Source: Patescibacteria group bacterium
GTDB lineage: Bacteria; Patescibacteriota; Patescibacteriia; UBA2591; JAQUPP01
Length of the DNA: 64,000 nt
Direction: 5' to 3'
Assembly: GCA_028716665.1 (NCBI GenBank)
Contig: JAQUPP010000001.1
Location: 192,467 to 256,466, forward strand
In this document: one piece after another, positions 1 through 64,000 of the stretch
Layout: the number at the start of each line of letters is the position of its first letter
How positions within the stretch are numbered: position 1 is the stretch's first letter
Translations under genes and position numbers: made by a program
The notes under the pieces: generated by a model
Told to the model about the DNA's origin: nothing
Databases searched by the model: none
What the model saw: only the letters and a program-made list of their open reading frames with translations

Positions 1-2820
1 TCTTATATTGACAGCGAAAAAATTGGTAAAGATTTTAATAAAGAGATTGAAGAATTATTAAACTCTTTAAATAAAGAGGATGCTTTTCCTAAACAGACAG
101 AAGGCGTCTCTCTTGATCAAAAACAAAAAGAAAAACTTAGCCAATCTCTGGGAATGCCTATGGAAGGCATTGAACAGACTTTAGTTAATCAAAAAAATCA
201 AATAGAAAATTTAACTATTCAAAAATTCAAAGAACAGAAAGAAAAATTAAGCCAATCCTTGGGGCTGCCTATTGAAATTATTGAACAGGTTTTAGTCAAT
301 CAAAAAAGTAAAATAGAAAACTTAGCCATTCAAAAATTTCAAGCCGAAAAATCTCAAAAAACTCCTCGCTGGAAAAAAACTCTTAAAACAGTAGGGAAAA
401 TGGGTCTTTATATAGGCGGTGGTATCGGGCTTAGTATTTTAACAGGCGGAATAGCAGCCGGAGCAGCTGTTGGCGGAGCAAGAATTATTGAAACATTGAT
501 TAGTGGTAAGATAAAAAGAAAAGAAGATGAAGAAGCCCGAAAGAAAATGCAAGAATTTTTAATTTCTGATTCAGAAGAGGCAAAAACTCTTAAAGAAGAT
601 TTGCAAAAAAATATTTTAGCCGAACTCGCCGTGGCTAAACAACAGCAAGTTGAAGGAAAGGAAAAAGAGACCTCCCAGCTCGGCCAAGAGATTCAAAAAG
701 CTGAAGAAGCTTATACCGGGGGGAAAATTAAAAAGGAAGATCTGAAAACTCTTTACGGACACCAGAAAGACATTTATAAAGATTCAATGAGAAAGTATTT
801 TGAAGAAAGGGGCGAGGGCTTGTCTGGCGAAGAAATGGAAGAAAGAGTCCAGTTGGCCGCTTCTTTAATGGAAATGGATAATAACCAAAAAATTCTAGAA
901 ATGGAATTTAGCGCTAAAAATAAAGGATTTTTCACGAAAGCCCAAAATAAAATGGGAGAAATTTTAGCTCCTCTAGCCGGCGGAAAAACGGAAAAAGAAA
1001 AATTAGTTACGGCCGGTGTTTTTGCCTTTGCCGGTATCTTAGCTAGAACTTGTCCGGTGGTAAGAAATATAATGATGGGTTATGCCGGAATGAAAGTCGG
1101 AGAAGTAGCGGCCTCGGTAATTATAAGAAAGGCGAAAAGATTTGAAATTTTAAAAAGAATTTCTGCCGCTGAATTATTGCCTGAAGTAGATGAAAAAACG
1201 CTCAATTTAGCTAAAACTCAACTTTTAGACCAAGAATTTAAAAAAGAAGATCCTTCCGAATACGCCAAACTTAAAGAGAGAATTTTCGCTATTGAGAAAA
1301 CCAAAATTGAAGAGTCAACTGATTATATTAATAAGGCTAATGAAAAAATGGAAGAAACGGTTAAAGAAAAAATGTCCAAGGAAAAACAGGCTAAAATATT
1401 AAAATGGACGGGAAGAATAGGCGGTTTCGCAGCTGGATTTTTCGCCGGAGAAGCTTTATCAAACCTAAAAAATGAAGAAGCTCATGCAGAAACAAAACAT
1501 TTAGAAACCAAACCAGAAACAATAGTGATAAAACCCGAAGTTTCTCATACCCCAGAGATAAGTAATATAGAAACGGTTGCCAAAGGAGACAATATTTGGA
1601 AATTAGTGGAACGGCAGTTGGAGAAAAGAGGTTTACTTGAGAATTTAGATCAGTCTCAAAAAGATTATATGATTGATTCCTTAAAAGATAAAGTGGTGGC
1701 TAATCCGGAAGATTTTGGTCTTAAAAGCGCAGATCTTATCAATCCTGGTCAGACGATTGATTTTTCTGAAATTTTTAAAGACTCATCTGCTCTCAATACT
1801 CTTCACGAAGCAAGTAAAAATATTTCAGAAGAGGCCTCAAAACATATTGCTGAAAATAGCGAATTTATTAATAATATTTTACATACGCCGGTTGATAAAG
1901 TTTCAGATGAAGATTTACATAAAGCTATAAATATAATGGGCGGAGAAAGACAAGCCGGTTCAGGCATAACACATCCGGACATAACACATGAAGAATTAGT
2001 CAAAAAACTTAATGAAAATTTAAGAATTCGCGATTTTGATGAAGCTTTGCGTCATAAGTCACAATCTTCAGATAGTATAGTTCATACGGAGGCCGCACAG
2101 GGAGTTCATAATATTATTGAACCAACCCCAGTTTCTCATTCAGAAACAGTTACTAATGTTCCCTCGGATTCGACTCATGAAACTACTATAGTTGGAGCAA
2201 CAGAACATGTCAAAACTATCCCCGTAGAAAAAGCAACTCCAGTAGAGTCAGAAGCAGCGCACCATGCAGCCGCGCCAAAATCTCCAGAAATTAAAGATAC
2301 AGTTTCAACACAGGAAGTAGCAGAAGGGGCTAAAGTTGTTTCCTTAGAACAAGCTACCGCAGAGCATCCCTTGATTGTTGAAGGAGCAAAGATTTTTCAA
2401 AGAGATGGAAAATTAATTGTTAACCCAGATTTCGGGCCTGCAGCAATTTTTTCGGGAGATACTCTAAAACCTGATTTGCAATTTGATGGACCAACCGTGT
2501 TTGCTGTTTTAACCGGAGAAGAAAACAAATGGCTGGTTGAAAATCACATAGCTAATCTTGACAGCCTAGTTCAGGAAAAAGGACGAGATATAACACTAGA
2601 AAGAGAGGTATTGGGAACAACCTTTAATGTAGTACGAAATTTTGATAATATCTATGAAGCTTTAAAAGAAGCCAATTTAGGGAACACTTGGCAAGCAGAA
2701 ATTGTTCGGAGATACGTAAACGGACTTATTCAACCATGGATAGATAAGTACGGTGTTGATGGGGCTGAGAAAATTTTTCAAAAAGATATTTTAAAAGAAT
2801 ATAATTTAATTGAACAATAA
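1..2820 (+). CDS. Large repeat-containing, coiled-coil-rich protein with a central Gly/Ala-rich transmembrane segment. It is 5'-partial: frame 1 is open from base 1.
   Basis: The ORF track gives 154..2820, but the same frame has no stop back to position 1. The 37-aa N-terminal repeat unit LSQSLG(M/L)P..EQ(T/V)LVNQK..IENL.IQKF begins upstream of the first ATG. A hydrophobic GLYIGGGIGLSILTGGIAAGAAVGG segment and Glu/Lys-rich coiled-coil text follow. Confidence 0.6.
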   Translation, partial: SYIDSEKIGKDFNKEIEELLNSLNKEDAFPKQTEGVSLDQKQKEKLSQSLGMPMEGIEQTLVNQKNQIENLTIQKFKEQKEKLSQSLGLPIEIIEQVLVNQKSKIENLAIQKFQAEKSQKTPRWKKTLKTVGKMGLYIGGGIGLSILTGGIAAGAAVGGARIIETLISGKIKRKEDEEARKKMQEFLISDSEEAKTLKEDLQKNILAELAVAKQQQVEGKEKETSQLGQEIQKAEEAYTGGKIKKEDLKTLYGHQKDIYKDSMRKYFEERGEGLSGEEMEERVQLAASLMEMDNNQKILEMEFSAKNKGFFTKAQNKMGEILAPLAGGKTEKEKLVTAGVFAFAGILARTCPVVRNIMMGYAGMKVGEVAASVIIRKAKRFEILKRISAAELLPEVDEKTLNLAKTQLLDQEFKKEDPSEYAKLKERIFAIEKTKIEESTDYINKANEKMEETVKEKMSKEKQAKILKWTGRIGGFAAGFFAGEALSNLKNEEAHAETKHLETKPETIVIKPEVSHTPEISNIETVAKGDNIWKLVERQLEKRGLLENLDQSQKDYMIDSLKDKVVANPEDFGLKSADLINPGQTIDFSEIFKDSSALNTLHEASKNISEEASKHIAENSEFINNILHTPVDKVSDEDLHKAINIMGGERQAGSGITHPDITHEELVKKLNENLRIRDFDEALRHKSQSSDSIVHTEAAQGVHNIIEPTPVSHSETVTNVPSDSTHETTIVGATEHVKTIPVEKATPVESEAAHHAAAPKSPEIKDTVSTQEVAEGAKVVSLEQATAEHPLIVEGAKIFQRDGKLIVNPDFGPAAIFSGDTLKPDLQFDGPTVFAVLTGEENKWLVENHIANLDSLVQEKGRDITLEREVLGTTFNVVRNFDNIYEALKEANLGNTWQAEIVRRYVNGLIQPWIDKYGVDGAEKIFQKDILKEYNLIEQ

Positions 2821-2838
2821 AAATTTAATTTTAAATTT

Positions 2839-3153
2839 ATGCCAGAAGAAAATCCAATCAAAAATTTTGTTGACGAACTCGTGCGTCAAGCTGAAATTAA
2901 TTTGCCGCCGGAGGAGATAGATCTCTACAAAGACAAATTAATAGAACAGGTTGAACGTCGATTAGGTTTGACCTCTCTTAACTATTTGGATGAAAAAGGA
3001 TTAGCTGAATATGAGAAAATAATGGATAAAAATCCTGCCTCCGAAGAACTGCAAAATTTTTTCTCTTCTCATATAGAGAATTATCAAGAAAAAATGACTA
3101 AAACACTCGGAGAATTTTCTCAAGAATATTTTGCTTCCTTGAACAGATCTTAG
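2839..3153 (+). CDS. Hypothetical small protein (104 aa)
   Basis: ORF with a tight 19-nt gap to the upstream gene. It is followed by a hairpin terminator. Confidence 0.45.
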   Translation: MPEENPIKNFVDELVRQAEINLPPEEIDLYKDKLIEQVERRLGLTSLNYLDEKGLAEYEKIMDKNPASEELQNFFSSHIENYQEKMTKTLGEFSQEYFASLNRS

Positions 3154-3171
3154 ATAATATTTTTACCGTGC

Positions 3172-3205
3172 GACAGAAAAACCCTGCGGTTTGCCGCAGG
3201 GTTTT
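3172..3205 (+). terminator. Rho-independent terminator hairpin
   Basis: aaaaaccctgcggtttgccgcagggttttt: a GC stem followed by a T-run. Confidence 0.6.
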
Positions 3206-3332
3206 TCTGTTTGAGAAAATAAAAATTATTCAGGAAGAAAATTTGAACCAAGCGATAAAAGTGGTTTTGGGATAGACAAAAAATTTGACAGAACCCCTAT
3301 AACTCTATTGGTAGGTGAAACCTACCACTTAA

Positions 3333-3362
3333 CTAGAAAATGGCCATTGACAATTGGGCCAT
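3333..3362 (+). promoter_or_regulatory. Sigma70-like promoter (TTGACA-N17-TAATAT) embedded in the palindrome aatggccaTTGACAattgggccatt
   Basis: A -35 TTGACA sits inside an 8-bp-arm palindrome, with TAATAT 17 nt downstream. The element lies upstream of the 3382 ORF. Confidence 0.4.
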
Positions 3363-3381
3363 TTTATGATAATATAAATAT

Positions 3382-3690
3382 ATGGCTGAAACACAAACAA
3401 ACGTGCAGACCTTTACTGAAACCATTGCCCAGAAGCGGAAATTAGAGAAAATTATTATTTCTTCATTACTTGACGAGGAGGATAAAAAACTTTGGTTTCA
3501 GCTAATTCATCAACTTAATTTAGAACAAGTTGATATTTTTATTGATTTAATTCAGAATAGCCCGGACAATCTCAATAAATTAACCGCGAATTTAAAAGAG
3601 AAAATAAAAATAATTGCTTCCGGAAATCAGGAATCCATCCAATCTCTTCTTAATGAAGAAGAGAAAATGATTGAGTCGCTGGGCGGCTAA
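3382..3690 (+). CDS. Hypothetical protein (102 aa)
   Basis: ORF preceded by the promoter-like element. Confidence 0.45.
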   Translation: MAETQTNVQTFTETIAQKRKLEKIIISSLLDEEDKKLWFQLIHQLNLEQVDIFIDLIQNSPDNLNKLTANLKEKIKIIASGNQESIQSLLNEEEKMIESLGG

Positions 3691-3711
3691 GATTTATAAA
3701 TAAATTTTAAT

Positions 3712-4596
3712 ATGTCAAATTTTGAACGACAATTTGAACCAGGATCGCAATTTCCGGAGAAAAAAGAATTTAAATCAGATATTACTGCTCAGATTCAAGA
3801 TGGTGAAGAAAGGTTTTCTAATAAATTTTCCAATGCTCCTCGCATAATTGGAAAGTTTATTTATGGTTTAGCTATTTTAACTACTTTTGCCGCTGGCGAA
3901 CCGGCGTTTGCTGCTCAAAAAGAACAAGTTCAACAAACTCAGCAAGAACAAGTAGCGCCTGTCAGTGGAGAACAAATGACCGAACAAGAAAAAGAAACAC
4001 AAAAACATCTTGAGTATTACCAGGAAATCCAAAAAGATTTTAATACAGCTATGGATTCTGCAGATGCCGGAAATAAAAAATTAATGGAGGAATATTTTTT
4101 TGATATTTCAAAAAAAGAACCGAAGGAAGGAATTGGAAAATTTCTTAAAGATGAGCAAATAAAACTTACCTATCAAAATATTTATCCAGCTAAAGTAAAA
4201 TATCTTTCCAATGGTGATGAAATTCAATTTTGGGTTGATCAAGAAGGATTTATTAAAGATAATATAAGATATACATCATTTCCTCCAATGATAGGAAGTG
4301 GTATTATCAATTCCTATAAATTTGTTGAGTTTATGAATGAGCGACATCCTGATAATGCGCCTCCAAGTGATATGACACCATCGCAAAGGATAGAACAGGA
4401 TAGAAAAAATTTAGAGAATGCAATTGATGAAATTAAATTTTACTTACTGGTTTATAAAGAAATAGACAATAATATAGAAGAAGAATATGCGCGTCAAAGA
4501 CTGATTGAGAAGGTAGAAAAGATAACAGCTGATTATGGTCAAGAGGTTTTTCAAGATGGTTTTTGGCAAGAATATCAAAAAATTGTCGGTAAATAA
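3712..4596 (+). CDS. Hypothetical membrane-anchored protein (294 aa)
   Basis: ORF with an N-proximal hydrophobic segment IIGKFIYGLAILTTFAAG. Confidence 0.5.
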   Translation: MSNFERQFEPGSQFPEKKEFKSDITAQIQDGEERFSNKFSNAPRIIGKFIYGLAILTTFAAGEPAFAAQKEQVQQTQQEQVAPVSGEQMTEQEKETQKHLEYYQEIQKDFNTAMDSADAGNKKLMEEYFFDISKKEPKEGIGKFLKDEQIKLTYQNIYPAKVKYLSNGDEIQFWVDQEGFIKDNIRYTSFPPMIGSGIINSYKFVEFMNERHPDNAPPSDMTPSQRIEQDRKNLENAIDEIKFYLLVYKEIDNNIEEEYARQRLIEKVEKITADYGQEVFQDGFWQEYQKIVGK

Positions 4597-4653
4597 AGTG
4601 ATATATAATCAATTAAAAGATTGTTTTTCAAACAATCTCAATGAGGTGAATAT

Positions 4654-4935
4654 ATGAGTGATATAGAACAAGAAGGAGAATTTAATTCCGACGATTCACA
4701 AAATAAAAAAACAGAACTAACTGAGGAAGAAAAATATAGATTAAATGAACTTAGAAATGACCCCGGCGTTGAGCAATATATTAAACTTAAAAATTCTACA
4801 AGTAATATAGAAGGTAAATTTGCAGTAGTGGATACTGGATTTGAAATAGCCCGACAATTATTATTCCGAGAAAATCCTGGTTTAGAAGAAAGAGTAATAG
4901 AATTAGAGGGACTAGAAAGAAAAAATCAAAATTGA
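4654..4935 (+). CDS. Hypothetical acidic small protein (93 aa)
   Basis: ORF with an AGGTGA RBS. It is preceded by the conserved leader hairpin and followed by a terminator. Confidence 0.5.
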   Translation: MSDIEQEGEFNSDDSQNKKTELTEEEKYRLNELRNDPGVEQYIKLKNSTSNIEGKFAVVDTGFEIARQLLFRENPGLEERVIELEGLERKNQN

Positions 4936-4947
4936 TATTTAAATAAA

Positions 4948-4982
4948 AAAAAGACTTGTTAAACAAGTCTTTTTTTTATTTA
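4948..4982. terminator. Bidirectional terminator hairpin between convergent genes
   Basis: aaaaaaaagacttgttaaacaagtctttttttt: a perfect stem with T-runs on both sides. Confidence 0.65.
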
Positions 4983-4990
4983 TCAATTAT

Positions 4991-7636
4991 TTACTCCAAA
5001 TGAGCTGTTTGAGCAAACTGGCTTATTTTATTTTGCAGCAAAGGATAAGTTTTTAAACTGTTATCTTTGTTGAAAACTTTATCAGCCGCTTCTTGAGCTT
5101 CTTTTAAAATAACAACATCGGAAAGTCGGGCAATTTTCAAGTCAGTGAAAAATCCGGCTTGGCTGGTGCCAAAAACTTCTCCCGGTCCGCGCATTTCCAA
5201 ATCCATTTCCGCTAATTCAAAGCCATTTTGAGCGGTAATTAGAGCTTTTAATCTTTGTTTTGCTTTTTCGCCTTCATTTTCCAAAAATAGAAAACAGTGA
5301 GATTGATGTTCGGCTCGGCCGATTCTGCCGCGCAATTGATAAAGCTGGGCCAGTCCGAATCTTTCTGCTCCTTCAACAATCATCACCGAAGCGTTTGGTA
5401 TGTCAATTCCGACTTCAATTACGGTCGTGGAAATTAAAATATTGATTTTATTTTGGTCGAATTTTTTCATTATCTCTTCTTTCTCTTTGGCTTTCATTCG
5501 GCCGTGGAGAAATCCCAAAGTTAAGTCAGGGAATATTTTTTCCGATAATTTTTTATATTCTTCTTTGACTGATTTTACGCCCAGTTGATCAGATTGGTCG
5601 ATTAAAGGGCAAATAACGAAGATTTGACGGCCATTTTTTATTTCTTCGCGGATAAATTTATAAATCTTTTCCGTTTCATCAGGTTTGACAATGCTGGTTA
5701 AAACTTTTTTTCTGCCCGGCGGCATTTCGTCAATAATGGATAAATCCAAATCGCCGTAAAGAGTCAAAGCGACTGAGCGGGGAATCGGGGTGGCGGTCAT
5801 TGATAAAAAATGCGGCATTAACGCGGACTTACACTGACTGGACGCTGACTTACGCGGACTTTCCATGTGATTTTTTTTATTGTCTGTGTCGGTCAGTGCT
5901 TCGTCTGTGTCAGTCTGTTTCATGTAGCCATGAATCGTTCTTTTTATTTGAATATCATCTTTCCCAAAATTGACTAATAACGCCAAATGATAATCGCTGC
6001 TTTTCAAATAATGCCAAATTTGTTCCGTTTCAAATTTACCGATAGAAGGCAAAGCTTTTATTTCCACAATTATTTTATCATCAACGATAAAATCCGGTCT
6101 GTAAGTGCCTATTTTTTCATTATCGTATTGGATATTTATAATTTTTTCTTTTTCAAATTTTATATTATTTTTTTTAAATTCTTTCTCAATTGCTTTTTGA
6201 TAGATATTTTCTTTATGGCCCAAACCAAGTTCTTTTTTAATTTTAAACATTATTCCCCTGATTTGATAAGTTAAATTTTCGTATAACAGATTATTATTTT
6301 TTTTGTCCGTATCAGTCCGTGTTATATCTGCGTTAGTCTGTGTAGATGTGTCTGTGTCTGTCCGTGTTTCGTCCGTGTTAGTCTGTGTCATGTCGGGATT
6401 GGACTTTGCCAGAAACGCGGCTCTTTGCGCTACGCCGAAACGGTGCTGTTCGTCAATAATCGTCATGGCCAAATTCTTGAATTTTACTTTTTCTTGAATT
6501 AAAGAATGAGTGCCGATAATCAATTTTATTTTTCCGGAAGATATTTCTTCATAAATTTTCACTTTTTTATTTTTTTCGTCCTTATTCGTTTTGATATTTT
6601 CACGAGTCAAAAGCCCGATTTTGAACGGGTAATCTTTCAGCAATTCGGTGATATTTTTAAAATGCTGCTCGGCCAAAATTTCAGTCGGAGCCATATAAGC
6701 CACTTGATAACCGTTTAAAAGAACGTTTAAAATGGCTAAAACGCCGACAATGGTTTTTCCGCTGCCTACGTCGCCTTCAAGAAGCCGGTTCATCGGCGCG
6801 CTTGTTTCCAAATTATTGATGATTTCCCAACTGGATTTTCTCTGGGCATCGGTTAGTTTGAAAGGCAAGTTGTCAACAAATTTTTTCGTTTCTTCCAATT
6901 TGAATTCAATTTTCGGCGCGACCAAACTTTTGATTTTTTGGCGGACCAATTGATTGCGGGTTTGAATTAAAAATAATTCGTCAAATTTCAAGCGGTGAGC
7001 GGCTCGTTCCAGCCATTCCCTGTTTTGCGGAAAATGAATTTGCTCCAAGGCAAAAGTAGTACTTGTTAAATTATATTTACTCCTTATTTCTCTGGGCAGC
7101 CAATCTTCAATATCTTGCGTCAAAGGAATGGTCTGGCGGATAAGATAGCGGATTTGTTTTTGGCTCAAATTGACCGTGGCGGGATAAATCGGCACTAATC
7201 GGCCGGTGTGGATCGGATCTTTGCTGTTTACGATTTCGTAGGACGGATTCAGAAATTGCATTCCGTAATAATCGTCAACATCTATTTTTCCGGCCAAATA
7301 AATTTCCAGTCCGGATCGTAAAATTTTTGTTAAAAAAGGCTGGTTGAACCAGACCACTTTAATAGAATCAGTTTTGTCGGAAATAATCGCCTCGGTAATA
7401 ACCATTTTTTTTCGCGGTGAACGGTGATTGGCGATTAAGCTGATTTTTCCTTTAATTGTGCCGGATTTTTTTGTTTTCAATTCGGCAATGGTTAAAATTT
7501 TGCTGTAATCGTCATAGCGAAAAGGAAAATGATACAGCAAATCCTCGGCCGTTTGAATTTTTAATTTTTCCAAACGGTTTAAGGTTGTTTTGCTCGCCGA
7601 AGTCAATTCACTTAATGGTGTTTTGAGACAAGGCAT
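4991..7636 (-). CDS. recG: ATP-dependent DNA helicase RecG carrying an in-frame ~190-aa insertion that contains a GxxExxY / PD-(D/E)XK domain
   Basis: N-terminal wedge-like region. Walker A LEGDVGSGKT, DEQH box IIDEQHRFG and motif III SMTATPIPRS are present. The C-terminal helicase motifs QLRGRIGR are also present. Confidence 0.9.
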   Translation of the reverse strand: MPCLKTPLSELTSASKTTLNRLEKLKIQTAEDLLYHFPFRYDDYSKILTIAELKTKKSGTIKGKISLIANHRSPRKKMVITEAIISDKTDSIKVVWFNQPFLTKILRSGLEIYLAGKIDVDDYYGMQFLNPSYEIVNSKDPIHTGRLVPIYPATVNLSQKQIRYLIRQTIPLTQDIEDWLPREIRSKYNLTSTTFALEQIHFPQNREWLERAAHRLKFDELFLIQTRNQLVRQKIKSLVAPKIEFKLEETKKFVDNLPFKLTDAQRKSSWEIINNLETSAPMNRLLEGDVGSGKTIVGVLAILNVLLNGYQVAYMAPTEILAEQHFKNITELLKDYPFKIGLLTRENIKTNKDEKNKKVKIYEEISSGKIKLIIGTHSLIQEKVKFKNLAMTIIDEQHRFGVAQRAAFLAKSNPDMTQTNTDETRTDTDTSTQTNADITRTDTDKKNNNLLYENLTYQIRGIMFKIKKELGLGHKENIYQKAIEKEFKKNNIKFEKEKIINIQYDNEKIGTYRPDFIVDDKIIVEIKALPSIGKFETEQIWHYLKSSDYHLALLVNFGKDDIQIKRTIHGYMKQTDTDEALTDTDNKKNHMESPRKSASSQCKSALMPHFLSMTATPIPRSVALTLYGDLDLSIIDEMPPGRKKVLTSIVKPDETEKIYKFIREEIKNGRQIFVICPLIDQSDQLGVKSVKEEYKKLSEKIFPDLTLGFLHGRMKAKEKEEIMKKFDQNKINILISTTVIEVGIDIPNASVMIVEGAERFGLAQLYQLRGRIGRAEHQSHCFLFLENEGEKAKQRLKALITAQNGFELAEMDLEMRGPGEVFGTSQAGFFTDLKIARLSDVVILKEAQEAADKVFNKDNSLKTYPLLQNKISQFAQTAHLE

Positions 7637-7843
7637 AATTTCAAAATTATTATAATATTATAATACAAATTTGACTTTTTGGCAAGCCCTCACACCAAAC
7701 TTAACACCTGATTGGCATATTATCAAAATTAGAAGGCGAAGCCGCTTCGCTTTTATTTTTATCTATTAAGAAAGCTTTATGTTGAGTTTTGGTGTGGGGG
7801 CAATAGGGTCAAACCCTTGATATTTATTAACCGAAATTAGAGG

Positions 7844-7871
7844 TTGACATTTAAAATTTTTTTGATAAAAT
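7844..7871 (+). promoter_or_regulatory. Sigma70-like promoter TTGACA-N16-TAAAAT
   Basis: ggTTGACAtttaaaatttttttgaTAAAAT. A second TTGACA-N17-TAAATT lies at 7947..7975, directly before the ATG at 7982, which suggests a possible leaderless mRNA. Confidence 0.4.
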
Positions 7872-7981
7872 AAAATAGTATTAAATCTGTTATCCTGTTC
7901 AAACCGGATGGTTGCGACGGACAATATGGTGGCGGTTTGTGAACCATTGACATTTCAGAAATTCTTTGATAAATTAGATTT

Positions 7982-8590
7982 ATGAAATTTTACGATCAAA
8001 AAGTTGTTCAAGAAGCAAGAAAAGAAAGAAAAAAGGGCTTATCAATCAGAGAAATAGAGAAAAAACTTAAAGTTCCCAATTTTACCATTTCTCGCTGGGT
8101 TAGAGACATTCCCTCTGACGCCAAAGCATTTAATTTAGCCAGACAGAAGGAAGAATTTTTGAAATCTGATTTGCGTAATTTATGCGACAATTTGAAAATC
8201 GATAAAAATCTTGCCAAAATTTTTGTCAGTTTATTATATTGGTGCGAGGGATCAAAATATCCATCCAGTAATTTTGTCGCTTTTTCCAATAGTGATTATA
8301 ACTTGGTTAAAGTATTTCTAGGGCTTTTAAGACGCGGTTTTGAAATTAATGAAGATAAAATCAGAATTCATTTGCAGCTTCATTCAACTCATTCTCCTAA
8401 AGAAATTACGGAATTTTGGAGTGATTTATTGGATGTGCCGACAACTCAATTTTATAAACCGACAATCACAAATCCGACAAATAGAATGAAAAGAATTGAT
8501 TATAGAGGGACATGTACAATTAAATATTTTGATGTTAAACTGTTATTAAAAATTATTGGTCTTTACGAAAGCTTAACTAAAAAGTTATAA
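7982..8590 (+). CDS. Hypothetical protein with an N-terminal HTH. It may be a single-motif LAGLIDADG-type endonuclease.
   Basis: HTH-like segment GLSIREIEKKLKVPNFTISRWV. The motif FVSLLYWCEGSK resembles a LAGLIDADG block. The gene ends 15 nt before tRNA-Ser. Confidence 0.45.
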   Translation: MKFYDQKVVQEARKERKKGLSIREIEKKLKVPNFTISRWVRDIPSDAKAFNLARQKEEFLKSDLRNLCDNLKIDKNLAKIFVSLLYWCEGSKYPSSNFVAFSNSDYNLVKVFLGLLRRGFEINEDKIRIHLQLHSTHSPKEITEFWSDLLDVPTTQFYKPTITNPTNRMKRIDYRGTCTIKYFDVKLLLKIIGLYESLTKKL

Positions 8591-8605
8591 AATAATTTGA
8601 TTTAT

Positions 8606-8696
8606 GGAAGGATGGCCGAGTGGTTTAAGGCGGAGGTTTGCTAAACCTCTGTACGGGTTTTAATCCGTACCGTGGGTTCAAATCCCACTCCTTCCG
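8606..8696 (+). tRNA. tRNA-Ser (anticodon GCT), class II with a long variable arm
   Basis: Manual fold: acceptor GGAAGGA/TCCTTCC, anticodon stem GAGGT/ACCTC, loop TTGCTAA, long variable arm, T-loop TTCAAAT. Confidence 0.85.
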
Positions 8697-8828
8697 TTTT
8701 TAAACGGAAGTGTAGTTATTTGAAATACCCTGTTTAAAAATAGGGTATTCTGGTTTTGTTTTAAATAGATATGGAGAGGTGGCTTCGGCCCGAGGCCGAC
8801 CAGCCTTGGGCTGGGAGCGATATTTTTT

Positions 8829-9086
8829 ATGTATTACGTTTATATTCTAAAAAGTAAAAAGAATAGTAAGCTATATAAAGGATTTACTAACGATTTAAAA
8901 AGAAGAATTAAAGAGCATAACTCCGGTAAATCTGTTTTTACTAAAAATAATGGACCATGGAGTTTAATTTATTACGAGTGTTTTCTCTCAAAAATTGACG
9001 CGGAAAAAGAAGAATTATTTTTAAAGTCAGGGAAAGGTAAAGAGAGAATAAAGTTCTTACTAAAAGATACATTGGAAAAAATATAA
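8829..9086 (+). CDS. GIY-YIG domain endonuclease (85 aa)
   Basis: The N-terminus MYYVYILKS...LYKGFTNDLKRRIKEHN matches the GIY-YIG signature (Y-x-YIL...Y-G-T..L..R...H). Confidence 0.75.
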   Translation: MYYVYILKSKKNSKLYKGFTNDLKRRIKEHNSGKSVFTKNNGPWSLIYYECFLSKIDAEKEELFLKSGKGKERIKFLLKDTLEKI

Positions 9087-9095
9087 AATAAACAT

Positions 9096-9182
9096 GGAGA
9101 GGTGGCTGAGCGGTCGAAAGCGACAGTCTTGAAAACTGTTAGGGCAGTAATGTCCTCGTGGGTTCGAATCCCACCCTCTCCG
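9096..9182 (+). tRNA. tRNA-Ser (anticodon TGA), class II
   Basis: Manual fold: acceptor GGAGAGG/CCTCTCC, anticodon stem ACAGT/ACTGT, loop CTTGAAA, long variable arm, T-loop TTCGAAT. Confidence 0.85.
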
Positions 9183-9273
9183 TACTTCGACAAGCTCAGT
9201 ACTTTTACTTCGAGCCACAGCAGTGGCGAGAAGCGAATTCACCCTCTCCATCAATTTTTGGTATAATTTTTAT

Positions 9274-9723
9274 ATGAAAGAAAAAATCACTCTTCACGCC
9301 AAGTGGCTCATCAAAGCTCCTCTGACAGAGGTGTTTAACATAATAACTGACTTTGAAAAATGGCCTGAGTATTTTCCGAAAGTTGCGGAATCTATACAAG
9401 TCGTAAAGCATGGAGAAAATAATTTGGAAATAAATGCGACTGTCAAATCGTTCGGCCAAAAGTTCCCGGTAAAAATGAAAACTCGGATTCTCCCCGGAAA
9501 GGGATTTATTTCGGATAATGAGAGTCCTAAATTTGGAACTTCCGGTCACGAAGAATTATTGCTCTCTGAATGCCCGGAAGGAACCGTGATTGATTACACT
9601 TATCAAGTTGTTATCCATAAACGCTGGCTCCGTATAGTTGCAGGGCCGTTGATTAGTTGGTTTTCCATGAAATACTGGCAGAAAGCTGTTATAGATGAAT
9701 TAAGAAAAAGGGTTGAGAGATAA
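9274..9723 (+). CDS. SRPBCC (polyketide cyclase/START-like) domain protein
   Basis: The ORF track starts at 9223, inside the tRNA flank, so the likely start is MKEKITL at 9274. The pattern is SRPBCC-like (..VFNIITDFEKWPEYFP..). Confidence 0.5.
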   Translation: MKEKITLHAKWLIKAPLTEVFNIITDFEKWPEYFPKVAESIQVVKHGENNLEINATVKSFGQKFPVKMKTRILPGKGFISDNESPKFGTSGHEELLLSECPEGTVIDYTYQVVIHKRWLRIVAGPLISWFSMKYWQKAVIDELRKRVER

Positions 9724-9912
9724 AATTCTTTTTAATTCTTCTACTATCTTTTTTTCTCACGGCTCTAAACGTGTCCAGTAGTGCGAGAAGCGAATTTCCC
9801 CTTGTTTGTCTAAGAGTAGAGTGATCGGCGACAAACAGCAATCCCATTGTAGAGACTATTCTTTCTGCCGGAAAAAGTTTTGTGGATAGACTGAAGTATT
9901 TTATTTTAAACT

Positions 9913-10800
9913 ATGAAAATTACTAAAAGTATACAAAAGATAAAAGGTAATTCTGTAGATTTTCTAGGACAACTTGAGAAAATTATAGAATGTATTTTGG
10001 TTATTGTAAAAATTAAATTTCAAGATGCTCAAATTTCCTTATTTAGATTGACATTATCTCTACCCTACAAGGATATAAGTTACGAAACTTATAATGAGTT
10101 TAAAAATAATTGGAGAGATATTGATTTTTCTTTACTTGATTATTTTGTTTGTTCTATACATATACAAGAAGGCCCCAAATTATACAAAAACATATTTGAT
10201 TTTGGTTCCACCTTTTTTAAGCATAATCAGTTTGTTGAATTATCTATTGGAGCGGATGAACAAGATTTCTTAGAAAAATTATTTTATAAGGTTACACAAT
10301 CTTTACCCGAATTTAAAATCCTTGAATATGTTCCTGAAAGTGATCAAATTAAAGAAAGAAAAAATATTATTTTAAAAACAATTTTAATATTAAAAAAATT
10401 TAATCGGTATCAATTACGATTAAAAAATTTATTAAAAAATGAAAAAGAACTGCAAAATTTTCTATTTCCAATACTGAAAAGTCATTTTTTAAATCTTGAA
10501 GAAGAACTCAATTTACCAAAATTTGGCACCATTTCATACAAACCAGATTTTGGAATTCCAGATGCTAAATTATTATTAGAATGTAAATATTTAAGAAAAA
10601 AGCAAGATATTAAAAAAATTCAGAAAGAAATTAATGACGATGCTGCTGGTTATTTAGTGACTTCTACTGATTATAAATCACTTATTATTTTTATATATAA
10701 TGAAAAAAATACTCCGATACCTGATAAATTTTCAAAAGATTTAAAAAAAATTTCTGGTATTATTGATGTGATAATAGTTCCAGGCGTGGATCCAAAATAA
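9913..10800 (+). CDS. Hypothetical protein with a C-terminal PD-(D/E)XK nuclease-like motif
   Basis: The ORF is very AT-rich. The C-terminus carries KPDFGIPDAKLLLECKY, a PD-x(n)-E-x-K pattern. Confidence 0.5.
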   Translation: MKITKSIQKIKGNSVDFLGQLEKIIECILVIVKIKFQDAQISLFRLTLSLPYKDISYETYNEFKNNWRDIDFSLLDYFVCSIHIQEGPKLYKNIFDFGSTFFKHNQFVELSIGADEQDFLEKLFYKVTQSLPEFKILEYVPESDQIKERKNIILKTILILKKFNRYQLRLKNLLKNEKELQNFLFPILKSHFLNLEEELNLPKFGTISYKPDFGIPDAKLLLECKYLRKKQDIKKIQKEINDDAAGYLVTSTDYKSLIIFIYNEKNTPIPDKFSKDLKKISGIIDVIIVPGVDPK

Positions 10801-10827
10801 ATTTATTAAAGAGAGCTTAAGAATATT

Positions 10828-11052
10828 ATGTTTGAGAAAATATCAATACTAATAGGCACTATTGTAATAGCAAGTGGAGTTCTAATTGTCTTTTTCGGTG
10901 GGACGTGGGAGGGCGCCAAGATTGGATTAGAAATATTAGGTGTGTTATGGTTGTTACAAACTTCATATGAAGTAATAATTAAAAATCGGGAAGAAAAAAG
11001 AAAAGAGCGAGAGTCCAAAAAGCTTACTGATAAATATTTTAAAGATAATTAA
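10828..11052 (+). CDS. Small membrane protein (74 aa)
   Basis: Single hydrophobic helix followed by a basic tail. Confidence 0.4.
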   Translation: MFEKISILIGTIVIASGVLIVFFGGTWEGAKIGLEILGVLWLLQTSYEVIIKNREEKRKERESKKLTDKYFKDN

Positions 11053-11055
11053 ACC

Positions 11056-11367
11056 ATGAAAAATCAAAAATCAATTTTTATCAGTTTATTGAATGCGATT
11101 GGCGTGGCTGTTTACGTCATCGGCATTTCATTTATTTTGCGAAACGGCGATAAAATATTCAGCAAAATGGATAATTTCTTGGCGCCGGTGGCATTTTTGT
11201 TGCTTTTTGTTTTATCCGCCGCGATTACCGGCATGCTCGTTTTGGGAAAACCGCTTTTGTTGTATTCTGAGAATCGCAAATCCGAAGCGATAAAAATGTT
11301 TTTTTACACCATTGGCTGGCTTTTTCTGATTACATTAATTACGTTTATCGTTCAGATTAAGCATTAA
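11056..11367 (+). CDS. Small integral membrane protein (103 aa)
   Basis: Three predicted hydrophobic helices. Tightly spaced with its neighbours. Confidence 0.45.
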   Translation: MKNQKSIFISLLNAIGVAVYVIGISFILRNGDKIFSKMDNFLAPVAFLLLFVLSAAITGMLVLGKPLLLYSENRKSEAIKMFFYTIGWLFLITLITFIVQIKH

Positions 11368-11374
11368 TTTTTTT

Positions 11375-13246
11375 ATGAATTCAAAAGAAATCAGAGAAAA
11401 ATATTTAAAATTTTTTGAAGAAAAAGGGCATACAATTATATCCTCAGCTTCTTTAATTCCGGAAAATGATCCGACTGCACTTTTTATTTCAGCCGGTATG
11501 CAACCGTTAGTTCCTTATCTTATGGGCGAAAAACATCCCGAAGGGAAAAGACTGGTTGATATTCAGCTTTGTGTTCGCACTGATGATATTGACGAGGTTG
11601 GCGATGAAACTCATCATGCTTTTTTTGAAATGCTCGGTAATTGGTCACTCGGAGATTATTTTAAAGAAGAGGCGATAAAATTTAGTTTTGAATTTTTAAC
11701 AAAAAAAGAGTGGCTTGGTTTGGAAAAAGAAAAATTAGCCATTTCTATTTTTGAAGGAGACGAAGATGCTCCGAAAGATGAGGAATCCAAGAAAGTTTGG
11801 TTAAGTTTGAACATCCCTGAAACAAGAATAAAAGAATTGCCTAAAAAAAATAATTGGTGGGGACCGGCTGGAGAAACTGGACCCTGTGGGCCGGATACGG
11901 AAATGTTCTACTGGGTAGGCAAAGAAGTGGCCCCGAAAGAATTTAATCCAGACGATAAACGATGGGTGGAAATTTGGAACGACGTTTTTATGCAGTATTT
12001 TAAACAAATAAGACTAGAAAAAAAAGAAGAGTATGATAATTTGATATTAAACAACAAAGAAATTCCAGAAAATTTTTACGAATTTATCCCATTAAAACAG
12101 AAAAATGTTGATACAGGTATGGGGTTAGAAAGAACATTGGCAATAATAAACGGATTTGATGATAATTATAAAACTGATGTTTTTGGGCCGATTATTCAAA
12201 AAATTGAGGAATTGTCCGGCAAAAAATATGAAGATAATAAAAAAGAATTCCGTATTATTGCCGATCATCTTAAAGCCGCGACTTTTATTATTGGCGACAA
12301 AAATGGAGTAGAACCCTCAAATCAAAAACAAGGTTATGTAGTACGTCGATTAATTCGTCTAGCCATTGGGTGCGGTCAACGATTAGGCATTAAAGATATT
12401 TTTTGTTTTAAAATCGCCGAAGAAGTGATTAAAATTTATCAAGATGTCTATCCCGATTTGAATAAAAATAAAGATTTAATAATTAATCAATTGGTTAATG
12501 AAGAAAAAAAATTTGGTAAATCAGAAGAGAGAGGGATATCTGTAGCAACGGGTGCTGCACAATCAATACGTGAGATTTATAGTCCAACGGGCGCTCCTGG
12601 TCCAACAAATGGCCCAAATAATAAAATTTCCGGCAAAGTTGCTTTTAATTGGCGTCAAACATACGGGTTATCTATTGATAGAATAAGAGAAATTGCCAAA
12701 AAAGAGGGACTAGAATTAGATGAGGAAGGTCTTAATGAAGAAATTAAAAAACATCAAGAACTTTCGCGCACGGCTTCAGCAGGCATGTTTAAAGGCGGAT
12801 TGGCGGATTCCGGCGAGCAGACGACAAAACTTCATACCGCGGCGCATTTGATGCTGGCGGCTTTAAGGCAGGTTTTGGGAGATCACGTTTTTCAAAAAGG
12901 AAGCAATATCACGGCCGAAAGATTAAGATTTGATTTCTCTCATTCACAAAAAATGACACCGGAAGAAATAAAAAAAGTTGAAGAAATAGTTAATCAAAAA
13001 ATTAAAGAAAATTTGCCCGTGATTTGCGAAGAAATGACTTTGAACGAGGCAAAAGAAAAAGGTGCCATGGGAGTTTTTGAAAGTAAATATGGAGAAAAAG
13101 TAAAAGTTTACAGCATCAATAATTTTTCAAAAGAGATTTGTGGCGGACCACATGCCAAAAATACTCAAGAACTCGGCAGTTTTAAAATTATCAAAGAAGA
13201 AGCAAGCAGCGCCGGAGTCAGAAGAATCAAAGCAGTTATAGAATAA
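11375..13246 (+). CDS. alaS: Alanyl-tRNA synthetase, short form lacking the C-Ala domain
   Basis: The N-terminus LKFFEEKGHTIISSASLIPENDPTALFISAGMQP matches the AlaRS catalytic core. The editing domain HxxxH...CGGPH is present. Length is 623 aa. Confidence 0.9.
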   Translation: MNSKEIREKYLKFFEEKGHTIISSASLIPENDPTALFISAGMQPLVPYLMGEKHPEGKRLVDIQLCVRTDDIDEVGDETHHAFFEMLGNWSLGDYFKEEAIKFSFEFLTKKEWLGLEKEKLAISIFEGDEDAPKDEESKKVWLSLNIPETRIKELPKKNNWWGPAGETGPCGPDTEMFYWVGKEVAPKEFNPDDKRWVEIWNDVFMQYFKQIRLEKKEEYDNLILNNKEIPENFYEFIPLKQKNVDTGMGLERTLAIINGFDDNYKTDVFGPIIQKIEELSGKKYEDNKKEFRIIADHLKAATFIIGDKNGVEPSNQKQGYVVRRLIRLAIGCGQRLGIKDIFCFKIAEEVIKIYQDVYPDLNKNKDLIINQLVNEEKKFGKSEERGISVATGAAQSIREIYSPTGAPGPTNGPNNKISGKVAFNWRQTYGLSIDRIREIAKKEGLELDEEGLNEEIKKHQELSRTASAGMFKGGLADSGEQTTKLHTAAHLMLAALRQVLGDHVFQKGSNITAERLRFDFSHSQKMTPEEIKKVEEIVNQKIKENLPVICEEMTLNEAKEKGAMGVFESKYGEKVKVYSINNFSKEICGGPHAKNTQELGSFKIIKEEASSAGVRRIKAVIE

Positions 13247-13417
13247 CAAGCAGCACATTGTTTTTACAAATTTGTTAAACTGAAATTAAATAAAAGGTTT
13301 TTCAAATTCAAAAGCCTTTTATTGCCAAGCAAGTGAGGGAAGAGAAAATTTATTTTCTTTTCCGAGCGAGCGCAGGCAAAAAAGGGTCTAGTACCCTTTA
13401 TTTGTTAAAAATATATT

Positions 13418-15232
13418 ATGTTAAAAATCAGAAACATCGCAATTATCGCCCACGTTGACCACGGTAAAACCACGCTCGTGGATGCTTTATTGCGCCAATC
13501 AAAAACTCATTTGAACAAAGAAATCGCTCAATCGGAATTGATTATGGACAGCAATGATTTGGAACGCGAAAGAGGCATTACGATTTTTTCCAAAAATGCT
13601 TCCGTGGTTTGGAAAGATATTAAAATCAATATCATAGACACTCCGGGTCATGCTGATTTCGGCGGAGAAGTGGAACGCGTTTTAAATATGGCTGACGGCT
13701 GTCTGCTTTTGGTTGACGCCAAAGAAGGACCAATGCCTCAGACCAGATTTGTTTTGAAAAAAGCGCTGGAAATCGGACATAAAATAATCGTGGTGATTAA
13801 TAAAATTGACAAGCCGGATGCCAGAATTGATTATGTGGTGGAAAAAACCATGGAATTATTTTTGGAATTGGGCGCTGATGATCAGGGTTTGAATTTTCCG
13901 ATTGTTTACGCTTCGGCAAAAAACGGTTTAGCCGGTTTGGATCCGGAACTTGAAAAAATGAAAAATATTGAACCGATTTTTGAATCCATTGTTCAACATA
14001 TTCCGTCGCCGATTGTTGAAGAAAACAAGCCGTTGCAGATATTAATTTCAAATATTACGGCTGACGAATTTAAGGGCAGAATTGCGATAGGGAGAATTCA
14101 TAATGGCACCATAAAAGCGGGACAGGATATTATGCACATCAATCGCCAAGGAGAACATAAAAAATATCGCTTGAATTCTTTAATGATTTTCAGCGGTTTG
14201 AGTCGTGTGGAAGCGGAAGAAGTTAACGCCGGCGACATTGTCGCTTTGGCCGGTATTCCGGAAGTAACCATTGGCGAAACGATTGCCGATCCGGAAGATT
14301 CTCAGGCCTTGCCTTTGTTAAAAATTGACGAACCGACGGTTAAAATGACTTTTATGATCAATGATTCGCCTTTTGCCGGAAAAGAGGGCAAATATTGCAC
14401 TTCCAGGCAGATTAGAGCGCGTTTATTCAAGGAATTGGAGACAGATATGGCCTTGCGCGTTGAGGACACTTCTGACGGCAAATGGGTTGTTTCCGGCCGC
14501 GGCGAGCTTCATTTGGCAATTTTGATTGAACGGTTAAGACGCGAGAGTTATGAAATGCAAGTTTCCCGTCCACAAGTAATTAATAAAAAAATTAATGGGC
14601 AAGAAGTTACGCCTTTTGAAAGATTATTTATTGAAGTGCCGGAAGTCAGCCAAGGAGTTGTCATTCAAAAATTAGGCGGCCGCAAAGGCATGCTTAAAGA
14701 AATGAACATAGTTGATAAAATCGTCTATTTGGAATATTTAATTCCAACACGCGGACTTTTCGGTTATCGTTCGGAATTTTTAACCGACACGCGCGGCATG
14801 GGAATTATCAATACGACTTTTTATGATTATTTGCCTGATCCGGGAAATTGGAAAGAAAAAGAACAGGGTTCTTTGGTTGCTCATGAAACCGGCGTGACGA
14901 ATTCATACGGATTGCTCAATGTTCAAGATCGCGGAATTTTATTTTACGGTCCGGCGATTCAAGTTTATCAAGGCGAAGTGGTCGGTCAAAATTCGCGGCC
15001 GGGTGATATTTGGATTAATGTTTGTAAAACAAAAAAATTATCGAACATGCGTTCCAGGGGAGATGGAATTACTGAACATTTTAATACCCCGAAAATAATG
15101 GACTTGGAAGATGCTTTGGAATATATCGGCGACGACGAATTGGTGGAAATTACGCCGGCAAACGTTCGTATCAGAAAAACTTGTTTGAGCGAATTGGAAT
15201 CTAAGCGCACTGCCCGCCACAACAAATCTTAA
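13418..15232 (+). CDS. typA: Translational GTPase TypA/BipA
   Basis: IRNIAIIAHVDHGKTTLVDALL G1 motif, DTPGHADF G3 motif and NKID G4 motif. Length is 604 aa. Confidence 0.9.
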   Translation: MLKIRNIAIIAHVDHGKTTLVDALLRQSKTHLNKEIAQSELIMDSNDLERERGITIFSKNASVVWKDIKINIIDTPGHADFGGEVERVLNMADGCLLLVDAKEGPMPQTRFVLKKALEIGHKIIVVINKIDKPDARIDYVVEKTMELFLELGADDQGLNFPIVYASAKNGLAGLDPELEKMKNIEPIFESIVQHIPSPIVEENKPLQILISNITADEFKGRIAIGRIHNGTIKAGQDIMHINRQGEHKKYRLNSLMIFSGLSRVEAEEVNAGDIVALAGIPEVTIGETIADPEDSQALPLLKIDEPTVKMTFMINDSPFAGKEGKYCTSRQIRARLFKELETDMALRVEDTSDGKWVVSGRGELHLAILIERLRRESYEMQVSRPQVINKKINGQEVTPFERLFIEVPEVSQGVVIQKLGGRKGMLKEMNIVDKIVYLEYLIPTRGLFGYRSEFLTDTRGMGIINTTFYDYLPDPGNWKEKEQGSLVAHETGVTNSYGLLNVQDRGILFYGPAIQVYQGEVVGQNSRPGDIWINVCKTKKLSNMRSRGDGITEHFNTPKIMDLEDALEYIGDDELVEITPANVRIRKTCLSELESKRTARHNKS

Positions 15233-15257
15233 TAATTTCTGTATTTAAAAAAATTAT

Positions 15258-15288
15258 TCGCCTTTTCGGGCGAATAATTTTTTTGTTA
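15258..15288. terminator. Bidirectional terminator
   Basis: aattattcgccttttcgggcgaataatttttt. Confidence 0.6.
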
Positions 15289-15296
15289 GATTAAAT

Positions 15297-15749
15297 TTAA
15301 AGTGAAAAATCCAATTTATCACCAATATTCAATCCAATTTGGTTAGTTGCTCCGCCCTTAATTTCCAAAACATAAAGTGATTTTTGTTCAGTGCCGTAAT
15401 TTGGGCAGGGATCTTTCTCACAAATCGGCGTATTTTTTGAAATAAATATGACTTGCTTGTTTTCATCAAGCCAAATGATATCCAGTGGTTCCAGAGTGTT
15501 TTTCATCCAAAATTTATCACTTACCGGAGTTTTAAAAACAAAAAGCATGCCGCCATTTTTTTTAAGATGCTGATTCATCAATCCTTTGGCCATTTCAGGC
15601 GGCGTTCTGGCAATAACTGTTTGGAAACAATTATCTTTAAAACAGACCTTGGTTGATTCGGGATGAGATGAAAATTTGATTAAAATAATAATTAAAATCA
15701 GTAAAATTATTACACAAATCAGCCATAAAATTTTTTTATTTTTTATCAT
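15297..15749 (-). CDS. DUF192-like secreted protein
   Basis: N-terminal signal/TM segment, plus the pattern MLFVF...PLDIIWLDEN...YVLEIKGG typical of DUF192 (COG1430). Confidence 0.55.
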   Translation of the reverse strand: MIKNKKILWLICVIILLILIIILIKFSSHPESTKVCFKDNCFQTVIARTPPEMAKGLMNQHLKKNGGMLFVFKTPVSDKFWMKNTLEPLDIIWLDENKQVIFISKNTPICEKDPCPNYGTEQKSLYVLEIKGGATNQIGLNIGDKLDFSL

Positions 15750-15835
15750 ATTAAGAGGGGCTGGATTTTTAAACGATTATCTATTATAATAATTATATAA
15801 TAACATAAGGAGCAAATAAGACAAATAATAAAAAT

Positions 15836-18085
15836 ATGCCGGAGAAAACCAAAAAAATAGACATTGTTATTGAGATCCTTTGGTTGGCGATTATTTTTTT
15901 TATTCCTGTTTATCTTGATCAGGGATTATATAATGTTTTTGAAGTTGCCAAAAATGTTTTATTTCAAAATTTGACGGAAATTTTATTATTTGTTTATCTT
16001 GTAAAATTTATTCTTTTTTATCGGGAAAATATTAAAATTTTCCGCCAAAGAATAAAATATTTTATTCCGGCCGGTATTTTTATCGCCATTTTGGGCGTTT
16101 CCACGATTTTTTCTCAAGTGCCCTGGTTCAGTTTTTGGGGATCTTGGGAGCGGAGAATGGGTTATTTGACCTGGCTCCATTTTTTTGTTTTCGGGCTGCT
16201 TTTGCTTCTGAATATTAGAAAAAGAAATCAAATTTATCGGATTTTAGCGGCCATTTTGGCTTCTTCTTTTTTCGTCGGCATCTATGGCGCCATGCAATTT
16301 AAAGGATTGGACATATTCAAATGGACTTATGATCCGTTTGTCATGGGGCGGATTTTTTCCAGCATCGGTCAGCCGAATTTTTTGGGTTCTTGGTTGCTCC
16401 TGGTCATACCGTTGGTTATTTTTGGTTTAATAAACAAAAAATCATTAATCAAATATTTTTCATTCTTTTTATTAATTTTGCTTTTTTTAAATCTTCTTTG
16501 GACCAAATCGCGCGGGGCCTGGCTTGGCGCCTTAGTCATGATTGTTTTCATGGGTATTTTATTTTTCTGGCGCCGAGATAAAAAGAAGATTATTTTTCCC
16601 GCGATTTTTTTGTTCATAATAATTTCATTGTTATTTATCGCTCCGCATTTTAATATTTCAAAAGATAAATTGGCCGCAAATCCGCTTTTAACCCGTTTAA
16701 TGAGCTTAACTGATTTGAAAGAAGCCGGGCAATATCGCTTGATGCATTGGCAGGCAAGCGCGGATTTGATTAAAGACAAGCCGATTTTGGGATATGGCTT
16801 GGGTGGCCAGCGGTTTAATTTCCCTAAATATTATCAGCCAATATTCGCCGTTTACGAAAAACCTAATATTTATCTTGATTATGCTCATAATGATATTTTG
16901 GACACGCTTTTAATTTCAGGTTTTTTAGGTTTGGCGAGTTATTTATTTTTGATTGGTAGTGTATTTTGGTTTGGGCTAAGATATCTATTTAAAAATCCGA
17001 AATCCGAAATCCGAAATCCGAAACAAATTCCAAATTCTAAATTCCTAATTCTTTGTCTTTTGAGCGGACTTTTCGGTTATTTGGCCTCCATTCAATTTTC
17101 ATTTCATGTAATGTCCACTTTGCTTTATTTTTGGCTTTTCATGGTTTTGGTGATTATTTTATCAAATAATTTGACTGACTCGGAAAATAATTTAATTTCA
17201 AAAGAAAAACCGGAAGAATTTTTAACCCCGCTTAAAAGCTTGATGATTCTTTTTGTCTTAAGTTTAATTTTTTTATGTTCATGGCAATTCAATTTTAAAT
17301 TATATTTATCCAGCCATTATTTTTTAAATGCCCAAAAGGCAAAAGCAATGGGTGATTGGCAGGAAATGATTCAAGAAAACGAAAGAGCGATACAATTTAA
17401 TCCGAATAATCCTTATTTTCATCAAGAATTCGCTTTAAGTTTGTATCAAGCCGGTTTTTCATCTTCAACAAAAAAACTTGATTGGTTGGAAACAGGTATA
17501 GAAAATATTGAAATGATTCCTCAAAAAATCAGGCCGATTGAAGCGATTATTTGGCTAAGTTGGTTAAAAAGCGAGAAGGCCAATTTGACTAAAAATCAAA
17601 ATGATTTTCAAGCCGCGGAAAAAGCTTTTCAAGATTCGGCGGATTTTACCCCCGGCACGGCTCTTGTTTACAATCATTGGTGTGATTTGAAGGTTTATGA
17701 AGAAAATTGGGATCAAGCCGTTAAAATGTGCGAGAAAGCCATTTCTTTATATCCTGACCTCAACCACCCGTCTTTAAACGAAGAGCACTATCGCGATGTT
17801 GTTAATGAAATGACGCCGGTTTATCTTAATTTGGGATTTGTTTACAGAAAAATAGGCAACCCCCAAAAGGCAATTGACTATTATCAAAAATCAGCATATC
17901 CTATATTAAAGGGTTTTACTCCTCCTTATCCGAATGCTTTAAAAGTTATTTATCAAGAAATAATCACTACTTATCAATCAATGGGGCAAATTGACTCGGC
18001 GATTTATTGGGCTCAACATTTTCAAGTTCTCTGGCCTGATGATCCCAATTCTAACTTTATTTTAAATTCATTACAGCAAAAATAA
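15836..18085 (+). CDS. O-antigen ligase (Wzy_C)-like polytopic membrane protein with a C-terminal TPR-like region
   Basis: At least ten hydrophobic helices. WTKSRGAWLGALV is a typical O-antigen ligase loop. TPR-like repeats occur after aa ~480. Confidence 0.7.
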   Translation: MPEKTKKIDIVIEILWLAIIFFIPVYLDQGLYNVFEVAKNVLFQNLTEILLFVYLVKFILFYRENIKIFRQRIKYFIPAGIFIAILGVSTIFSQVPWFSFWGSWERRMGYLTWLHFFVFGLLLLLNIRKRNQIYRILAAILASSFFVGIYGAMQFKGLDIFKWTYDPFVMGRIFSSIGQPNFLGSWLLLVIPLVIFGLINKKSLIKYFSFFLLILLFLNLLWTKSRGAWLGALVMIVFMGILFFWRRDKKKIIFPAIFLFIIISLLFIAPHFNISKDKLAANPLLTRLMSLTDLKEAGQYRLMHWQASADLIKDKPILGYGLGGQRFNFPKYYQPIFAVYEKPNIYLDYAHNDILDTLLISGFLGLASYLFLIGSVFWFGLRYLFKNPKSEIRNPKQIPNSKFLILCLLSGLFGYLASIQFSFHVMSTLLYFWLFMVLVIILSNNLTDSENNLISKEKPEEFLTPLKSLMILFVLSLIFLCSWQFNFKLYLSSHYFLNAQKAKAMGDWQEMIQENERAIQFNPNNPYFHQEFALSLYQAGFSSSTKKLDWLETGIENIEMIPQKIRPIEAIIWLSWLKSEKANLTKNQNDFQAAEKAFQDSADFTPGTALVYNHWCDLKVYEENWDQAVKMCEKAISLYPDLNHPSLNEEHYRDVVNEMTPVYLNLGFVYRKIGNPQKAIDYYQKSAYPILKGFTPPYPNALKVIYQEIITTYQSMGQIDSAIYWAQHFQVLWPDDPNSNFILNSLQQK

Positions 18086-18086
18086 T

Positions 18087-18590
18087 ATGATGCAAGAAAA
18101 TAAAAATCAAAATATTGATCATGGTAAAAATTTTTTAAGCTGGCAGTTTCCCGAATATACCAAATATGAACGGGAAAAATCATGGTATGTAATTGTCGGT
18201 TTGATTTCTTTGGGGATTATTATTTATTCCATAGTAACAGTCAACTTTCTTTTTGTTGTTTTATTGATTTTGTTCATGACGATTATTACTTTGCATAATC
18301 GCCGCGAGCCGATGGATGTTTTATGCGATATTTTTGAAGATGGCATGGCAGTCGGCAGCCGATTTTATGAATGGTCTGATATAAAAAATTTCAGGATTGT
18401 TTATCAGCCGCCGGATGTTAAGAAACTTTATATTGATTTAAAAAATAATCTCTTGCAGGATTTTTCCATTCCTTTGGATGACCAAAATCCGTTAATGGTC
18501 CGTGATATTTTGAAAAAATATTTAAAAGAAGATTTGACTAAAACTGAAGAAACTTTGACTGATCGCTTGAATCGCTGGCTGAAAATTTAG
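18087..18590 (+). CDS. Hypothetical membrane protein (167 aa)
   Basis: ORF translationally abutting the upstream gene. Contains a TM hairpin. Confidence 0.5.
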   Translation: MMQENKNQNIDHGKNFLSWQFPEYTKYEREKSWYVIVGLISLGIIIYSIVTVNFLFVVLLILFMTIITLHNRREPMDVLCDIFEDGMAVGSRFYEWSDIKNFRIVYQPPDVKKLYIDLKNNLLQDFSIPLDDQNPLMVRDILKKYLKEDLTKTEETLTDRLNRWLKI

Positions 18591-18676
18591 AATTTTTTTG
18601 CCCCTGTAGCTCAACTCCGACGCCTTGAAGGGTCGGAGTCCCGACCGAAGCGTCGGGGCGGATAGAAAAATTTATT

Positions 18677-18940
18677 ATGAAAGGTTACGTTTATATTTTA
18701 AAAGATAAAATAAATAAATTTTATATTGGCAGTACGTCGGATATTAAGAGAAGATTACAACAACATAGCGCTGGACATACTCAAACTACGAGAAATATGA
18801 TTCATCCGATATTGGTTTTATCTCAAGAATACGAAACTTTAAGTATCGCCAGAAAAATAGAGAAAAAAATAAAAAATTTAAAAAGAAAGGACTATATTAT
18901 AAAAATGGTAGCCGATGGCTGTATAAAAATGAAAGCCTAG
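18677..18940 (+). CDS. GIY-YIG domain endonuclease (87 aa)
   Basis: MKGYVYILKDKINKFYIGSTSDIKRRLQQH matches the GIY-YIG signature. Confidence 0.75.
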   Translation: MKGYVYILKDKINKFYIGSTSDIKRRLQQHSAGHTQTTRNMIHPILVLSQEYETLSIARKIEKKIKNLKRKDYIIKMVADGCIKMKA

Positions 18941-19040
18941 AATTTGCCCCTGTAGCTCAATACCGACGCCTTGAGGGGTCGGTATCTCGACCTCCAATAA
19001 AAATGGAGCGTCGGGACGGATAGAAAAATTTTGTTCTTTT

Positions 19041-19112
19041 GCCCCTGTAGCTCAACGGATAGAGTGTGGGTTTGCGGAACCCAAGATCCGCGTCCGATTC
19101 GCGGCGGGGGCA
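19041..19112 (+). tRNA. tRNA, most likely Arg (anticodon GCG by manual fold)
   Basis: Acceptor GCCCCTG/CGGGGGC, D-stem GCTC/GAGT, anticodon stem TGGGT/ACCCA, loop TTGCGGA, T-stem CCGCG/CGCGG. The isotype needs tRNAscan confirmation. Confidence 0.7.
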
Positions 19113-19212
19113 TTGAAAAAATGCATTATAGTTAGTGCGTTTTTTTATTTGATCCCGCATCTTTTGGCAATGGTATTTTTAAATGCAAAGTATTATCGCT
19201 AAAAGGTGCGGG

Positions 19213-19250
19213 ATTGACAAAAACTGAAAAATTTGCTTGAATAATAACAG
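19213..19250 (+). promoter_or_regulatory. Promoter TTGACA-N17-TGAATAAT
   Basis: gggaTTGACAaaaactgaaaaatttgcTTGAATAAT, located upstream of the 19278 gene. Confidence 0.35.
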
Positions 19251-19277
19251 TTATTTAAAATAAAAAAGGAGGACAAA

Positions 19278-19757
19278 ATGGAAGAAAATAAGAGTAGTTT
19301 GGATGAATTTTTACGAAGACTGATAGCCAAAAGAGAAGGCATAGAGCCGGAAGAAGTTACCTGTAAAAAAATACGTGAATTACGGAAAAAACATAATTTT
19401 GTTATAATGAATTTTTTTCGATTACCGGCCATCAGGATTATAACCCCGAAAGAAGCAAAAATTATCGAGAAAAAATTTGATGATTTTATCAATGATTTTT
19501 CTTTCAATAAGGAAACGGGAAATTCCAAAGGAATAAAAAACATAGATGATTTGAAAAAAATTCTTGACAAGACAATGAGTAAAAAGGAAAAATTCAAATT
19601 GTTTCTTCGCCGATTGTTTATGGGCGAAAAAGCCACGAGATTTAAAAAGATTTCCCCTAAAGAAGAGAGAAAAATTATGGCAGAAGCATTTTTTGCGGCT
19701 CGCAAAAAAGGAGGGCTATCATCGGAATTAAGGGGCAAAAGATTTCATCAGAAATAA
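19278..19757 (+). CDS. Hypothetical basic protein (159 aa)
   Basis: Strong SD AAGGAGG lies 7 nt before the ATG. The antisense ORF 19199..19738 has no SD. Confidence 0.55.
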   Translation: MEENKSSLDEFLRRLIAKREGIEPEEVTCKKIRELRKKHNFVIMNFFRLPAIRIITPKEAKIIEKKFDDFINDFSFNKETGNSKGIKNIDDLKKILDKTMSKKEKFKLFLRRLFMGEKATRFKKISPKEERKIMAEAFFAARKKGGLSSELRGKRFHQK

Positions 19758-19768
19758 GGGAGGAAAAA

Positions 19769-20470
19769 ATGGCGAAAAAGTGTTTAGTGATTGACGGCGA
19801 CGAAACTCTTTGGTGGTCTCAATATATATACGAGATACTGAGAATTAAATGCCTGGAGATTATTTACGAAAATATCAAACCACGTACTATTCCGGTAGTA
19901 GAAACCATTCAATTTTTTGAAGATATTGACAAGGCGGCGATTAAAGTTTTGAAATTTTCCAAAGAAAGATTTCCGACTTGTTGGGTAAAAACTTACCAGG
20001 AAATTTGTTGGAAAATCGGTATTGACCCCAAGAAGGAAATTGAGAGTGAAATTTATAATATGGCAGCTAAATTCGGAAATGGGCCGTTTCCTCTAAAACC
20101 AGAAGTAGCTTCTACTCTGAAGACATTAAGAGAAAGAGGTTATTATATGGTTCTGCTGACTATCGGAGATTTGAAAATCCAAACAGGAAAGATTGCCGAG
20201 ACTGATACTGAAAAATATTTTGATGAAATTGAAATTGTTCCGGAAAGTAAGGTTGAAAAACTGAAATATTTAACGGATAAATTCGGCAAAAAAAATGTTT
20301 GGATGATTGGAGATTCATTGAAATCTGACATGGAGGCGGCTATTAAAGCGGGATGCCAGGCGATTCACGTCAAGGTTTTTGGCAATTGGCAGTATAATAG
20401 CAGTGAGATCGATTCAAATCTCTATACGGAAATCAGGGATTTTCAGGAACTATTAAAAATCTTTTCTTAA
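19769..20470 (+). CDS. HAD-superfamily hydrolase
   Basis: SD GGGAGG. Motif I is VIDGDETLW (DxDxT) and motif IV is GDSLKSD. Confidence 0.65.
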   Translation: MAKKCLVIDGDETLWWSQYIYEILRIKCLEIIYENIKPRTIPVVETIQFFEDIDKAAIKVLKFSKERFPTCWVKTYQEICWKIGIDPKKEIESEIYNMAAKFGNGPFPLKPEVASTLKTLRERGYYMVLLTIGDLKIQTGKIAETDTEKYFDEIEIVPESKVEKLKYLTDKFGKKNVWMIGDSLKSDMEAAIKAGCQAIHVKVFGNWQYNSSEIDSNLYTEIRDFQELLKIFS

Positions 20471-20482
20471 GCAAAAAAATAA

Positions 20483-20517
20483 AAAAGGGCGCTTTAATTC
20501 GCGCCCTTTATTTTTTT
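20483..20517. terminator. Bidirectional terminator
   Basis: aaaaaagggcgctttaattcgcgccctttattttttt. Confidence 0.65.
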
Positions 20518-20932
20518 ACTTATTTTTTGCTTCTATTAACTCTTTCAGTGTGCAACCCGGTTGAAGTCCGAAGTGCGTGGCCAACAGAACATTGGTATAA
20601 CTCTTTTTGGAAGTTATTTCAATCTCATCCACATTAATCAGAATAATCTTATTCTCTTTGATATGAGAAAGCATTCTTGCTTGAGCAAAGTCAAACAAAG
20701 ATCCTTCAGAGGTTGGGTTCCACCAGATATGAATTTCATCCGCCCATAAAATATCATTTATTTCATGATCAGTGACGATTCTTAATCCGACTTCGTCTTC
20801 TTGAGGAGTGTCTCTGAATGGACATCTGACAATATATCCCTTTTTCTCCAGATCCTCCACGTAATTCAAAATTCGTTCCTTTTCCTGGTCGGTTAATTTT
20901 CTGACCGGACAAATGATGTAGACATTTTTCAT
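20516..20932 (-). CDS. Nucleoside 2-deoxyribosyltransferase-like (Rossmann-like) protein
   Basis: The likely start is MKNVYIICPV, preceded by a GGGGG RBS. The ORF track extends it to a GTG at 20983. The pattern VYIICP...ADEIHIWW..SEGSLFDFAQA resembles PF05014. Confidence 0.45.
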   Translation of the reverse strand: MKNVYIICPVRKLTDQEKERILNYVEDLEKKGYIVRCPFRDTPQEDEVGLRIVTDHEINDILWADEIHIWWNPTSEGSLFDFAQARMLSHIKENKIILINVDEIEITSKKSYTNVLLATHFGLQPGCTLKELIEAKNK

Positions 20933-21079
20933 TTTTTCCCCCTTTCTATTTCTCTTTCTCTGTCCCAAACTATTTTTTGGCACTTATTGCATCTTAACTG
21001 TCCTTTTTCAGTTCTATAACATATTTCATTACTATCAATTCCTTCGTGACAAAAGTTACATTTGCAAACGTCTTTCATT
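20929..21079 (-). CDS. Small Cys-rich zinc-ribbon protein (~49 aa), absent from the ORF track
   Basis: My translation is MKDVCKCNFCHEGIDSNEICYRTEKGQLRCNKCQKIVWDREREIERGKK. A GGGGG RBS precedes it and its stop overlaps the next start (ATGA). Coordinates are accurate to about 1 nt. Confidence 0.4.
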
Positions 21080-21091
21080 TTTTCCCCCTAT

Positions 21092-21537
21092 TTATTTCTT
21101 CAACCACACTGTACTCTTTTTTAAATTTATCAACAGCTGTTGATAATATTCTATTTTCTTGATATTTTGAGGCGTTCTTGCCTGTTTACGGATTAACTGC
21201 ATCTCTTCTAAATATATCTTAATCAAACACTCATCCATAGACTTAAACTTTGTGTCTATATTTGAATTGCAGGTGCAGTGATCTATATTATCATCTGAGT
21301 CTATATAATTAGACTCCATGTTCGGATTATCGGCCAGATTATTCTCTGAGACTGGATTCTTGGCTAAATTATTTTCTAAGACCGGATCATCGGATAGATT
21401 ATTTTGTGGGCCAGGATCGTATGGGTTTGGAATAAATGCTCTTGCAATCTCATCGGCAGTAAATAGTTCATTAGTATCACAAACTACTACGCCGCCCATA
21501 TTTCTGATTTTAATGTGTTCGTCAGTTTCGTTCATTT
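21092..21537 (-). CDS. Hypothetical protein with an internal 11-aa tandem repeat (ENNLAKNPVS...)
   Basis: The likely start is MNETDEH with a GGGAGG RBS. The ORF track continues it upstream in frame to 21697, overlapping the membrane-protein gene. Confidence 0.5.
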
Positions 21538-21849
21538 TGCCTCCCTTTCTTTTTTCATCATTTTCAATACTTCTTTTTTCCCTTGATCTGAAATTAATCC
21601 TTTCAGCCAAATCCATCCTTCTTTCGAAAAACCATGATTTAAAGGATATGGGCCGTGGCTGCCAACTTGTCTGCCGGGTTTTAAATTTCCTTTCCAATCA
21701 TAAGCTCCATCTTCGTTACCTTCTGCCTCGGCAATAAGTCCTCGGAACATTGCCACGATGGGACTAATTACTAAAAATATTATAGCAGCAATGGGAGCGA
21801 GAATTGGAATTATAATATCCAAACCGGTTTTGCGTAAAATTGGTTTCAT
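21532..21849 (-). CDS. Small membrane protein (105 aa)
   Basis: AAGGAGG RBS. Hydrophobic helix IIIPILAPIAAIIFLVISPIVAMF. It is the first gene of a four-gene minus-strand operon. Confidence 0.5.
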   Translation of the reverse strand: MKPILRKTGLDIIIPILAPIAAIIFLVISPIVAMFRGLIAEAEGNEDGAYDWKGNLKPGRQVGSHGPYPLNHGFSKEGWIWLKGLISDQGKKEVLKMMKKEREAK

Positions 21850-21891
21850 TTTTTGCCTCCTTTTTAAGGTACTTTTTTGTTCAATTATTAT

Positions 21892-21920
21892 TATTTAAGC
21901 AAATTTTTTGCTTTTTGTCA
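21892..21920 (-). promoter_or_regulatory. Sigma70-like promoter: GGGG-TTGACA-N17-TAAATA on the minus strand
   Basis: Minus-strand reading gives ggggTTGACAaaaagcaaaaaatttgctTAAATA. The same motif recurs upstream of other minus-strand genes. Confidence 0.45.
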
Positions 21921-22071
21921 ACCCCCTCACTTAGAACACTGATAAACACTCGGTTTTATGTTTATCAAGTTTTTAAATTTAATATTTAATATAAATAAAT
22001 AGACTTTGTGTTTTAAAAATACATCAGTGTTTAGTGAGGGGGTCAACCCCTTAATTTAAAAAGGATAGTTT

Positions 22072-22335
22072 TTAACTGTCCTTTATTTTTTTTACGGAAT
22101 TTGTTGGAATCCAGATAAGCCAGATAATTATTACGGGTACGAATACTATCACCACTGCATCAATTAAGAAAATTACTACTCCTTTAAAAAGAAAAATTAC
22201 AAAGTCTTTAAATAATCCATTTGAACTAAATCCACAATTCATGGCACATATCCCCCAAAATCCTCCTCCTAATAAGAGCATAAAGAGAATCCAGACGCCT
22301 AAAACTTTTTCAAGTTTATCATTCCATTTTAACAT
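22072..22335 (-). CDS. Small membrane protein (87 aa)
   Basis: Two hydrophobic helices. Its own TTGACA-N17-TATTAT promoter lies at ~22355..22390. Confidence 0.45.
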   Translation of the reverse strand: MLKWNDKLEKVLGVWILFMLLLGGGFWGICAMNCGFSSNGLFKDFVIFLFKGVVIFLIDAVVIVFVPVIIIWLIWIPTNSVKKIKDS

Positions 22336-22448
22336 AATTTCCCCCTTTTTAGAAAACTATATAAATAATAACAAATTTTTTACATTTTGTCAACCCCTAA
22401 ATTTAAATAAAAAAACAGAGGAGTCTTTTTTAAGACTCCTCTTATATT

Positions 22449-23438
22449 TCAAAAATTGTTTGCTAATTCTAACTGTATGGTGTCATATTTATCCAAATAA
22501 TTCTGACAGGCCGGGCCGATTACTTCCACCACCCCGGAGTGATACATCTCTACCAATTTTTTTTCTTGATAATTGCCATTCAAATATTCCAGGTTCGCGT
22601 CGCAGAGCAGAATCATAGCCTTAACAGCCGTGGTGTGATTTAATATTCCCGCAAAAAAATTACTTGGTAATTCAGCATCAGGATATTTCCGTCTCAGCAT
22701 GTGATATGTTGAGGGCAACATCTGGACTAAAGCAAAAGCATTTTGTTTGCTTTTGGTATTGGCAAAAGCATTTTCTTCGTTTGCTCCCAAAAAAACAGAT
22801 GTTTTTTTGGTATCTCCAAACCATGCCTGTTCGGTGAAAATTAGATTGAGAGGCAAATTAGTCGGAACCATTTGAACAACCAGTTTATTTGTGTCCGCTC
22901 GGGATTTTACTCCCTGCTCTTCTAATTGTTCATAGACTCGGTCAACCAGATCTCCCAAGTATTTTTTACCGACTTCTTCCAAATCAGGAGAATCAATTGA
23001 CATTGAAAATGGAGTCCAAATGAAATTCTGGATTTTCTTACCGACCAGAGTTCTGTTTTTTACCGCCAACAATTGATAATTGGAAGTGGCAAAAAGCGCG
23101 TTCGGTCCGACAATGGTTATAACCGGAATTCCTTTGTTTTTATCAACCGGTTTCAATATTTTCCCGTCTCTCTTCATTTTAAAAACTTTTATTCCGTCTT
23201 TTTTTACAGTGTCATAAACAGCGATGTAATAGATTAATCGACTATCACAGATGTAAATGCTGTCAGACAACATTGCTCTGCCTTTATGAATTCTGGCAAT
23301 CAAAGAGCAGGTAAGGGCTTCTTTTGCTTTTCTGGCTCTTGTAAAGCCGTCAAGCCATTTTAAACCCTTCCAGCAGCCCATTATTCCCAGTCCGCAAAAA
23401 ATGCAGATAATTAAAGTTATACCCCATATTTTTTTCAT
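22449..23438 (-). CDS. Hypothetical secreted protein or lipoprotein (329 aa)
   Basis: Signal peptide MKKIWGITLIICIFCGLGIMGC. Promoter at ~23490..23520. Terminator hairpin at 22405..22440. Confidence 0.55.
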   Translation of the reverse strand: MKKIWGITLIICIFCGLGIMGCWKGLKWLDGFTRARKAKEALTCSLIARIHKGRAMLSDSIYICDSRLIYYIAVYDTVKKDGIKVFKMKRDGKILKPVDKNKGIPVITIVGPNALFATSNYQLLAVKNRTLVGKKIQNFIWTPFSMSIDSPDLEEVGKKYLGDLVDRVYEQLEEQGVKSRADTNKLVVQMVPTNLPLNLIFTEQAWFGDTKKTSVFLGANEENAFANTKSKQNAFALVQMLPSTYHMLRRKYPDAELPSNFFAGILNHTTAVKAMILLCDANLEYLNGNYQEKKLVEMYHSGVVEVIGPACQNYLDKYDTIQLELANNF

Positions 23439-23572
23439 TTTTCCTCCTATTTGGTTTTAAATGAACTGATTTTTATTTTTGTATTATTATTTTAGCATAT
23501 TTTTTGATTTTTGTCAAGACCCAAAAATAAAAAGAGCGGTTTTTTTAACCGCTCTTTATTTTTTTTATTTAG

Positions 23573-24310
23573 TTACCGATATTTTCTTTTACTTCTATAG
23601 TAATCTCCATCCTCCAGATAGAACCCTTTAGAAAAAGAGAAATAAAACAGCTCCGGAATAAGCCAGGCAAAAAATCCGCAGATAATACAGAAGGTTATAA
23701 CCAGCTTCCAATTGGTATCCATGGTTATAATCAGCCATTTTCTTTCTTCATCCAACTTAATGTTTTTGACTCTTTGAAGAAAGCTCTTTGGAATCATTTG
23801 CGTGGAAGAAAACCATTCATTCTTTTCTTTAGATGATCCTGATTCGTCGTTATATTGCCCCGAATAGTTAAGGCAAATATTGCCGCTTTTTTTCGGGAAA
23901 GTTGCGAAAATCCTTACTTCTTTATAAGGCAACGCGAACCAATTGGTCAAACAATTTGGATTGTCCGGGCAGGGGTGGGTGTCATTTATGGTTATCTTGT
24001 CAGTTTGGACGCCATTTAAGAAAATATTCTTAGTTCCGCGATTATTCGCTGTTATCAAACAGAATATAAAGATTGCCGCTGTCGCATACACGATTATTCG
24101 AAGGGAACTTGTCTCTACCCAATCCGTGAATCCGGTTTTTGTTTTTTGACCATGGATTTTTATCTTTTCTTCTATCAGCGATTTTATTTTTTCCGGTGTC
24201 GCCGCTGTTCTTTCCAAAACAACCATTTTTTCAGCGGTTGTTTTCTTTGATTGAGGAATTTCATTTTTTATTCCTCTTTCTTTTCTTTTCTTTGATGGTG
24301 ACATAACCAC
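23573..24310 (-). CDS. Hypothetical membrane protein (245 aa)
   Basis: Two TM segments. Promoter GGGGG-TTGACA-N17-TTAAAT at ~24350..24385. Terminator at 23527..23568. Confidence 0.5.
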   Translation of the reverse strand: MVMSPSKKRKERGIKNEIPQSKKTTAEKMVVLERTAATPEKIKSLIEEKIKIHGQKTKTGFTDWVETSSLRIIVYATAAIFIFCLITANNRGTKNIFLNGVQTDKITINDTHPCPDNPNCLTNWFALPYKEVRIFATFPKKSGNICLNYSGQYNDESGSSKEKNEWFSSTQMIPKSFLQRVKNIKLDEERKWLIITMDTNWKLVITFCIICGFFAWLIPELFYFSFSKGFYLEDGDYYRSKRKYR

Positions 24311-24418
24311 CTCCTTGTAAAGAACTTTCGAGAATTAACTTAATTTAAATTTAACCAGATTTTTCGAATCTTGTCAACCCCCTTGAAAAATGTATGATTA
24401 GTGCTATAATTTTTTGGT

Positions 24419-25369
24419 ATGTTAGAGATTATCGGTCACCAAAAGATTGTGAATTTTTTAAAAAAGAGTATTTCGGGCAATAATTTGGCCCATACTTATT
24501 TATTTTATGGGCCGTCCCATATCGGCAAGACCAAGGTGGCTGAATTTTTTGCCACCAGCTTAATTTGTCAAAATCCGAAATCAGGAAATCCTTGCGGCGA
24601 GTGTCAAAATTGTCTTCAAATTCAAAAACGAATTCATCCGGATGTTTATTGGGTTGTTAATCAGGAAAATAAAAGCCAGATCAGTATTGAACAAATTCGC
24701 CAACTTAAAGAAAATTTGTCCTTAGAGCCCTTTTGCGCTCCTTATAAAGTTGCTATAATAGAAGAAGCGGATAATTTGACCATTCAGGCGGCAAACTCAT
24801 TTTTGAAATTACTTGAAGAATCAGCATCTAAAACGGTTATTATTTTAATCGCCAAAAGTTTTCGCAATATTCCCTTAACCATCAGGTCTCGATCGCAAAT
24901 TATCAGATTTTCTTTCCCGAAAAAGACGGAAATTATTTCCAGTTTAACCAAAGATTTTAAGTTAAGCGACAAAGAAGCGGAAAATATTTTTAATTTAAGC
25001 TTGGGTCGGCCGGGTTCGGCCATGGAATTGGTTTCCGATCCTCAAAAAATCAAAGAATATCAAAAATTTCAAGCAGTAATATTGAACGAATTGGCCAAGA
25101 ATAATTTTCTCAGCAGGTTTGAAATAGCCGATTTGTTGAGCGATTCAAGCTCTTTAAGCAATTTATTGAAAGTAATAAGAGATTTGATTCTTTTTAAATT
25201 GGGTATTCCGACATCTTCCGATTTAACGCCTGTTTTAACAAAAGTTTCCAAGATTTATTCCATGGAAAGATTGGTCAAATTCACTTCGGAGATTTTAAAA
25301 ACACAGATGATGCTGCGCCAAAATGTCAGTTTTAAAATAGCAATTGAAAATTTATTAATTAATTTATAA
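24419..25369 (+). CDS. holB: DNA polymerase III delta-prime subunit
   Basis: AHTYLFYGPSHIGKTKVAEFF Walker-like motif. The zinc module CGECQNC is present. Length is 316 aa. Confidence 0.8.
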   Translation: MLEIIGHQKIVNFLKKSISGNNLAHTYLFYGPSHIGKTKVAEFFATSLICQNPKSGNPCGECQNCLQIQKRIHPDVYWVVNQENKSQISIEQIRQLKENLSLEPFCAPYKVAIIEEADNLTIQAANSFLKLLEESASKTVIILIAKSFRNIPLTIRSRSQIIRFSFPKKTEIISSLTKDFKLSDKEAENIFNLSLGRPGSAMELVSDPQKIKEYQKFQAVILNELAKNNFLSRFEIADLLSDSSSLSNLLKVIRDLILFKLGIPTSSDLTPVLTKVSKIYSMERLVKFTSEILKTQMMLRQNVSFKIAIENLLINL

Positions 25370-25377
25370 ATTTATTT

Positions 25378-26460
25378 ATGAAACGCAAGAATTTTTTATT
25401 CCTAATCGTCCTAATTTTTATTTTAGGAATGACTAGCGGATGTCTTAATATAAATTTTGCGACTCCAAAAGCCAATAGTGGAATTTTCAAATCCGTAAAT
25501 CGAGCCGAATCTTGGCAGCAAAAAGTCGGCTTGCTTGTTTTAAGCACGGCCAAAAAAGATCCGAAAGTTATGACGGATTTGGACGCCGTGGATGTTTCCG
25601 CCATGGTTCTTGATCCGCAAGACAGCAATACTTTATATTTAGGAACCAAGGGGAGTGGGCTTTTCGTCAGTTATGATAACGCGGAAACTTGGCAAAAATA
25701 TTCTAAATTGCCGAGCGGAAAAATAAATGCCATTGCCGTTCATCCAAAATTAAAAAATGTAGTTTATACGGCCATTGGCAATCGTATTTTTAAAAGTCTT
25801 GATTGCTGTCGTACATGGGAAAATGTTTATTTGGAAGCAGCCGGAGGAGTGCAAATTAACGCTTTGGCTGTTGATCCGGAAACCAATACCAGAATTTATG
25901 CCGGTCTTTCCGATGGCCGACTGATAAGAAGCGAAGACGACGGTTTAAGCTGGCAAACTTTTGTTGATCTCAAAGGAGGTATTAAGCAGATTTTAATCAA
26001 TCCTAATAATCCGCAAATAATTTACGCCACCACTTCAGGACAAGGAATCATGCGCACGGAAGATAAAGGAATCAAATGGGTTTCTTTGGATGAATCTTTA
26101 AAAGATTTTAAAAATGGCCGAGATGTTAATAAAATAATTTTTGACCCGAGAAGAGCGGATGGAATAATCACCGCCAGCAATTACGGTTTGTTAAGAAGCG
26201 AGGACGGCGGAAAAACTTGGGTTGATTATAAATTATTGCCCAAACAGGGCCAGGCAAGCATTCTTTCTTTCGCCATCAATCCGCAAAATCCGAATAATAT
26301 TTATTATATTACCGCCAACACTCTTCAAAAATCAGCGGATGACGGAAAAACTTGGGTGACAAAATCTTTGCCGAGCGGACAGATCCCGGTTGAATTATTA
26401 GTTGATCCGAACAATCCGAATATTTTATATTTGGGAGAAGTTCAAAAACCTAAAAAGTAA
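25378..26460 (+). CDS. Secreted BNR/Asp-box repeat (Ycf48-like beta-propeller) protein
   Basis: Signal peptide followed by repeated S-x-D-x-G-x-T-W motifs, for example SEDDGLSW, SEDGGKTW and SADDGKTW. Confidence 0.6.
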   Translation: MKRKNFLFLIVLIFILGMTSGCLNINFATPKANSGIFKSVNRAESWQQKVGLLVLSTAKKDPKVMTDLDAVDVSAMVLDPQDSNTLYLGTKGSGLFVSYDNAETWQKYSKLPSGKINAIAVHPKLKNVVYTAIGNRIFKSLDCCRTWENVYLEAAGGVQINALAVDPETNTRIYAGLSDGRLIRSEDDGLSWQTFVDLKGGIKQILINPNNPQIIYATTSGQGIMRTEDKGIKWVSLDESLKDFKNGRDVNKIIFDPRRADGIITASNYGLLRSEDGGKTWVDYKLLPKQGQASILSFAINPQNPNNIYYITANTLQKSADDGKTWVTKSLPSGQIPVELLVDPNNPNILYLGEVQKPKK

Positions 26461-26478
26461 CATTAATTATTTAAAACT

Positions 26479-27030
26479 ATGAATATTATTGAATCTCACA
26501 AACAAGAATTTGAGAATATCGTCGAATTTTTTAAGAAAGATATTCAAGGCATCAGAACCAATCGCGCCACTCCGGACTTGGTTTCTCATGTTTTGGTTTC
26601 CGTTTATGGAGCAAAAACTCCGCTTGAACAATTAGCCAGTGTTAATGTTCCGGAACCGCGAACCATTGTTATCCAACCTTGGGACAAGAGCATTATTAAA
26701 GAAATTGAAAAAGCGTTAAGTTCGGTGGATTTGGGAGCGAGTCCGTCATCCAAAGAAGGAATTGTTCGCCTGGTTCTACCGGCTTTAAGTGAAGAAACGA
26801 GAAATAATTTGGTTAAAATTTTAAAAACCAAATTGGAACACTCTCATCAATCATTAAGGACAATTCGAGATTTAGTCAGAGAAAAAATCATTAAATCAGA
26901 AAGAGCGAAAGAAATGTCAGAAGATGATAAGTTCCGTTTATTGGAAGAATTGGATAAATTCAGTGTTGCCAAGCAAGAGGAAATGAAATTAATTTGTGAA
27001 CGTAAAGAAAAAGAAATTACCAGTATTTAA
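26479..27030 (+). CDS. frr: Ribosome recycling factor
   Basis: 183-aa protein with RRF-like text IRTNRATPDLVSHVLVSVYGAKTPLEQLASV. Confidence 0.9.
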   Translation: MNIIESHKQEFENIVEFFKKDIQGIRTNRATPDLVSHVLVSVYGAKTPLEQLASVNVPEPRTIVIQPWDKSIIKEIEKALSSVDLGASPSSKEGIVRLVLPALSEETRNNLVKILKTKLEHSHQSLRTIRDLVREKIIKSERAKEMSEDDKFRLLEELDKFSVAKQEEMKLICERKEKEITSI

Positions 27031-27032
27031 TC

Positions 27033-28193
27033 ATGTCTATTCTTTTAACCATTATTGGCTTGAGTATTGTCATATTTTTCCATGAATTCGGGCATTTTAT
27101 TTTTGCCCGCATTTTTGGCGTCAGGGTTGAAGAATTCGGTTTTGGTTATCCGCCCAGAATGTTCGGTTGGATAAAAACTGATAAAAATAAATGGAATTTT
27201 AAATTTTTTTGGAATAAAAATATTCCCAAAGAAGCGGACAAAAAAACCATTTATTCTGTTAATTGGATTCCTTTCGGAGGATTTAATAAATTAAAAGGAG
27301 AAATGGGTGGCCAGGAGAAAGATGATTGGGGGGCACAAAAGTGGTGGAAAAAGGTTTTAATCGGAGCGGGCGGCGTTTGCATGAATTTTATTTTGGCGAT
27401 CATTTTATTTTCTTTTTGTTTCTCTGCCGGCATACCGCAGGCAGTCGAGCAAACGACCGGGGGAGGAAAAATTAAGGAAATTATCGGCATCCAAATAAGC
27501 ATGGTCAGTCCCAATTCGTCTGCTGAAAAAGCCGGTATTAAAATAGGAGATGTGGTTCTTAGTATTGACGGACAAGAAATTAAAACAGTGGAAGGCCTTC
27601 AAAACTATATTAAACCGAAAGTCAATCAAACGGTTAAAATAAAAATAAAACGCAATTTGCAAATTATTGAAAAAGAAGTTAATGTTCTGCCGGCCAGTCA
27701 AAACTTTCAAGATATAGAAGAATCTTATGGCGTGATCGGCGTGGGATTGGCCAATATTGCCATTGTTTCTTATCCTTGGTATCAATCGATTTATGAAGGT
27801 TTTAAAACAACTTTTTTATTGATCGGACAATGGTGTTATTCTCTTTATTTGATTTTTAAAACTTTAATAATCAAGCACCATATGATTGGCCAGTTTGTCG
27901 GTCCGGTTGGATTGGCGGCAATGGGTGGAGAAGTAGCCAGGGTTGGTTTTATTTATTTGGTTCAATTTTTAGCCATTATTTCCGTAGCCATAGGCGTCTC
28001 GCAGTTTATTCCTATTCCCGGTCTTGACGGTTCACGCATTCTTTTCGCCTTTATAGAAGGAATCAGAAAAAAACCGATTAAACAAGAAACGGAAAATTTT
28101 ATTTTAACCATTGGTTTTTATTTATTATTAGTTTTGGCTGTTTTGCTTACCTATCAAGATTTAGCGCATTTATTCAGTAAGTTTTTCAAATAA
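27033..28193 (+). CDS. rseP: RIP zinc metalloprotease (site-2 protease) RseP
   Basis: HEFGHF zinc motif. A PDZ segment GIKIGDVVLSIDGQEI and a C-terminal LDG motif are present. Confidence 0.85.
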   Translation: MSILLTIIGLSIVIFFHEFGHFIFARIFGVRVEEFGFGYPPRMFGWIKTDKNKWNFKFFWNKNIPKEADKKTIYSVNWIPFGGFNKLKGEMGGQEKDDWGAQKWWKKVLIGAGGVCMNFILAIILFSFCFSAGIPQAVEQTTGGGKIKEIIGIQISMVSPNSSAEKAGIKIGDVVLSIDGQEIKTVEGLQNYIKPKVNQTVKIKIKRNLQIIEKEVNVLPASQNFQDIEESYGVIGVGLANIAIVSYPWYQSIYEGFKTTFLLIGQWCYSLYLIFKTLIIKHHMIGQFVGPVGLAAMGGEVARVGFIYLVQFLAIISVAIGVSQFIPIPGLDGSRILFAFIEGIRKKPIKQETENFILTIGFYLLLVLAVLLTYQDLAHLFSKFFK

Positions 28194-28199
28194 TTTTTT

Positions 28200-29429
28200 A
28201 TGCGACAAAATAATTTTTTTACTAAAACTTCTAAAACCGATCCCAAAGATGCGGCTACCTTCAGCCATAAATTTTTGGTAAAAGCCGGTTATATCAATCA
28301 ATTAACCAGCGGCGCTTGGTCTTTATTGCCCTTGGGTTTGCGCGTTTATAAAAAAATTGAGAATATCATTCGCGAAGAAATGAATGCTCTTGGCGCGGAA
28401 GAAATTTTAATGCCTTCTCTTCAGCCTAAAGAATTATGGCTTGAAACCGGACGTTGGGATACGATTGATCCGCCTTTATTTAAAGTTAAAGATCGCCATG
28501 AAAAATGGCTGGCGCTTGGCTCAACTCATGAAGAAGTGGTTACTGACTTGGCCAGAACTTATATTGAATCTTATAAAGATCTGCCTAAAGCGGTTTATCA
28601 AATTCAAAATAAATTTCGCAATGAAATGCGTCCAACCGGCGGATTATTGAGAACCCGGGAATTTATTATGAAAGATTTATACAGTTTTCATAAATCGTCC
28701 GAAGATTTGGATGATTTTTACGAAAAAGTGAAACAAGCTTATTTTAAAATATATGATCGCTGCCAACTTAAAGCCGTGGCTGTTGAAGCTTCTTCGGGTT
28801 CAATCGGAGGCAGTATTTCAAACGAATTTATGATTTTAGCCGATTCGGGTGAAGATAAAATTTTAGTTTGTCCAAAATGCGGTTGGGGAGCGAATACGGA
28901 AATCGGCAAAGACATAACAGAGTGTCCAAAATGTTCAAGCAAGCTTGAAATGAAAAATGCCATTGAAATCAGTCATGTTTTTAAATTAAAAACAGTTTAC
29001 AGTCAAAAAATGAATTTGAATTTTACGGATAGCGACGGACAAAAAAAATTGGTAATGATGGGTTGCTACGGTATCGGTTTACAAAGATTGATGGCGACGA
29101 TTATTGAAGCTTCTCATGATCAGAATGGAATTATTTGGCCAGCTTCTGTCAGTCCGTTTGATGTTCATTTAATCGGTTTGGATCTAGACGATAAAAATAT
29201 AGCCGAACAAGCGGAAAAAATTTATAAAAAACTTTCGGAAAAATATGAAGTTCTTTTTGACGATCGGCAAGATTCCGCTGGCGCTAAATTTAAAGATGCT
29301 GATTTAATCGGTATCCCGGTCAGATTGGTTATCAGTAAAAAAACAGGAGATAAAGTGGAATACAAAGAAAGAGACAAAAAAGAATGCCAGCTATTTACAT
29401 TAGAAGAATTATTAGCTAAACTGAAATAG
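28200..29429 (+). CDS. proS: Prolyl-tRNA synthetase, short form lacking the editing insertion
   Basis: Class II motifs are present. FLVKAGYINQLTSGAWSLLPLGLRV is ProRS-like. A zinc ribbon CPKCGW..CPKC is inserted. Confidence 0.75.
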   Translation: MRQNNFFTKTSKTDPKDAATFSHKFLVKAGYINQLTSGAWSLLPLGLRVYKKIENIIREEMNALGAEEILMPSLQPKELWLETGRWDTIDPPLFKVKDRHEKWLALGSTHEEVVTDLARTYIESYKDLPKAVYQIQNKFRNEMRPTGGLLRTREFIMKDLYSFHKSSEDLDDFYEKVKQAYFKIYDRCQLKAVAVEASSGSIGGSISNEFMILADSGEDKILVCPKCGWGANTEIGKDITECPKCSSKLEMKNAIEISHVFKLKTVYSQKMNLNFTDSDGQKKLVMMGCYGIGLQRLMATIIEASHDQNGIIWPASVSPFDVHLIGLDLDDKNIAEQAEKIYKKLSEKYEVLFDDRQDSAGAKFKDADLIGIPVRLVISKKTGDKVEYKERDKKECQLFTLEELLAKLK

Positions 29430-29453
29430 TATTTTAATATCATTTAAACTAAT

Positions 29454-30491
29454 ATGTTTAAAAATTTTTTTGGAATATTTGCCAAAGACATAGGCATTGA
29501 TTTGGGCACCACCAATTTCCGCGTTTATATTCGCGGCAAGGGCTTAGTGTTCAATGAACCGTCAATTGTCGCCATTAATACCAGGAATGATCAGATTATC
29601 GCCATTGGCAGCAATGCTTTAAAAATGGTCGGCAAAGCGCCGGCTCATATTTCAATTGTCAAACCGCTGGATCACGGTATTATTTCTGATTTTGAAGTGA
29701 CGGAAAAAATGCTTAAATCAATTATTGAAAAAGTTCAAAAAGAAACCTTTACTCTTTTGCCCCGAGCGAGAGTTTTTACCACTATTCCTTTGGATGTAAC
29801 CGAAGTGGAGAAAAAATCCTTAGAGGATGTTATTCTTCAAGCCGGCGGCAGAGAAGTATTTCTGGTGGAAAGACCGATGGCCGCGGCTATTGGCGCGAGA
29901 TTGCCGATTCATGACTCAGTAGGCAGTTTAATTGTTGAATTGGGTGGAGGACTTTCGGAAATGGCCTTGATTTCTTTGCACGGAGTTGTTACTTGGAAAT
30001 CCTTGAAAATCGGCGGCGAGTCATTGAATAAAAATATTATGAATTATGCTCGAGAAAAATTTAATATTCTTTTGGGAGAACATACGACGGAAGAAGTTAA
30101 AATAAAAATCGGTTCCGCTTTTGCTCACGCGCCGCAAGAAATGAAAATTAAGGGTAGAGATTTAATAACCGGTTTGCCCAGAGAGATAATCATGACTGAC
30201 GCCCAGCTTAGAGAGGCGATGATGCCGGTTTTAAAAACTATCGCGGAAAGCATCCATGATACCATTGAAGCCACCCCGCCGGAATTGGTAGCGGATATTT
30301 ATGAAAGAGGATTGGTCTTGTCAGGTGGCGGAGCGTTGCTTCGGGGCCTGGATAAATTAATTCAAAAAAGAATTAATATTCCGATTTTTGTTACTGACGA
30401 TCCATCAACTTCCGTGATCCGAGGACTTGGTCTCATTTTGGAAGATTATGAAAATTTAAAAGATGTGATTATTCCTTCGGCAAGAGGATAA
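29454..30491 (+). CDS. mreB: Rod-shape-determining protein MreB
   Basis: The actin-like N-terminus DIGIDLGTTNFRVYIRGKGLVFNEPSIVA is present. Length is 345 aa. Confidence 0.9.
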   Translation: MFKNFFGIFAKDIGIDLGTTNFRVYIRGKGLVFNEPSIVAINTRNDQIIAIGSNALKMVGKAPAHISIVKPLDHGIISDFEVTEKMLKSIIEKVQKETFTLLPRARVFTTIPLDVTEVEKKSLEDVILQAGGREVFLVERPMAAAIGARLPIHDSVGSLIVELGGGLSEMALISLHGVVTWKSLKIGGESLNKNIMNYAREKFNILLGEHTTEEVKIKIGSAFAHAPQEMKIKGRDLITGLPREIIMTDAQLREAMMPVLKTIAESIHDTIEATPPELVADIYERGLVLSGGGALLRGLDKLIQKRINIPIFVTDDPSTSVIRGLGLILEDYENLKDVIIPSARG

Positions 30492-30502
30492 AATTATAAA
30501 AA

Positions 30503-30542
30503 CAAAAAAACACCCTATTTTGGGGGTGTTTTTTTGTTTTTA
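30503..30542. terminator. Bidirectional terminator
   Basis: aaaaaaacaccctattttgggggtgtttttttgttttt. Confidence 0.65.
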
Positions 30543-30554
30543 TAATTTAACTCT

Positions 30555-32816
30555 TTAATCCTCCAATTTCAGGGAAATTAATTTTGAAACACCGTCAACG
30601 CTGATGGTTACGCCGTAAAGAATATTGGCGGCTTCCATAGTTTGTCGATTATGAGTAATAACGATAAATTGTGTAAAGTTGCGAAGTTCATCCAATATCT
30701 GAGCGAATCTGTTTGAATTTTGTTCATCCAAGGCGGCATCAGATTCATCGATGACTACGAAAGGAGGTTTATTGATATTGATGATGGCAAAAATCAAAGC
30801 CAATGAAGTTAAAGCTCTTTCTCCACCGGACAGTGTTTCCACATTTTTTACTTTTTTTCCGGGCGGGACGGCCAAAATTTCAATTCCATTGATATTTGAT
30901 TCGGATTTTTCCTCTTCTTCAGGTTCGCTCTCTTTTTTATTTTCGTCTTCAGGATTTATTTTTTGTTCTTCATCTTTTTCTTCCAATTCTTTATCTTCTT
31001 CAAAAACTATTTTCGCTTTGCCGCCGCCGAAGAACATTTTGAAATATCTTTCAAATTCTTGATTGATTTTGGAAAAATTTTGGGTAAATTGTTCTTTTAT
31101 TTTTTTATCCAATTCTTTGATAATTAGATTGAGCGACTTGATACCTTCTTTAAGATCAATGCTTTGAGTGCTTAAGAATTCAAAATGTTCATGCACTTGC
31201 GGATATTCTTTGGTGATTTCGGGATCAATTCCGCCGATCAGTTCCAACTGGTGTTTTAAATTTTGTATTTCTTCAAAAGGCATAGTAACTTCCTGATTTA
31301 CGGCCTCATCGGCGACAGATAAATTTTGAGGATCTATTTTCATTTCATTTTTTATTTCTTCCAAAAGAGTGTCCTTTTTTGTTTCTACGCGGGCCAAATT
31401 GATTTGAAATTCATTGATTTTGTGGTTAATAACATTTAATTCTAATTGTTGATCTTGGATTTTTCTCTGCCATTCAAGCAGTTTTGTTCTTTTTTGGCGT
31501 TCATTTTCCGTGAAAAGGCCAAGCTCTTGATTAATCTCGCTTAATTTTTTATTTAAATCGCTTATTTGTTGATCCAGCTCATCTTTTTCTTTTTGAATTT
31601 TTTCTACTTCATTTTCATTGGGGAGATTAGTAATAAGCTGCGGGCGCTGGAAATATTCAAAAAGATGATTTATTTTTTTGGAAACATCTTGGGCTAGATT
31701 TTTTATTTTTTCCAAATCTTCGGTCAATGAAATTTGATTTAAATTTTGCAGGAATTTTTCGTAAAGCGCGCCGATATCTTTCAGCTCGCTGAATATTTTT
31801 TCCGGATCGCCGGCAAACTTTGTTTTTTGATGAGTAAGCTGAACCTGTTTTCTTTTTTCTTCTTCAAAATATATTTTAGCTTTCAAGGTTGACTGCTTGT
31901 TGAATAATTCGTCTTTAAGTTCCAGAATTTTCTGATAATCTTTTTGCAGATTTTGATACTTATCGTCAGTTTCTTCATAGACCAGATTTTCCGATTCTTT
32001 CTGCATTTCTGATAATTTTTTTTCTATGATTTTTTGGCCTTCCGATTCCTGTTTGATTTCTTTATTAATTTCAATAATTTGTTCGTCCAGGCCTTGAAGT
32101 ATCGATCCGTAATATTTTTTTTGCAAATTTTGCAATTGAGCTTCTATTTCTTGGCGTTTTTCCAATCTTTTAATTTGGCGTGTTAATGATTTCATCCGCG
32201 GTTCAATTTCCGCCAAAGCGATTTCTGCTTGTTTCAAATTTTCTTCAGATTTTTCTATTTTTCTCGCCGCTTCGTCTCTTTTAATTTGATATTGCCTGAT
32301 ACCGGTTGCTTCGTCAAAGAATTTTTTTCTTTCCATGGGAGAGGCCTGCAAAACTTGGTCAACCATTCCTTGACTGATAATACTGTAACTTTTTTGTCCA
32401 AAATTCGCTCTGGCCAGAAGCATCAAAATATCCTGTAACCGAACTTTGCTTTTGTTGATTAAATATTCTCCTTCGCCGCTTCTGTAAATTCGGCGGGTAA
32501 TGGTGAATTCTTTATAATCTATTGGCGTCAAGCCGTCTTCATTATTAAAAAAGAGGCTTACTTCAGCCACGTTAAGACGCAATTTTTTATCAGAACCGGA
32601 GAAAATCACATCTTCGGATGTTTTTCCGCGTAATGATTTTATGCTTTGTTCGCCCAATGCCCATCTGATTCCGTCGCCGATATTTGATTTTCCGCTGCCA
32701 TTCGGACCGACAATTGAAGTAATGCTGAATTTATCTCCTTCGGGCGGAGCAAATTCCAAAACCGTCCTTTGAGCAAAGGATTTAAAGCCGATTAATTCTA
32801 CTCGTTTGAGATACAT
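30555..32816 (-). CDS. smc: SMC-family chromosome segregation ATPase, short 753-aa form
   Basis: The N-terminus IGFKSFAQRTVLEF..IVGPNGSGKSNIGDGIRWALGEQS is SMC-like. The C-terminus has the LSGGERALTSLALIFAI signature and Walker B FVVIDESDAALD. The central coiled coil is long. Confidence 0.75.
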   Translation of the reverse strand: MYLKRVELIGFKSFAQRTVLEFAPPEGDKFSITSIVGPNGSGKSNIGDGIRWALGEQSIKSLRGKTSEDVIFSGSDKKLRLNVAEVSLFFNNEDGLTPIDYKEFTITRRIYRSGEGEYLINKSKVRLQDILMLLARANFGQKSYSIISQGMVDQVLQASPMERKKFFDEATGIRQYQIKRDEAARKIEKSEENLKQAEIALAEIEPRMKSLTRQIKRLEKRQEIEAQLQNLQKKYYGSILQGLDEQIIEINKEIKQESEGQKIIEKKLSEMQKESENLVYEETDDKYQNLQKDYQKILELKDELFNKQSTLKAKIYFEEEKRKQVQLTHQKTKFAGDPEKIFSELKDIGALYEKFLQNLNQISLTEDLEKIKNLAQDVSKKINHLFEYFQRPQLITNLPNENEVEKIQKEKDELDQQISDLNKKLSEINQELGLFTENERQKRTKLLEWQRKIQDQQLELNVINHKINEFQINLARVETKKDTLLEEIKNEMKIDPQNLSVADEAVNQEVTMPFEEIQNLKHQLELIGGIDPEITKEYPQVHEHFEFLSTQSIDLKEGIKSLNLIIKELDKKIKEQFTQNFSKINQEFERYFKMFFGGGKAKIVFEEDKELEEKDEEQKINPEDENKKESEPEEEEKSESNINGIEILAVPPGKKVKNVETLSGGERALTSLALIFAIININKPPFVVIDESDAALDEQNSNRFAQILDELRNFTQFIVITHNRQTMEAANILYGVTISVDGVSKLISLKLED

Positions 32817-33034
32817 ACCAGGTAGTAGAACTTTGACAGGTATTTTTTACTATCAAAATTCTAAAATTAGTTTGATTATTGTTAAATTTTACTTTTTTAT
32901 GCCGGTATAACCCTCTAAAATTTAAGTCAAAGTTTCACTACCTGGCATACTCGTTATTTTAGCAGATTTATTTTTTTTGTCTATTAAAAAAGGAGTCATA
33001 TTTGATTTTTATGACTCCTTTTCTGTTTTTAATT

Positions 33035-33454
33035 TTATGACCACTCCCTCTTTATGATCTCAATAATTTCTTTATCAGATCTGTCTCCAAAAAGAGAAAA
33101 CCAGTCCTGTTTGAGAAGATCATTATTTCTGATAAAAAAATTTCTGTTATTCACTCTGAACGCCCTTATTACTTCGTTAGGCGTCCAATTCAGAAAAATT
33201 CTGTGCCAAGCTTTATGAACCCAATCAACCACTTCTTTTCGATTGCCTTCTTCGTTTACGCCGCCTCTGGAACGAGGAATTTTATGGTGAGTAGTGGTTC
33301 TGCTGTCATGTTTTATTTTAGATTTGATGCGATTTTTGTGTTTAAGATTATGGGGGTATTCTTCAAATCTCCATCCTAAATGTTTTTTCGAGTGTTTGGG
33401 GCGTTCACGATTAGGGTGTTTATGGCGTTTCTTGTGCCTATGCTTAAATGGCAT
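33035..33454 (-). CDS. Small basic HNH-nuclease-like protein
   Basis: HHKIPRSRGGVNEEGNRKEVVDWVHKAWH is an H-N-H pattern. Promoter TTGACA-N17-TAAATT lies at ~33505..33545. Confidence 0.45.
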   Translation of the reverse strand: MPFKHRHKKRHKHPNRERPKHSKKHLGWRFEEYPHNLKHKNRIKSKIKHDSRTTTHHKIPRSRGGVNEEGNRKEVVDWVHKAWHRIFLNWTPNEVIRAFRVNNRNFFIRNNDLLKQDWFSLFGDRSDKEIIEIIKREWS

Positions 33455-33525
33455 TTTCCCTCCCTGTCTGCCGATAGCAGGCTTTTTTTAAACGAACTTT
33501 AATTAAGTTTAATTTAGCAAATTTT

Positions 33526-34269
33526 TTACTTTTTGTCAAATCCTTTTTTCAGGGCATTATGAGCCGCATCAACTTCCGCTTCTTGTTTGCTTTGTCCTTT
33601 GCCAATGGCAATCATTTCCGTGTTTAAAAAAACGCCAACCGTAAATATTTTTGCGTGAGCCGGACCGATTTCTTCAATCACTTTGTAGCTAGGCGTAATT
33701 TTTAATTTTCCTTGAGCGATTTCCTGTAATTCGCTTTTGGGATCTTTATATAATTGATTTTTAACAATAAAACTCAGTTGAGTTAATAAAACTCGGTAAA
33801 TGAATTTTTCCGCCACTTCAAATCCTTGGTCTAAATAAATAGCCCCGATAAGGGCTTCAAAGGCGTCGGCTAAAATAATTTCTTTTGATTTTCCCGTGGA
33901 ACCGGTTTCTCCTTTTGAGAGAAAAAGATAATGGTCAAGTTTTATTTCTGAGGCGACTTTTGACAAAGTTTTGGCGTTAACCAAGCTTGAACGAAAAACC
34001 GTCAATTCTCCTTCTGGATTCGGGAAATTATTAAAAAGATATTTTGTCACAATCAGCTCAATTACCGCATCACCCAAAAATTCAAACCTTTCATTATGGG
34101 AAACAATGAATCGGGGATGTTCATTTAAAAAAGAGCGATGTATTAAAGATTGAAGAAGCAAATTCTTATTTTTGAATTTAATTTTAATGACTTGTTCAAG
34201 GGGTAGCATTCTTTTGATTTCGGGAAGAAAAGGAATTTCTTTGATTTTTTTTTGAATTTTAAACATCAT
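33526..34269 (-). CDS. rnc: Ribonuclease III
   Basis: The ERFEFLGDAVIELIV RNase III signature and a dsRBD C-terminus are present. The likely start is MMFKI at 34269. The ORF track's longer form overlaps nusB. Confidence 0.85.
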   Translation of the reverse strand: MMFKIQKKIKEIPFLPEIKRMLPLEQVIKIKFKNKNLLLQSLIHRSFLNEHPRFIVSHNERFEFLGDAVIELIVTKYLFNNFPNPEGELTVFRSSLVNAKTLSKVASEIKLDHYLFLSKGETGSTGKSKEIILADAFEALIGAIYLDQGFEVAEKFIYRVLLTQLSFIVKNQLYKDPKSELQEIAQGKLKITPSYKVIEEIGPAHAKIFTVGVFLNTEMIAIGKGQSKQEAEVDAAHNALKKGFDKK

Positions 34270-34270
34270 A

Positions 34271-34732
34271 CTATTTGGTTTTATCGGAATTTTTCGGCTT
34301 GGTTTCTTTTTCAATGTCTTCAAAAATCGCTCCCAGAACTCCGTTGACGAATTTACTGGAAGTGGCGCCGCCGAAACTTTTGGCAATTTCTATGGCTTCG
34401 TTAATCGCCACTTTTGGCGGAATTTCTTTTAAAATCGCCAATTCCAAAATACCCAACCTGAGTATATTTCTGTCAACCAAGGTTATCTGGTCAATCGGCC
34501 ATTGAGGAGCGTATTTCTGAATATACGAATCAATTTTTTCCAAATTATCCGTGATTTTGGCAATCAAACTTTCGGTAAATTCTTTTCCTTCAAAATTTTC
34601 CGGAGCGAATTCTTTTAAATTTCTTTTTGTAATTTCTTCAATACTAACTTTGGTTTTAACGACAGATTTGTTAAAATCCCATTCGGTTAAAGTTTGGAGC
34701 GCAATAGTTCTGGCTAAATGTCTTTGAGCCAT
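34271..34732 (-). CDS. nusB: Transcription antitermination factor NusB
   Basis: [20 protein letters not shown] is a NusB-family N-terminus. Confidence 0.85.
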
Positions 34733-34799
34733 AAGAAAATTATTTAATTTTTAGGTCCGCCAACTGGCGGAGAAGAAAATTTAGGCGAGACAAAACCAT

Positions 34800-35000
34800 T
34801 TATTTCTTACCCTTTTTCGCCTTTGTTTTTTGAGCAATAATTTCTTTCTTATTATAACAGCCGCAAAATGGGCAAATACAATGCGGTTTTATAGATTTTT
34901 TACAGGAAGAACATTTGCTGAGATTGTTCTTTTTAAGGCGATATTGATATTGTTTAACTCCTTTTCTGCTTTTAGATCTTTTTCTATTTGGAAGTGCCAT
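34800..35000 (-). CDS. rpmF: 50S ribosomal protein L32
   Basis: MALPNRKRSKSRKG followed by the C-x2-C...C-x2-C zinc ribbon typical of L32. Confidence 0.8.
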   Translation of the reverse strand: MALPNRKRSKSRKGVKQYQYRLKKNNLSKCSSCKKSIKPHCICPFCGCYNKKEIIAQKTKAKKGKK

Positions 35001-35188
35001 AAATTTAAAGATTAGATTAATAATTTAAAATGTAAAATGATTTTACCATATTTTGATTTTTTTGGCAAGGATATTTTGAGGATAGAGTAGAAATGATAGA
35101 AAAATATTAGTCCAACATTGAGATACTAAATATAACGGCCGTTACTTTTAGTATCTAAGTGATTTATTGGTTATTGTCGGATTTTTAC

Positions 35189-35704
35189 CTAAACCTTTTC
35201 AGCAACAAAGAATTTTATATATTTATTCAAGCCAAAATTTTCTATTAAGACTTTTATTTCCTCTAGAATATCGTATTGAGTTATCCAGACACTCTGTTGA
35301 ATTTGTTCAAACCCTAATTCTTTTAAATGTCGCCGGAACAAATCTCGTCTAAATCTTGTTTTCTCGGGGATGTCAAAAATTAAGACAAAATATTTCTTTT
35401 TTATTTTTTGTTTTGTCTCAATTTTCTTTTTTATTTTTAGCTCTAATAATTTATTCATACCCTTGGCAGTCAAAAAGTATTCATCCTTCTCATTCTTTTT
35501 TAAGAGTCCAGAGTGGATAAGATGTTTAATGGCTTTTTTGATACTTTTTTTATCCCATTCGTCAATCAGTTCTTCTGATAATTTTTGGTAATTAAATAGG
35601 GTGGGCCGAACTGATGGTGCTAACAAAAGATATTTAGAGAATAGTTTTAGTCCCGATAATTTTTCCAAAAATTGTTCTGTTAAAAATTTTTTAATTTTTT
35701 TCAT
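35189..35704 (-). CDS. Winged-helix transcriptional regulator-like protein (possibly PaaX-like)
   Basis: The likely start is MKKIKKF at 35704, preceded by TTGACA-N17-TATACT. The C-terminus YFVLIFDIPEKTRFRRDLFRRHLKELGFEQIQQSVW resembles a PaaX_C/Cas2-like fold. No CRISPR array is nearby. Confidence 0.4.
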   Translation of the reverse strand: MKKIKKFLTEQFLEKLSGLKLFSKYLLLAPSVRPTLFNYQKLSEELIDEWDKKSIKKAIKHLIHSGLLKKNEKDEYFLTAKGMNKLLELKIKKKIETKQKIKKKYFVLIFDIPEKTRFRRDLFRRHLKELGFEQIQQSVWITQYDILEEIKVLIENFGLNKYIKFFVAEKV

Positions 35705-35871
35705 ATGATATAAGTATACTAAAAGTAACGGCCGTGTCAAATGATAACCAATGATAATTGGATAATCAGGTGATAATTGGGTATTGACATTTTTCAAAAA
35801 ATATGATATTTTAATAACAACCAAACAATTGGTTTGGGGATAATAGCACTTTTAAAAATAGGAGGTGTGCG

Positions 35872-36594
35872 ATGAAAAACATCGTGAACCAAAAAATGTC
35901 ACGAGGCCAAGGCAATGAGATTTTAAATAAACTCGAAGCTGCGGGTCTTGATGGTAAGCTTGCCCAGAAAATTATTGATTCAAAGGGCAATAAACTGGGG
36001 AAGGAGATAGTTGATTTGGTCGCTCTCAGTGGTAGCAAAGGAGTATTGGTATCACAGGCATCCTCAGAAGTTAAAGTCAGGGAAACTCAAATAAAGCGTT
36101 TACTTGAATGTAATGTTCATAAGGCGCTTAATATGAGTGAAGAAGAATTCAGAAATAGAGTTCCTCTCCCTGAGAACCGCCCCAATGCGTTACTGATTAT
36201 TGACATACTTGATTGTGAAAAAGGAATGAAATGCGCCAATGGTATAAACCGTCTTAGTCTCGCTGAACTTGAAGATGTGGTTATACTACGAAAATTGGCA
36301 TTCTATTGGATCTATGAAGTTGAAAACGGAAAAAAGATGTTAGGCAAGAGCCCTGATCAATGCGTTGAGATATTTAAAAAACAAGGACGCAGAGGGCTTA
36401 CTGCAAGAGAGGGTTGTTTCCTGTTGATTCAGAATCCGTATGTTTTGGAAGATCACTTTATAGATCTTCCCGGCTCTCGCTATGACTCCGGCTTCGTGCC
36501 TTGCCTCGACCTCGATGTCGGCAGGCCTGAGCTGGATTCCCGCTATTCCTTCTATTCTTACTCTCGCTATGGTTCGGCTTCTTGCGGGAGTTAG
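35872..36594 (+). CDS. Hypothetical protein (240 aa) with a Ser/Tyr-rich C-terminal tail
   Basis: Strong SD AGGAGGT. GC is visibly higher than in neighbouring genes. Followed by a strong terminator. Confidence 0.5.
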   Translation: MKNIVNQKMSRGQGNEILNKLEAAGLDGKLAQKIIDSKGNKLGKEIVDLVALSGSKGVLVSQASSEVKVRETQIKRLLECNVHKALNMSEEEFRNRVPLPENRPNALLIIDILDCEKGMKCANGINRLSLAELEDVVILRKLAFYWIYEVENGKKMLGKSPDQCVEIFKKQGRRGLTAREGCFLLIQNPYVLEDHFIDLPGSRYDSGFVPCLDLDVGRPELDSRYSFYSYSRYGSASCGS

Positions 36595-36637
36595 GAAACT
36601 CGGTTCTCGGTATTTGGAAACTTGGAAATTAATTATT

Positions 36638-36672
36638 CCCCCAACACAAAGTGTCGGGGGAATTTATTTTTT
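36638..36672 (+). terminator. Rho-independent terminator
   Basis: cccccaacacaaagtgtcgggggaatttattttttt. Confidence 0.65.
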
Positions 36673-36786
36673 TCTAAAATTAAAAAGTTATTAACAGGTT
36701 TTCCGCAGGTTATAAACTTACGATATATAGACAGCTATATTATAATAATACATAAGATTTAAATTAAATTATTTTTTTTAAAACAA

Positions 36787-38169
36787 ATGGAAACATTAGA
36801 TAAAAATCAACTTTGGCAAATAGTATTGGGTGATTTGGAATTGTCAATTTCAAAAGCCAATTTTAAAACTTGGCTTCAGAACACCCGCATTTCTCAAATA
36901 GAAGATAATGGAGAAACGGTAATTGTCAGCGTTCCGAATACTTTTACTCAAACTTGGCTGGAAAGAAAATATCATCGCGATATTTTAAAATCTCTTCAAG
37001 GAGCCACGGATGATAAAGTGAAAAAAGTTATTTATCGGGTGGAAACATCTCAATCAATAAAACCCAGTCAGCCATTGGCGATAGAATTGGAAGAACTGAA
37101 AGAAATCAGCACTCAAAAAGAATCGGAAACAAAAAATGAAACAAACAGCCATGGATTAAATCCAAAATATACTTTTGAAACTTTCATTGTCGGTTCAGGA
37201 AATGAATTGGCGAACGCGGCCAGTTTGGCGGCAGCAGGCCAACCGGGCAAAAAATACAATCCGCTTTTTATTTACGGCGGAGTCGGTTTGGGCAAGACTC
37301 ATCTTTTGCAAGCCATCGGTCATGTTATTTTGAAAAAAAATCCCAAAGTGAAATTTCTTTACACCAATGCCGAAAAATTCACCAATGAATTTATTCAGGC
37401 GGTGGGAAACGGATCAATGGATAAGTTCAGAAAAAATTATCGCAATTTGGATATTCTCTTGATAGATGATTTTCAATTTATGGCCGGCAAGGAAAGAACT
37501 CAAGAAGAATTTTTTCATACTTTCAATACTTTGTATCAAGACGGCCGTCAAATTGTCATAACTTCCGATCGGCCTCCCAAAGCCATCCCGGCCTTGGAAG
37601 ACAGATTAACTTCCCGCTTGGAATGGGGATTGATTGCCGATATTAACCCGCCGGACTTGGAAACAAGACTTGCCATTTTAAAAGCAAAATGCCAAGAAAA
37701 AAAATATGGCTTAAGCGAAGACGTCCTTCAATATTTGGCGGCTCAAATTCAAAGCAATATTCGTGAACTTGAAGGAGCTTTGAATAAAATCATGGCTTAT
37801 CATGAGCTTCATAAAATAGAATTGGATTTGCCGACGGTTAAAAATATTTTAGTCAGCTTAACCACTCAGCCCAAAAAGAGTTTTCTCCAACCCAAGCAAA
37901 TTATTGAAGCAGTGGCCAATTTTTACGGAATCAGAGTTGATGAAGTAACCGGCGATTCCCGCAAAAGAGAGTTGGTTGTTCCTCGCCAAATTTCAATGTT
38001 CTTAATGAGAGAAGAAATAGATGCGTCTTTTCCTTTAATCGGCAAGGCATTGGGTAATCGCGATCATACCACAGCCATGCACGCATACAGCAAAATCAAA
38101 CAAAGCGTTGCTGAAGGCGGAAGAGTCAAACAAGAAATAGATTTAATCAAACAAAGACTTTATAACTAA
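36787..38169 (+). CDS. dnaA: Chromosomal replication initiator DnaA
   Basis: The N-terminus LWQIVLGDLELSISKANFKTW is DnaA-like. AAA+ Walker A GGVGLGKTHLL is present, as is the C-terminal DNA-binding domain. Confidence 0.9.
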   Translation: METLDKNQLWQIVLGDLELSISKANFKTWLQNTRISQIEDNGETVIVSVPNTFTQTWLERKYHRDILKSLQGATDDKVKKVIYRVETSQSIKPSQPLAIELEELKEISTQKESETKNETNSHGLNPKYTFETFIVGSGNELANAASLAAAGQPGKKYNPLFIYGGVGLGKTHLLQAIGHVILKKNPKVKFLYTNAEKFTNEFIQAVGNGSMDKFRKNYRNLDILLIDDFQFMAGKERTQEEFFHTFNTLYQDGRQIVITSDRPPKAIPALEDRLTSRLEWGLIADINPPDLETRLAILKAKCQEKKYGLSEDVLQYLAAQIQSNIRELEGALNKIMAYHELHKIELDLPTVKNILVSLTTQPKKSFLQPKQIIEAVANFYGIRVDEVTGDSRKRELVVPRQISMFLMREEIDASFPLIGKALGNRDHTTAMHAYSKIKQSVAEGGRVKQEIDLIKQRLYN

Positions 38170-38271
38170 AAAGCTTTGTTGAAAATTATAGTTAGAAATT
38201 TAATCCGCCTTTTGGGCGGATTAAATTTTAGTATTGTCAGGTTTGGAAAACAATGTTAAACTGTAATTAAT

Positions 38272-40002
38272 ATGTTTAACTTAGATGATTTATTAAATCA
38301 ACAAACAAGTTCAAAAAAACCTCAGGTGGCGGAAGAAAATGAAGAAGAAAAACTTAAAGATAAGTTATCAGAAATCAGAATAAAAGAAAAAGAGGAAGAG
38401 GCTTCTCAAAAAGCATATCAATCCGGCGTGCCTTATATTAATTTAACCGGATTTCCAATTTCGCCCGAAGCGATAAGTTTGATTTCTTCTCAGGATGCGA
38501 TGAACTACAAAATTATTTGTTTTTATCGAACCGACAGAGAAGCGAAGATAGCTTCATATCAAGCGGAAGATGAAAATTTGGCCAAATTCAGGGAAAAAAT
38601 AGAAGGAGCTTTTGATTTAAAAACAGAGCTCTTTTTAGTTTCGGAAAACAGTTTTAATCTGGCTTATAAACTTTACAGTACTTTGCCAAAAATTACTCCT
38701 TCCATCAAGGGCGTTAAAATAACCGCCGAAGATATAGAAAATTTTAAATCAAAAATTAAAACCGTTAAAGATTTGAATCACGAAATTCAAAAAGTGAATA
38801 TTTCCGAGCTGGTCACCTTAGTGGTGGCTTCGGCCATTTCTTCTCGCGCTTCCGATATTCACATTGAGGCGGAAGAACATGATGTAAAAATAAGATTCAG
38901 AATTGACGGCGTCTTGATTGACGCGGCGGAAATTGATAAAAAATTATGGGAAAAAATTATTTCCCGCATCAAACTTCTTTCCAGTTTAAAAATCAATATC
39001 ACTGACCAGCCGCAAGATGGGAGATTTACAATTGATTTGGTTAAAGATAAAGTTGATGTCCGCGTTTCTTGTTTGCCCACGGCCTATGGAGAAAGCGTGG
39101 TAATGAGATTGTTGCGTTCATCAGTCGCGGAATTGAGTTTTGAAAATTTGGGATTAAGAGATTCCGCTTTTGAACTTTTAAAAAAAGAAGTGGAAAGACC
39201 AAATGGAATGATTGTCACCACCGGTCCGACCGGTTCCGGTAAAACCACCACTCTTTACGCTGTTTTAAATAAATTAAATAATCCGGGAACAAAAATAATC
39301 ACTTTGGAAGATCCGGTTGAATATCATTTAAAAGGCATAAATCAGAGTCAAATTGACATAACAAAAGATTATACCTTTGCCAAAGGTTTGCGCTCAATTC
39401 TGCGCCAAGATCCTGATGTGGTTATGGTAGGCGAAATTAGGGACCTGGAAACAGCGGAAATCGCCATTCAAGCGGCTTTAACCGGGCATCTGGTTATTTC
39501 CACCTTGCATACCAATGACGCGGCTGGCGCCATTCCCAGATTTTTCGCTTTGGGAGTCAAACCGTATCTTTTAACTCCGGCCATTAACGCCATTATCGGA
39601 CAGCGATTGGTCAGAAAAATTTGTCAAAAATGCAGAGAAGAAATAACTTTGGAACCAACGGTCTTGGAAAGAGTGAAAAAGATTTTATCAGAACTGCCTC
39701 AAGAAGAAAAAAAGAAAATTAATTTTCCAGAAGATATAAATCAGCCATGGACTCCCAAATTTTATCAAAGCAAAGGATGTCCGGAGTGCCAAGGATTGGG
39801 ATATTTCGGCCGACTCGGCATTTATGAAATTTTTACCATGAATCCGGCGATTGAAGAAAGTATTTCAAAAGGAGAAATTTCTGAATATAAAATAAAAGAA
39901 TTGGCTCAAAAACAAGGAATGGTTACTATGGTTCAAGACGGTTTATTAAAGGCCTTGGATGGCATCACTTCTGTTGAAGAAGTGTTCAGGGTTATTGAAT
40001 AA
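38272..40002 (+). CDS. pilB: Type IV pilus / type II secretion assembly ATPase (PilB/GspE family)
   Basis: Walker A GPTGSGKTTTLYA, His box, Walker B DPDVVMVGEIRD and a C-terminal Cys tetrad CQKC...CPEC are present. Confidence 0.85.
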   Translation: MFNLDDLLNQQTSSKKPQVAEENEEEKLKDKLSEIRIKEKEEEASQKAYQSGVPYINLTGFPISPEAISLISSQDAMNYKIICFYRTDREAKIASYQAEDENLAKFREKIEGAFDLKTELFLVSENSFNLAYKLYSTLPKITPSIKGVKITAEDIENFKSKIKTVKDLNHEIQKVNISELVTLVVASAISSRASDIHIEAEEHDVKIRFRIDGVLIDAAEIDKKLWEKIISRIKLLSSLKINITDQPQDGRFTIDLVKDKVDVRVSCLPTAYGESVVMRLLRSSVAELSFENLGLRDSAFELLKKEVERPNGMIVTTGPTGSGKTTTLYAVLNKLNNPGTKIITLEDPVEYHLKGINQSQIDITKDYTFAKGLRSILRQDPDVVMVGEIRDLETAEIAIQAALTGHLVISTLHTNDAAGAIPRFFALGVKPYLLTPAINAIIGQRLVRKICQKCREEITLEPTVLERVKKILSELPQEEKKKINFPEDINQPWTPKFYQSKGCPECQGLGYFGRLGIYEIFTMNPAIEESISKGEISEYKIKELAQKQGMVTMVQDGLLKALDGITSVEEVFRVIE

Positions 40003-40188
40003 AATTCCGCGAAATTTACCCTCACTCAACGCTCCAAAACTTTAAAAATTATAACCATTTTGCTTAACGAAAAATTCACAACTCCTCTCCCGACTATAGT
40101 GGGATCGTCAAACAGATGAATTTTTCTACAAAATTCTTTAATTTTTTAAAGCTTTTCCGCGACTTCGTTCAGGTAGATTTCGCTATTA

Positions 40189-41331
40189 GTGATTATTAAT
40201 TATTTTATTAAAATTATGAGAGATCAAAATTTAGACAGAATGGAAAGGCAAGAAGAGAAAGATGTTGAAACAGAGAAAGTCAAAGAAATGGAAAAATTTC
40301 TTAAAACAATAGCCGAAAATTTGAGAGCGGAAGGAATTCCAGTTAATGATAATTGCAAGATTGACGAGAATAGTTTTAAAGAAATTTATTCTGAAGAAGA
40401 AATAAAAAATGATACGGAGAGAATAAATTTTTATAAATCAAAATGGAATCTTGAAGAACAGAAAAATCAAACAACCGGTGAAAAACTGGAAATGTTAACA
40501 ACTGCGATTTTTCATAAATTTCTTAAAGATAAATTTATTGTTGTCCGATCATCTGAGATAGATGACGTGGATAGAAAAGTTGATAATGTTATTATAAAGA
40601 AAGGAACCAACGAGGAAGAGATTTTTGGGCTCTTTGATGCAGTCGGAGATGTTACTGATCGCCGTTATAAAGAAAAGGTGGAAAAAATAATGGAAAGAAA
40701 TAAGAATGGCGCTTCTCTAAAATACGGTTTTTCTATGGATGAAAATGGAAAAATACAGCCAAAAGCCATTGATAATATTCCTCTTTTTTACCTTGCCCTC
40801 CCCGAGAAACAACTAGAAGAAGGAATTAAAAATTTTGAATTTAATTCTACCTCTGAATACGAAAAGAAATTATTTGAATATTTTATTCTCAGCATTGAAA
40901 CTCAAATGAAGGGTCTGGAATTAAGAAGAGACATAAATCCAAAGTGCCAGGAAAAATTAAAATTTCTTAAAGAATCCTTAGAAGATGTTTTTAAAAAAGA
41001 ACGTCTTCAAAAAGAATTAGATAGCATGTTTGAAGATGATATGCTAGAAATCTTTGAGATTTTTCCCCTAATAAAGCAAGGAGAAACTCTGAAAAAAAAC
41101 CTCTTAAAAGAAGCATTACAAGATAGGTTAGAATATTATATCAATCATATTTCTAGTACAATAGAGTCTGCTTCGCAAAAAGGATTTAAATTGGATACTA
41201 AAGAAACCCTACAAAAAATACATGAAAATCTCTTAAGCGTAGAGGATTTTAATAATGCTAAAAAAATAGAAGCACTGGCTAAAAAAGAAGGAATTGAATT
41301 AAAGCTTCCAGAAGGAAATAAGCAGGTTTAA
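40189..41331 (+). CDS. Hypothetical protein (380 aa)
   Basis: ORF with an alternative start MRDQN at 40216. Helical and acidic. Confidence 0.45.
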   Translation: MIINYFIKIMRDQNLDRMERQEEKDVETEKVKEMEKFLKTIAENLRAEGIPVNDNCKIDENSFKEIYSEEEIKNDTERINFYKSKWNLEEQKNQTTGEKLEMLTTAIFHKFLKDKFIVVRSSEIDDVDRKVDNVIIKKGTNEEEIFGLFDAVGDVTDRRYKEKVEKIMERNKNGASLKYGFSMDENGKIQPKAIDNIPLFYLALPEKQLEEGIKNFEFNSTSEYEKKLFEYFILSIETQMKGLELRRDINPKCQEKLKFLKESLEDVFKKERLQKELDSMFEDDMLEIFEIFPLIKQGETLKKNLLKEALQDRLEYYINHISSTIESASQKGFKLDTKETLQKIHENLLSVEDFNNAKKIEALAKKEGIELKLPEGNKQV

Positions 41332-41428
41332 ATATTCGTTGAAAATTAATTTTTTATCAGAGAATTTAAAGCCGATATTTTGCCGGCTTTTAATTCTATC
41401 CCACACCCAATGGCGACGTCTCTATTTA

Positions 41429-41548
41429 GTGAGCACTATAAACACTTGTGAATAGTTTGTAGAGTAGCAACAAAGCTTGTTTCCCCCTTAAACACTCCTT
41501 TAAACAGGTTCTAATAAATTTTTCTTAGCCACCCCATTAAAAAAACGA
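41429..41548 (+). repeat. ~120-bp direct repeat, copy A, downstream of the 40189 gene
   Basis: Shares ACACTTGTGAA..GTTTGTAG and AAACACTCCTTTAA..AACAGGTTCTAATAAATTTTTCTTAGCCACCCCA with copy B at 42619..42751. Each copy is followed by a different terminator hairpin. Confidence 0.6.
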
Positions 41549-41669
41549 GTTTAGACTCGTTTTTTTAATAGAGAAGTATTGACAAAAAATCATAATTATT
41601 GTTATAGTAATTATAGATAAATAATCAATCAAAAGATTGTTTCTTAAACAATCTTAATAAGGTAAATAT

Positions 41670-42527
41670 ATGGGTGAAACATTTAGATCTCAGGAAGCAT
41701 TAGAAATTAATCCAAATAAAACAACAATTAATAAATCAGAAAAAAAAGAAGGTCTAACTAAAGAAGAGGAACCAAGATACGGCGAAATATTATATGATAA
41801 ATCATTAGTTTTTCACGGTGTTGGTTTTGACCTAACTAGACTCCGTTCTATTTTAGAAAAGGGTATTTTGTCAGAACAGGCAGCTCAAGCGAAGGGGTTA
41901 GAATTAACAAGAAATTTTGGCGGTTATAACCTGAGCGATAGTGTTTCCGTAGCGGAATCACCGGCAATAAATAATTCATTTACTTTCGGATGTTTTAATA
42001 ATTATATCAAGGGTGGAATTAGTTTTGTTATTGCGGACGAACATGCATTTAAAGCACCCAAAGGATCTTCGCAAGATAGTGGCTATCTAGATGAGGCATT
42101 TATTAAGCATGAGGTGGAAAGAAAAAATATAACTGGTGTTATGGTGCCTGCTGATTTACTAGATGCACCACTTGCAGATTTACCTTTAAATCTTGCCGAA
42201 ATGGGTTACAATTATACAGATAAACGCTGTAAAAAAATAATAAGCGATTTAGAAACCGAAACTGGATACCGATCTGATACCACAGAATTGGAAAAACTTA
42301 TAGAAAAGAAAGAAGAACTTGAGAACCAAGAAATTGATTATTTTGAAAAAGACAAACAAAGAAAAGATATTTTTGCACAAATGGAAAAATCTATGTCCCA
42401 ATATGTAGAGCAAGCATTTTCGCAAAAACTTGGGATTGATCATCCAACTTTGAAAGATGTCCTTAAGCTATATTTACCAAAATCAATGAAGATTTATAAT
42501 TCAGATGGGTTTGATATTTCTCTTTGA
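41670..42527 (+). CDS. Hypothetical protein (285 aa)
   Basis: AGGTAA RBS and a TTGACA-N17-TTATAG promoter. Preceded by the conserved leader hairpin. Confidence 0.5.
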   Translation: MGETFRSQEALEINPNKTTINKSEKKEGLTKEEEPRYGEILYDKSLVFHGVGFDLTRLRSILEKGILSEQAAQAKGLELTRNFGGYNLSDSVSVAESPAINNSFTFGCFNNYIKGGISFVIADEHAFKAPKGSSQDSGYLDEAFIKHEVERKNITGVMVPADLLDAPLADLPLNLAEMGYNYTDKRCKKIISDLETETGYRSDTTELEKLIEKKEELENQEIDYFEKDKQRKDIFAQMEKSMSQYVEQAFSQKLGIDHPTLKDVLKLYLPKSMKIYNSDGFDISL

Positions 42528-42618
42528 AAAAATTTGCCACCAAAGAAAAACTTAAGAATTAAGAAATAGTGAGACGGAATTTTTAGAGTAAAATAATAAA
42601 TCAAGCAAATCTGACCCT

Positions 42619-42751
42619 GTGTAGTGAACACTTGTGAACGGTTTGTAGGGTTTTACCAATTAACGACAAACTGGGAATGACCCATTTCCCCTCTCAAACA
42701 CTCCTTTAATTCCCTTAAACAGGTTCTAATAAATTTTTCTTAGCCACCCCA
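42619..42751 (+). repeat. ~130-bp direct repeat, copy B
   Basis: See copy A. It contains an internal duplication of CTCCTTTAA..CTTAAACAGG. Confidence 0.6.
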
Positions 42752-42824
42752 GGGGAAACAAAAAAATCTCTGTTTAACAGAGATTTTTTTGTTTTAATTT
42801 TTATCAAAGTCTCAAAAATAAAAT

Positions 42825-43490
42825 TTAAAAATCAGAATATTTTTCCCAGTATTTGTAAAATAATTCATTATTTTTTCTTATTCTCTTGGCGATTGTAGGG
42901 GGTGTAATTTCAGAAAATTTACCAAAATAATAATTCCAAATTTCTTTTTTTGAAGGGTTACTTAAAAGAAATTTAACGTGTTTCCAATGAAAAGATTGAA
43001 TAAAAATAAGGATTTTGGGGTTATTTTTAATTTTATATTTTTTAAGAATTAAATGAATATGGTTTGCCATAATTCGTTCCCGAAGGTAAATATAGACCCA
43101 CCATAACCAATTTTTAGTCGCGCAGGGATACATATTATACCACACTTCAAAAAAATCGGCACGTAATTCTTGTGGACCATCGACATTATAAAGCAAAATA
43201 TCATGGCCGTCGTGCCACAGCCGCTCTATATTTTCAAATGTTTTCACCATCGAAAGCGCGTACCGAAATTCACGCGACACTTCTTTCAAATTTTTTTTAA
43301 TAATCGAGACCTTCCTGAATGGTTTGTTTTTACAGTCATACTTATTAAATATACTTTCAGGGTTCCCATCTTTTTCCGGTTGCTCAAAAATAATAATATC
43401 CGGTTTATATTTTAAAACCGCCCGGGCCTGACGAAGATCTACTCTGTTTTGTTCGCGACAATTGAATTGATGAAATTTAGGCTTTATCAT
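42825..43490 (-). CDS. Hypothetical protein (221 aa)
   Basis: ORF with no recognisable motif. Confidence 0.45.
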   Translation of the reverse strand: MIKPKFHQFNCREQNRVDLRQARAVLKYKPDIIIFEQPEKDGNPESIFNKYDCKNKPFRKVSIIKKNLKEVSREFRYALSMVKTFENIERLWHDGHDILLYNVDGPQELRADFFEVWYNMYPCATKNWLWWVYIYLRERIMANHIHLILKKYKIKNNPKILIFIQSFHWKHVKFLLSNPSKKEIWNYYFGKFSEITPPTIAKRIRKNNELFYKYWEKYSDF

Positions 43491-43531
43491 TTTTTAAATT
43501 TATCAGTTAAATTTTTTAAGAATAGTCTAAA

Positions 43532-45802
43532 TTAATTTTTTAGCGTTACCTTGGTCAATTTCTCAATTAAATCTTTTAATTCCGGATTTGTTGATGTTTT
43601 TTTGTCTTCTGACTCAAGATTATAATCAACGATTTCTTTAAAAGTGATTTTCTGTTCCATTCTCCAATTTCTGATTTTTATGACCAGATTTTTTATTTTT
43701 TCAAATTCTTCTTCCGAGGCCGGGTTGATAAGTTCTTTGTCAATCTCTGGCCATTTTGCGATTATCAGCAAATCATTATTTTGTTTCAAGCCGGTCAATT
43801 GGCCGTAAATTTCCTCGGTAACAAACGGGATAAACGGATGGAGAAGTTTCAGTAAATTCAAAATGGCGGATTTTAGAATAAAGACTGTATTGTTTTGCGT
43901 TTCCGGATTTTCATTTTGGAATTTTGATATTTCCAAATACCAATCAGCGAACTCATGCCAAGTAAATTCATAAAGTTCTTTAGCCGCTTCGCCGAGTTCG
44001 TATTTTTCTATTTTTTTCGTGATTGAATCCGTAAGAGAACTCATTCGCGAGAGAATCCATTGGTCAGCCAATGTTATAGGCTTTAAGGATGAAATGGAAT
44101 CAGATTTATTTTCTTCGCATTTCATTTGAATAAAGCGACTTATATTCCAGAGTTTATTGATGAAATTTTTTGATGAAATTAAAGATCTCTCGTCAAAACG
44201 AACCGCTTGTTGATCATGATTTATTTGGAGAATCAAACCGAAGCGAGTCGCATCAGCGCCGTATTTTTCAATCAGCACCAAGGGATCAATGCCTGTACCC
44301 AATGATTTGGACATTCGTTTCCCGTCCAAAGCGAGAATTGTGGGGTGGATATAAACTTCTTTAAACGGCACTTCGCCCATAAATTCAATTCCGGAAAAAA
44401 TCATGCGCGTAATCCAAAGATGCAAAATATCTCTGGCTGAAGTGATCACATTTGAGGGATAAAATTTTTTTAAATCTTCAGTTTGTTTTGGCCAGCCCAA
44501 AGTGGCGAAAGGCCAGAGAGCGGAAGAAAACCAAGTATCAAAAGTGTTTGAATTGCCTTCCATGGGAATATTGTGCCCCCACCAAATTTGGCGAGAAATG
44601 CACCAATCGCGAATATTTTTCAGCCATTCTTCGGCGATTTTTTTCCATCGTTCAGGTTTGTAAACCACTTCATTTTTTTCTATGGCTGTTAAAACTTTTT
44701 CAGCCAAAAGTTTTGTCTTTAAAAACCATTGTTTTGAAAGCATTGGTTCCACCGTAGAACCGCAGCGATAGCATTTGGCCACATTATGAGTTATCTCTTC
44801 TTCTTTAACCAATAATCCCAGTTCTTTCAATTTACTGATTACCAACTCTCGCGCTTCAATAATTTTTTTGCCGTTAAATTCATCATTAACATTGATAATT
44901 TTTCCGATTTCATTGATTACTTTGATAAATTTTAAATTATGGCGTTCGCCAGTGTCACTGTCAGCCATGTCGTGAGCCGGCGTAATTTTTACCGCTCCGG
45001 TGCCAAAATCTTTGTCCACCATTTGATCGGCGATAATCGGCACTTCGCGATTTATAATCGGCACGATTACTGTTTGGCCGATTAATTTTTTATAGCGCAA
45101 ATCAGCCGGATTTACGGCCACGGCCGTGTCTCCGAGCATTGTTTCCGGACGGGTGGTGGCCACTTCAATAAAATCATTTGAATCTTTAATCGGATATTTA
45201 ATATGCCAAAGTTTGCCTTTTTCTTCCACGTATTCCAATTCCAAATCAGAAAGCGCGGTTTGATCTTTAATGCACCAATTAATCACTTTTTCGCCCTGGT
45301 AAATCATGCCTTTTTCCAAATAATGTTCAAAGGCTTTTTTGACCGCTGCTTGATAATTTTCATCCATGGTGAAACGGGTGCGGCTCCAATCCAATGAACA
45401 ACCCAATTGTTTAAGCTGATTTAAAATTATGTCGCCGTATTTTTCCCGCCATTCCCAAATTTTTTCCAAAAATTTTTCCTTGCCCAAATCAATGCGGGTT
45501 AAATTTTGTTTTTTTAAATCTTTCTCCACTACATTTTGAGTGGCAATGCCGGCGTGATCCGTGCCCGGGAGCCAAAGAGTTTTAAATCCTTTCATTCTGT
45601 AATGGCGAATTAAAATATCGGAAATGGTATTCTCCAAGGCATGACCCATATGAAGAGAACCGGTGATGTTTGGCGGAGCAATCATTATGCTGTAGGCTTC
45701 TCCATCTTGGTTAGGTAAATTATCCGGATTAAAAAAACCGCTCTCTTCCCAGAGTTTATAAATTTTTGATTCGTATTTTTTTGGTTCGTAAGCCGATTCC
45801 AT
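43532..45802 (-). CDS. valS: Valyl-tRNA synthetase, short form
   Basis: HIGH-type PPNITGSLHMGHAL and KMSKSLGTGIDP are present. Length is 756 aa and the C-terminal coiled coil is absent. Confidence 0.9.
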   Translation of the reverse strand: MESAYEPKKYESKIYKLWEESGFFNPDNLPNQDGEAYSIMIAPPNITGSLHMGHALENTISDILIRHYRMKGFKTLWLPGTDHAGIATQNVVEKDLKKQNLTRIDLGKEKFLEKIWEWREKYGDIILNQLKQLGCSLDWSRTRFTMDENYQAAVKKAFEHYLEKGMIYQGEKVINWCIKDQTALSDLELEYVEEKGKLWHIKYPIKDSNDFIEVATTRPETMLGDTAVAVNPADLRYKKLIGQTVIVPIINREVPIIADQMVDKDFGTGAVKITPAHDMADSDTGERHNLKFIKVINEIGKIINVNDEFNGKKIIEARELVISKLKELGLLVKEEEITHNVAKCYRCGSTVEPMLSKQWFLKTKLLAEKVLTAIEKNEVVYKPERWKKIAEEWLKNIRDWCISRQIWWGHNIPMEGNSNTFDTWFSSALWPFATLGWPKQTEDLKKFYPSNVITSARDILHLWITRMIFSGIEFMGEVPFKEVYIHPTILALDGKRMSKSLGTGIDPLVLIEKYGADATRFGLILQINHDQQAVRFDERSLISSKNFINKLWNISRFIQMKCEENKSDSISSLKPITLADQWILSRMSSLTDSITKKIEKYELGEAAKELYEFTWHEFADWYLEISKFQNENPETQNNTVFILKSAILNLLKLLHPFIPFVTEEIYGQLTGLKQNNDLLIIAKWPEIDKELINPASEEEFEKIKNLVIKIRNWRMEQKITFKEIVDYNLESEDKKTSTNPELKDLIEKLTKVTLKN

Positions 45803-45806
45803 AAAT

Positions 45807-46253
45807 CTACAAATTATTATTTACGGTTATTATTCTTTCGTTTTTCTTTTTTCCCAATTTAAGTTTAATGGTTATTGTATCTTTTGGCAAGATATTTTTA
45901 ACTCGTTCGGCCCATTCAATAACGGTTACAGTATTCGGTTTAGCCGACCAATCTTTTACTCCAATATTAATTAAATCTTGACCGGAATTTAGTCGGTAAG
46001 CGTCAATATGGCATATTTTTAAAGATTTAACAGAATATATTTTCATCACCACAAAAGTCGGACTGGTAATATGTTTTTTAATACCCAACTCAGCGGCAAT
46101 TCCCTTGATTAAAACTGTTTTGCCGCTGCCCAATTCTCCGTTTAAAGCCAAAACTTCGCCGCCAACAAGTTTTTTGGCTATTTTTTTGCCCAAATTAAGG
46201 GTTTGTTTCTCAGAATGGGTGATAATCTTTTTCATTACAATAATATAGCACAA
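45807..46253 (-). CDS. tsaE: tRNA t6A biosynthesis ATPase TsaE (YjeE)
   Basis: LNGELGSGKTVLIKGIA P-loop. Length is 148 aa. It lies 4 nt downstream of valS. Confidence 0.8.
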   Translation of the reverse strand: MCYIIVMKKIITHSEKQTLNLGKKIAKKLVGGEVLALNGELGSGKTVLIKGIAAELGIKKHITSPTFVVMKIYSVKSLKICHIDAYRLNSGQDLINIGVKDWSAKPNTVTVIEWAERVKNILPKDTITIKLKLGKKKNERIITVNNNL

Positions 46254-46286
46254 ACTTGATATTCTTTCAAGCGGGTTGACATTTTT

Positions 46287-46320
46287 AGGCCTTAAACTAT
46301 ACTAAATAAGCTAATATTTA
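46287..46320 (+). promoter_or_regulatory. Promoter GGG-TTGACA-N16-TATACT
   Basis: gggTTGACAtttttaggccttaaacTATACT. Confidence 0.4.
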
Positions 46321-46329
46321 ACCTATTTT

Positions 46330-47940
46330 ATGTCTTTACCAGATAAAAGTACAAGTGAAATTTCGCCATTAATCAGGGAATTTCTTGATAAATATCAGGC
46401 TTTTTTGGCCGAAAAAGCGCCTTCGGAAACAATACCTAAAATTCATGTTGACGAGATATCCAGCGCCATTGCCTCTTTTTATGAGAAAATAAGGAATGTT
46501 GTCGCTTATCGGGAAGAACACCTTTTGCGCAAAGGAGCAATTGAAAGAGTTTTTAAACGTCGGCTTTTTGTTCGTGGAGACAATCAAAATTTTGCCGAAT
46601 TGTTAATTCAAGATATTATTAGAGTTGGTCATTTGCCGAACGATACTATCCCGGAAACAAAAATAAAAGAAACTCAAAAAATTATTGATAAATACGTGTT
46701 TTTAATGGATAAGGCCAAAGAGTCCTCCAGGTCAAACCGCCGGGAAATTATAGATTGGCTTATCAAAATAGGAACTTGCGAAATAGAAGAAAAATTGGAC
46801 CCGCCGTTTAAAGATAATAACTTGGCGGCTTTGATGTATCAAATTTTACAAGAACGTTTGGTAATTCAGAGAGGACAGATTCCAGATGAAACAAAAAATA
46901 CCCAGCTTTTTATTAATATTCAGAGGGCACTTCTAAGAGTAGATGATTCCCAGCTCGACTATCGTCTTTTAAAATTTTTAAATCCCAGTTGGATGGAACT
47001 GAATCCCGAGACTTTTCCCCAAATAGCTGAAAAATTATTCTTTTATAAAAAAGAAATCAAGCGTCATCTTAAAAATCCTTTGGGTCCGATTTTTTTCCAA
47101 CTTTGCAATCAATATAATACCATTTTTTATTTAATCAGTGATATTATTTCCAATAGTCGAAATAATGAAGAAATGAATGTTGCTTTTGAAAAATCTGAAC
47201 TTTTTGAAAAAGCGATTAAGAATAATTATAATAAGCGTTATGAGACGGAGAGAGGGAAGCTCACCCGTTTGGCTTTTCTAAGTGTTATTTCATTTTTTAT
47301 CACTAAAGTTGCCATTGCGTTCGGTATAGAAATTCCTTTGGACAAATATATAATTGATCAGTTTTCTTGGCTTAATGTCATGATCAGCATTGTCGTACCG
47401 CCTCTTTTAATGTTGATTATTGTTTTAACGATTAGAATGCCCTCGGGAGGAAATTTGAAATTGGTTATAGAAGAAAGTAAGGCCGTGGTTTATGGGGATA
47501 AGGCTAAAAATTATGCCTTAAAATTACCGATCAAAAAATCTTGGCTTGGTCTCGCTATTGTTCAGATTTTTTCTCTAATAATGTTTTTTGTTACATTTGG
47601 GGTTTTGACTAAATTATTATTAACATTTGACTTCAGTATAGCCAGCATTGTCATTTTCTTGTTTTTTATTTCATTGGTGGCTGCGACCGGAACAAAAGCT
47701 TATAATCGTTCTCGGGAATTAAGTTTGGAAAAAGAAAAAGGCAATATTTCCACTTTTCTGATTGACTTATTTGCCATGCCGTTGATCGCGGTCGGTAAAT
47801 GGGGTGCTTCTGTTTTATCTAAATTTAATTTTGTTATTCTTGTTTTTGATTTATTAATCGAAGTGCCTTTGCAAATTTTCTTTATCTTTTTGGAAAATTT
47901 AAGAGGTTTTATCAAAAGTCAGAAGGACGAAATTTATTAG
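46330..47940 (+). CDS. Hypothetical integral membrane protein (536 aa)
   Basis: Soluble N-terminal half. Five or more TM helices in the C-terminal half. Confidence 0.55.
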   Translation: MSLPDKSTSEISPLIREFLDKYQAFLAEKAPSETIPKIHVDEISSAIASFYEKIRNVVAYREEHLLRKGAIERVFKRRLFVRGDNQNFAELLIQDIIRVGHLPNDTIPETKIKETQKIIDKYVFLMDKAKESSRSNRREIIDWLIKIGTCEIEEKLDPPFKDNNLAALMYQILQERLVIQRGQIPDETKNTQLFINIQRALLRVDDSQLDYRLLKFLNPSWMELNPETFPQIAEKLFFYKKEIKRHLKNPLGPIFFQLCNQYNTIFYLISDIISNSRNNEEMNVAFEKSELFEKAIKNNYNKRYETERGKLTRLAFLSVISFFITKVAIAFGIEIPLDKYIIDQFSWLNVMISIVVPPLLMLIIVLTIRMPSGGNLKLVIEESKAVVYGDKAKNYALKLPIKKSWLGLAIVQIFSLIMFFVTFGVLTKLLLTFDFSIASIVIFLFFISLVAATGTKAYNRSRELSLEKEKGNISTFLIDLFAMPLIAVGKWGASVLSKFNFVILVFDLLIEVPLQIFFIFLENLRGFIKSQKDEIY

Positions 47941-48036
47941 CGACGTAGAGCAAGAGAAACCCTTATTAATTTTTCGTAAATAAAAACCGCCTTTTAGGCG
48001 GAATAAAAAAACAAGTATTTAAATAATACTTGTTTT

Positions 48037-49098
48037 TTAAATTTCCAAGTTAGGATTAACTTTGATGGCTTGGAAATTTTTTGTGAGTTTTTTGATTTGT
48101 CCTGATTGCATGTTTTTATACTGTAAATAAGCCGCTGTGGCAATCATAACCGCGTTATCAGTGCACAATTTTCTCTCGGGAACATGGAAATCTATTTTTG
48201 TTGTCAGATTTTTAATTTTTTCTTCAAATTGTTTTCTTAATTCGTTGTTTGATGCCACACCACCGCAAAGAACAATTGATTTTACTTTGAATTTTTGTCC
48301 GGCATTGAGAGTTTTTTTGATTAAAACATCAATAATTGATTGCTGCGCTTCGGCACATACGGCTTGAATGAATTCATTTTTTGTTTTGTCATTTGTCAGA
48401 ATATTTTTATTTTTTTGGACCAGGTAGAAAACAGCTGTTTTTAATCCGGAAAAACTGAAATCAAAATCAGGCGAATTAAACATCGGACGAGGAAGACTAA
48501 CTTGTAGTTTTTGGTTTATAGTTTGCGGTTTTGCCGCTTTAGCGGCAATGGCCGGCCCCCCCGGATATCCGATATTAAGAAGTTTGGCTATCTTGTCAAA
48601 ACATTCTCCGGCCGCGTCATCGCGCGTTTGGCCGATTTTTTTGTATTTTGTTTGACTGGACATTAAAATCAATTCAGTGTGTCCTCCGGAAACAATCAGA
48701 CAAAGAGCCGGAAATTTAATTTTTTCGTTATTAATGAAATTAGCGCAGATATGCCCTTTTAAATGATTAATACCCATTAAAGGAATTTTTTTGGCATAAG
48801 AAAAAGTCTTGGCGGTTTCTATGCCGACCAAAAGCGAAGTTACCAATCCCGGTCCTTGAGTAACGGCGATTAAATCAATTTTTTTATTTTTCAGAATTTC
48901 CAATGATTTTTGAATAACGGGCAATATATTTTCAATATGAGCCCGAGCCGCTATTTCCGGAATAATGCCGCCGTATTTACGATGAATCGGTATTTGCGAA
49001 GAAATGATATTTGATAAAATTTCAATTTTACCGCCCGAAGTTTTAATAACCGAGGCGGCTGTTTCATCGCAAGATGTTTCAATGCCTAAAATAATCAT
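48037..49098 (-). CDS. tsaD: tRNA N6-adenosine threonylcarbamoyltransferase TsaD (Kae1/Gcp)
   Basis: MIILGIETSCDETAASVI is a classic N-terminus. Length is 353 aa. Confidence 0.9.
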   Translation of the reverse strand: MIILGIETSCDETAASVIKTSGGKIEILSNIISSQIPIHRKYGGIIPEIAARAHIENILPVIQKSLEILKNKKIDLIAVTQGPGLVTSLLVGIETAKTFSYAKKIPLMGINHLKGHICANFINNEKIKFPALCLIVSGGHTELILMSSQTKYKKIGQTRDDAAGECFDKIAKLLNIGYPGGPAIAAKAAKPQTINQKLQVSLPRPMFNSPDFDFSFSGLKTAVFYLVQKNKNILTNDKTKNEFIQAVCAEAQQSIIDVLIKKTLNAGQKFKVKSIVLCGGVASNNELRKQFEEKIKNLTTKIDFHVPERKLCTDNAVMIATAAYLQYKNMQSGQIKKLTKNFQAIKVNPNLEI

Positions 49099-49165
49099 GA
49101 CTTTATCTTATCACAAATTTTCCTTTTGACAAATTTATTTAATTATGATAATATGAATAAATTAT

Positions 49166-49240
49166 GCCGCTATCGTCTAGTGGTTAGGACACCAGGTTTT
49201 CATCCTGGTAACCGGGGTTCGATTCCCCGTAGCGGTACCA
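49166..49240 (+). tRNA. tRNA-Glu (anticodon TTC) with an encoded CCA
   Basis: Acceptor GCCGCTA/TAGCGGT, anticodon stem CCAGG/CCTGG, loop TTTTCAT, T-loop TTCGATT, 3' ACCA. Confidence 0.85.
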
Positions 49241-50720
49241 AACCTACTTTTTGATGCGTAGATTGCTCAATCAGCTGATAGATAAGCGATATTTCGGCGG
49301 TTCCAAACTTCCCAGCTTTATATGTCACTCTTTGAGGAAATATAAGATTTTGAAATCGCTGTTTCTGTTCTAAATTCATATCGAACCACAATCTTGGAAT
49401 ATTCTTAATAAATTCTAGAGCATAATCAAGAGCTGATTTAATATCAAACTCTTCAATAATGGACTCGTTCATAGATAGCCTAGTCACGGCTATTTTTTCG
49501 TTTATACTCTCTTTTTCTTTAAGAAATTCTTCGTCGGTGAATAATTCTTTCTTTTTCATCTCAATAATTTTTTCTTTTTCTTTCTCTAATTTTTCTAACT
49601 CTTTTTTATATAATAAATTGTCCTGATTTAAATCTTTATATTTTTCCTGCCAAACATCAAGAACAATTTGTTTAAATAATTTTATATAATTTTCCTTGGG
49701 AGTAATTTTTTTTAAAAACTTTATAAAATCTTTTTCTATTTTGACTTTATGAATAGCTTTAGCGTAATGGGAACATTCCCGATTATGACAATGATAATAG
49801 GGGTATCTTTTGTTTCTTCCTCGAGACCAACTGGCCGTTAGGGGTTTTCCGCAATAACCACAAATGACAAAATGTCTTAAGGGAAATTCTGGATTTTGTC
49901 CATTTCTTGACCCTGAGTTAACGGATCTGCCCCGCATAATTAATTGCGCTTTCATAAATTCTTCCATATTTACCATCGACTGGTGTTTTCCTTCTATTTC
50001 TTCCTTGGTCCAAGGATTAATCAGTATTCCAGCATAAAATTTATTATTAAACATTTTTTTTATTGTTTGGGGATACATTGTATGACCCTTTTTTGTTGTT
50101 AGCTTCCATTGGTTTGCCATCTTGGCGATATCAGTAATAGAATAGATGCCTTTTAAATATTCTTTCCAAAGTTTTTTAACTAATTTAAATCTTTTTTCAT
50201 CAGGAATATCAATTTTTCTTTCTGTTCTGTCTCTACTCGCCTTATATCCGGTGGGAGGCACCCACGGCCAGATGCCTTCTTCAATTCTTTTTTGCATACC
50301 GCCAATAGTTCTTATTGTTCTTATGTCATTATCAAACTGAGCAAAACCAGCTAATACAGTTTCCATTAAATGCCCTTGAGGGTCGTCACCAATAGGTTCG
50401 GTTACAGAGTGGATACTTACTCCATATTTAGTTAATAAGACTTTAATACCAAAATGGTCGGAAGCATTTCTGGCAAGTCTGTCAACTTTCCAAACAATAA
50501 GGGCATCTACTTTGCCTTTATTCGCCTGACAAAATTCTAAAAGTTTAAGCAATTGAGTTCTTTCCTTGAATTTAGCCGATTCTCCTTCTTCTATAAATTT
50601 TTTAAAAACTTGAATTCCTTTATCTTTGGCATATTCAAGACAAGCCTTTTCTTGCATATCAAGGCTGGTCCCTTGTACCTGTTCTTTTGATGAAACACGA
50701 CAATAAATTATTCCATTCAT
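49200..50720 (-). CDS. Large serine recombinase (phage-integrase type)
   Basis: The resolvase domain IIYCRVSSKEQ contains the catalytic Ser. ALIVWKVDRLARN follows. A recombinase domain and zinc ribbon CGYCGKPL..YYHCHNREC are present. The last ~12 codons are read from the tRNA-Glu 3' half. Confidence 0.85.
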   Translation of the reverse strand: MNGIIYCRVSSKEQVQGTSLDMQEKACLEYAKDKGIQVFKKFIEEGESAKFKERTQLLKLLEFCQANKGKVDALIVWKVDRLARNASDHFGIKVLLTKYGVSIHSVTEPIGDDPQGHLMETVLAGFAQFDNDIRTIRTIGGMQKRIEEGIWPWVPPTGYKASRDRTERKIDIPDEKRFKLVKKLWKEYLKGIYSITDIAKMANQWKLTTKKGHTMYPQTIKKMFNNKFYAGILINPWTKEEIEGKHQSMVNMEEFMKAQLIMRGRSVNSGSRNGQNPEFPLRHFVICGYCGKPLTASWSRGRNKRYPYYHCHNRECSHYAKAIHKVKIEKDFIKFLKKITPKENYIKLFKQIVLDVWQEKYKDLNQDNLLYKKELEKLEKEKEKIIEMKKKELFTDEEFLKEKESINEKIAVTRLSMNESIIEEFDIKSALDYALEFIKNIPRLWFDMNLEQKQRFQNLIFPQRVTYKAGKFGTAEISLIYQLIEQSTHQKVGLVPLRGIEPRLPG

Positions 50721-51119
50721 AAATTTATTTTTTAAATAATAAAGGGTTAACCCTTACTTGGACACAATCTATTTCAAGAATAGATTATTAAAGCAGGTGT
50801 TAACCCCTATTTATCAAAACGACCGAAGTCGTATTGAATAAAAAATATTCTTGTTGATTGTGTCCACTGTTAATTATAGCGACTTGCAAGCTATCGTCAA
50901 GACGACAGCGATGTCGCCCCTTTTTTATTATGCTTAATTTCATCTTTCTGCCAAAAATCAAAAATAATATAAGCTTGAGCATAAAGATTATCTCTTATAC
51001 TCTCTATTTGTTGATCTGTTAAATTTTTGGCTTCTTTGCCGATAATCTCTCGGCATTTTTCTAAATCAAGCATATAATTTTAACTAATAAAGATACATTC
51101 GACCCTAAAATCGCGTCTA

Positions 51120-51515
51120 TCACGCTCTCTCACGCTCTGTCGATGCTCCCTGCGACTGATAGCCGTCCAGCATTGGTCTTATAACCTCATGTATATAATT
51201 TCTAGCTTGCGCGATAGCTTGCCCTACAGACCTTAACGTTTTCTCGTCGCTAAGAATGGCAAGTTCTTTTGTTTTCAAGTCAAAAATGTCCCGAATAACC
51301 GACTCCAAGTCTATATAAAACCAATCATTGTTTTGATTATGATTTTTTCGGAGAATATATTGACGTTCATCTGCCCAAACTTCTAAATCCTCGTCTATCC
51401 GACAAATTAATTGTTGTTTTGATAGTTTCATAATTTTAAATTTTGAATTAATTATCTCTCTATAGATAGATGGCGAAAATTCGCCCTCTTTACCCCAAAA
51501 ATAAAAAACCCTCAT
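51120..51515 (-). CDS. Hypothetical protein (131 aa or shorter)
   Basis: ORF in the island with an alternative start MKLSKQQ. Confidence 0.4.
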   Translation of the reverse strand: MRVFYFWGKEGEFSPSIYREIINSKFKIMKLSKQQLICRIDEDLEVWADERQYILRKNHNQNNDWFYIDLESVIRDIFDLKTKELAILSDEKTLRSVGQAIAQARNYIHEVIRPMLDGYQSQGASTERERA

Positions 51516-51564
51516 ATTTATGAGAGTTTTAATGACAACTATTATAACTTATTAAGGTGATTAA

Positions 51565-52548
51565 TTATTCATTGTCATCGCGTATTTTTGGCGTTTGTTC
51601 CTTATAAAATTCTTCTATACCTAAATCATCTTTATCATTCCTATTTTTTGAATCTTTTTTTTCTACATCTTCCGATTTGAGAGGAATTAATGTAATTTTT
51701 ATCTGATATGAATTTACTTTTTTCTTTTTAAGGGGATTGTAATGATTATATGGGAAAAATGGGTCATAATCTATTTTAAAATAATCTTGAAGATTTTTTG
51801 CTAATTTTTCTTTAGCTTTTATATATGAATCCTTTGCTTCTGAATTTTGAGGGGTTATTTCTCCATAATTATCTGCTAAAATCTTTAAAAATGTCCATTG
51901 TATATCTGGTTTTGTTTGCCTCTTGTCTTCAAACCCCATTGTTTTATAGCTCAACCTTTCTTTATATTGTCTAACTTGAATTAAAATATTCTCTTTATCT
52001 TCAAATTTAATAATGAAATTTTCCCATATTGTTCCAGCTGGCAGTTTATAAGGGAACTTACCTTCATTTGATGATTTATTCTCTTGAATAATGGTGTCTA
52101 AAAATAATTTTTCATTAGCCATTCTGAGAAACTCTTTGTATTTATCCCTGCAATCTATAACCAATTTTTTTAATTCTTTATAATATTTATTCCACAATTT
52201 CTCTTTTTCCCCTCCAGCATGTCTCATTTTGGGGTGTAATTCGTATATATCGACAGGGCCCTCTTCAAACTTAAGTTCGTTATCAGAAAAATGTGTCTCT
52301 ATAAATTTCCACAAAGAGTCAAATGATTTGTTAAAATCTTTATAATTTTTATTTAATCCAAGGTCTCCATATTCTGATAGAATAGTTTTTGAATATCCCG
52401 CATATTGAAAAAATATTTCACTATGAGGATTAATAGAATATCCATTATTATACAATTCATTAAGTAAACAATATATGCCTTCTTCGGGGAGGATTTTTAA
52501 GAATTTTTTAAATCTTCCTTTGTCGCTAAATTCTTCTATTGAGTCCAT
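51565..52548 (-). CDS. Hypothetical protein (327 aa)
   Basis: ORF in the island. Confidence 0.5.
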   Translation of the reverse strand: MDSIEEFSDKGRFKKFLKILPEEGIYCLLNELYNNGYSINPHSEIFFQYAGYSKTILSEYGDLGLNKNYKDFNKSFDSLWKFIETHFSDNELKFEEGPVDIYELHPKMRHAGGEKEKLWNKYYKELKKLVIDCRDKYKEFLRMANEKLFLDTIIQENKSSNEGKFPYKLPAGTIWENFIIKFEDKENILIQVRQYKERLSYKTMGFEDKRQTKPDIQWTFLKILADNYGEITPQNSEAKDSYIKAKEKLAKNLQDYFKIDYDPFFPYNHYNPLKKKKVNSYQIKITLIPLKSEDVEKKDSKNRNDKDDLGIEEFYKEQTPKIRDDNE

Positions 52549-52866
52549 ATTAAATCTTTAACAAAAATGTTTATATAGATATATAATATCATATATAAAA
52601 ATTTTGTCGCCTCTGGACATTTGTTATTTTTATGTTATCATGAAAATAACAATTTAATTTGCCTAAACTCATGGATTTTCTGTGGGCATGGCAATAAAAC
52701 CTGTGATGGATATTGAGCTCGTCGTTAGAGCACCATCACAGGTCTATATCCGAAAGGGTGTAGGGTGACGCAAGTCATCGCTAGCGGCGGGCTTTATGTA
52801 TTCCCGCCAAAAAATTTAAAAAAATAAAAGTTGAGTTAACATAATTAATAATTAATTTTTATTTAT

Positions 52867-53538
52867 ATGGACAAAGAAGAAAAGAAACTTATTACTAATA
52901 ATAACAGCCCTGAAACTTTTGACTCTTCTTCCTCTGCACATCATTTTAAGGGTAGTGAAGAAGAGAAAAGACTTACTGATCTTGTAGATGAACAAAAGAC
53001 TACTATTCAAGAAAAGGATGAATATATTTCATCTCTTGAAGAAGCTCTTGAAGAAAAGTCTATCGAAGAAGAAACTAAAGTTAAAAAACTTAGCGACAAT
53101 AATTTTTTAAAAAGTAAAAACCATAAAGTTTTATACATCATTATTACTGTTTTAGTTTTAATTATTATCGGTGGCGGACTTTTTTTCTTTTTGGGTAACA
53201 ATGATGTGCGAAAAGAAACACAAGCACCTAAAGGATTTGTTGATTGTGGTGAGACAACAGCATATCCTTCATGTTTTTTAAACAGAATGAATGAATGCTT
53301 GCCCGTAACCGAAAAAATGATGGACACAGACGACTCAGGAAATTTTATAGAGATAACAATTTTAGGGAAAGAAAATGAAACTTGTCATTTTCAGGCAAAG
53401 ATGAATAATATTTTAATAAGTGACTGTTATTTTCCAAAAGGGACGCTACAATATAATACTATTTGGCAAACCCTTGGAAGCTACAATGGCTCTAGCTCGC
53501 AAAAAGCAGTTGATGAGAACTGTAAGTCAGGATGGTAA
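52867..53538 (+). CDS. Hypothetical membrane-anchored, Cys-containing extracytoplasmic protein
   Basis: Acidic N-terminus, one TM helix (VLYIIITVLVLIIIGGGLFFFL), then a Cys-containing domain. Confidence 0.5.
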   Translation: MDKEEKKLITNNNSPETFDSSSSAHHFKGSEEEKRLTDLVDEQKTTIQEKDEYISSLEEALEEKSIEEETKVKKLSDNNFLKSKNHKVLYIIITVLVLIIIGGGLFFFLGNNDVRKETQAPKGFVDCGETTAYPSCFLNRMNECLPVTEKMMDTDDSGNFIEITILGKENETCHFQAKMNNILISDCYFPKGTLQYNTIWQTLGSYNGSSSQKAVDENCKSGW

Positions 53539-53574
53539 ATAGCACCGTGTAGTAAAATTTGACGTTATAAAAAT

Positions 53575-54573
53575 ATGAAAATAAAACAATTAATAAAAAA
53601 ATGCCCAAGAAGTTTAGAAGATGTTTTTATAGAAAAAATTACTAAACTCGCCATTAGTAAATTAGGAGGAAAAAACGCAGAAGATATCAAAAATAAAGTT
53701 GAAGAAATTACAAAGTTGTCATTTACTGAAGAAAATCTATCTAAGATATTAAAAATTTTAGAAGAATTACCAATAAATAATATTTATAGATTAGAAGAAA
53801 AAGATGGAACTATATCTCTTTGGCAGATTGTATCTTCTTTATTTTTTTGGGGATGGATTCTGATTTTGCTATTTCTCCCCTTTATTTATTATGAAGAATT
53901 TATGGAAAAAATAGATAATCCTTATGGTACCCTAATCTATATCTTGGCAACCACGTTATACTTATTTGTACCGCTTGGCATTTTATTTGCCTTTCGACCA
54001 AAATGGACAAAGGAAGTAAAACAACCAATAATTAAAAAAGATGATAAATTTATGAAAGAAAAAAATAATAAAACTATATCTCTTTGGCAGACTGTATTTA
54101 TATGGACAAGCATTTGGTTTTTAATTCTTTTTTTCTTTCTTTATGGAGTGAGCGATAAAGACGCAAACCTTCCTTATGCCCTATTATTAAGTATTTTTTT
54201 ATCTATACCGCTTGGCATTTTATTTGCCTTTCGACCAAAATGGACAAAGGAAGTAAAACAACCAATAATTAAAAAGCCGCAAAAAATAAAACAATTAATA
54301 ATTAAGTTATATTTTTTAATAAAAAGATACATGGCAGAAATGTTTGTAATTTTGGGTGCTTATCTTGTTGGGATAAATTCCACTCCCAAACAACAATGCG
54401 ATTCTTATAGTGGGTCACCTTTTTTTTCACATATATTGGGAGGAGGGGAAGGAGAGACGTGGACATGTTGGAATACTTACAATAAAGGAGCATTGGGCAT
54501 AGGGTGGATTATTTTGGCCTTAGGAATAGTTATTTTAGCAAATAGATATTTACCCAGGAGAGATAAAAAATAA
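53575..54573 (+). CDS. Hypothetical polytopic membrane protein with an internal duplicated module
   Basis: The segment (K/P)PLGILFAFRPKWTKEVKQPIIKK occurs twice, from a ~72-bp exact DNA repeat at ~53975 and ~54205. Confidence 0.5.
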   Translation: MKIKQLIKKCPRSLEDVFIEKITKLAISKLGGKNAEDIKNKVEEITKLSFTEENLSKILKILEELPINNIYRLEEKDGTISLWQIVSSLFFWGWILILLFLPFIYYEEFMEKIDNPYGTLIYILATTLYLFVPLGILFAFRPKWTKEVKQPIIKKDDKFMKEKNNKTISLWQTVFIWTSIWFLILFFFLYGVSDKDANLPYALLLSIFLSIPLGILFAFRPKWTKEVKQPIIKKPQKIKQLIIKLYFLIKRYMAEMFVILGAYLVGINSTPKQQCDSYSGSPFFSHILGGGEGETWTCWNTYNKGALGIGWIILALGIVILANRYLPRRDKK

Positions 54574-54574
54574 A

Positions 54575-55294
54575 ATGAAACTAAAATTAGCCACAAGAAT
54601 TTACATATGCTCATTCATCGTAATTTTTGGTTTAATTATTTTTTATCATCAATACAATATTGATTCAATAAACAAAAAAGAAAAAGAACAAAAAGAAGCG
54701 ATCAGAATCCAATCTTGGGAAAAAGCTCACCAAGAAGCCGAGGATGCGCTGCATTATGGCGAATTACATCCCAACGAGCCATATTCTGACGGAAAAGAAG
54801 TACTATCTCCCAATGGCGAATTATCGGTTTTTGTACAAAATTATCCGGACAGACCTAGTTTCAAGCTTAATGAAATTTGGATACGAGACAAAAAGAATCA
54901 CACGGAAAAATTATTAGTAGGGAATATGTTTGAAAATGATGTTCTCTGTGATTTTTCCTCAATAGTTTTTTCTTTTGATGCAAAAAAAATTTATTTTAAT
55001 AATTATAATGATGGACAAAATGATGAAATTTATGTTGCTGATATTTCTACTGGCGTATTAAAAGATATTTCAGTTGGCGATCCATTTGACGTTATAACCA
55101 AAGGAGTATATAAAGGAAAATTGTTTACCTCAAAACATAAATATTACGAAGAAGGAGGTTCTTATGACCATTGGTATATTATTGATGAAAATGATGGTCA
55201 TGAAATTAAAGATCTCGGCGAATCTACACCACTGGAAAAATTGAAAGAGGAATATGGTTTACTCCACTTATTTTCTGAATTGAACAGTGAGTAG
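54575..55294 (+). CDS. Hypothetical N-terminally anchored secreted protein
   Basis: ORF starting 2 nt after the previous stop, with an N-terminal TM segment. Confidence 0.5.
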   Translation: MKLKLATRIYICSFIVIFGLIIFYHQYNIDSINKKEKEQKEAIRIQSWEKAHQEAEDALHYGELHPNEPYSDGKEVLSPNGELSVFVQNYPDRPSFKLNEIWIRDKKNHTEKLLVGNMFENDVLCDFSSIVFSFDAKKIYFNNYNDGQNDEIYVADISTGVLKDISVGDPFDVITKGVYKGKLFTSKHKYYEEGGSYDHWYIIDENDGHEIKDLGESTPLEKLKEEYGLLHLFSELNSE

Positions 55295-55472
55295 CACAAC
55301 AAGGTAATTTTCTAAATAGTTTGAATAATTTTGAGGGCAGGGGTATTTAAAAAATGCTTTATTCAAGCAGTTTTTTTATTAACTTTTTCGTTAAAAATGC
55401 TATAATAAAAAGAGTTTATATAATTATAAAAAAGATAAAAACTATTCATAAATATTAGAAAAATTAGCAAAT

Positions 55473-56135
55473 ATGAGGAATAAAAAATATACAAATCCGA
55501 GACCCCAAATACCTGTAGCAACTAAACGAGAAATTAAGATTGAGGCTCGTCATTCTTGTTTAGTTTGCAAGGAAAGAGTTTCTTTAGTTTTACATCACAT
55601 AGATGGGAATCGTGAAAATAATGACTCCGATAATATTATTAACATATGTAGTAATTGTCACGGCATGGTGCATGATGGGAAAATCACAGCGATTGAACTA
55701 CGTGAATACAAGCGTAAAGTAAAAGAAGGTGACGAAGAATTGATTAAATTAAGAGAAGCGGTAAGTTACCTTTTAGGTTCAAAACAAATCAGTATCTCAA
55801 GCGATTTTGGAAAATTAAAATTTAAATATCAAAACCTATTAAATGATTACGGAGATAAATTAATTTTTTATCAGTCTTTTGTTTTTCTTATCCCAGAATT
55901 TTATATTGATAAGCGTGGCGAAGAAATTAGGGCTGTGGTGAGGGATTTACTAAATTTATCTTCAGATGAAGAAAATATGATTATCACCCACCTTATTAGA
56001 CTTGATTTAATTGAGATTATTGGAGGTTTGATTATCCTGAAAAATAAGGATGATGCAAAGACAGCTCTTAACGAATTAATAAATTCTCATAAAATTGAAA
56101 TAAATAAGCTTATCAAAAAATTTGTTGAATTATGA
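55473..56135 (+). CDS. HNH endonuclease domain protein (N-terminal HNH plus ~150-aa unknown C-terminal domain)
   Basis: CLVCKERVSLVLHHIDGNRENNDSDNIINICSNCHGMVHDG shows Cys pairs and H-N-H spacing. The stop overlaps the next start (ATGA). Confidence 0.6.
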   Translation: MRNKKYTNPRPQIPVATKREIKIEARHSCLVCKERVSLVLHHIDGNRENNDSDNIINICSNCHGMVHDGKITAIELREYKRKVKEGDEELIKLREAVSYLLGSKQISISSDFGKLKFKYQNLLNDYGDKLIFYQSFVFLIPEFYIDKRGEEIRAVVRDLLNLSSDEENMIITHLIRLDLIEIIGGLIILKNKDDAKTALNELINSHKIEINKLIKKFVEL

Positions 56136-58561
56136 AAAATCAGAAACAAATTTTATCAAAATTAATGAATCTTGATAATAAACAGGCTGATAAGTATCTG
56201 TCTAATTTTGCTAATGAAATTAAAAAAAGAATCATTTCCAGTAAGGATAATGATAAAATATTTGAAGCAATTGATATTCTTCGTGAGTTTGTTTATAAAG
56301 TTCCAAAGCAGACTATTAAGATAGTTAATCATATCATTCACAATCCGAAAGAGCCGAAATTAATAAAAAATCCAATAAGGTTTTTCTATGGTAAAAGCCA
56401 TTTGGATGTGGTTATAAAAGCATTAGAATTACTTGACCAACTTCGTTATATCTACGCCGATGGTGTTTTACCTATATTAGAAGAAATTATTTTGACTGGG
56501 GGTAAAGATGAAAAAAATAAAGCCATTGAAATTGTAAAACATTTTACAAAGTATGATTTTAATGTTCTTTCTAAATCAAAAATTGGGTATGGAGCACAAA
56601 GGAAAATCCTTGATTACATTTTGGTATGGTCGATTGAAAAACAAATTGAAAATTTTGATTTTATTGAAGTAGCCACACAAGAACTTTTAGGATCGTCAGT
56701 AGAGGGGACGACATCGGGAATAAATAAAGAGTCACAATATACCTTAACAATGCATTTTGGAGTTGTTCAGCCAACTGATTTTTTAAAAAATATTCGCCGT
56801 GAGACGATTAATTTAATATTCAATCTTTATAAAAACGTAACTGACGAACAGAAAAAGATAAGATTAGTAAAAATTCTTGAAGAGGCAGTAAGGACACCGA
56901 TTAATGTAGTTTATAGTGAAAACGTAAGAAAAATGATTATTGATGACGCTCAATATTTATTAACTATTTATAGAGAGATGCTTTTTAAGGACGGTAAATT
57001 AGTTGGTAGTATTCCAGTCGCTGAAGAAATAGAGAAGAGGTTTCATTGGTTTTATAGAAGTGGAAAATTAGATACACTTGAAGCTAGAAAATTAAGGAAA
57101 GATATTTTGACAGATTCTTTCTATTCTATATTTCGTTTATTTGCTGGCGATGATATTGTTTTTCGTGAAGAAGAAGGCCGAGACAAAGCAGAATCAAGGC
57201 GTGGTCAAGCTATTGATACTAAAGTCGCAGAGATTGATGACTCTAATTTAAATAAATGGATTAATACTCTTAATAAAGTTGCAGAACAAATTGGTTTTGT
57301 AGCCGATTGGCAATTTAATCCTTTTAAAATGTTTCTAAGAAAATTAGCCGCAAAAAAACCAGACATAGCCTCAACGATATTTAATGATGCTCTAGATAAT
57401 AATAAACCGATGAAAAATCTTGCTACGCATATTTTAGATGGTTTTCGTGATATTGGTCGTCTTGATTTATGGGATACAACTGTTGAAAAAATAATAGATA
57501 AGCAAGAAATTAATTTAATCAGTGCAATTATATATTCACTTAATATCAATAGAGAAGGATTTGATTTGTCAAAAGAAATTCGGGAACAGGATTTAATATT
57601 ACTTGAAGACATTGTCAGACTAACTGGGAATTTCACTTTTCTCACTAATCAAGAAGGAAATAATTGGACCTTACAGTACGCCATTATTAATGCGCTCACA
57701 AGGAATTTCAAGCGTGATCCTATCCGTATTGAAGCTCTTATACTTGAAATGATTCAAAAATATCAAGAAAAAAAAGACTCTCTTGTTAGAGAATTGGAGT
57801 TCGGGATTATAAGGGGAGGGGTTGATTATAGCGAATTTAGTAAAAAGGGTATTAATCTTTTAAAATCATTACTTGTGGAATTAGATAATTTAGATTGGGA
57901 CGCCCAGCACCTATTATTGAATCTTGGCAAAAAGGATATTCAAATAATCTTCGACATATTTTGGGATAGAATCGAGAAAGGTTCAAAGAAAAGAAAGGGT
58001 AAAAAAATTTTTGCTGAGGTGGAACGTTATCAGGCAATTCCTTACTATTTTAATGATGATTTGAAAAGATATCTTTCTACTTATCCGCAATTTCAGGTTT
58101 TAATTAAGAAATGGCTTAACAAAGTCACTCTTACTTGGTCGCCATATAATTGGAATATCGGTCATTTTCTTAAAAAGATAAACTCATTAACAGTTGTAAT
58201 TAAAAATATGATTGAATGTGGAGATGAAAATAATTTGACCAAGGCTGTGCAATTAATGGATCAATTTGAAGGTGGCAATATAGAATTAAGTATCGAAATA
58301 ATTAAAAAAACTAAAAGTAAGAAAAATATAGGCCATATTGAAGGGATGTTATTTTCCACTGGTGTAGTTTCGGGAGAGGATGGAATCGCACGCGTCCATG
58401 AAGCAAAAGCAGAGACCTTAAAAAAATATTTAAACGACGGGAATAAGCAAGTGAAAAAATTTGCCAAAAAAATGATTAAAAGTCTTAAGGATAGTGCAAA
58501 AAGAGAACGTCAGAGAATCCAAGAAGAGAAGCAGCTACGCAAGGTCGAATTTGAGGGCTAG
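56132..58561 (+). CDS. Large all-alpha (HEAT/ARM-like repeat) hypothetical protein, translationally coupled to the HNH gene
   Basis: 809 aa with no P-loop. Helical repeat composition. A 4-nt overlap with the upstream HNH gene indicates co-translation. Confidence 0.55.
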   Translation: MKNQKQILSKLMNLDNKQADKYLSNFANEIKKRIISSKDNDKIFEAIDILREFVYKVPKQTIKIVNHIIHNPKEPKLIKNPIRFFYGKSHLDVVIKALELLDQLRYIYADGVLPILEEIILTGGKDEKNKAIEIVKHFTKYDFNVLSKSKIGYGAQRKILDYILVWSIEKQIENFDFIEVATQELLGSSVEGTTSGINKESQYTLTMHFGVVQPTDFLKNIRRETINLIFNLYKNVTDEQKKIRLVKILEEAVRTPINVVYSENVRKMIIDDAQYLLTIYREMLFKDGKLVGSIPVAEEIEKRFHWFYRSGKLDTLEARKLRKDILTDSFYSIFRLFAGDDIVFREEEGRDKAESRRGQAIDTKVAEIDDSNLNKWINTLNKVAEQIGFVADWQFNPFKMFLRKLAAKKPDIASTIFNDALDNNKPMKNLATHILDGFRDIGRLDLWDTTVEKIIDKQEINLISAIIYSLNINREGFDLSKEIREQDLILLEDIVRLTGNFTFLTNQEGNNWTLQYAIINALTRNFKRDPIRIEALILEMIQKYQEKKDSLVRELEFGIIRGGVDYSEFSKKGINLLKSLLVELDNLDWDAQHLLLNLGKKDIQIIFDIFWDRIEKGSKKRKGKKIFAEVERYQAIPYYFNDDLKRYLSTYPQFQVLIKKWLNKVTLTWSPYNWNIGHFLKKINSLTVVIKNMIECGDENNLTKAVQLMDQFEGGNIELSIEIIKKTKSKKNIGHIEGMLFSTGVVSGEDGIARVHEAKAETLKKYLNDGNKQVKKFAKKMIKSLKDSAKRERQRIQEEKQLRKVEFEG

Positions 58562-58946
58562 TATTAAGCGATAGTTGATAGTTTATATCAAATTTAAATC
58601 TCTACCGAGAAAATCTCAAAAAGTTGATGCTATCTTGATAGTCATCAATCTTAAATTATTTTATTTTCTCAATCAGAGGATTAATATATTTCCTACGAGG
58701 GCGAATAGTGGCTAAATAACTGTTTTTGCCTTATAATAAAGACTTTTAGAGCATTATCATTATTTTCCTGTGATGTCGCCTTTAATATCAGTGCTAACCA
58801 TTAAAAAACTTTATATTTAATACACGACATCGCTATCGCCTAAAATTTTATAATTTTAAAAAAATTTCTAGCACAGGGACTGTATTCTTACCGACCAAAA
58901 CAATTTTTTAGGGGAATACCCCCCCTAGGAAATTTGATTAAAATAT

Positions 58947-59621
58947 ATGAGAAAAGAAATTAAAAAACATAGTGATAAAAATGCTTTCAGAGGTATGAAT
59001 AGATATTTTAATGCGGACCTTGTTGTTGATTCAAATTCATGGGAAGAGTTATTTGAAAATTTAGAAAGATATAAAATTTCATCAAATTTTAAAAATCAAT
59101 CATTTAACGAATACAAATTATTTAATTTAACCATTAAAATAGAATATAAATTAACCATGATACTTGAATTATTTTTAAAAGAGGGAAAATTGGTAAGGTC
59201 AGAAGCGTATAAACATATTTTGGAAACATGCAAAAAATATAGAAGATTGATCACTAAAAAAGAAACTGAGAAACTCTTAAAAAGAGAAATGAAAAATGAT
59301 GATTCAAATCTTTTTAGTCCCCATGTACTATTTTATATCGCTGGATGTGGCCTGGGGGATATTCTCCATATTTTTGAGAATTGCACGGATAATTTTTCAG
59401 ATAAAGATAAAATTGTAAAACAATTAAGAGGCTTTAAAGATAAAAGGAATGATTTTACTCATAATTTGTTATCTAGCAGGATTAATTCATTTAAGCTCTT
59501 ATCAAGAGCATTATTGGTTGGTCAAAAATTATATAATACTTTCGACCAGATGATTGAATCGCATTTTATTCGGGATAGTATTGTTGGTAACAGAATGATT
59601 TACAAATTGAAACTAAATTAA
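58947..59621 (+). CDS. HEPN-domain Abi-like (Abi_2/AbiD-F type) protein
   Basis: RNDFTHN fits the HEPN R-x4-H motif within a helical ~220-aa protein, typical of abortive-infection HEPN proteins. It lies in the island. Confidence 0.45.
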   Translation: MRKEIKKHSDKNAFRGMNRYFNADLVVDSNSWEELFENLERYKISSNFKNQSFNEYKLFNLTIKIEYKLTMILELFLKEGKLVRSEAYKHILETCKKYRRLITKKETEKLLKREMKNDDSNLFSPHVLFYIAGCGLGDILHIFENCTDNFSDKDKIVKQLRGFKDKRNDFTHNLLSSRINSFKLLSRALLVGQKLYNTFDQMIESHFIRDSIVGNRMIYKLKLN

Positions 59622-59878
59622 AACTTTAGACAAGATTTATAATGAATTTAAAATGAGATAAAAATTATTTAATTACTGATTCAAATAACATACAGTAGTA
59701 TATATGTTTATTCTTAGAAAAACATAATTTATTACTAGCCCCATTTTTACTCATTGACACTTGCGAAATTCTCTTTATAATTAGCTATAATATTGCTCCA
59801 CAACTTTAAGGTTTCAATCAATTGATTCCAATTTTGAAGCGTCTGGGGTACCAAATTTAAAATATAAATTGAATCAAT

Positions 59879-60538
59879 ATGATAAGCATTAAAGAAATCA
59901 AAAATAATTCTTATGTCCAGGAATTTATTTATCAAACAGAAATTACTTTGGAAGCTTTAGAATATACCGAGCATGCTTTTCGTCATGCTAATCTAGTCTC
60001 TCAGAGATCAGAGGAAATAGCCAAAAAAATCGGGTTAAGTAAAAAAGAACAAGATATAGCGGCTATTGCCGGATTCTGCCATGATATGGGCAATTTTTTG
60101 GGTCGTCAACAACACCATTATTGGAGCGCCCTTCTTTTTAATCAACTTTTTCAAAAAGATTTTTCTCCCCAAGAATTAGCTTATATTTTACAAGCGATGG
60201 TCAATCATGACAAACAAACAATGAAAATAGTAAATAAAATTTCCGCAATTCTTATCTTGGCCGATAAATCAGATGTTCATCGTTCCAGAGTAACGGTTAA
60301 TGTTAAAAGCGCGAAAGCGGATATCCATGACAGAGTTAATTATGCAACAACCAAATCAGTTCATAAAATTGATCCTAAGAAAAAAAGAATTACCTTAGTT
60401 TTGAAAATTGACACTAAATTTTGTTCAATTATGGAGTATTTTGAAATTTTTACCGAAAGAATGACTTATTGCCGCGAGGCGGCCAATTATTTGGGCTATA
60501 AATTCGGCTTGATTATTAATAATTTTAAACTGCTTTAA
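59879..60538 (+). CDS. HD-domain phosphohydrolase
   Basis: H..H...GFCHDMG is an HD motif. Confidence 0.55.
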   Translation: MISIKEIKNNSYVQEFIYQTEITLEALEYTEHAFRHANLVSQRSEEIAKKIGLSKKEQDIAAIAGFCHDMGNFLGRQQHHYWSALLFNQLFQKDFSPQELAYILQAMVNHDKQTMKIVNKISAILILADKSDVHRSRVTVNVKSAKADIHDRVNYATTKSVHKIDPKKKRITLVLKIDTKFCSIMEYFEIFTERMTYCREAANYLGYKFGLIINNFKLL

Positions 60539-60539
60539 T

Positions 60540-61091
60540 ATGGTTCGCGAAGAAGCGTTTAAATTGGTTGAAGAAAAAATAAAAACGCCGAATTTGATAA
60601 AACACTGTTTAGCCGTGGAGGTGGTGATGAAAAATTTGGCGAAATATTTTTTCGAAAATGAAGAAAAATGGGCTCTAGCCGGACTTTTGCACGATATTGA
60701 TTACGAAGAAACCAAAACAGACCCTGTAAATCACAGTTTGATTGGAGCGAAATTTTTAGCCGAGAAAGGTATTGAATTGGAAATCATTGAAGCAATAAAA
60801 GCGCATAATGTCATGCACGGACTGCCGCGCCAAAGCCGAATGGCTAAGGCGCTATTTTGTTCCGACCCGATAACAGGTTTGATTGTTGCTTCAACTTTGG
60901 TTTTGCCAAATAAAAAAATATCAGATTTAACCGTAGAAAATATTTTAAATCGTTATAAAGAAAAAGGATTTGCCAAAGGAGCAAATCGAGAACATATTGC
61001 TGCCTGCGATGATTTGAATTTGTCGCAGGAAGAATTTTTTAAAATCAGTTTAGAGGCGATGCAGGGCGCGGCTCAAGAAATAGGATTGTAA
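60540..61091 (+). CDS. HD-domain protein
   Basis: HCLAVE...GLLHDID. It starts 2 nt after the previous gene. Confidence 0.6.
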   Translation: MVREEAFKLVEEKIKTPNLIKHCLAVEVVMKNLAKYFFENEEKWALAGLLHDIDYEETKTDPVNHSLIGAKFLAEKGIELEIIEAIKAHNVMHGLPRQSRMAKALFCSDPITGLIVASTLVLPNKKISDLTVENILNRYKEKGFAKGANREHIAACDDLNLSQEEFFKISLEAMQGAAQEIGL

Positions 61092-61092
61092 T

Positions 61093-61653
61093 ATGATTTT
61101 ATCAACAACGGAAAAAAATATTAAAAAAGCGCGGAAGATTTTAAAAAATGGCGAAGTGATTATTTATCCGACTGATACGCTTTACGGTTTGGGAGCTGAT
61201 ATTTTCAATCAAGAAGCGATTAAAAAAGTTTTTATTCTGAAAGGAAGAAATTTTCAACAGCCGATTTCAGTCATGGTCTCAAGTGTTGGAGATATTAAAA
61301 AAATAGCTCTGGTTAATAAAAATCAAGAACGTTTTATTCAAGCTCTTTTACCCGGACCGTTTACTGTTATTTTAAAAAAGAAAAAAAATATAAATAAGAT
61401 TTTGACCGGCGGAAAGAATACGATCGGCATTCGCATACCGGACTCAAAAATTTGCCAAAAACTTTCTTACAAAATGCCAATAACCGCTACCAGCGCCAAT
61501 ATTTCAGGCCAAAAACAGACCCTGGATGTTAAAAAATTAGCGAATATTTTTGGTGATAAAAAAGTAGAATTGATTTTAAAAGGAAAAAATTTAAGCAATA
61601 AGGCTTCAACAATTATTGATTTGACTGTCAGTCCGCCTAAAATTATAAGATAA
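61093..61653 (+). CDS. tsaC: Threonylcarbamoyl-AMP synthase TsaC (YrdC/Sua5 family)
   Basis: IIYPTDTLYGLGADIF...QPISVMV matches the YrdC fold signature. Length is 186 aa. Confidence 0.8.
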   Translation: MILSTTEKNIKKARKILKNGEVIIYPTDTLYGLGADIFNQEAIKKVFILKGRNFQQPISVMVSSVGDIKKIALVNKNQERFIQALLPGPFTVILKKKKNINKILTGGKNTIGIRIPDSKICQKLSYKMPITATSANISGQKQTLDVKKLANIFGDKKVELILKGKNLSNKASTIIDLTVSPPKIIR

Positions 61654-61661
61654 AAATTTTT

Positions 61662-62837
61662 ATGAATTTAAAAAAACTAAAATTTATACCGGATTTCTCG
61701 CCAAGAAATCTGAGGTTAATTCTAGTTTTTGTTATTTTTATCGGACTTTTGAGTTTTTTATTGGTTTTTTCAAAAAAGGCAGAAATGGATATTAAAAAAT
61801 TAGAACAAGGAATGGGACTTGAAATAAAGCGAATAGGTCATCGAGGTCCTGTTCTCACAAAAGGCATTTATGTTTCCGGCTGGACAGCCAGTGAACCGAA
61901 AATGATGGAAGAATTGATAAATTTGGTTGATCGAACGGAACTAAACGCTATTGTCATAGATATTAAAGATTCAAGCGGAAAAATAACTTATAACAGTAAA
62001 ATTCCTCAAGTTGAAAAATTAGGAACCAAAGAAATAAAAATTAGAGATTTAGGTGGTTTGATCAGAAAACTTCATTTTTATAAAATTTATGTTATTGCCA
62101 GAATTCCTATTTTTCAAGATCCAATTTTGGCTCAAAAAAATCCGGCCTTGGCTTTAAAAAATGGGCAAGGGCAAATTTGGAAAGATAATAAAGGTTTGTC
62201 ATGGGTTGATCCGGCCTCGGAAGAAGTTTGGGCTTATAACATAGAACTGGCCAAAGAAGTATTTGCGCAGGGCTTTGACGAAGTTAATTTTGATTATGTT
62301 CGTTTTCCTTCCGACGGTAAAATTACAAACATTGTTTATCCTTTTTGGGATAATAAAACTCCCAAAAATGAAGTTATTAAAAAGTTTTTCGAATATCAAA
62401 ATAAAGAATTGGTAAATTTAGGGCCAACCTCGGTTGATCTTTTCGGTATGACTTTTTGGCACACCACGGATGATAGTGATATGAATATCGGTCAAAGATT
62501 GGAGGATGCGTTGCCGTATTTTGATTTTATATGCCCGATGCTTTACCCGTCTCATTTTCCAAATAATTTTAACGGATTTAAAAATCCGGCTGAATATCCT
62601 TATGAAATAATTTCTCAAAGTTTGAAATCAGCTGAACCGCTTTTTATGGATTCCGAAGGCAAGAGAATTGTCAAACCGAAAGTCAGGCCGTGGATTCAAG
62701 CTTTTGATATCGGCGCCAAATATACGCCGGATATGATTTTAAAACAAAAACAAGCCGTGACTGACGGTGAAGGTTATGGCTGGCTTTTATGGAATGCCTC
62801 CAATAATTATTCTAAAATTGAATCGGCTTTAAAATAA
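61662..62837 (+). CDS. Putative glycoside-hydrolase-like TIM-barrel protein (DUF4015/GHL-like), membrane anchored
   Basis: An N-terminal TM segment is present. The pattern GIYVSGWTA...NAIVIDIKDSSG...EVNFDYVRFP is typical of the COG1306 family. Confidence 0.5.
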   Translation: MNLKKLKFIPDFSPRNLRLILVFVIFIGLLSFLLVFSKKAEMDIKKLEQGMGLEIKRIGHRGPVLTKGIYVSGWTASEPKMMEELINLVDRTELNAIVIDIKDSSGKITYNSKIPQVEKLGTKEIKIRDLGGLIRKLHFYKIYVIARIPIFQDPILAQKNPALALKNGQGQIWKDNKGLSWVDPASEEVWAYNIELAKEVFAQGFDEVNFDYVRFPSDGKITNIVYPFWDNKTPKNEVIKKFFEYQNKELVNLGPTSVDLFGMTFWHTTDDSDMNIGQRLEDALPYFDFICPMLYPSHFPNNFNGFKNPAEYPYEIISQSLKSAEPLFMDSEGKRIVKPKVRPWIQAFDIGAKYTPDMILKQKQAVTDGEGYGWLLWNASNNYSKIESALK

Positions 62838-62844
62838 ATATAAT

Positions 62845-63186
62845 ATGAAACAAAGAATTGAAAAAATCAATGAATTGATAAAACGAGAAATGAGTCAAAT
62901 CATAGTTCGGGAAATTGAAGCGCCGGACGGATCTTTAATTACCATCACCAGAGTGGAAACATCCGAGGATTTAAGTGACGCGAAAATATTAATCAGCATC
63001 TTTCCTTTTAATCATAGCAAGAAAGTACTTTTTATATTATTGAAAAGGATTGGCGAGATACAGGGTTTTTTAAATCGTCGTTTGGCAATGCGCCCTTTGC
63101 CGAGAATAAGATTTGTCATAGATGAAACAGAAGAAAAAGCCAGCCAAATTGAACATGTTTTGAATAAAATCAAAAAAGAATCCTAA
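62845..63186 (+). CDS. rbfA: Ribosome-binding factor A
   Basis: QRIEKINELIKREMSQII...ITITRVETSEDLSDAKI is RbfA-like. Length is 113 aa. Confidence 0.8.
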   Translation: MKQRIEKINELIKREMSQIIVREIEAPDGSLITITRVETSEDLSDAKILISIFPFNHSKKVLFILLKRIGEIQGFLNRRLAMRPLPRIRFVIDETEEKASQIEHVLNKIKKES

Positions 63187-63584
63187 ACTATAAATAGTTA
63201 TCCACATTTAATTTAAATTGACAATTTGGATTGGATGTGTTATGTTGTTTACAGTTAGTGAAATCTTAAGCATTTATTGCTTTTGACTTTAAAATGTCAG
63301 TTGAAGAACGTTTTATCGGTTTTCAAAGAAAAAAATAGGTGAATTCAATTCAATCAGTTGATTTCTGAAATTAAATCTATAATTAAATTATTATAATATA
63401 TTTTAGCCTGAAATAACAATTTTTGCCTCTCAACTTCTCTTATTAAGAGGGTTTGGAAAATATTTTAAAATTAAATTTTCTTAAAATAAAAAGGGCAGAA
63501 AGTCACAAAAGGCGAGTATTATCTAATTTTTTTCTTTGAAAACCGAGTATAACACTGGGTTTTTTATTTATTTAATTTAAAATT

Positions 63585-64000
63585 ATGATTTATTTGATGA
63601 TTATTTTTGTTCTTGCTTTTGGAGTTTTTGTCGGTTATTTATTGCGTCGGCAAATCGGTCAATATCAAGTTGACTCCGCCGAAGCCAAGGCGAAAAATAT
63701 TTTAGCCAAGGCTAAAACAAGAGAGCAGGAAATGTTTTTCAAGGCCAAAGAAGAAAGTTTGGAAATTCTTGAAAGAGCCAAAAAAGAAGAATTGGTTTGG
63801 CGTCAAGAATTGAAAATAGCGGAAGAAAGATTGGAAAAAAGACAATCTGTTTTTGAAAAGAAAATTTTAGAAATAGAAGACCAACATAAAGAAATTGCCA
63901 AAACCACTCAAAAACTTGAAGAAGCAAAAATTAAAATTCGTACTCTTTATGATCAGGCAAAACAAGAATTGGAAAGAGTTGCAGGATTAAGCATTGATGA
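63585..64000 (+). CDS. rny: Ribonuclease Y N-terminal region (3'-partial; runs off the window)
   Basis: My translation is MIYLMIIFVLAFGVFVGYLLRRQIG followed by a long coiled coil (AKAK..EQE..LERAKKE), the typical RNase Y start. It is not in the ORF track because it has no stop. Confidence 0.45.
   Translation, partial: MIYLMIIFVLAFGVFVGYLLRRQIGQYQVDSAEAKAKNILAKAKTREQEMFFKAKEESLEILERAKKEELVWRQELKIAEERLEKRQSVFEKKILEIEDQHKEIAKTTQKLEEAKIKIRTLYDQAKQELERVAGLSID

What the first reader, a model, noticed from the sequence alone, without database searches (positions are those of the whole stretch)
5819..6403. In-frame GxxExxY / PD-(D/E)XK domain inserted into the RecG helicase core between motif II (DEQH) and motif III (SAT)
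The recG reading frame continues uninterrupted through a ~190-aa insertion. Its core (aa ~451-568) is a complete GxxExxY-family domain. It has the motifs GHKENIY (G-x-x-E-x-x-Y) and RPDF...VEIK (PD-(D/E)XK). On both sides it is flanked by low-complexity Thr/Asp-rich linkers encoded by GTCTGT/GTCCGT hexamer repeats at 5815..5935 and 6295..6405. GxxExxY proteins are normally free-standing or encoded in rRNA intervening sequences. A nuclease-fold domain embedded in a branch-migration helicase is unusual. It could be a domesticated mobile insertion, or a cryptic intein-like or intron-like element that is removed.
Basis: partly seen in the sequence, partly recalled or inferred. Interest (0 to 1): 0.6.

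Follow-up and report, generated by a model that had tools for sequence, protein, structure and literature searches.

The report
In-frame selfish nuclease element in recG
The recG helicase gene of this Patescibacteria (CPR) genome carries a small nuclease gene, bracketed by inverted repeats, that is read straight through as part of the helicase; it belongs to a large family, which I could not find described, of such elements living in-frame inside housekeeping proteins.

Summary
recG (4991..7636, minus strand, 881 aa) contains a complete GxxExxY / PF13366 PD-(D/E)XK domain (E about 1e-32) between helicase motifs II and III.

A 98%-identical RecG from another assembly lacks it: 600 nt here replace a 51-nt native loop.

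The "Thr/Asp linkers" are translated DNA repeats. They are 8-nt units (ACRCRGAC upstream, its reverse complement GTCYGCGT downstream) spaced 10-11 nt, so the nuclease ORF sits between inverted terminal repeats.

The same module sits in the same RecG loop in dozens of Patescibacteria, patchily, alongside ORF-less remnants. A DNA-level scan of GTDB species genomes found the 80 closest copies all embedded in host genes: RecG, LepA, LeuRS and glycosyltransferases. 79 are in one open frame; the 80th has an assembly gap.

There is no Hint domain and no intron RNA family. Insert and host are both under strong purifying selection (dN/dS 0.03 and at most 0.025). AlphaFold2 gives a folded nuclease on two disordered linkers beside an intact helicase.

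Best reading: a selfish mobile element, translated and retained, not spliced and not domesticated. How it moves is inferred only. I found no paper describing this.

The parts
4991..7636 (-). recG, the host gene (881 aa). It has the wedge domain and the DEAD, Helicase_C and RecG_dom3_C domains, and all helicase motifs are intact.
   Evidence: TIGR00643 710.6 bits against cut-off 659.4. Host dN/dS is 0-0.025 against the filled allele L010.
5817..6416 (-). The stretch that differs from the empty allele. These 600 nt take the place of the 51-nt native loop (NQANPETKKRDPNYS), so they hold the whole element plus a few diverged loop codons.
   Evidence: blastn and codon comparison with L001 (P0030, 698 aa, 98% identical)
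6304..6393 (-). Upstream (5') terminal repeat block: two 45-nt blocks holding six ACRCRGAC units at 10-11 nt spacing. It is translated as MTQTNTDETRTDTDTSTQTNADITRTDTD.
   Evidence: unit consensus and spacing across 78 elements
5924..6289 (-). GxxExxY / PD-(D/E)XK nuclease core (aa 450-571). It is predicted to be an independent alpha-alpha-beta4-alpha-beta2 globule.
   Evidence: AF2 pLDDT is above 90 in the full-length model and 94 alone. dN/dS is 0.03.
6200..6220 (-). The G473-x-x-E476-x-x-Y479 motif (GHKENIY).
   Evidence: G, K, E and Y are invariant in the 19-sequence alignment and in the 27 RecG inserts; the H is nearly invariant (at least 90%).
6056..6094 (-). The catalytic PD...ExK motif (D515, E525, K527).
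   Evidence: D66, E76 and K78 of the alignment are invariant
5881..5925 (-). An extra direct copy of the upstream-type repeat block, placed downstream of the ORF (87% identical to 6349-6393). It is translated as MKQTDTDEALTDTD. It is degenerate in the 93%-identical allele L010.
5819..5861 (-). Downstream (3') terminal repeat block: four units (GTCCGCGT / GTCAGCGT / GTCAGTGT / GTCCGCGT on the sense strand) that are the reverse complement of the upstream units. It is translated as SPRKSASSQCKSA and abuts the host codons PHFL.
   Evidence: I1: 80% complementary to 6305-6324; RNA duplex of the two flanks -41 kcal/mol
6293..6397 (-). N-terminal disordered linker (aa 414-448).
   Evidence: AF2 pLDDT below 50
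5825..5923 (-). C-terminal disordered linker (aa 572-604).
   Evidence: AF2 pLDDT below 50
6443..6454 (-). Helicase motif II, DEQH (aa 395-398), upstream host boundary motif.
5789..5797 (-). Helicase motif III, TAT (aa 614-616), within SMTATPIPR; downstream host boundary motif.

Best explanation
**What it is**
The segment is a selfish, laterally mobile DNA element. It is a 121-aa GxxExxY PD-(D/E)XK nuclease gene bracketed by terminal inverted repeats. Each repeat block holds 2-6 copies of an 8-nt unit spaced one helical turn apart. The element sits in-frame in the variable surface loop between RecG helicase motifs II and III.

**Shown**
- It is a gain relative to a near-identical empty allele.
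- It is transcribed and translated as part of recG. The frame is open, and the host sequence downstream of it is still under strong purifying selection.
- The repeats are read as two disordered hydrophilic linkers of about 33 aa.
- The nuclease is predicted to fold as a separate globule, leaving the helicase lobes intact.
- It belongs to a family whose closest members are all embedded in-frame in conserved proteins of CPR bacteria.
- It has no splicing apparatus that I could detect.

**Inferred**
- It is retained in the mature protein.
- It persists because insertions into tolerated loops are nearly harmless, and because the nuclease promotes copying of the element. The nuclease is strongly conserved and keeps its catalytic residues.
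- For the copying step my leading model is this: the nuclease acts on the element's own phased repeat or hairpin ends, as in a TIR transposon or the REP/RAYT system. ORF-less hairpin derivatives would then be non-autonomous copies. Spread between species would be helped by recombination through the highly conserved host flanks.

**How sure**
Roughly 0.85 for 'selfish, in-frame, translated, retained'. Roughly 0.5 for the end-directed mobility step.
For: **Empty against filled alleles**
- P0030/L001 is 98% identical in protein and 95% in DNA, and has a 15-aa native loop where the window has 198 aa.
- The window RecG is the only filled allele in its clade.

**Recurrence and decay at the RecG site**
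- Of 116 RecGs, 27 carry the GxxExxY-type insert, 3 carry a second PF13366 subtype with different repeats, and about 8-9 carry ORF-less remnants built from upstream plus downstream repeats only. The rest are empty.
- P0093's 'empty' loop still holds one repeat unit, GCTCGTGGACAAAC.

**Lateral movement**
- The window's insert is closest (74%) to the insert of a RecG that is only 47% identical as a host. Inserts of the nearest filled hosts (65% host identity) are only 57-64% identical to it.

**In-frame rule**
- A tblastn-based scan of GTDB species genomes returned 80 best loci. 79 are in one open frame with the host on both sides; the 80th has an N gap.
- Hosts were 52 RecG, 20 LepA-like, 4 LeuRS-like, 3 glycosyltransferases and 1 unidentified, at about 10 distinct sites.
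- The protein-level search adds GatB, RtcB, DHFR, Wzy_C and EF-Tu-type GTPases.

**Selection**
- Core dN/dS is 0.03 (dS 0.32). Host N-terminal part is 0.025, and the C-terminal part has dN of 0 with dS 0.26, window against L010.
- The 27 inserts align without gaps, and E, Y, D, E and K are invariant.

**Structure**
- AF2 on the full protein gives mean pLDDT 82.6. The insert (449-571) is above 90 and the linkers (414-448, 572-604) are below 50.

**The repeats belong to the element**
- The unit is ACGCRGAC upstream and GTCYGCGT downstream, modal spacing 10-11 nt.
- Cognate arms pair better than non-cognate arms (-53.4 against -46.2 kcal/mol, p = 3e-7). Shuffled arms give -34.9 and host control sequence -27.0.
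- The variable base of the unit agrees between the two arms in 66 of 78 elements.
- Nuclease nearest neighbours share the unit type in 66 of 78 cases against 38 expected, across different host genes.
- The same architecture flanks a free-standing copy (L090) and a WOR-3 copy wedged between leuC and leuD (L092).

**No splicing apparatus found**
- No intein domain and no Rfam intron.
Against: - There is no experimental or expression data. Retention in the mature protein is inferred.
- No target-site duplication was seen at the window junctions.
- No clearly elevated divergence (co-conversion tract) lies next to the insertion: 10% over the 90 nt on the left and 2% on the right, against about 5% overall.
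- The strong recurrence at exactly the same RecG, LepA and LeuRS sites, together with the absence of intergenic copies among the 80 closest relatives, fits site-specific homing better than end-directed transposition.
- Copies within the same MAG are not especially similar to each other (57-63%), so there is no sign of recent intragenomic transposition.
- The all-filled distant clades in the host tree are biased, because they come from the top-120 score cut.
- The nearest solved structures show only generic PD-(D/E)XK similarity (Cas4 SSO0001, TM 0.54). The nuclease's substrate is unknown.
Confidence: 0.55

Rival explanations
1. The anatomy and fate are the same (in-frame, translated, retained), but the mobility step is classical homing. 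The embedded nuclease cleaves the empty recG (or lepA, or leuS) allele at the conserved motif next to the loop. Repair from a filled allele then copies the element in. On this view the repeats are merely linker-encoding sequence.
For: - The element recurs at the same site in hosts that are only 46-65% identical.
- The sites abut ultra-conserved motifs: DEQHRFGV / PHFLSMTATPIPR, RGITIK / LNLIDTPGH, and FTTRPDT.
- No intergenic copies occur among the 80 closest relatives.
- The pattern of gain, degeneration and loss matches the homing cycle described in PMC1654191 (listed).
- From my own knowledge: PD-(D/E)XK homing endonucleases exist, for example I-Ssp6803I.
- A non-splicing homing insertion that is readable in-frame has a precedent in the ShiLan element (PMC11855218).
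Against: - Nuclease sequences do not partition by target gene: RecG-RecG mean identity is 0.61 against 0.59 for RecG-LepA. A LepA copy's nearest relative can be a RecG copy at 72%.
- A 121-aa domain with no extra DNA-binding module is small for recognising several unrelated long targets.
- Homing gives no role to the helically phased inverted repeats that covary between arms and travel with the nuclease, nor to ORF-less hairpin copies at other sites.
- There is no clear co-conversion tract.
Confidence: 0.27
2. The element is removed before RecG functions. Either a new kind of protein-level excision acts, or the inverted repeats form an RNA stem that is cut and religated (IVS-like or bulge-helix-bulge-like, perhaps with RtcB). 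In that case mature RecG would lack the insert.
For: - The choice of conserved sites in housekeeping proteins resembles that of inteins.
- The flanks can pair: -28 to -50 kcal/mol in 7 RecG elements.
- The in-frame requirement is compatible with protein-level removal.
- True inteins exist in related genomes (RadA in L004).
Against: - No Hint or intein domain.
- The linkers vary in length and sequence, and there is no conserved Cys, Ser, Thr or His-Asn at the junctions.
- No Rfam family matches.
- RNA-level removal would not impose the open frame on both sides seen in 79 of 80 copies.
- The junction palindromes in relatives are strictly Watson-Crick with no G-U pairs, which points to DNA rather than RNA.
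- Native loops at this site vary from 10 to 21 aa, so the site tolerates extra length.
Confidence: 0.08
3. The nuclease has been domesticated as a working accessory domain of RecG, for example by coupling branch migration to cleavage of junction DNA.
For: - There is strong purifying selection on the core, and the catalytic residues are intact.
- The only PDB sequence hit, and a very weak one, is the junction-resolving T7 endonuclease I (3cae, E 0.86).
- From my own knowledge: RecG acts on branched DNA.
Against: - The same module sits in LepA, LeuRS, GatB, RtcB, DHFR, O-antigen ligase and glycosyltransferases.
- It is absent from a 98%-identical RecG and from every other member of the window's clade.
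- Decayed ORF-less copies occur at the site.
- The linkers are translated DNA repeats that evolve faster than the core.
Confidence: 0.06
4. Assembly chimera, or a chance ORF fusion.
For: The window is from a metagenome-type genome.
Against: - The identical protein is on record at NCBI (P0029).
- A 93%-identical filled allele exists in an independent MAG, L010.
- More than 50 further species carry the same arrangement.
Confidence: 0.01

Closest known systems
Inteins that carry a homing endonuclease
   Same: - In-frame insertion at conserved sites of housekeeping proteins (helicases, GTPases, aminoacyl-tRNA synthetases).
- Patchy distribution, with empty and filled alleles in close relatives.
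- An embedded nuclease, and decayed copies.
   Different: - No Hint splicing domain and no conserved junction nucleophiles.
- Bracketed by nucleotide-level inverted tandem repeats.
- Predicted to stay in the mature protein on disordered linkers.
ShiLan insertion element in an actinobacteriophage DNA methylase (PMC11855218)
   Same: A homing-type insertion that is neither an intein nor an intron. It is readable in-frame with the host gene and is predicted to loop out of the host protein.
   Different: - In ShiLan the endonuclease is HNH and is encoded out of frame.
- Here the nuclease is PD-(D/E)XK, is in the host frame, has terminal inverted repeats, and is found in cellular CPR genomes in many host genes.
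Rickettsia palindromic elements (RPEs) and other MITEs inserted in-frame (reviewed in PMC10969869)
   Same: - Palindromic selfish DNA inserted in-frame in protein-coding genes and translated as extra loop peptides.
- The ORF-less remnants seen here (P0133, P0092, L064) look just like this.
   Different: - RPEs carry no ORF.
- Here the palindrome arms bracket a conserved nuclease gene, and the phylum is different.
REP sequences with their RAYT transposase
   Same: A small nuclease or transposase gene flanked by cognate inverted repeat units, with ORF-less repeat doublets elsewhere. Enzyme and repeats covary.
   Different: - RAYT is a HUH Y1 transposase, located in intergenic DNA of Proteobacteria.
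- Here the enzyme is PD-(D/E)XK and the element lies inside coding sequence.
- The comparison rests on my own knowledge and was not tested here.
23S rRNA intervening sequences with an ORF (Coxiella or Leptospira IVS, PMC4990558; CPR rRNA insertions, PMC11270868)
   Same: A stem formed by inverted flanks around a small ORF, inserted in a conserved essential gene and spread horizontally.
   Different: - The host is rRNA, the element is excised by RNase III, and the ORF belongs to a different family (23S_rRNA_IVP).
- Here the host is a protein-coding gene that must be read through.
Free-standing GxxExxY (TIGR04256 / PF13366) proteins
   Same: The same family by HMM, motifs and predicted fold. Free-standing copies (L090, L092) have the same phased inverted repeats on both sides.
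   Different: Those are separate genes of about 125-140 aa. The window copy and its 80 closest relatives are internal domains of host proteins.

Membership tests
GxxExxY protein / PDDEXK_3 (TIGR04256, PF13366) | HMM score above the curated cut-off | tested here: met
   PF13366 scores 110.9 bits (cut-off 22). TIGR04256 scores 115.7 bits (cut-off 35)..
GxxExxY protein / PDDEXK_3 (TIGR04256, PF13366) | G-x-x-E-x-x-Y motif and the PD...(D/E)xK catalytic motif | tested here: met
   G473HKE476NIY479, and P514-D515 ... E525-I-K527. G, E, Y, D, E and K are invariant in the 19-sequence alignment and the 27 RecG inserts; P is nearly invariant (at least 90%).
GxxExxY protein / PDDEXK_3 (TIGR04256, PF13366) | PD-(D/E)XK alpha/beta fold | tested here: met
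   The AF2 domain model has pLDDT 94 with topology alpha-alpha-beta4-alpha-beta2. The best Foldseek PDB hits are PD-(D/E)XK nucleases: Cas4 4ic1 (E 1e-3, TM 0.54), lambda exonuclease, Hjc and EndA.
GxxExxY protein / PDDEXK_3 (TIGR04256, PF13366) | Nuclease activity | not testable with these tools
   The function of the family is listed as unknown in PMC3424549.
RecG helicase | Equivalog HMM above cut-off, with wedge domain and helicase motifs I-VI | tested here: met
   TIGR00643 scores 710.6 (cut-off 659.4) and NF008168 scores 824 (cut-off 718). RecG_wedge, DEAD, Helicase_C and RecG_dom3_C are present.
Intein | Hint / intein splicing domain | tested here: not met
   No intein family appears in the Pfam scan at E up to 0.01. 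By contrast, RadA in L004 does show Intein_splicing plus LAGLIDADG_3.
Intein | Conserved junction residues: N-terminal Cys/Ser, C-terminal His-Asn, and Cys/Ser/Thr at +1 | tested here: not met
   The junctions read ...NPD|MTQT and ...SALM|PHFL. The linkers vary in length (about 18-43 aa) and in sequence across 27 RecG inserts.
Group I / group II intron or other catalogued RNA element | Match to an Rfam covariance model | tested here: not met
   cmscan at E up to 1 over 4800-7900 gave only chance-level sRNA and miRNA hits.
Homing genetic element (functional class) | Sporadic presence at one conserved site, with empty alleles in close relatives and incongruent element and host trees | tested here: met
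Homing genetic element (functional class) | The encoded endonuclease cleaves the empty target site | not testable with these tools
   This needs a biochemical assay on the L001-type site.
TIR transposon / MITE-like element | Terminal inverted repeats specific to the element | tested here: met
TIR transposon / MITE-like element | Target-site duplication | tested here: inconclusive
   No direct duplication is seen at the window junctions. Some related copies instead show inverted duplications of the host flank.
TIR transposon / MITE-like element | ORF-less non-autonomous copies | tested here: met
   In-frame hairpin-only copies occur in the RecG loop (P0133, P0050, P0092, P0057 and others) and at other sites (L022, L031, L053, L064). 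None occurs elsewhere in this window.

The most novel reading that the evidence does not exclude
This is one instance of a class of bacterial mobile element that I could not find described. I would call them 'nuclease-in-a-hairpin' elements.
- They colonise conserved surface loops of many housekeeping proteins across the Candidate Phyla Radiation.
- They are obligatorily in-frame and are tolerated without any splicing.
- They generate ORF-less in-frame derivatives that look like Rickettsia palindromic elements.
- In many copies the junctions carry perfect, strictly Watson-Crick inverted duplications of the host flank. This would point to an integration or maintenance mechanism that works through DNA hairpin intermediates, which I do not know of for bacterial elements.
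Probability: 0.4. Interest if true: 0.85.

Novelty: new variant of a known kind. Interest (0 to 1): 0.72.

Why it matters
**If the reading holds**
- CPR bacteria host a widespread selfish element that occupies the niche of inteins without protein splicing. These bacteria are already known for rRNA insertions and reduced genomes.
- Essential enzymes such as RecG, LepA, LeuRS, GatB and DHFR would then carry a folded, presumably active nuclease on flexible tethers.

**Practical consequences**
- Annotation: the NCBI record names this 881-aa RecG simply 'GxxExxY protein'.
- Protein-length and domain statistics in CPR genomes are affected.
- Phylogenetics of marker genes is affected.

**Scientific consequences**
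- It suggests a role for the GxxExxY family (8317 hits in the 1.84-billion-protein representative library at E up to 0.001), whose function is currently listed as unknown.
- It links ORF-bearing elements to in-frame palindromic MITE-like peptides.
- It offers naturally validated permissive insertion sites and linker designs for protein engineering.

Tried and rejected
**Rejected by a test**
- Intron or other RNA family: the Rfam scan at permissive threshold found nothing relevant.
- Intein: no Hint domain and no junction nucleophiles.
- Second copy in the window: tblastn of the domain and the 8-mer motif both find only this locus.
- Phage vector: the viral-contig scan found only distant relatives, with the best at 35% identity over the domain.

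**Inconclusive**
- Co-conversion tract next to the insertion: only a weak left-side excess, 9 mismatches in 90 nt against 5% overall.
- Target-site duplication: none visible.
- Intragenomic transposition: copies in RecG and LepA of the same MAG are only 57-63% identical, so there is no support.

**Uninformative or unavailable**
- Literature: searches for GxxExxY, PDDEXK_3, CPR in-frame insertions and non-splicing homing found no description of this arrangement. The nearest is the ShiLan element.
- DNA of the empty sister allele P0110 could not be fetched.


Full report
**1. Observation**

The minus strand of 4991..7636 is one 881-aa ORF. It scores as RecG: TIGR00643 gives 710.6 bits against a cut-off of 659.4, and the wedge, DEAD, Helicase_C and RecG_dom3_C domains are present. 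Between DEQH (aa 395-398) and SMTATPIPR (aa 612-620) it contains a full-length match to PF13366 / TIGR04256 (aa 454-567, E about 1e-32). The motifs GHKENIY and RPDF...VEIK are present.

The flanking 'hexamer repeats' are better described as the 8-mer ACRCRGAC repeated every 10-11 nt.
- The 8-mer occurs 13 times in the window against 1.04 expected, and 10 of the 13 lie in 5821..6388.
- Six copies lie upstream of the ORF on the sense strand. Two lie just downstream, inside a 45-nt direct repeat (87% identity).
- The outermost block, 5819..5861, carries the unit in the opposite orientation, reading GTCCGCGT / GTCAGCGT on the sense strand.
- The nuclease ORF therefore sits between inverted terminal repeat arrays.

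**2. It is an insertion**

A search with the whole protein found the identical NCBI record (P0029, Patescibacteria, named only 'GxxExxY protein'). It also found a 698-aa RecG that is 98% identical and lacks the segment (P0030).
- At DNA level the two alleles are about 95% identical up to window 6417 and again from 5816 onward.
- In between, 600 nt in the window correspond to 51 nt in L001, which encode a native loop, NQANPETKKRDPNYS.
- A third allele from an independent MAG (L010) is filled and 93% identical throughout.
- Between the window and L010, the core has dN/dS 0.03 (dS 0.32). The host has dN/dS 0.025 in the N-terminal part, and dN of 0 with dS 0.26 in the C-terminal part.
- So both the nuclease and the part of RecG downstream of it are being translated and selected.

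**3. The RecG loop is a recurrent site**

I classified 116 related RecGs:
- 27 carry this module.
- 3 carry a second PF13366 subtype that lacks the GxxExxY motif and has quite different flank repeats.
- About 8-9 carry only the upstream and downstream repeats fused together, i.e. ORF-less remnants.
- The rest have 10-21-aa loops.

On a host tree, the window's RecG is the only filled member of its clade. Sister pairs elsewhere differ in state: filled against empty, and even GxxExxY type against type 2. The distant all-filled clades in that tree are an artefact of the score cut.

The 27 inserts align without a single gap. They are more conserved than their hosts (66% against 54% mean identity). 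The window's insert is closest (74%) to one in a host that is only 47% identical. One 'empty' loop (P0093) still contains a repeat unit. This is the pattern of repeated gain, decay and loss.

**4. It is one of a large family of in-frame elements**

phmmer of the domain against 1.84 billion representative proteins gave 8317 hits at E up to 0.001. Nearly all of the roughly 30 closest are internal segments of longer proteins. Pfam identifies those hosts as EF-Tu-type GTPases, LepA, GatB, RtcB, DHFR, LeuRS, O-antigen ligase, GT2 and GT4 glycosyltransferases and DEAD helicases.

To avoid gene-caller bias I scanned GTDB species genomes at DNA level with a profile of the inserts.
- The best 80 loci were nearly all CPR. 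Some MAGs carry other taxonomic labels, which I think are probably wrong.
- 79 lie in one open frame with at least about 55 host codons on each side, apart from copies cut by a contig end. The 80th has an assembly gap.
- Hosts were 52 RecG (one of them in the wedge domain), 20 LepA-like, 4 LeuRS-like, 3 glycosyltransferases and 1 unidentified.
- Every copy has the same layout: host, upstream repeats (read as TQTNAD, RIDADKRG and similar), core, YDTAR, downstream repeats (read as QRESASSPRESA and similar), host.
- With about 10 independent sites all in-frame at both junctions, chance is excluded. An RNA-level excision would not impose this.

**5. The repeats belong to the element**

- Across 78 elements the unit is ACGCRGAC upstream and GTCYGCGT downstream, with modal spacing 10-11 nt.
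- Cognate arms pair better than arms from different elements: -53.4 against -46.2 kcal/mol (p = 3e-7). Shuffled arms give -34.9 and host control sequence -27.0.
- The variable last base of the unit (..GAC, ..GAT or ..GAA) agrees between the two arms in 66 of 78 elements.
- Nuclease nearest neighbours share the unit type in 66 of 78 cases against about 38 expected, and each unit type occurs in several host genes.
- A free-standing copy (L090) and a WOR-3 copy wedged between leuC and leuD (L092) have the same phased inverted repeats.
- ORF-less hairpin copies sit in-frame at other positions of RecG and LepA.

**6. Not spliced, as far as sequence can tell**

- There is no intein domain, although a true intein occurs in RadA of a related genome.
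- No residue is conserved at the junctions, and linker length is variable.
- No Rfam family matches.
- AlphaFold2 on the full protein with 112 aligned sequences gives mean pLDDT 82.6. The helicase and wedge are confident. The insert (449-571) is above 90. Residues 414-448 and 572-604 are below 50.
- The picture is a folded globule on two disordered tethers in a loop that is naturally variable in length.
- The isolated domain models at pLDDT 94 with a PD-(D/E)XK topology. Its nearest solved structures are only generically similar: Cas4 SSO0001, lambda exonuclease, Hjc and EndA. The only PDB sequence hit is T7 endonuclease I at E 0.86.

**7. Mechanism**

Shown:
- gain relative to an empty allele;
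- in-frame translation;
- purifying selection on the nuclease and on both halves of the host;
- lateral and ectopic movement of nuclease plus repeats as one unit.

Inferred:
- retention in the mature protein;
- the nuclease drives the element's propagation.

For the propagation step two models remain.
- **End-directed action.** The nuclease acts on its own phased inverted repeats or hairpins, as in transposon or REP/RAYT systems. This explains the repeats, their covariation with the nuclease, and the MITE-like copies.
- **Classical homing.** The nuclease cleaves the empty site. This explains the extreme site recurrence next to ultra-conserved motifs and the absence of intergenic copies.

Nuclease sequences do not partition by target gene, which weakens pure homing. 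There is no target-site duplication and no sign of recent intragenomic copying, which weakens simple transposition. I favour the end-directed model, helped by recombination through conserved flanks, at roughly 50% against 30%.

**8. An unexplained feature in relatives**

In 11-12 of the 20 LepA-like copies in the table, and at the 5' junction of about 20 of the RecG copies there, each host-element junction carries a short perfect palindrome.
- Its outer arm is host coding sequence and its inner arm is the exact reverse complement. An example is GTCAGAATG-ctgtat-CATTCTGAC, and at the other end CAGGTTGAGTA-ta-TACTCAACCTG, where 'QVE' is the inverted copy of 'LNL'.
- Perfect arms of 9 nt or more occur at 20% of 5' junctions and 16% of 3' junctions, against 1.3% of control windows.
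- In ten LepA copies (nine distinct rows) the outer 7 pairs are 100% Watson-Crick. Three positions show compensatory double changes and there are no G-U pairs. This points to a DNA-level cause rather than an RNA-level one.
- The window's own element lacks these palindromes.
- They may be P-nucleotide-like scars of hairpin intermediates, or selected DNA hairpins. I could not decide which.

**9. Comparison and novelty**

The element behaves like an intein or homing element in its choice of niche. It behaves like Rickettsia palindromic elements in being translated palindromic DNA, and like REP/RAYT in pairing an enzyme with cognate inverted repeats. It fails the defining tests for inteins and introns.

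The nearest published analogue I found is the ShiLan insertion in a phage methylase. That element is non-splicing and in-frame-readable, but its HNH nuclease is out of frame and it has no terminal repeats (PMC11855218).

Searches of the held literature found nothing on in-frame GxxExxY insertions. The family's function is listed as unknown (PMC3424549). I rate it a new variant of a known kind (selfish in-frame insertion elements), with a reasonable chance that the family deserves recognition as its own class.

Noticed in passing
L021, L031, L037, L044, L047, L068, L077 (LepA loci; both junctions, about 40 nt outside the repeat arrays); RecG loci L082, L086, L087, L053 (5' junction): There are perfect local palindromes at the host-element junctions. 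The outer arm is host coding sequence and the inner arm is its reverse complement, covarying with the host's synonymous codons. Pairing is strictly Watson-Crick. Arms of 9 nt or more occur at 16-20% of junctions against 1.3% of control windows. The window's own element lacks them.
   Followed up: partly
P0133, P0050, P0092, P0104, P0051, P0057, P0112 (RecG motif II-III loop); L022 4768-4920, L031 4773-4930, L053 4643-4790, L064 4650-4830: ORF-less in-frame 'hairpin only' copies occur, made of upstream repeats fused to downstream repeats. They sit in the same RecG loop, at a second RecG site (CPLI..|..VKSVKEEYEKL), and in LepA. They resemble Rickettsia palindromic elements.
   Followed up: partly
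P0036, P0055, P0069 (L006 10001-12571): A second PF13366 subtype occupies the very same RecG loop. It lacks the GxxExxY motif (it has REKQY instead) and has different flank repeats (read as DTKNTNTPELHE and FACNSRLS). P0069 and the GxxExxY-type P0033 are sister hosts.
   Followed up: partly
L103 (P0093) recG loop: This 'empty' 13-aa loop, ARGQTTLEVP, contains GCTCGTGGACAAAC. That is nearly identical to the first repeat unit of the filled allele in L004. It is either a footprint of a lost element or a unit-like native target.
   Followed up: partly
L004 14040-16901: RadA next to recG carries a canonical intein (Intein_splicing plus LAGLIDADG_3, 953 aa). So true inteins coexist with these elements in related genomes.
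   Followed up: no
window 3382-4935, compared with L001 3753-5102: Synteny breaks downstream of recG. Six of the related loci fetched (L001, L002, L003, L005, L006, L009) have radA as the next gene or within 1-2 genes after recG. The window instead has three small ORFs (102, 294 and 93 aa) with no significant Pfam match.
   Followed up: no
window 7982-8590 (+): This 202-aa ORF upstream of recG has only a weak HTH_3 hit and contains the sequence LLYWCEGSKY. It is conserved in L001 (749-1357), where a GIY-YIG ORF lies beside it. L007 has a faint LAGLIDADG_3 ORF in the equivalent place. It may be another homing-endonuclease-like gene.
   Followed up: no
window recG aa 415-603, compared with NCBIfam NF008168 and NF008170: Two NCBI RecG equivalog models are 795 and 826 positions long. 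They have about 95-130 profile positions between motifs II and III that this protein does not match. Other RecG lineages therefore seem to carry a different insert in the same loop.
   Followed up: no
L010, near recG codon 350: The 93%-identical filled allele has a net 9 extra in-frame nucleotides at a small GC-rich palindrome, TCCGCCAGCTGGCGGA, that is absent from the window.
   Followed up: no
L031, L022, and several loci: Contigs carrying typical CPR-type elements are labelled Nanoarchaeota, Spirochaetia, Gammaproteobacteria or Bdellovibrionales. These are probably mislabelled or mis-binned MAGs, though cross-phylum transfer is also possible.
   Followed up: no
L092 2440-3060 (WOR-3 bacterium): A GxxExxY element with the same phased inverted repeats sits exactly between leuC and leuD. 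Its upstream repeats form the C-terminal tail of LeuC, and the nuclease is fused in-frame to the N-terminus of LeuD.
   Followed up: partly
window 16993-17052 and 21323-21405: There are tandem repeats elsewhere in the window: AAATCCG x4.4 followed by CAAATTC x4, and a 30-nt unit x2.8. They look unrelated to the element.
   Followed up: no

Follow-up and report, generated by a model that had tools for sequence, protein, structure and literature searches.

Positions 8785..9107 of the 64,000-nt stretch of DNA analyzed here (the window) are probably a 323-bp selfish cassette, resembling a homing endonuclease of the free-standing type, that is seated in the 5' end of tRNA-Ser(TGA) and regenerates its own tRNA target (Table 1). 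The cassette would consist of a covarying double hairpin, a short leader, an 85-aa GIY-YIG gene and a 3' replacement copy made up of approximately 9 nt of tRNA leader and tRNA positions 1-12. Owing to this replacement piece, insertion at 12|13 would leave a complete, expressible tRNA downstream, and the original 5' piece, split by the hairpins, would end up upstream as a dead fragment.

The site exists in both an empty and a filled state. In the metagenome contig L081 the same tRNA-Ser(GCT), the same terminators and a flank ending in TTTTAAATAGACC lead directly into an intact tRNA-Ser(TGA) that is identical to that of the window, and the 323-nt segment is absent, hairpins and ORF included; this is the empty site that the first-pass annotation had proposed to seek in related genomes. 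L081 and the window are about 90% identical in AlaRS and in the downstream translational GTPase gene, and 97.5% identical across the tRNA-Ser(GCT) region. With the site filled in the window and in the relative L001/L018 and empty in L081, the cassette shows the presence/absence pattern of a free-standing homing endonuclease gene, and it is a repeat-flanked insertion/deletion polymorphism between close relatives. The empty allele of L081 could equally have arisen by precise loss through recombination between the repeats. The DNA 3' of tRNA-Ser(TGA) is wholly different among three close relatives.

The 13-mer ATGGAGAGGTGGC, which the first-pass annotation had reported at both ends of the insert, occurs exactly twice in the window; its second copy had been placed correctly at 9094..9106, but the first lies at 8771..8783 rather than 8761..8773, a slip of 10 nt. 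The exact match is one base (T) longer, giving 14 nt, and reaches 22 nt when two mismatches are allowed (20/22 identical), with the copies 323 nt apart and the T at -1 standing in each between 9 nt of 5' flank and tRNA positions 1-12. The native flank of the left copy also precedes the intact tRNA in the empty allele, the spacer of the right copy resembles that flank, and the right copy is the 5' end of the functional tRNA-Ser(TGA). Recurrence of an exact 14-mer within 330 nt is expected by chance about once in 10^6 tries. When two mismatches were allowed across the whole window, at least two matches were found in 10/100 shuffles, so the 13-mer alone, taken window-wide, is not overwhelming evidence. 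Coincidence, with the ORF as an ordinary tRNA neighbor, nevertheless has a negligible probability, as the match is exact and extends to 20/22, sits at the insertion boundary shown by the empty allele, and belongs to a pattern that returns at 18600..19112 in the window as well as at no fewer than 35 other loci, across dozens of other genomes. The empty site of L081 refutes the chance reading.

Table 1. Features of the tRNA-Ser(TGA) and tRNA-Arg(GCG) loci in the window
Feature	Position	Strand	Details
tRNA-Ser(GCT)	8606..8696	+	Upstream context; also in empty-site contig L081
Two terminator-like hairpins 3' of tRNA-Ser(GCT)	8691..8710, 8724..8749		Also in L081
Left copy of 22-nt direct repeat, AAATAGATATGGAGAGGTGGCT	8763..8784	+	Flank AAATAGATA, T at -1, tRNA-Ser(TGA) 1-12 (GGAGAGGTGGCT)
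Double-hairpin element	8785..8814	+	Two 15-nt hairpins (6-bp stem, 3-nt loop)
Hairpin 1	8785..8799		TCGGCC-CGA-GGCCGA
Hairpin 2	8800..8814		CCAGCC-TTG-GGCTGG
GAGCG, copy of tRNA positions 13-17	8815..8819	+	Directly after the hairpins; partial tRNA copy then ends
85-aa stand-alone GIY-YIG nuclease ORF	8829..9086	+	Pfam PF01541, E=7e-16
Right copy of direct repeat, AAATAAACATGGAGAGGTGGCT	9086..9107	+	Spacer AAATAAACA, T at -1, tRNA 1-12
Intact tRNA-Ser(TGA)	9096..9182	+	Rfam 63.3 bits; ARAGORN; sequence equal to tRNA of empty allele
Mirror-type element remnant, 3' side of tRNA-Ser(TGA)	9183..9250	+	
Module 1 at tRNA-Arg(GCG)	18600..18666	+	tRNA 1-15, two hairpins, then CGGATAGA (tRNA 16-23)
Hairpins of module 1	18615..18638, 18639..18658		
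Paralogous 87-aa GIY-YIG ORF	18677..18940	+	37% identical to the 85-aa protein
Module 2, without ORF	18946..19024	+	tRNA-Arg 1-15, two hairpins, then CGGATAGA
Intact tRNA-Arg(GCG)	19041..19112	+	

The 323-nt insert holds the two hairpins, GAGCG, the ORF and the flank-like spacer, and the hairpins, the 85-aa ORF and the intact tRNA that begins with the second 13-mer were all recovered as the first-pass annotation had described them. GAGCG continues the tRNA beyond the hairpins, so that the upstream partial copy comprises tRNA 1-17 split at 12|13, and a resumption of this kind is also present in relatives. GAGCG, the extension of the duplication into the 5' flank and the acceptor-strand copy at 9240..9249 had all escaped the earlier annotation. 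The displaced copy continues for 5-17 nt of target sequence beyond the hairpins embedded in it, a layout that a single simple insertion does not explain. The earlier proposal of a target-site duplication stands insofar as the repeat flanks an insert that is absent from L081, but the repeat need not be a classical staggered-cut duplication, its length varying between loci (from 8 to 71 nt for the tRNA part, with 0 to 13 or more nt of flank in addition); a target replacement piece carried by the cassette is the better reading. No terminal inverted repeats were found on the 323-nt insert, which has neither these nor the fixed-length target-site duplication of a classical DNA transposon or IS. Rfam scans (the window at gathering thresholds, 7600..9400 permissively, and 28 related loci) matched the hairpin modules to no known RNA family and detected neither a group I nor a group II intron, and tRNA-Ser(TGA) is contiguous and complete rather than interrupted. 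The upstream ORF at 7982..8590 was considered as a LAGLIDADG enzyme and set aside, having only a weak helix-turn-helix match.

The same order of parts would also follow from Campbell-type integration, in which a minicircle, or a copy of it, with flank, tRNA 1-12, hairpins and tRNA 13-17 as its attachment site integrates by a single crossover in the 22-nt segment left of the hairpins and excises precisely by the reverse. This reading predicts a circle junction running from the ORF end through AATAAACA, TGGAGAGGTGGCT and TCGGCCCGAGG (...AAAATAAACATGGAGAGGTGGCTTCGGCCCGAGG...). It accounts exactly for the order seen, down to the target nucleotides that follow the hairpins, excision between the repeats would yield just the empty allele, and mirror-type elements such as that of L081 resemble miniature tRNA 3'-end islands with a direct repeat. 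We nevertheless regard it as quite improbable. The GIY-YIG gene is the sole ORF in the 323 nt and no integrase or other tyrosine or serine recombinase is encoded; we know of no GIY-YIG enzyme that rejoins strands; 13-22 nt is short for a RecA-dependent crossover; and a 323-bp double-stranded circle would be strained.

A remnant of a mirror-type element lies on the other side of the tRNA. Its part 9183..9214 is common to L081, where it leads to a 97-aa GIY-YIG ORF and then to a tRNA 3' fragment; that ORF is absent from the window 3' of tRNA-Ser(TGA). Within the remnant only CACCCTCTCC (10 nt, 9240..9249) is derived from the tRNA, repeating the 3' acceptor strand at 9172..9181. The GCGAAT at 9225..9230, once taken for a T-loop remnant, was withdrawn as such, L081 assigning it to a different conserved module.

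Within the partial tRNA copy, the double hairpin falls precisely on the D-stem/D-loop boundary (12|13). Across 25 distinct elements 99.7% of stem cells are paired, 50 cells are changed on both sides and only 1/300 is G:U; folded as DNA, the element of the window reaches -13.6 kcal/mol (z = -3.2). The 64 kb contain only 14 GC-rich hairpins and this is the only tandem pair, which rules out a general palindromic repeat of the host genome. An identical 30-nt hairpin element is common to L004, L006 and L014; this was not accepted as evidence of recent transfer, since identity among the three nucleases is only 65-77% and few positions of the element are free to vary.

The hairpins might themselves be the target, as an older, independent small palindromic element comparable to the mitochondrial double-hairpin elements, with a GIY-YIG gene whose product recognizes the hairpin module and homes into ORF-less modules by cutting a few nucleotides 3' of the module, the tRNA never being cut. 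ORF-less modules do stand beside ORF-bearing ones, sharing sequence up to the start of the ORF leader (18946..19024 against 18600..18666; likewise L011), and the distance from the end of the last hairpin to the start codon is always approximately 13-25 nt. Hairpin families are particular to nuclease clades whatever the host and the tRNA (CCTGCCTGCCGGCAGGCAGG in L048, L051 and L059), the element is alike on both strands, which would suit a dimer or a cruciform, and the problem of self-cleavage is removed. L081, the only empty allele found for the locus, argues against this reading, as it has neither hairpins nor ORF, so that the two were gained or lost together. Hairpins as target would also leave unexplained how modules arrive in tRNA loops and why a duplication accompanies them, and the covariation at variable stem positions shows selection on intrastrand pairing rather than on a fixed sequence read by a protein. 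We therefore consider it unlikely that the hairpins rather than the tRNA are the target.

The 85-aa protein is a minimal UPF0213/Slx1-like predicted nuclease consisting of the catalytic domain only. It scores 58.7 bits against Pfam PF01541 (cut-off 22.6), and the paralogue at tRNA-Arg(GCG) 50.4 bits; the second Pfam match, T5orf172, is marginal, at the cut-off and overlapping. The closest solved structures are the UPF0213 proteins BH0048 (PDB 1zg2; E=1.1e-9, residues 2-72) and EF2693 (PDB 1ywl; E=2.9e-5), with SLX1 matching weakly. The motifs YVYIL, LYKG, KRR, EHN and YYE are kept in at least 80-90% of 90 aligned homologues and contain the catalytic Y..Y, Y.G, R, EHN and YE, that is, the two Tyr, the Arg and the metal-binding Glu. 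Compared with L001, the 69 aa that could be aligned are 100% identical and the approximately 14 nucleotide differences are synonymous only, in genomes about 91% identical overall, showing a conserved nuclease that is under purifying selection. The catalytic domain covers all 85 aa, and no separate DNA-binding domain like those of I-TevI, I-BmoI and the Seg proteins was found, which makes long-site recognition as in I-TevI or SegB unlikely. Searches against the PADLOC defense models (E ~1e-3 to 1e-5 over ~35 residues) and a phage-protein library gave motif-level matches only, and a search of viral contigs turned up no relative of the nuclease and so gives no evidence for a phage vector.

The arrangement recurs within the window and across the ultra-small CPR bacteria, beside many tRNA genes. 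Further GIY-YIG ORFs behind tRNA 5' fragments, as the first-pass annotation had anticipated, include the paralogue that precedes tRNA-Arg(GCG), where module 2 shows compensatory changes relative to the hairpins of module 1 and an extra inner hairpin. A first search yielded more than 1,200 homologues, and the survey set comprised 90 homologous ORFs in 82 sequences, of which 65/90 have a same-strand tRNA within 140 nt and 25/90 have no tRNA nearby. The ORF stop of the window cassette lies 9 nt upstream of tRNA position 1, and of the 53 ORFs that have a tRNA downstream, 46 stop no more than 20 nt before its start or overlap it. Most tRNA-adjacent ORFs are preceded by a partial tRNA copy interrupted by hairpins (in 35/55, at least 9 nt of the tRNA 5' end stand as an exact copy ahead of the ORF, with hairpins after them) or, in the mirror form, are followed by a 3' fragment, in the order intact tRNA, ORF, hairpin, 3' fragment (e.g., L081). 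In relatives, the points of insertion are concentrated at the 5' edge of the D-loop, in line with the D-arm target that the first-pass annotation had proposed. In L012, L048 and L059 the duplication takes in 11-13 nt of flank and the piece after the hairpins is specific to the respective tRNA; a duplication bounded at tRNA +1, which would have hinted at an RNA intermediate, was rejected on account of the flank included in these three loci and in the window. Nuclease clade, hairpin family, orientation and tRNA class go together.

Several loci record what appears to be a history of insertion and decay. Stacked modules with differing hairpin sequences at one tRNA are present at the Arg locus of the window and in L011 and L015, and L044 combines a 5'-truncated ORF with a decayed hairpin. 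Compared with L009/L010, L015 has a non-coding two-hairpin insert at 18|19 of tRNA-Ser(TGA) that brought a copy of the native 5' flank and tRNA 1-18, and its left neighbor is an unrelated sequence, which is the structure that repair by tRNA homology alone would produce. Cassette proteins of different genomes are only 60-85% identical, and two copies within one genome 60% (L012) or 37% (window), so long residence fits at least as well as frequent transfer.

The gene might instead be a resident, domesticated nuclease gene that is co-transcribed with the tRNA and not currently mobile, with the fragment and hairpins serving in RNA as a stabilizing 5' structure, a translational control element, a guide or a decoy. 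The ORF is packed tightly against the tRNA, implying co-transcription, the protein is under strong purifying selection, its clades are old, and, folded as RNA, the fragment pairs with the region of the start codon. In addition, a prokaryotic Slx1-like GIY-YIG domain is fused to a tRNA Gm18 methyltransferase, and a link to RNA metabolism has been suggested on the strength of this fusion (Dunin-Horkawicz et al., 2006; PMC1564403). We consider such a role improbable, because presence or absence varies between close relatives, several paralogues occur per genome, each at a different tRNA and in varying orientation, and stacked and decayed copies exist. The fragments often mismatch the adjacent tRNA (L001/L018, L017, L021), when a guide or decoy should stay matched, and the near absence of G:U pairs would be unusual for RNA helices that covary to this degree.

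Under the preferred reading as a selfish cassette, the nuclease would break or nick the chromosome that lacks the cassette in or beside the tRNA gene, probably recognizing DNA structure (a cloverleaf loop or the hairpins) and not a long sequence. Repair would then copy from the cassette-bearing chromosome with tRNA sequence as the only homology, and the hairpins may both mark the break point in the displaced copy and disable that copy. The filled allele retains the unbroken empty-site sequence from -9 through the tRNA 3' end, so that insertion does not destroy the recognition site as homing would have it, and the stacked modules suggest repeat hits; a fully regenerated target, open to further hits, would explain such stacking at several loci. 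Against this reading, the essential tRNA target is still whole in the filled allele, and self-cleavage would be costly.

More tentatively, the cassettes may form a class of minimal elements of approximately 0.3 kb, previously unrecognized and consisting of two hairpins and the gene for a GIY-YIG nuclease of 80-90 aa with the catalytic domain only, that find the single-stranded loops and junctions of the cloverleaf encoded in tRNA genes by structure and not by long sequence. Their sites could be re-invaded, giving stacks of partial tRNA copies with hairpins in them. Such elements would apparently also target the RNase P RNA gene, and the replacement piece would take the place of splicing. If true, this would give a function to the UPF0213 members of CPR bacteria and possibly to others. 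A nuclease gene could thus colonize an intron-less essential RNA gene by supplying a second copy of the piece that is displaced, and the widespread family of tiny GIY-YIG proteins would have a concrete, testable role, at least in CPR bacteria. The cassettes would account for tRNA pseudo-fragments, GC-rich hairpins and assembly breaks beside tRNA genes in streamlined genomes, and would mark tRNA loci as recombination hot spots. With its natural target defined, a nuclease reduced to the catalytic domain would be useful for modeling site finding by GIY-YIG enzymes, and small engineered nucleases might perhaps be developed from it.

Full-text literature searches aimed at this architecture found no published description of it. 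Seg proteins of T-even phages have two domains and roughly 200 aa or more, a DNA-binding domain included, whereas the cassette protein has 85 aa and the catalytic domain only. As far as we know, Seg genes are intergenic and their targets are not duplicated; the cassette, in contrast, lies within tRNA sequence, carries a replacement 5' piece and conserved junction hairpins and regenerates its whole target. The free-standing GIY-YIG Seg proteins, such as SegB in the T4 tRNA gene cluster (PMC2330249; PMC2988022), are alike in that the gene lies outside introns and among or next to tRNA genes, is polymorphic in presence between relatives and is presumed to spread by break-induced gene conversion in which flanking markers are co-converted. 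The UPF0213 or stand-alone Slx1-like proteins (BH0048, EF2693; PMC1564403) are relatives in sequence and share the single minimal domain of 80-100 aa. Our literature searches found no report linking UPF0213 proteins to tRNA genes, partial tRNA copies or hairpins.

Islands and prophages that integrases insert at tRNA genes likewise carry a piece of the tRNA, restore the gene upon integration and leave a partial tRNA copy as a direct repeat at the far end, and the mirror-type elements look like miniature versions of them. These islands are 10-100 kb in length and duplicate the 3' end of the gene, whereas the cassette of the window is approximately 0.3 kb, has no integrase, duplicates the 5' end plus leader, and has hairpins interrupting the displaced copy.

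In the atp6 gene of Allomyces mitochondria, a mobile endonuclease ORF was reportedly inserted, bringing with it a substitute for the gene end that it displaced. We know of no description there of a fixed link between nuclease clade and hairpin family or of hairpins in cloverleaf loops. The mitochondrial double-hairpin elements of Allomyces (Paquin et al., 2000, cited in PMC3787672) are likewise small GC-rich pairs of hairpins in an AT-rich genome, and there is evidence for their mobility. The likeness is one of layout, with an organelle and a protein gene there and a bacterium and a tRNA here.

Short imperfect-palindrome hairpins are also an integral part of the very small mobile units of IS200/IS605 TnpA and REP/RAYT, where intrastrand pairing rather than sequence is likewise conserved. 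Those systems use HUH tyrosine transposases, leave the target unduplicated and are not directed at tRNA genes, whereas the cassette combines similar hairpins with a GIY-YIG nuclease, and the duplication and the targeting of tRNA genes belong to the cassette only.

The direct repeat at the tRNA-Ser(TGA) locus is longer than the first-pass annotation had it, with 20 of 22 positions equal between copies that lie 323 nt apart, and it comprises 9 nt of 5' flank, a T at position -1 and tRNA positions 1-12. The 13-mer originally reported (ATGGAGAGGTGGC) does occur in two exact copies in the window, the second at 9094..9106 as described; the first lies at 8771..8783, its start having been placed ten nucleotides too low (8761). 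The other parts were read correctly, namely an intact tRNA-Ser(TGA), two hairpins between the 13-mer copies and a GIY-YIG ORF whose stop is 9 nt short of tRNA position 1. The five bases 3' of the hairpins equal tRNA positions 13-17, so the upstream copy consists of the flank plus tRNA 1-17 and is split by the hairpins at 12|13, exactly the D-stem/D-loop boundary. A chance origin of this layout is refuted.

Features of the tRNA-Ser(TGA) and tRNA-Arg(GCG) loci (window coordinates)
Feature	Position	Sequence or length	Remark
Left repeat copy	8763..8784	AAATAGATATGGAGAGGTGGCT	
Hairpin 1	8785..8799	TCGGCC-CGA-GGCCGA	
Hairpin 2	8800..8814	CCAGCC-TTG-GGCTGG	
Bases 3' of hairpins	8815..8819	GAGCG	tRNA positions 13-17
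GIY-YIG ORF	8829..9086	85 aa	Pfam GIY-YIG, E=7e-16
Right repeat copy	9086..9107	AAATAAACATGGAGAGGTGGCT	
tRNA-Ser(TGA)	9096..9182		
Paralogous GIY-YIG ORF	18677..18940		37% identical to first; upstream of tRNA-Arg(GCG)
tRNA-Arg(GCG)	19041..19112		

Empty sites were sought in related genomes by scanning a metagenome collection with the predicted uninterrupted junction (native flank plus tRNA 1-18), and one contig, L081, matched, the sole empty allele found for the tRNA-Ser(TGA) locus. This contig shares ~90% identity with the window in AlaRS and the downstream translational GTPase gene and 97.5% around tRNA-Ser(GCT), and carries in order tRNA-Ser(GCT), the same two terminator-like hairpins, the junction ...TTTTAAATAGACC|TGGAGAGGTGGCT|GAGCGGTCG... 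and a tRNA-Ser(TGA) of the same sequence as that of the window. It lacks the 323 nt corresponding to window 8785..9107 (equivalently 8772..9094), with no other change there, while a second relative (contigs L001 and L018 of assembly JBAZMD01, ~91% identical) has the site filled. This makes the segment an insertion/deletion polymorphism with a direct repeat at its borders, as first proposed, and the difference may reflect either gain or precise loss between the repeats. Both JBAZMD01 contigs break off within the GIY-YIG gene. The tRNA-Ser(TGA) of that assembly differs in its acceptor stem (GGAGGCG/CGCCTCC), variable arm and T-stem, the upstream fragment retaining GGAGAGG, and homology to the window stops in the final ORF codons on one side and directly past the tRNA on the other, which suggests that the tRNA and downstream region were swapped by recombination. 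A 202-aa ORF (7982..8590, + strand) stops 15 nt upstream of the window's tRNA-Ser(GCT); it is 93% conserved in L001 and has a 28% relative in another locus (L066), and its candidacy as a LAGLIDADG enzyme was unconfirmed, yielding just a weak N-terminal helix-turn-helix match.

The expectation that further GIY-YIG ORFs would follow tRNA 5' fragments was borne out within the window at tRNA-Arg(GCG), the first 15 nt of which occur in triplicate (18600, 18946 and 19041). Two hairpins, then CGGATAGA (tRNA 16-23), follow both the 18600 and the 18946 copy; one module holds the ORF and the other does not, and compensatory changes distinguish their first hairpins. A survey of 80 loci of other genomes, L081 and the window comprised 90 homologous ORFs, 65 of which have a same-strand tRNA no more than 140 nt away. 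Where that tRNA lies downstream, it starts within 20 nt past the stop or overlaps it in 46 of 53 cases. An exact prefix of the tRNA, at least 9 nt long, precedes the ORF in 35 of 55, with one or two GC-rich hairpins and then some further tRNA bases after it; at many remaining loci the copy is diverged rather than exact, and 25 homologues have no nearby tRNA (five of these at contig ends). Depending on the locus, the partial copy is broken past position 8, at 12|13, or within the D-loop, the anticodon loop (35|36) or the T-loop. At three loci (L012, L048 and L059) 11-13 nt of flank is included in the duplication, and in the latter two the bases 3' of the hairpin are specific to the adjoining tRNA. 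A mirror form on the tRNA 3' side runs from intact tRNA through ORF and hairpin to a tRNA 3' fragment.

Nuclease clade, hairpin family, orientation and tRNA class associate with each other. The window's clade has a 15+15-nt double hairpin and adjoins tRNA-Ser, tRNA-Tyr and tRNA-Cys, and another has CCTGCCTGCCGGCAGGCAGG beside tRNA-Asn or tRNA-Arg in one genome each of Shapirobacteria, Polaribacter and Thiohalospira. Two homologues of a further clade (L043 3001..3720 and L070 3001..3420) end directly before an RNase P RNA gene (in L043 a 131-bit match to Rfam RF00010). Upstream of the L043 ORF there is, in addition, a 12-nt stretch of this RNA (CCCCGCACCTTT). Structured-RNA genes other than those for tRNAs may likewise be targets of this cassette type.

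In an alignment of 25 distinct double-hairpin elements, 99.7% of stem cells are paired, both-side changes occur in 7 of 12 pairs (50 cells), G:U accounts for 1 of 300 cells and slid-register controls collapse; it is intrastrand pairing, not sequence, that the hairpins conserve. Both strands of the element read alike, and this likeness together with the near absence of wobble pairs is more in keeping with a hairpin or cruciform of DNA than with an RNA helix, by way of argument rather than proof. A domesticated or RNA-level role for the cassette is distinctly unlikely, being opposed by the lack of G:U pairs, by the existence of an empty allele, by multiple paralogues and by fragments (L001/L018 and two further loci, L017 and L021) that no longer match their own tRNA. 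In L044 a decayed hairpin accompanies a 5'-truncated ORF. Rfam scans of the window and related loci gave no family for the hairpin modules, and a genome-wide repeat was rejected, there being just 14 GC-rich hairpins in the 64 kb of the window.

The encoded protein is a GIY-YIG catalytic domain alone, its closest solved structures by sequence being the UPF0213 proteins BH0048 (1zg2, E=1e-9) and EF2693 (1ywl), with weak matches to SLX1. Prokaryotic stand-alone Slx1-like proteins represent the minimal form of the GIY-YIG domain (Dunin-Horkawicz et al., 2006, PMC1564403). The motifs YVYIL, LYKG, KRR, EHN and YYE are kept across the 90 homologues, and the 69 residues available from L001 are 100% identical to the window's despite ~14 nucleotide differences, which indicates purifying selection. 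Homologues are numerous (>1,200 matches, 70-85% identity) in many lineages of the ultra-small CPR bacteria. Cassette proteins of different genomes are just 60-85% identical, so much of their history may be vertical. Another nuclease domain was observed in the RecG helicase of the window (4991..7636, - strand), where a complete PD-(D/E)XK_3 domain (PF13366, E=4e-33) is inserted in frame at about residues 414-608 (nt about 5810..6400), between the DEAD and Helicase_C domains and bracketed by Thr/Asp-rich repeats (TDTDTS..., TDTDEALTDTD). RecG of two other loci (L007 and L012) aligns on both sides without the inserted stretch, similar domains are separate sequences in L025 and L037, and the insert could be a selfish one. 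A LOOT RNA (Rfam RF03000) was also matched at full length at 52660..52779 (+ strand, 89.8 bits).

Past tRNA-Ser(TGA), the first 32 nt of L081 equal window 9183..9214 and lead into a distinct 97-aa GIY-YIG ORF (Pfam E=8.5e-15), the tRNA 3' fragment CCCACCCTCTCCG and an HNH homing endonuclease. The window has no ORF of this type, and what is left are the 32 nt, a 25-nt match to another L081 module and CACCCTCTCC (9240..9249, equal to 9172..9181). The window's tRNA-Ser(TGA) thus has an intact cassette on its 5' side and, on its 3' side, the remains of a mirror-type element. From this tRNA to the conserved membrane-protein/AlaRS genes the DNA is wholly different in three close relatives (window 9183..10800, L081 275..1700, L018 274..2470), with an SRPBCC gene and a DpnII/MboI-like restriction endonuclease in the window, the GIY-YIG and HNH genes in L081 and something else again in L018; this tRNA-adjacent interval has the look of a hot spot. 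Two copies of AGTG(G)CGAGAAGCGAATT (9221..9238 and 9779..9796) enclose the SRPBCC gene (9274..9723), and the matching sequence in L081 is one unbroken module of ~130 nt (733..865) with a T-loop-like start (GGATTCGAAC) and a tRNA 3' end with CCA. The gene thus resembles a further case of an insertion with a target repeat on either side.

Partial 3' tRNA copies (T-arm plus acceptor strand), with a conserved, structured insert (about 95-130 nt) breaking the T-loop, were observed downstream of many tRNAs (L008, L014, L015, L034 and L041) and in L081 733..865. The insert has the consensus GATTCGAAC-GCCGGAGCGAT...GCGAGGCGGTGGCCAGAC...TAGTCGCGGCC in five loci and no Rfam family match, and could be an unknown RNA or else a cassette relative without coding capacity. 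Tandem mini-tRNA units follow tRNA-Cys and tRNA-Tyr genes (L058 3420..3560, with two full units and the beginning of a third; L047 and L080, downstream of tRNAs), each made up of the 5' strand of the anticodon stem with the loop, a CCCCGC-NNNN-GCGGGG hairpin replacing ~17 nt, and the T-loop to the 3' end.

An insertion polymorphism with a target repeat, a conserved nuclease, a recurring architecture and co-varying parts are read directly from the sequence. The mechanism as a whole, as we infer it, would have the cassette spread by break-induced copying, with the replacement flank and tRNA 1-12 at its 3' end keeping the tRNA whole. The best support for this replacement-piece (cargo) idea is a non-coding two-hairpin insert of ~60 nt at D-loop 18|19 in L015 (2540..2790 and 3250..3365), found once before tRNA-Ser(TGA) and twice in tandem before tRNA-Ser(GCT), each time with the native 5' flank copied alongside, and missing from the close relatives L009 and L010. 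At tRNA-Ser(TGA) the insert is followed by the flank copy and the intact tRNA, and to its left a GIY-YIG ORF ends, which leaves the tRNA itself as the sole possible left homology.

In two respects the cassette departs from textbook homing. The complete empty-site sequence is still present in the filled allele, so carrying the insert confers no obvious immunity, in line with which modules of differing hairpin sequence are stacked at one tRNA (the window Arg locus, L011 and L015). The hairpins, furthermore, lie within the displaced copy and just a few bases short of its end. They might disable the leftover site or be what the nuclease recognises, and that the hairpin module is itself the true homing site is unlikely; alternatively, a mobile form could use tRNA 1-12, the hairpins and tRNA 13-17 together as a single attachment site, with the crossover left of the hairpins, Campbell-type integration of a minicircle being very unlikely. 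Structure-based targeting by the nuclease is plausible given its lack of a DNA-binding domain, its kinship to the structure-specific Slx1 and the insertion points at cloverleaf loops.

No account of small GIY-YIG genes lying within tRNA duplications that hairpins interrupt came up in searches of open-access full text, and an earlier report may exist elsewhere; there is a fair chance that the cassette is a minimal element of a class of its own. It would work like free-standing homing endonuclease genes such as T4 SegB in a phage tRNA cluster (PMC2330249), but differs from them in having neither target destruction nor a DNA-binding domain. Its hairpins recall the mitochondrial double-hairpin elements of Allomyces (Paquin et al., 2000, cited in PMC3787672), and beside tRNA-site islands the cassette is a miniature lookalike, but one without an integrase.

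Follow-up and report, generated by a model that had tools for sequence, protein, structure and literature searches.

The 64,000 nt stretch of Patescibacteria DNA analysed here (the window; 34% G+C) carries, at two tRNA genes, what is probably a compact selfish element of these bacteria that resides in tRNA genes and spreads by a homing-type mechanism, the tRNA being regenerated from a copy that the element would bring with it. Its parts appear to be a gene for a GIY-YIG protein of about 85 residues, a double-hairpin element (DHE) that lies upstream of the gene and is specific to its family, and short segments derived from the tRNA. Judged from their sequences, more than 100 relatives sit in the same way at other tRNA genes. 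The order at the first locus, a tRNA-Arg gene, is module–ORF–module–tRNA, with the following features (HP1 and HP2 are the two hairpins of each DHE):

18600–18614, + strand: tRNA-Arg(GCG) positions 1–15, displaced copy, the left fragment of module 1 (exact 15-mer)
18615–18658, no strand: DHE of the CCGAC type, module 1 (sequence, fold, hairpin scan)
18615–18638: HP1 of module 1, CTCCGAC-G..-GTCGGAG
18639–18658: HP2 of module 1, TCCCGAC-..C-GTCGGGG
18659–18676, + strand: remnant of tRNA positions 16–23 (CGGATAGA) and an A/T spacer that abuts the start codon (repeat comparison)
18677–18940, + strand: predicted nuclease gene of GIY-YIG family A, encoding a stand-alone catalytic domain of 87 aa (ORF list, Pfam)
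18946–18960, + strand: tRNA-Arg positions 1–15, second copy, in module 2 (exact 15-mer)
18961–19016, no strand: DHE of module 2 (sequence, fold with z = -4.3, hairpin scan)
18961–18984: HP1 of module 2, TACCGAC..GTCGGTA
18985–19016: HP2 of module 2, TCTCGAC..inner stem..C-GTCGGGA
19017–19040, + strand: remnant of tRNA positions 16–23 (CGGATAGA) and a 16 nt spacer; no ORF follows, making this a solo (ORF-less) module
19041–19113, + strand: intact tRNA-Arg(GCG), the presumed invaded and regenerated target (ARAGORN, 19041–19112/3; Rfam tRNA, 58.8 bits)

The 15-mer GCCCCTGTAGCTCAA has three copies in the window and no more (18600, 18946 and 19041), compared with a chance expectation of 0.01 from shuffled sequences, and three matches were reached in none of 100 shuffles. 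The initial annotation had recognised all three copies, though it placed the first two 2 nt too low, and had correctly taken the third for the intact tRNA, identified by both ARAGORN and Rfam as tRNA-Arg(GCG). It described one hairpin after each of the first two copies; hairpins are indeed present there, but each module contains two that directly abut. The hairpin inserts are 44 nt (module 1) and 56 nt (module 2) long, and module 2 is 88% identical to module 1 across the first 50 nt. As had been noted, CGGATAGA and then AAAATTT follow the hairpins in both modules, and the ORF at 18677–18940 lies between the modules and encodes a GIY-YIG domain (Pfam PF01541). The 87-aa protein is encoded on four contigs, and in the three places read, which come from three separate samples, the spacing between ORF and tRNA was identical, so the Arg locus is not an assembly artefact. 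Scanning for promoters and terminators gave no signal stronger than background 5' of module 1, nor any terminator.

A second element in the window lies at a tRNA-Ser gene, and the parallel between the two loci drawn in the initial annotation holds, from the 5' fragment through the two hairpins, the sequence GAGCGAT and the GIY-YIG ORF to tRNA-Ser(TGA):

8773–8784, + strand: tRNA-Ser(TGA) positions 1–12, displaced copy
8785–8814, no strand: DHE of the GCC type, with HP1 at 8785–8799 (TCGGCC-cga-GGCCGA) and HP2 at 8800–8814 (CCAGCC-ttg-GGCTGG)
8815–8828, + strand: remnant GAGCGAT (tRNA-Ser positions 13–19) and spacer up to the ATG
8829–9086, + strand: predicted GIY-YIG nuclease gene, 85 aa, family S (Pfam, 7.1e-16, 58.7 bits)
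9096–9182, + strand: intact tRNA-Ser(TGA), the presumed target of family S (ARAGORN, Rfam)

The ORFs of both elements belong, by sequence, to the GIY-YIG superfamily PF01541 and presumably encode active nucleases. The match of the 87-aa protein to PF01541 had an E value of 2.9e-13 and 50.4 bits (cut-off 22.6). Among 21 homologues there is no variation at Y6, Y16, G18, R26 and H30 and almost none at E62, and the catalytic positions (GIY, YIG, Arg, His, Glu) align with the sequences of UPF0213 structures. The best solved relatives were the UPF0213 proteins 1zg2 (E = 2e-10) and 1ywl (7e-8), followed by SLX1 (1.5e-3) and I-TevI (2e-3). The proteins are 83–92 aa long, of which the Pfam domain spans residues 2–71; Pfam detected no separate DNA-binding domain, the sole other match, T5orf172, overlapping the same residues. 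Family A, with 144 homologues of which those with source names are nearly all from Patescibacteria, and family S, with more than 1200, share 37% identity. The ORF was full length in 75 of 80 family A loci, and clades of the nuclease track the tRNA type and the insertion site.

Comparative data supported the earlier proposal of a GIY-YIG family that targets tRNA 5' regions. There are two families, each almost always found immediately upstream of a tRNA, with a hairpin-interrupted 5' copy before the ORF, and at the tRNA-Arg site close relatives have empty or module-only alleles. Of 80 family A loci from different species, 68 have a tRNA on the same strand whose start falls within the interval from 11 nt before to 25 nt after the ORF stop; in a further seven it lies 54–186 nt downstream, with an extra hairpin module in between or a broken ORF. 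For family S, the tRNA starts from 14 nt before to 17 nt after the stop in 59 of 80 loci, and is a tRNA-Ser in all but a few cases (Cys or Tyr). At least 10 nt of the tRNA 5' end recur, as an exact copy, 55–115 nt 5' of the ORF in 36 of the 80 loci of family A; for family S, about 35 loci show this. The part of the original claim that needs refinement is the target: the insertion is inside the tRNA gene, in the D arm and sometimes in the anticodon or T loop. The DHE interrupts the tRNA sequence with no spacer, at positions 15/16, 10/11, 7/8 or 12/13 or in one of these two loops. Of all the elements, at least 90% lie at a tRNA gene.

The strict DHE pattern was present in 70 of the 80 family A loci, inside the copy of the tRNA 5' part just upstream of the ORF. 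The inserts, for which the initial annotation had proposed folding as a check, hold a conserved, family-specific double hairpin with covariation rather than an accident of the Arg locus. In A-type DHEs, the two outer pairs of HP1 were each Watson–Crick in 76 of 79 modules, with three to four pair types, and in 65 distinct S-type modules 774 of 780 stem pairs were Watson–Crick and pairs 1–3 covary. An alternative fold, with the 5' arm of HP1 and the 3' arm of HP2 as an outer stem around a central hairpin, was rejected as its outer pairs were mismatched in 50 and 45 of 79 modules. The DHE type goes with the nuclease family. A-type DHEs were found ahead of an A-type ORF in 63 cases and in none ahead of an S-type one, and S-type DHEs ahead of an S-type ORF in 82, the one apparent exception being typed as A; both types are adjacent at one locus (L038). 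In the 64 kb window the DHE hairpins were found only at the two tRNA loci and are not dispersed. The hairpin is probably the cognate DNA site of the nuclease. A search for a phage link gave 24 hits to the A-type pattern in 2.9 million viral contigs, all with 51–74% G+C and no GIY-YIG gene or tRNA nearby, and these were attributed to chance.

The consensus of the DHE is reverse-complement symmetric in both the A and the S type, a property that an RNA signal would not need. Symmetry bears on the possibility that the hairpins and the fragment are the 5' untranslated region of the nuclease mRNA and act in stability, translational control or autoregulation, or as processing signals by which the mRNA is parted from the co-transcribed tRNA; mobility of the element would be unaffected by this, but the DHE would have no role as a DNA site. 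We regard this as unlikely. The DHE does always lie on the coding strand, 13–40 nt 5' of the start codon, the purine-rich D-arm remnant (GGATAGGA, GGTAGAG) sits at the position of a ribosome-binding site, and the folds are more stable than those of shuffled sequences (z = -2.2 and -4.3 for the Arg modules, -4.4 for the Ser module). There is also a precedent in I-TevI, which represses its own synthesis via an operator resembling its homing site. Against these points, there are DHEs 3' of tRNAs as well, and others in solo modules that lack an ORF or in dead copies of a tRNA. G:U-type mismatches are no commoner than A:C-type ones. Mismatches in the A-type DHE (T:G in 12 cases, C:A in nine) show no strand bias, and the choice between a DNA and an RNA hairpin therefore leans mainly on the symmetry.

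Rfam, used at the gathering threshold for the whole window and at E ≤ 5 for both loci, matched only the intact tRNAs, and low-scoring hits to miRNA, snoRNA and plastid models were considered to be chance. Neither ARAGORN nor Rfam gave a tRNA hit on 18600–18676 or 18946–19040, even at E ≤ 5. The suggestion that the fragments might be tRNA-like processing signals gains no support, given this lack of signal on the modules, and a symmetric hairpin consensus would be unexpected for an RNA signal. A tRNA-like cloverleaf drawn for the Arg module (acceptor stem GCCCC/GGGGC) was discarded, the pairing being missing in module 2 and in relatives. A tRNA intron of the group I or bulge–helix–bulge kind does not fit either, as the interrupted copies are without positions ~24–76; no group I or other Rfam family was found on the Arg modules, and the intact tRNA-Arg has no insertion.

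The check for unoccupied sites in relatives that had been proposed at the outset was informative. At the DUF5673/tRNA-Arg site, close relatives have either nothing or a hairpin module only, and the window has the full element plus a module; this series indicates that the element is mobile. In L108, in which the neighbouring protein is 90% identical, the site is empty with identical flanks, and in L110 (93% identical) there is a module only, with one mismatch in 68 nt relative to module 1 of the window. The left fragment of module 1 still has the native tRNA leader in front of it, and its upstream flank matches that of the empty allele. The 3' end of the DUF5673 gene had been considered as an older ORF remnant owing to similarity to repeat D8, but this was dropped because the empty allele has the same leader. 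The empty allele itself could be the product of a precise deletion rather than a site that was never occupied.

Position 16, the single difference between the window tRNA-Arg and the tRNA of the empty allele, is also the only marker for co-conversion. It is C in the window tRNA and in the remnant of module 1 and T in the tRNAs of L108 and L110, the latter having C16 in its remnant and T16 in its own tRNA as in the empty allele. As one informative marker, C16 in the window fits co-conversion. Immunity of occupied alleles via this position was rejected, since both C16 and T16 tRNAs adjoin intact ORFs.

These alleles also bear on the reading that the ORF is a host gene, inherited vertically and serving some function related to tRNA, beside which the fragments are incidental duplications, or that the loci are scars of integrase-mediated islands. 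The ORFs are mostly intact and conserved, tRNA genes are hot spots of integration and 3' tRNA fragments typical of integrases occur near several loci, L022 among them. Nevertheless, this reading is extremely improbable given the empty, solo and full alleles among close relatives, the tandem, nested and ORF-deleted copies and an element-borne tRNA with a foreign acceptor stem. Moreover, the GIY-YIG gene is the sole ORF between the Arg repeats, so there is no integrase, and the duplicated part is the 5' end, broken by a conserved hairpin pair. Integrase islands encode tyrosine or serine recombinases, are kilobases long and usually duplicate the tRNA 3' end as a plain direct repeat. Like them and like prophages, the present element appears to have entered a tRNA gene and rebuilt it with a copy of its own, so that part of the tRNA is now duplicated, but it is only about 350 nt long, lacks a recombinase, duplicates the 5' part and has a hairpin pair at the junction.

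In the homing-type mechanism that we favour, the element would insert at a loop or junction of a tRNA gene, in the window between positions 15 and 16 of tRNA-Arg. The resident positions 1–15 would be left as a dead fragment abutting the DHE, and a new copy of 1–15 (the whole tRNA in some relatives) at the downstream end of the element would restore a functional tRNA, with which the ORF would be transcribed. The nuclease is predicted to break an unoccupied tRNA gene. For repair, the occupied allele would be copied, with the two halves of the tRNA as homology arms; co-conversion would accompany this, and the template would sometimes be switched. The DHE, as a hairpin or cruciform, would be the DNA structure cognate to the nuclease and would mark each junction between displaced tRNA and element. 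The arrangement in the window would have arisen by insertion of the full element, followed by that of an ORF-less second element at the same 15/16 site of the regenerated tRNA. Support for an element-borne tRNA comes from L020, whose left fragment, GCCCTCG, is complementary to CGAGGGC, the 3' acceptor strand of a displaced partial tRNA far to the right; the intact tRNA in between has another acceptor stem (GCGCTCG/CGAGCGC). In L190, the displaced 3' part of the tRNA carries the DHE and the native trailer. There are also signs of decay, with tandem and ORF-deleted derivatives in L022 and L031; the solo module in L022, equivalent to that of the window, keeps the last ~13 codons of a GIY-YIG ORF.

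Several features do not sit easily with homing. The protein appears to consist of the catalytic domain only, without the DNA-binding domains of I-TevI or Seg-type homing endonucleases, which suits sequence-specific recognition of a tRNA gene poorly. The regenerated tRNA retains the presumed target, contrary to what immunity of the occupied allele would demand, and the tandem modules suggest re-targeting. The left homology arm would be just 10–15 nt unless the upstream flank is syntenic. Internal remnants, which run from position n+1 to ~25 beside the left DHE and from 8 to n beside the right DHE, and DHEs at both ends would need template switching under simple homing, and would also fit a transposon-like element with DHE termini.

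The latter possibility, in which the symmetric DHEs are terminal repeats cut by a structure-specific nuclease and DHE–ORF–tRNA–DHE or the DHE alone enters hairpin loops without homology, is unlikely but accounts for a number of observations. Its targets would be the D, anticodon and T loops of single-stranded or cruciform tRNA genes and even other DHEs. DHEs were found at both ends in about 12 loci, with a copy on both junctions in L020, L027, L034, L042 and L059. In L036 and L070, single hairpins or DHEs are present at several loop positions of dead tRNA copies, anticodon and T-loop sites are also used, and in L113 one DHE is nested inside another. The insertion sites are unlike in sequence but are all loops or junctions, and the nearest solved relatives are UPF0213 proteins and SLX1-type structure-specific nucleases (PMC7017083). 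As for features of IS or MITEs, reverse-complement symmetry is a property of the DHE and some copies have one at either end, but there is no transposase and no short target-site duplication was seen. The confinement of the DHEs in the window to two tRNA loci and of at least 90% of the elements to tRNA genes also argues against this explanation, and the tRNA-derived remnants and the presumably co-converted C16 are better explained by the copying of a homologous template.

More tentatively, the ~85-residue nuclease may, together with the double hairpin cognate to it, be a new kind of self-contained mobility system guided by structure, in which a hairpin of DNA or RNA is recognised rather than a sequence, the hairpin loops of tRNA genes are cut in single-stranded or cruciform DNA and the hairpin pair is the sole requirement in cis. 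If so, no smaller autonomous mobile element would be known from bacteria, and nuclease and hairpin would be a programmable-looking pair. In an extreme form, the tRNA-derived arms beside the hairpins in the transcript would guide the enzyme.

Guidance by RNA could also take the form of a split guide, in which tRNA positions 1 to n, the DHE as scaffold and tRNA positions n+1 to 25 pair with both sides of the insertion site. It would suit a nuclease with no DNA-binding domain, and the scaffold type is specific to the nuclease family and lies exactly at the insertion point. The fragment is also an exact match to the local tRNA in most loci, even where the ORF is broken, though duplication or gene conversion explains this equally well. 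In three loci, L020, L022 and L113, the left fragment is unlike the local tRNA. The mismatch in the last two would under homing require long co-conversion tracts or an element-borne left fragment. The symmetry of the DHE favours DNA, and a guide would hit the cell's own regenerated tRNA gene. We know of no RNA-guided GIY-YIG enzyme, and consider a split guide very improbable.

A literature search found no description of GIY-YIG elements at the tRNA genes of Patescibacteria, and one paper notes GIY-YIG ORFs of CPR bacteria in rRNA insertions only (PMC11270868). The closest in context is SegB of phage T4, a free-standing GIY-YIG homing endonuclease in a tRNA gene cluster, which recognises a conserved motif of tRNA genes and whose gene is spread by break repair together with the tRNA genes next to it (PMC2330249; PMC13096335). 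In both cases a GIY-YIG gene is found among tRNA genes and not in an intron. SegB has DNA-binding regions beyond the catalytic domain and T-psi-C recognition, whereas the present proteins of about 85 aa are the catalytic domain only. The phage gene lies between tRNA genes, none of which is split, and has no double hairpin or duplicated tRNA fragment, whereas the present element is inside the tRNA gene. Of the traits of free-standing homing endonucleases, presence/absence polymorphism at one site is seen here (L108, L110 and the window), but a separate DNA-binding domain for a long recognition site is missing. The stand-alone URI (GIY-YIG) proteins of the UPF0213/YhbQ/YazA/Slx1 group (1zg2, 1ywl) are of the same size, single-domain and the closest solved relatives, but no mobile-element context, tRNA linkage or cognate hairpin has been described for them. 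Slx1 is a structure-specific endonuclease of branched DNA (PMC7017083).

In form, the hairpin pair resembles the DHEs or GC clusters of fungal mitochondria, according to the accounts of Paquin et al. 2000 in PMC10085805 and PMC2800124, the second of which also cites the GC-rich palindromes that flank tRNA genes in Neurospora mtDNA (Yin et al. 1981). Shared features, as far as those accounts describe them, are short G+C-rich paired hairpins in an A+T-rich genome, apparent mobility, no flanking duplications and conservation across species. As in mitochondrial DHEs, the hairpins here are two and adjacent, with structure kept above sequence (79 A-type and 65 S-type modules). The mitochondrial DHEs are, in the same accounts, dispersed in intergenic regions and rRNA genes with no known cognate protein, whereas the present DHE is bacterial, is confined to tRNA-gene junctions and accompanies only a specific GIY-YIG family.

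Paquin and colleagues are said to have described in 1994, for Allomyces atp6 and ORF360, a free-standing mitochondrial endonuclease ORF that brings a replacement piece of the gene it invades. Here too, an endonuclease ORF would enter an essential gene and carry the displaced segment, so that the gene works and the resident piece becomes a pseudo-fragment. The Allomyces case differs in having a protein-coding target, entered in its 3' part, larger endonucleases and no family-specific hairpin known to be required.

If the proposed reading is right, Patescibacteria, with small genomes and few spare tRNA genes, host very abundant tRNA-gene parasites that rebuild what they break. This would explain an annotation puzzle, namely the many tiny "GIY-YIG nuclease family proteins" beside tRNAs together with tRNA pseudo-fragments, and the fragment arrays would call for caution in tRNA gene prediction and assembly in these genomes. 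A minimal nuclease naturally paired with a specific nucleic-acid structure would be directly testable. It would also give double-hairpin elements a first candidate for a protein partner; how they move in mitochondria has lacked an explanation since the 1990s.

The 15-mer GCCCCTGTAGCTCAA was found three times at the Arg locus, at 18600, 18946 and 19041 (shuffle mean 0.01; 0 of 100 shuffles gave three matches). The copy at 19041 is the start of an intact tRNA-Arg(GCG) (ARAGORN; Rfam, 58.8 bits). Directly 3' of each of the other two, with no spacer, are two abutting G+C-rich hairpins, HP1 and HP2, together termed a double-hairpin element (DHE), followed in both modules by CGGATAGA, which corresponds to tRNA positions 16-23, and then by AAAATTT. 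A GIY-YIG ORF lies between the modules, and the same order of 5' fragment, two hairpins, GIY-YIG ORF and tRNA was found at the tRNA-Ser(TGA) locus.

Features of the Arg and Ser loci
18615-18638: module 1, HP1, CTCCGAC-gccttgaagg-GTCGGAG
18639-18658: module 1, HP2, TCCCGAC-cgaagc-GTCGGGG
18677-18940: GIY-YIG ORF of the Arg locus, 87 aa, between the two modules (Pfam E = 2.9e-13)
18961-18984: module 2, HP1, TACCGAC-gccttgaggg-GTCGGTA
18985-19016: module 2, HP2, TCTCGAC-ctccaataaaaatggagc-GTCGGGA
8773-8784: copy of tRNA-Ser(TGA) positions 1-12
8785-8814: two hairpins of the Ser locus, with GAGCGAT next
8829-9086: GIY-YIG ORF of the Ser locus, 37% identical to the Arg-locus ORF, then the intact tRNA-Ser(TGA)

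This arrangement, including the parallel between the two loci, agrees with the initial annotation, which had recognized the three 15-mers, the last of them in the intact tRNA, the tRNA 16-23 remnants with AAAATTT, and the ORF between partial modules; it had placed the first two 15-mers 2 nt too low and had given only the first hairpin of each pair. No Rfam family matched the hairpins, and in a hairpin scan of the window the hairpins were confined to these loci. The Arg-locus protein is encoded on four contigs, and the spacing between ORF and tRNA is identical at the three places inspected, each in a different sample, so the layout is not an assembly artefact.

The nuclease type at the Arg locus (family A) had 144 homologues with 58-77% identity, whose source names point to Patescibacteria, and a scan of one genome per species gave 80 loci (designated L, each with its own coordinates). 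In 68 of the 80, the start of a same-strand tRNA gene falls within the stretch from 11 nt before to 25 nt after the ORF stop, in line with the earlier proposal of a GIY-YIG family targeting tRNA 5' regions. In seven more the tRNA is 54-186 nt downstream, the gap being an extra hairpin module or the ORF being broken. The partners are mostly tRNA-Arg (five anticodons), with Thr, Phe, His, Lys, Ile, Met, Ala, Val, Pro and Asp making up the others. The ORF is full length in 75/80 loci, a double hairpin of the same kind lies between tRNA fragment and start codon in 70/80, and 36/80 have an exact 10-16 nt copy of the tRNA 5' end 55-115 nt upstream of the ORF. The layout is tRNA 1..n, HP1, HP2, tRNA n+1..~25, an A/T spacer, the ORF from its ATG and the intact tRNA. 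Most Arg and Thr elements have n = 15, and a clade on Phe, Lys, Met, Ile and Thr genes has n = 10; values of 7, 12 or 33-35 (the anticodon loop of tRNA-His) are occasional. A neighbour-joining tree of the family A nucleases grouped them by tRNA type and insertion site, the exceptions being some switches among tRNAs with a common D-arm sequence.

Unoccupied sites, a comparative check on that proposal, were found by using close homologues of the DUF5673 protein encoded upstream of the window Arg element to reach orthologous positions. In one relative (L108, with a DUF5673 protein of 90% identity) aatttttttt and then the intact tRNA-Arg come after the stop codon, and this empty site has the leader and downstream flank of the window, bar a one-base length difference per A/T run. 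In another (L110, 93% identical) the ORF is absent and only a module is present, consisting of positions 1-15, a DHE one mismatch from that of window module 1, CGGATAGA and a 37-nt spacer before the intact tRNA. The site is likewise empty in more distant relatives (60% identical). The L022 locus has the window layout of module, ORF, module and tRNA, and the last ~13 codons of the GIY-YIG ORF (KMIQDGCIKMVT and its stop) still stand behind its second module, indicating that solo modules come from internal deletion. The element is polymorphic among relatives and decays via ORF deletion. The tRNAs of L108 and L110 have T at position 16 and the otherwise identical window tRNA has C, while all three modules (the window's two and that of L110) carry C16 in the remnant. 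As a C16 remnant can stand beside a T16 tRNA, the remnant moves with the element and is not copied from the local target; from this single marker, the window tRNA looks to have been co-converted beside the insertion point. We regard these as very probably mobile elements of tRNA genes, and a host gene, or integrase scars, as a scarcely credible explanation. In L108, at the place corresponding to a long imperfect hairpin 3' of the window tRNA-Arg (19139-19224; gatcccgcatctttt...aaaaggtgcgggattg), there is a different G+C-rich hairpin, after 35 nt common to both.

In family A the consensus of HP1 is NNCCGAC-G-(variable, often an inner stem)-R-GTCGGNN and that of the abutting HP2 is NNCCGAC-Y-(variable)-C-GTCGGNN. 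The two outer HP1 pairs are each Watson-Crick in 76/79 modules, with three or four pair types (CG, GC, TA; CG, AT, TA, GC), and HP2 is similar. The alternative register, with the outermost arms paired together, was mostly mismatched across the 79 modules, ruling out one long stem. This mismatch and the covariation within HP1 and HP2 point to two hairpins under selection. A G follows the HP1 5' arm in 78/79 and a C precedes the HP2 3' arm in 71/79; these are mirror images, so the whole consensus is reverse-complement symmetric. T:G and C:A mismatches are equally frequent (12 and 9). The symmetry and mismatch parity fit a structure acting in DNA, either with the same shape from either strand or as a cruciform, and fit an RNA signal less well. 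Action of the hairpins at the RNA level, in the nuclease mRNA, would be compatible with mobility and is judged rather improbable; an RNA-guided nuclease is highly improbable.

The nuclease type at tRNA-Ser (family S) has >1200 homologues. In 59 of 80 metagenome loci the ORF end falls within a range of 14 nt before to 17 nt after the tRNA gene start; the partner is tRNA-Ser except at a few loci with Cys or Tyr, and about 35/80 have an exact 12-nt 5' fragment before the ORF. Insertion is at 12/13 in most, and otherwise at 8/9, in the anticodon loop (gtcttg-DHE-aaaac) or in the T loop. The S-type DHE, 30 nt in total, is YNNGCC-CRA-GGCNNR then YNNGCC-TNG-GGCNNR; its 65 distinct modules show Watson-Crick pairing at 774 of 780 stem pairs, with covariation of the three outer pairs, and its consensus is, like that of the A type, reverse-complement symmetric. 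A-type DHEs were found before an A-type ORF 63 times and never before an S-type ORF; behind S-type DHEs the ORF was of S type in 82 cases, and in one call it was typed as A. Where both kinds of element are side by side (L038), each has its own DHE type. Nuclease family and hairpin type are tightly coupled, with one apparent exception. The element encodes no family-specific factor besides the nuclease, so in the simplest view the DHE is the nuclease's putative cognate site.

The family A protein consists of the catalytic domain only, with the catalytic positions of the GIY-YIG domain conserved. Its best solved relatives by profile are the UPF0213 proteins BH0048 (1zg2, E = 2e-10) and EF2693 (1ywl, 7e-8), followed by SLX1 (1.5e-3), the I-TevI catalytic domain (2e-3) and UvrC, and NCBIfam gave only sub-threshold matches, to group I intron endonuclease and UvrC models. 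Slx1, YhbQ and YazA form one URI nuclease family, of which Slx1 is structure-specific (PMC7017083).

The element sits in a loop or junction of the tRNA gene, a working tRNA is kept, and the displaced tRNA piece abuts the DHE. In L020 a partial tRNA (16-76) to the right of the intact tRNA has the 3' acceptor strand CGAGGGC, complementary to the left fragment GCCCTCG.., and before this partial tRNA stand TCGTTCAA and a second DHE nearly identical to the first. The intact tRNA in between differs from them in its acceptor stem (GCGCTCG/CGAGCGC) and in its T stem. This pairing indicates that the resident tRNA was split at 15/16 and that the element brought its own complete tRNA-Arg, with a DHE at both junctions. 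Related right-hand pieces were seen in L027, L034, L033, L042, L059 and L036 of family A. In L190, of family S, the native trailer also present 3' of the window tRNA-Ser is attached to the last displaced piece (27-35, DHE, 36-76). In L031 the region upstream of the left fragment repeats the ORF 3' end, forming a tandem unit, and the microhomology at some junctions (e.g. ..GGCTC/AGTTGG in L031) fits repeated break repair.

The predicted nuclease would break an unoccupied tRNA gene and repair would copy the element from an occupied allele, the two tRNA halves serving as portable homology arms. Selection would retain only products with an intact tRNA, and recombination between the duplicated tRNA segments would reduce full elements (DHE-ORF-tRNA-DHE) to the left-only form that is common. 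In the window the full element would have come first; an ORF-less relative would have inserted later, again at 15/16, in the regenerated tRNA, and so would lie closest to the tRNA. As the putative DNA structure of the nuclease, the DHE would be bound for cleavage, junction protection or autoregulation. Weak points are the protein without a DNA-binding domain, the presumed target retained in the regenerated tRNA, the short left homology arm, and the internal remnants and second DHE, which require template switching or otherwise a transposon-like mechanism. Given these, we hold the break-repair explanation as a whole to be somewhat probable. Copying by break repair has about an even chance, and homology-independent, transposon-like insertion into DNA hairpin loops seems unlikely.

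We classify these as free-standing endonuclease elements. Fungal mitochondrial endonuclease ORFs bring a replacement piece of the invaded gene, the same principle as in the window element. T4 SegB is a GIY-YIG homing endonuclease encoded within a cluster of tRNA genes and recognizes a conserved tRNA-gene motif (PMC2330249); it is larger, however, lacks a hairpin partner and leaves the tRNA gene unsplit. Mitochondrial double-hairpin elements are G+C-rich and apparently mobile by an unknown mechanism (PMC10085805, PMC2800124), but are dispersed and without a known protein partner. In CPR bacteria, GIY-YIG ORFs were noted only in rRNA insertions (PMC11270868). A literature search of partial coverage returned no description of tRNA GIY-YIG elements, and an earlier one may exist. 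The unusual features are the domain-only nuclease, the putative cognate double hairpin and the self-repair of the invaded tRNA gene.

At about 20 of the 80 family A loci the ORF runs through tRNA positions 1-7 and stops at the conserved U8-A9-G10 (TAG), at about 1746-1767 in each of L007, L010, L011, L021, L031, L034, L035, L052, L053, L055, L056, L059, L062, L063, L067, L069, L072, L075, L081 and L083. With the stop codon inside the tRNA, RNase P cleavage at +1 would take it off the mRNA, and tRNA processing and nuclease expression are possibly coupled there. In L036 (1745-1880) and L024 (1755-1880) the tRNA-Thr(GGT) after the ORF lies between the arms of a 19-20 nt inverted repeat (AATTAAAATAAACATTTTCC in the leader, GGAAAATGTTTATTTTAATT in the trailer) that would give a long processing stem around the tRNA. 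In L045 (1400-1900) the sole tRNA-Arg copy after the ORF has a DHE in the D loop and a non-complementary 5' acceptor strand, so a working tRNA is absent at the locus. In L073 (1380-1500) a tRNA 5' half has two tandem DHEs in its anticodon loop, and a downstream tRNA is absent.

Copies of the tRNA 3' end (positions ~55-74) were found 150-1000 nt downstream at many loci, including L022 2071-3000, L019 1982-2172, L017 1995-2004, L029 2050-2067, L047 1988-2006 and L075 1931-1949; in L022 a 182-aa ORF intervenes, and the T loop of the copy is interrupted by 21 inserted nt. Other kinds of inserted DNA have evidently struck these tRNA genes as well, at the 3' side. Directly 3' of the window tRNA-Ser(TGA), 9184-9252 holds the hairpin-forming stretches TACTTCGACAAGCTCAGTA and CTTCGAGCCACAGCAGTGGCGAGAAG, the first part being the native trailer also seen in L190, and then GAATTCACCCTCTCCA, in which the T-loop and 3' acceptor end of the tRNA recur in diverged form; this 3' fragment looks like the scar of an older T-loop insertion. 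In L113 (1125-1200), with a nuclease 98% identical to that of the Ser locus, a second S-type DHE is nested in the second hairpin of the first, and the left tRNA fragment (GGAGGCG..) comes from another tRNA-Ser allele than the intact tRNA (GGAGAGG..). Elsewhere in the window, 52660-52779 is a full-length match to LOOT RNA (RF03000, 89.8 bits, gathering score 46.4), a structured RNA of unknown function.
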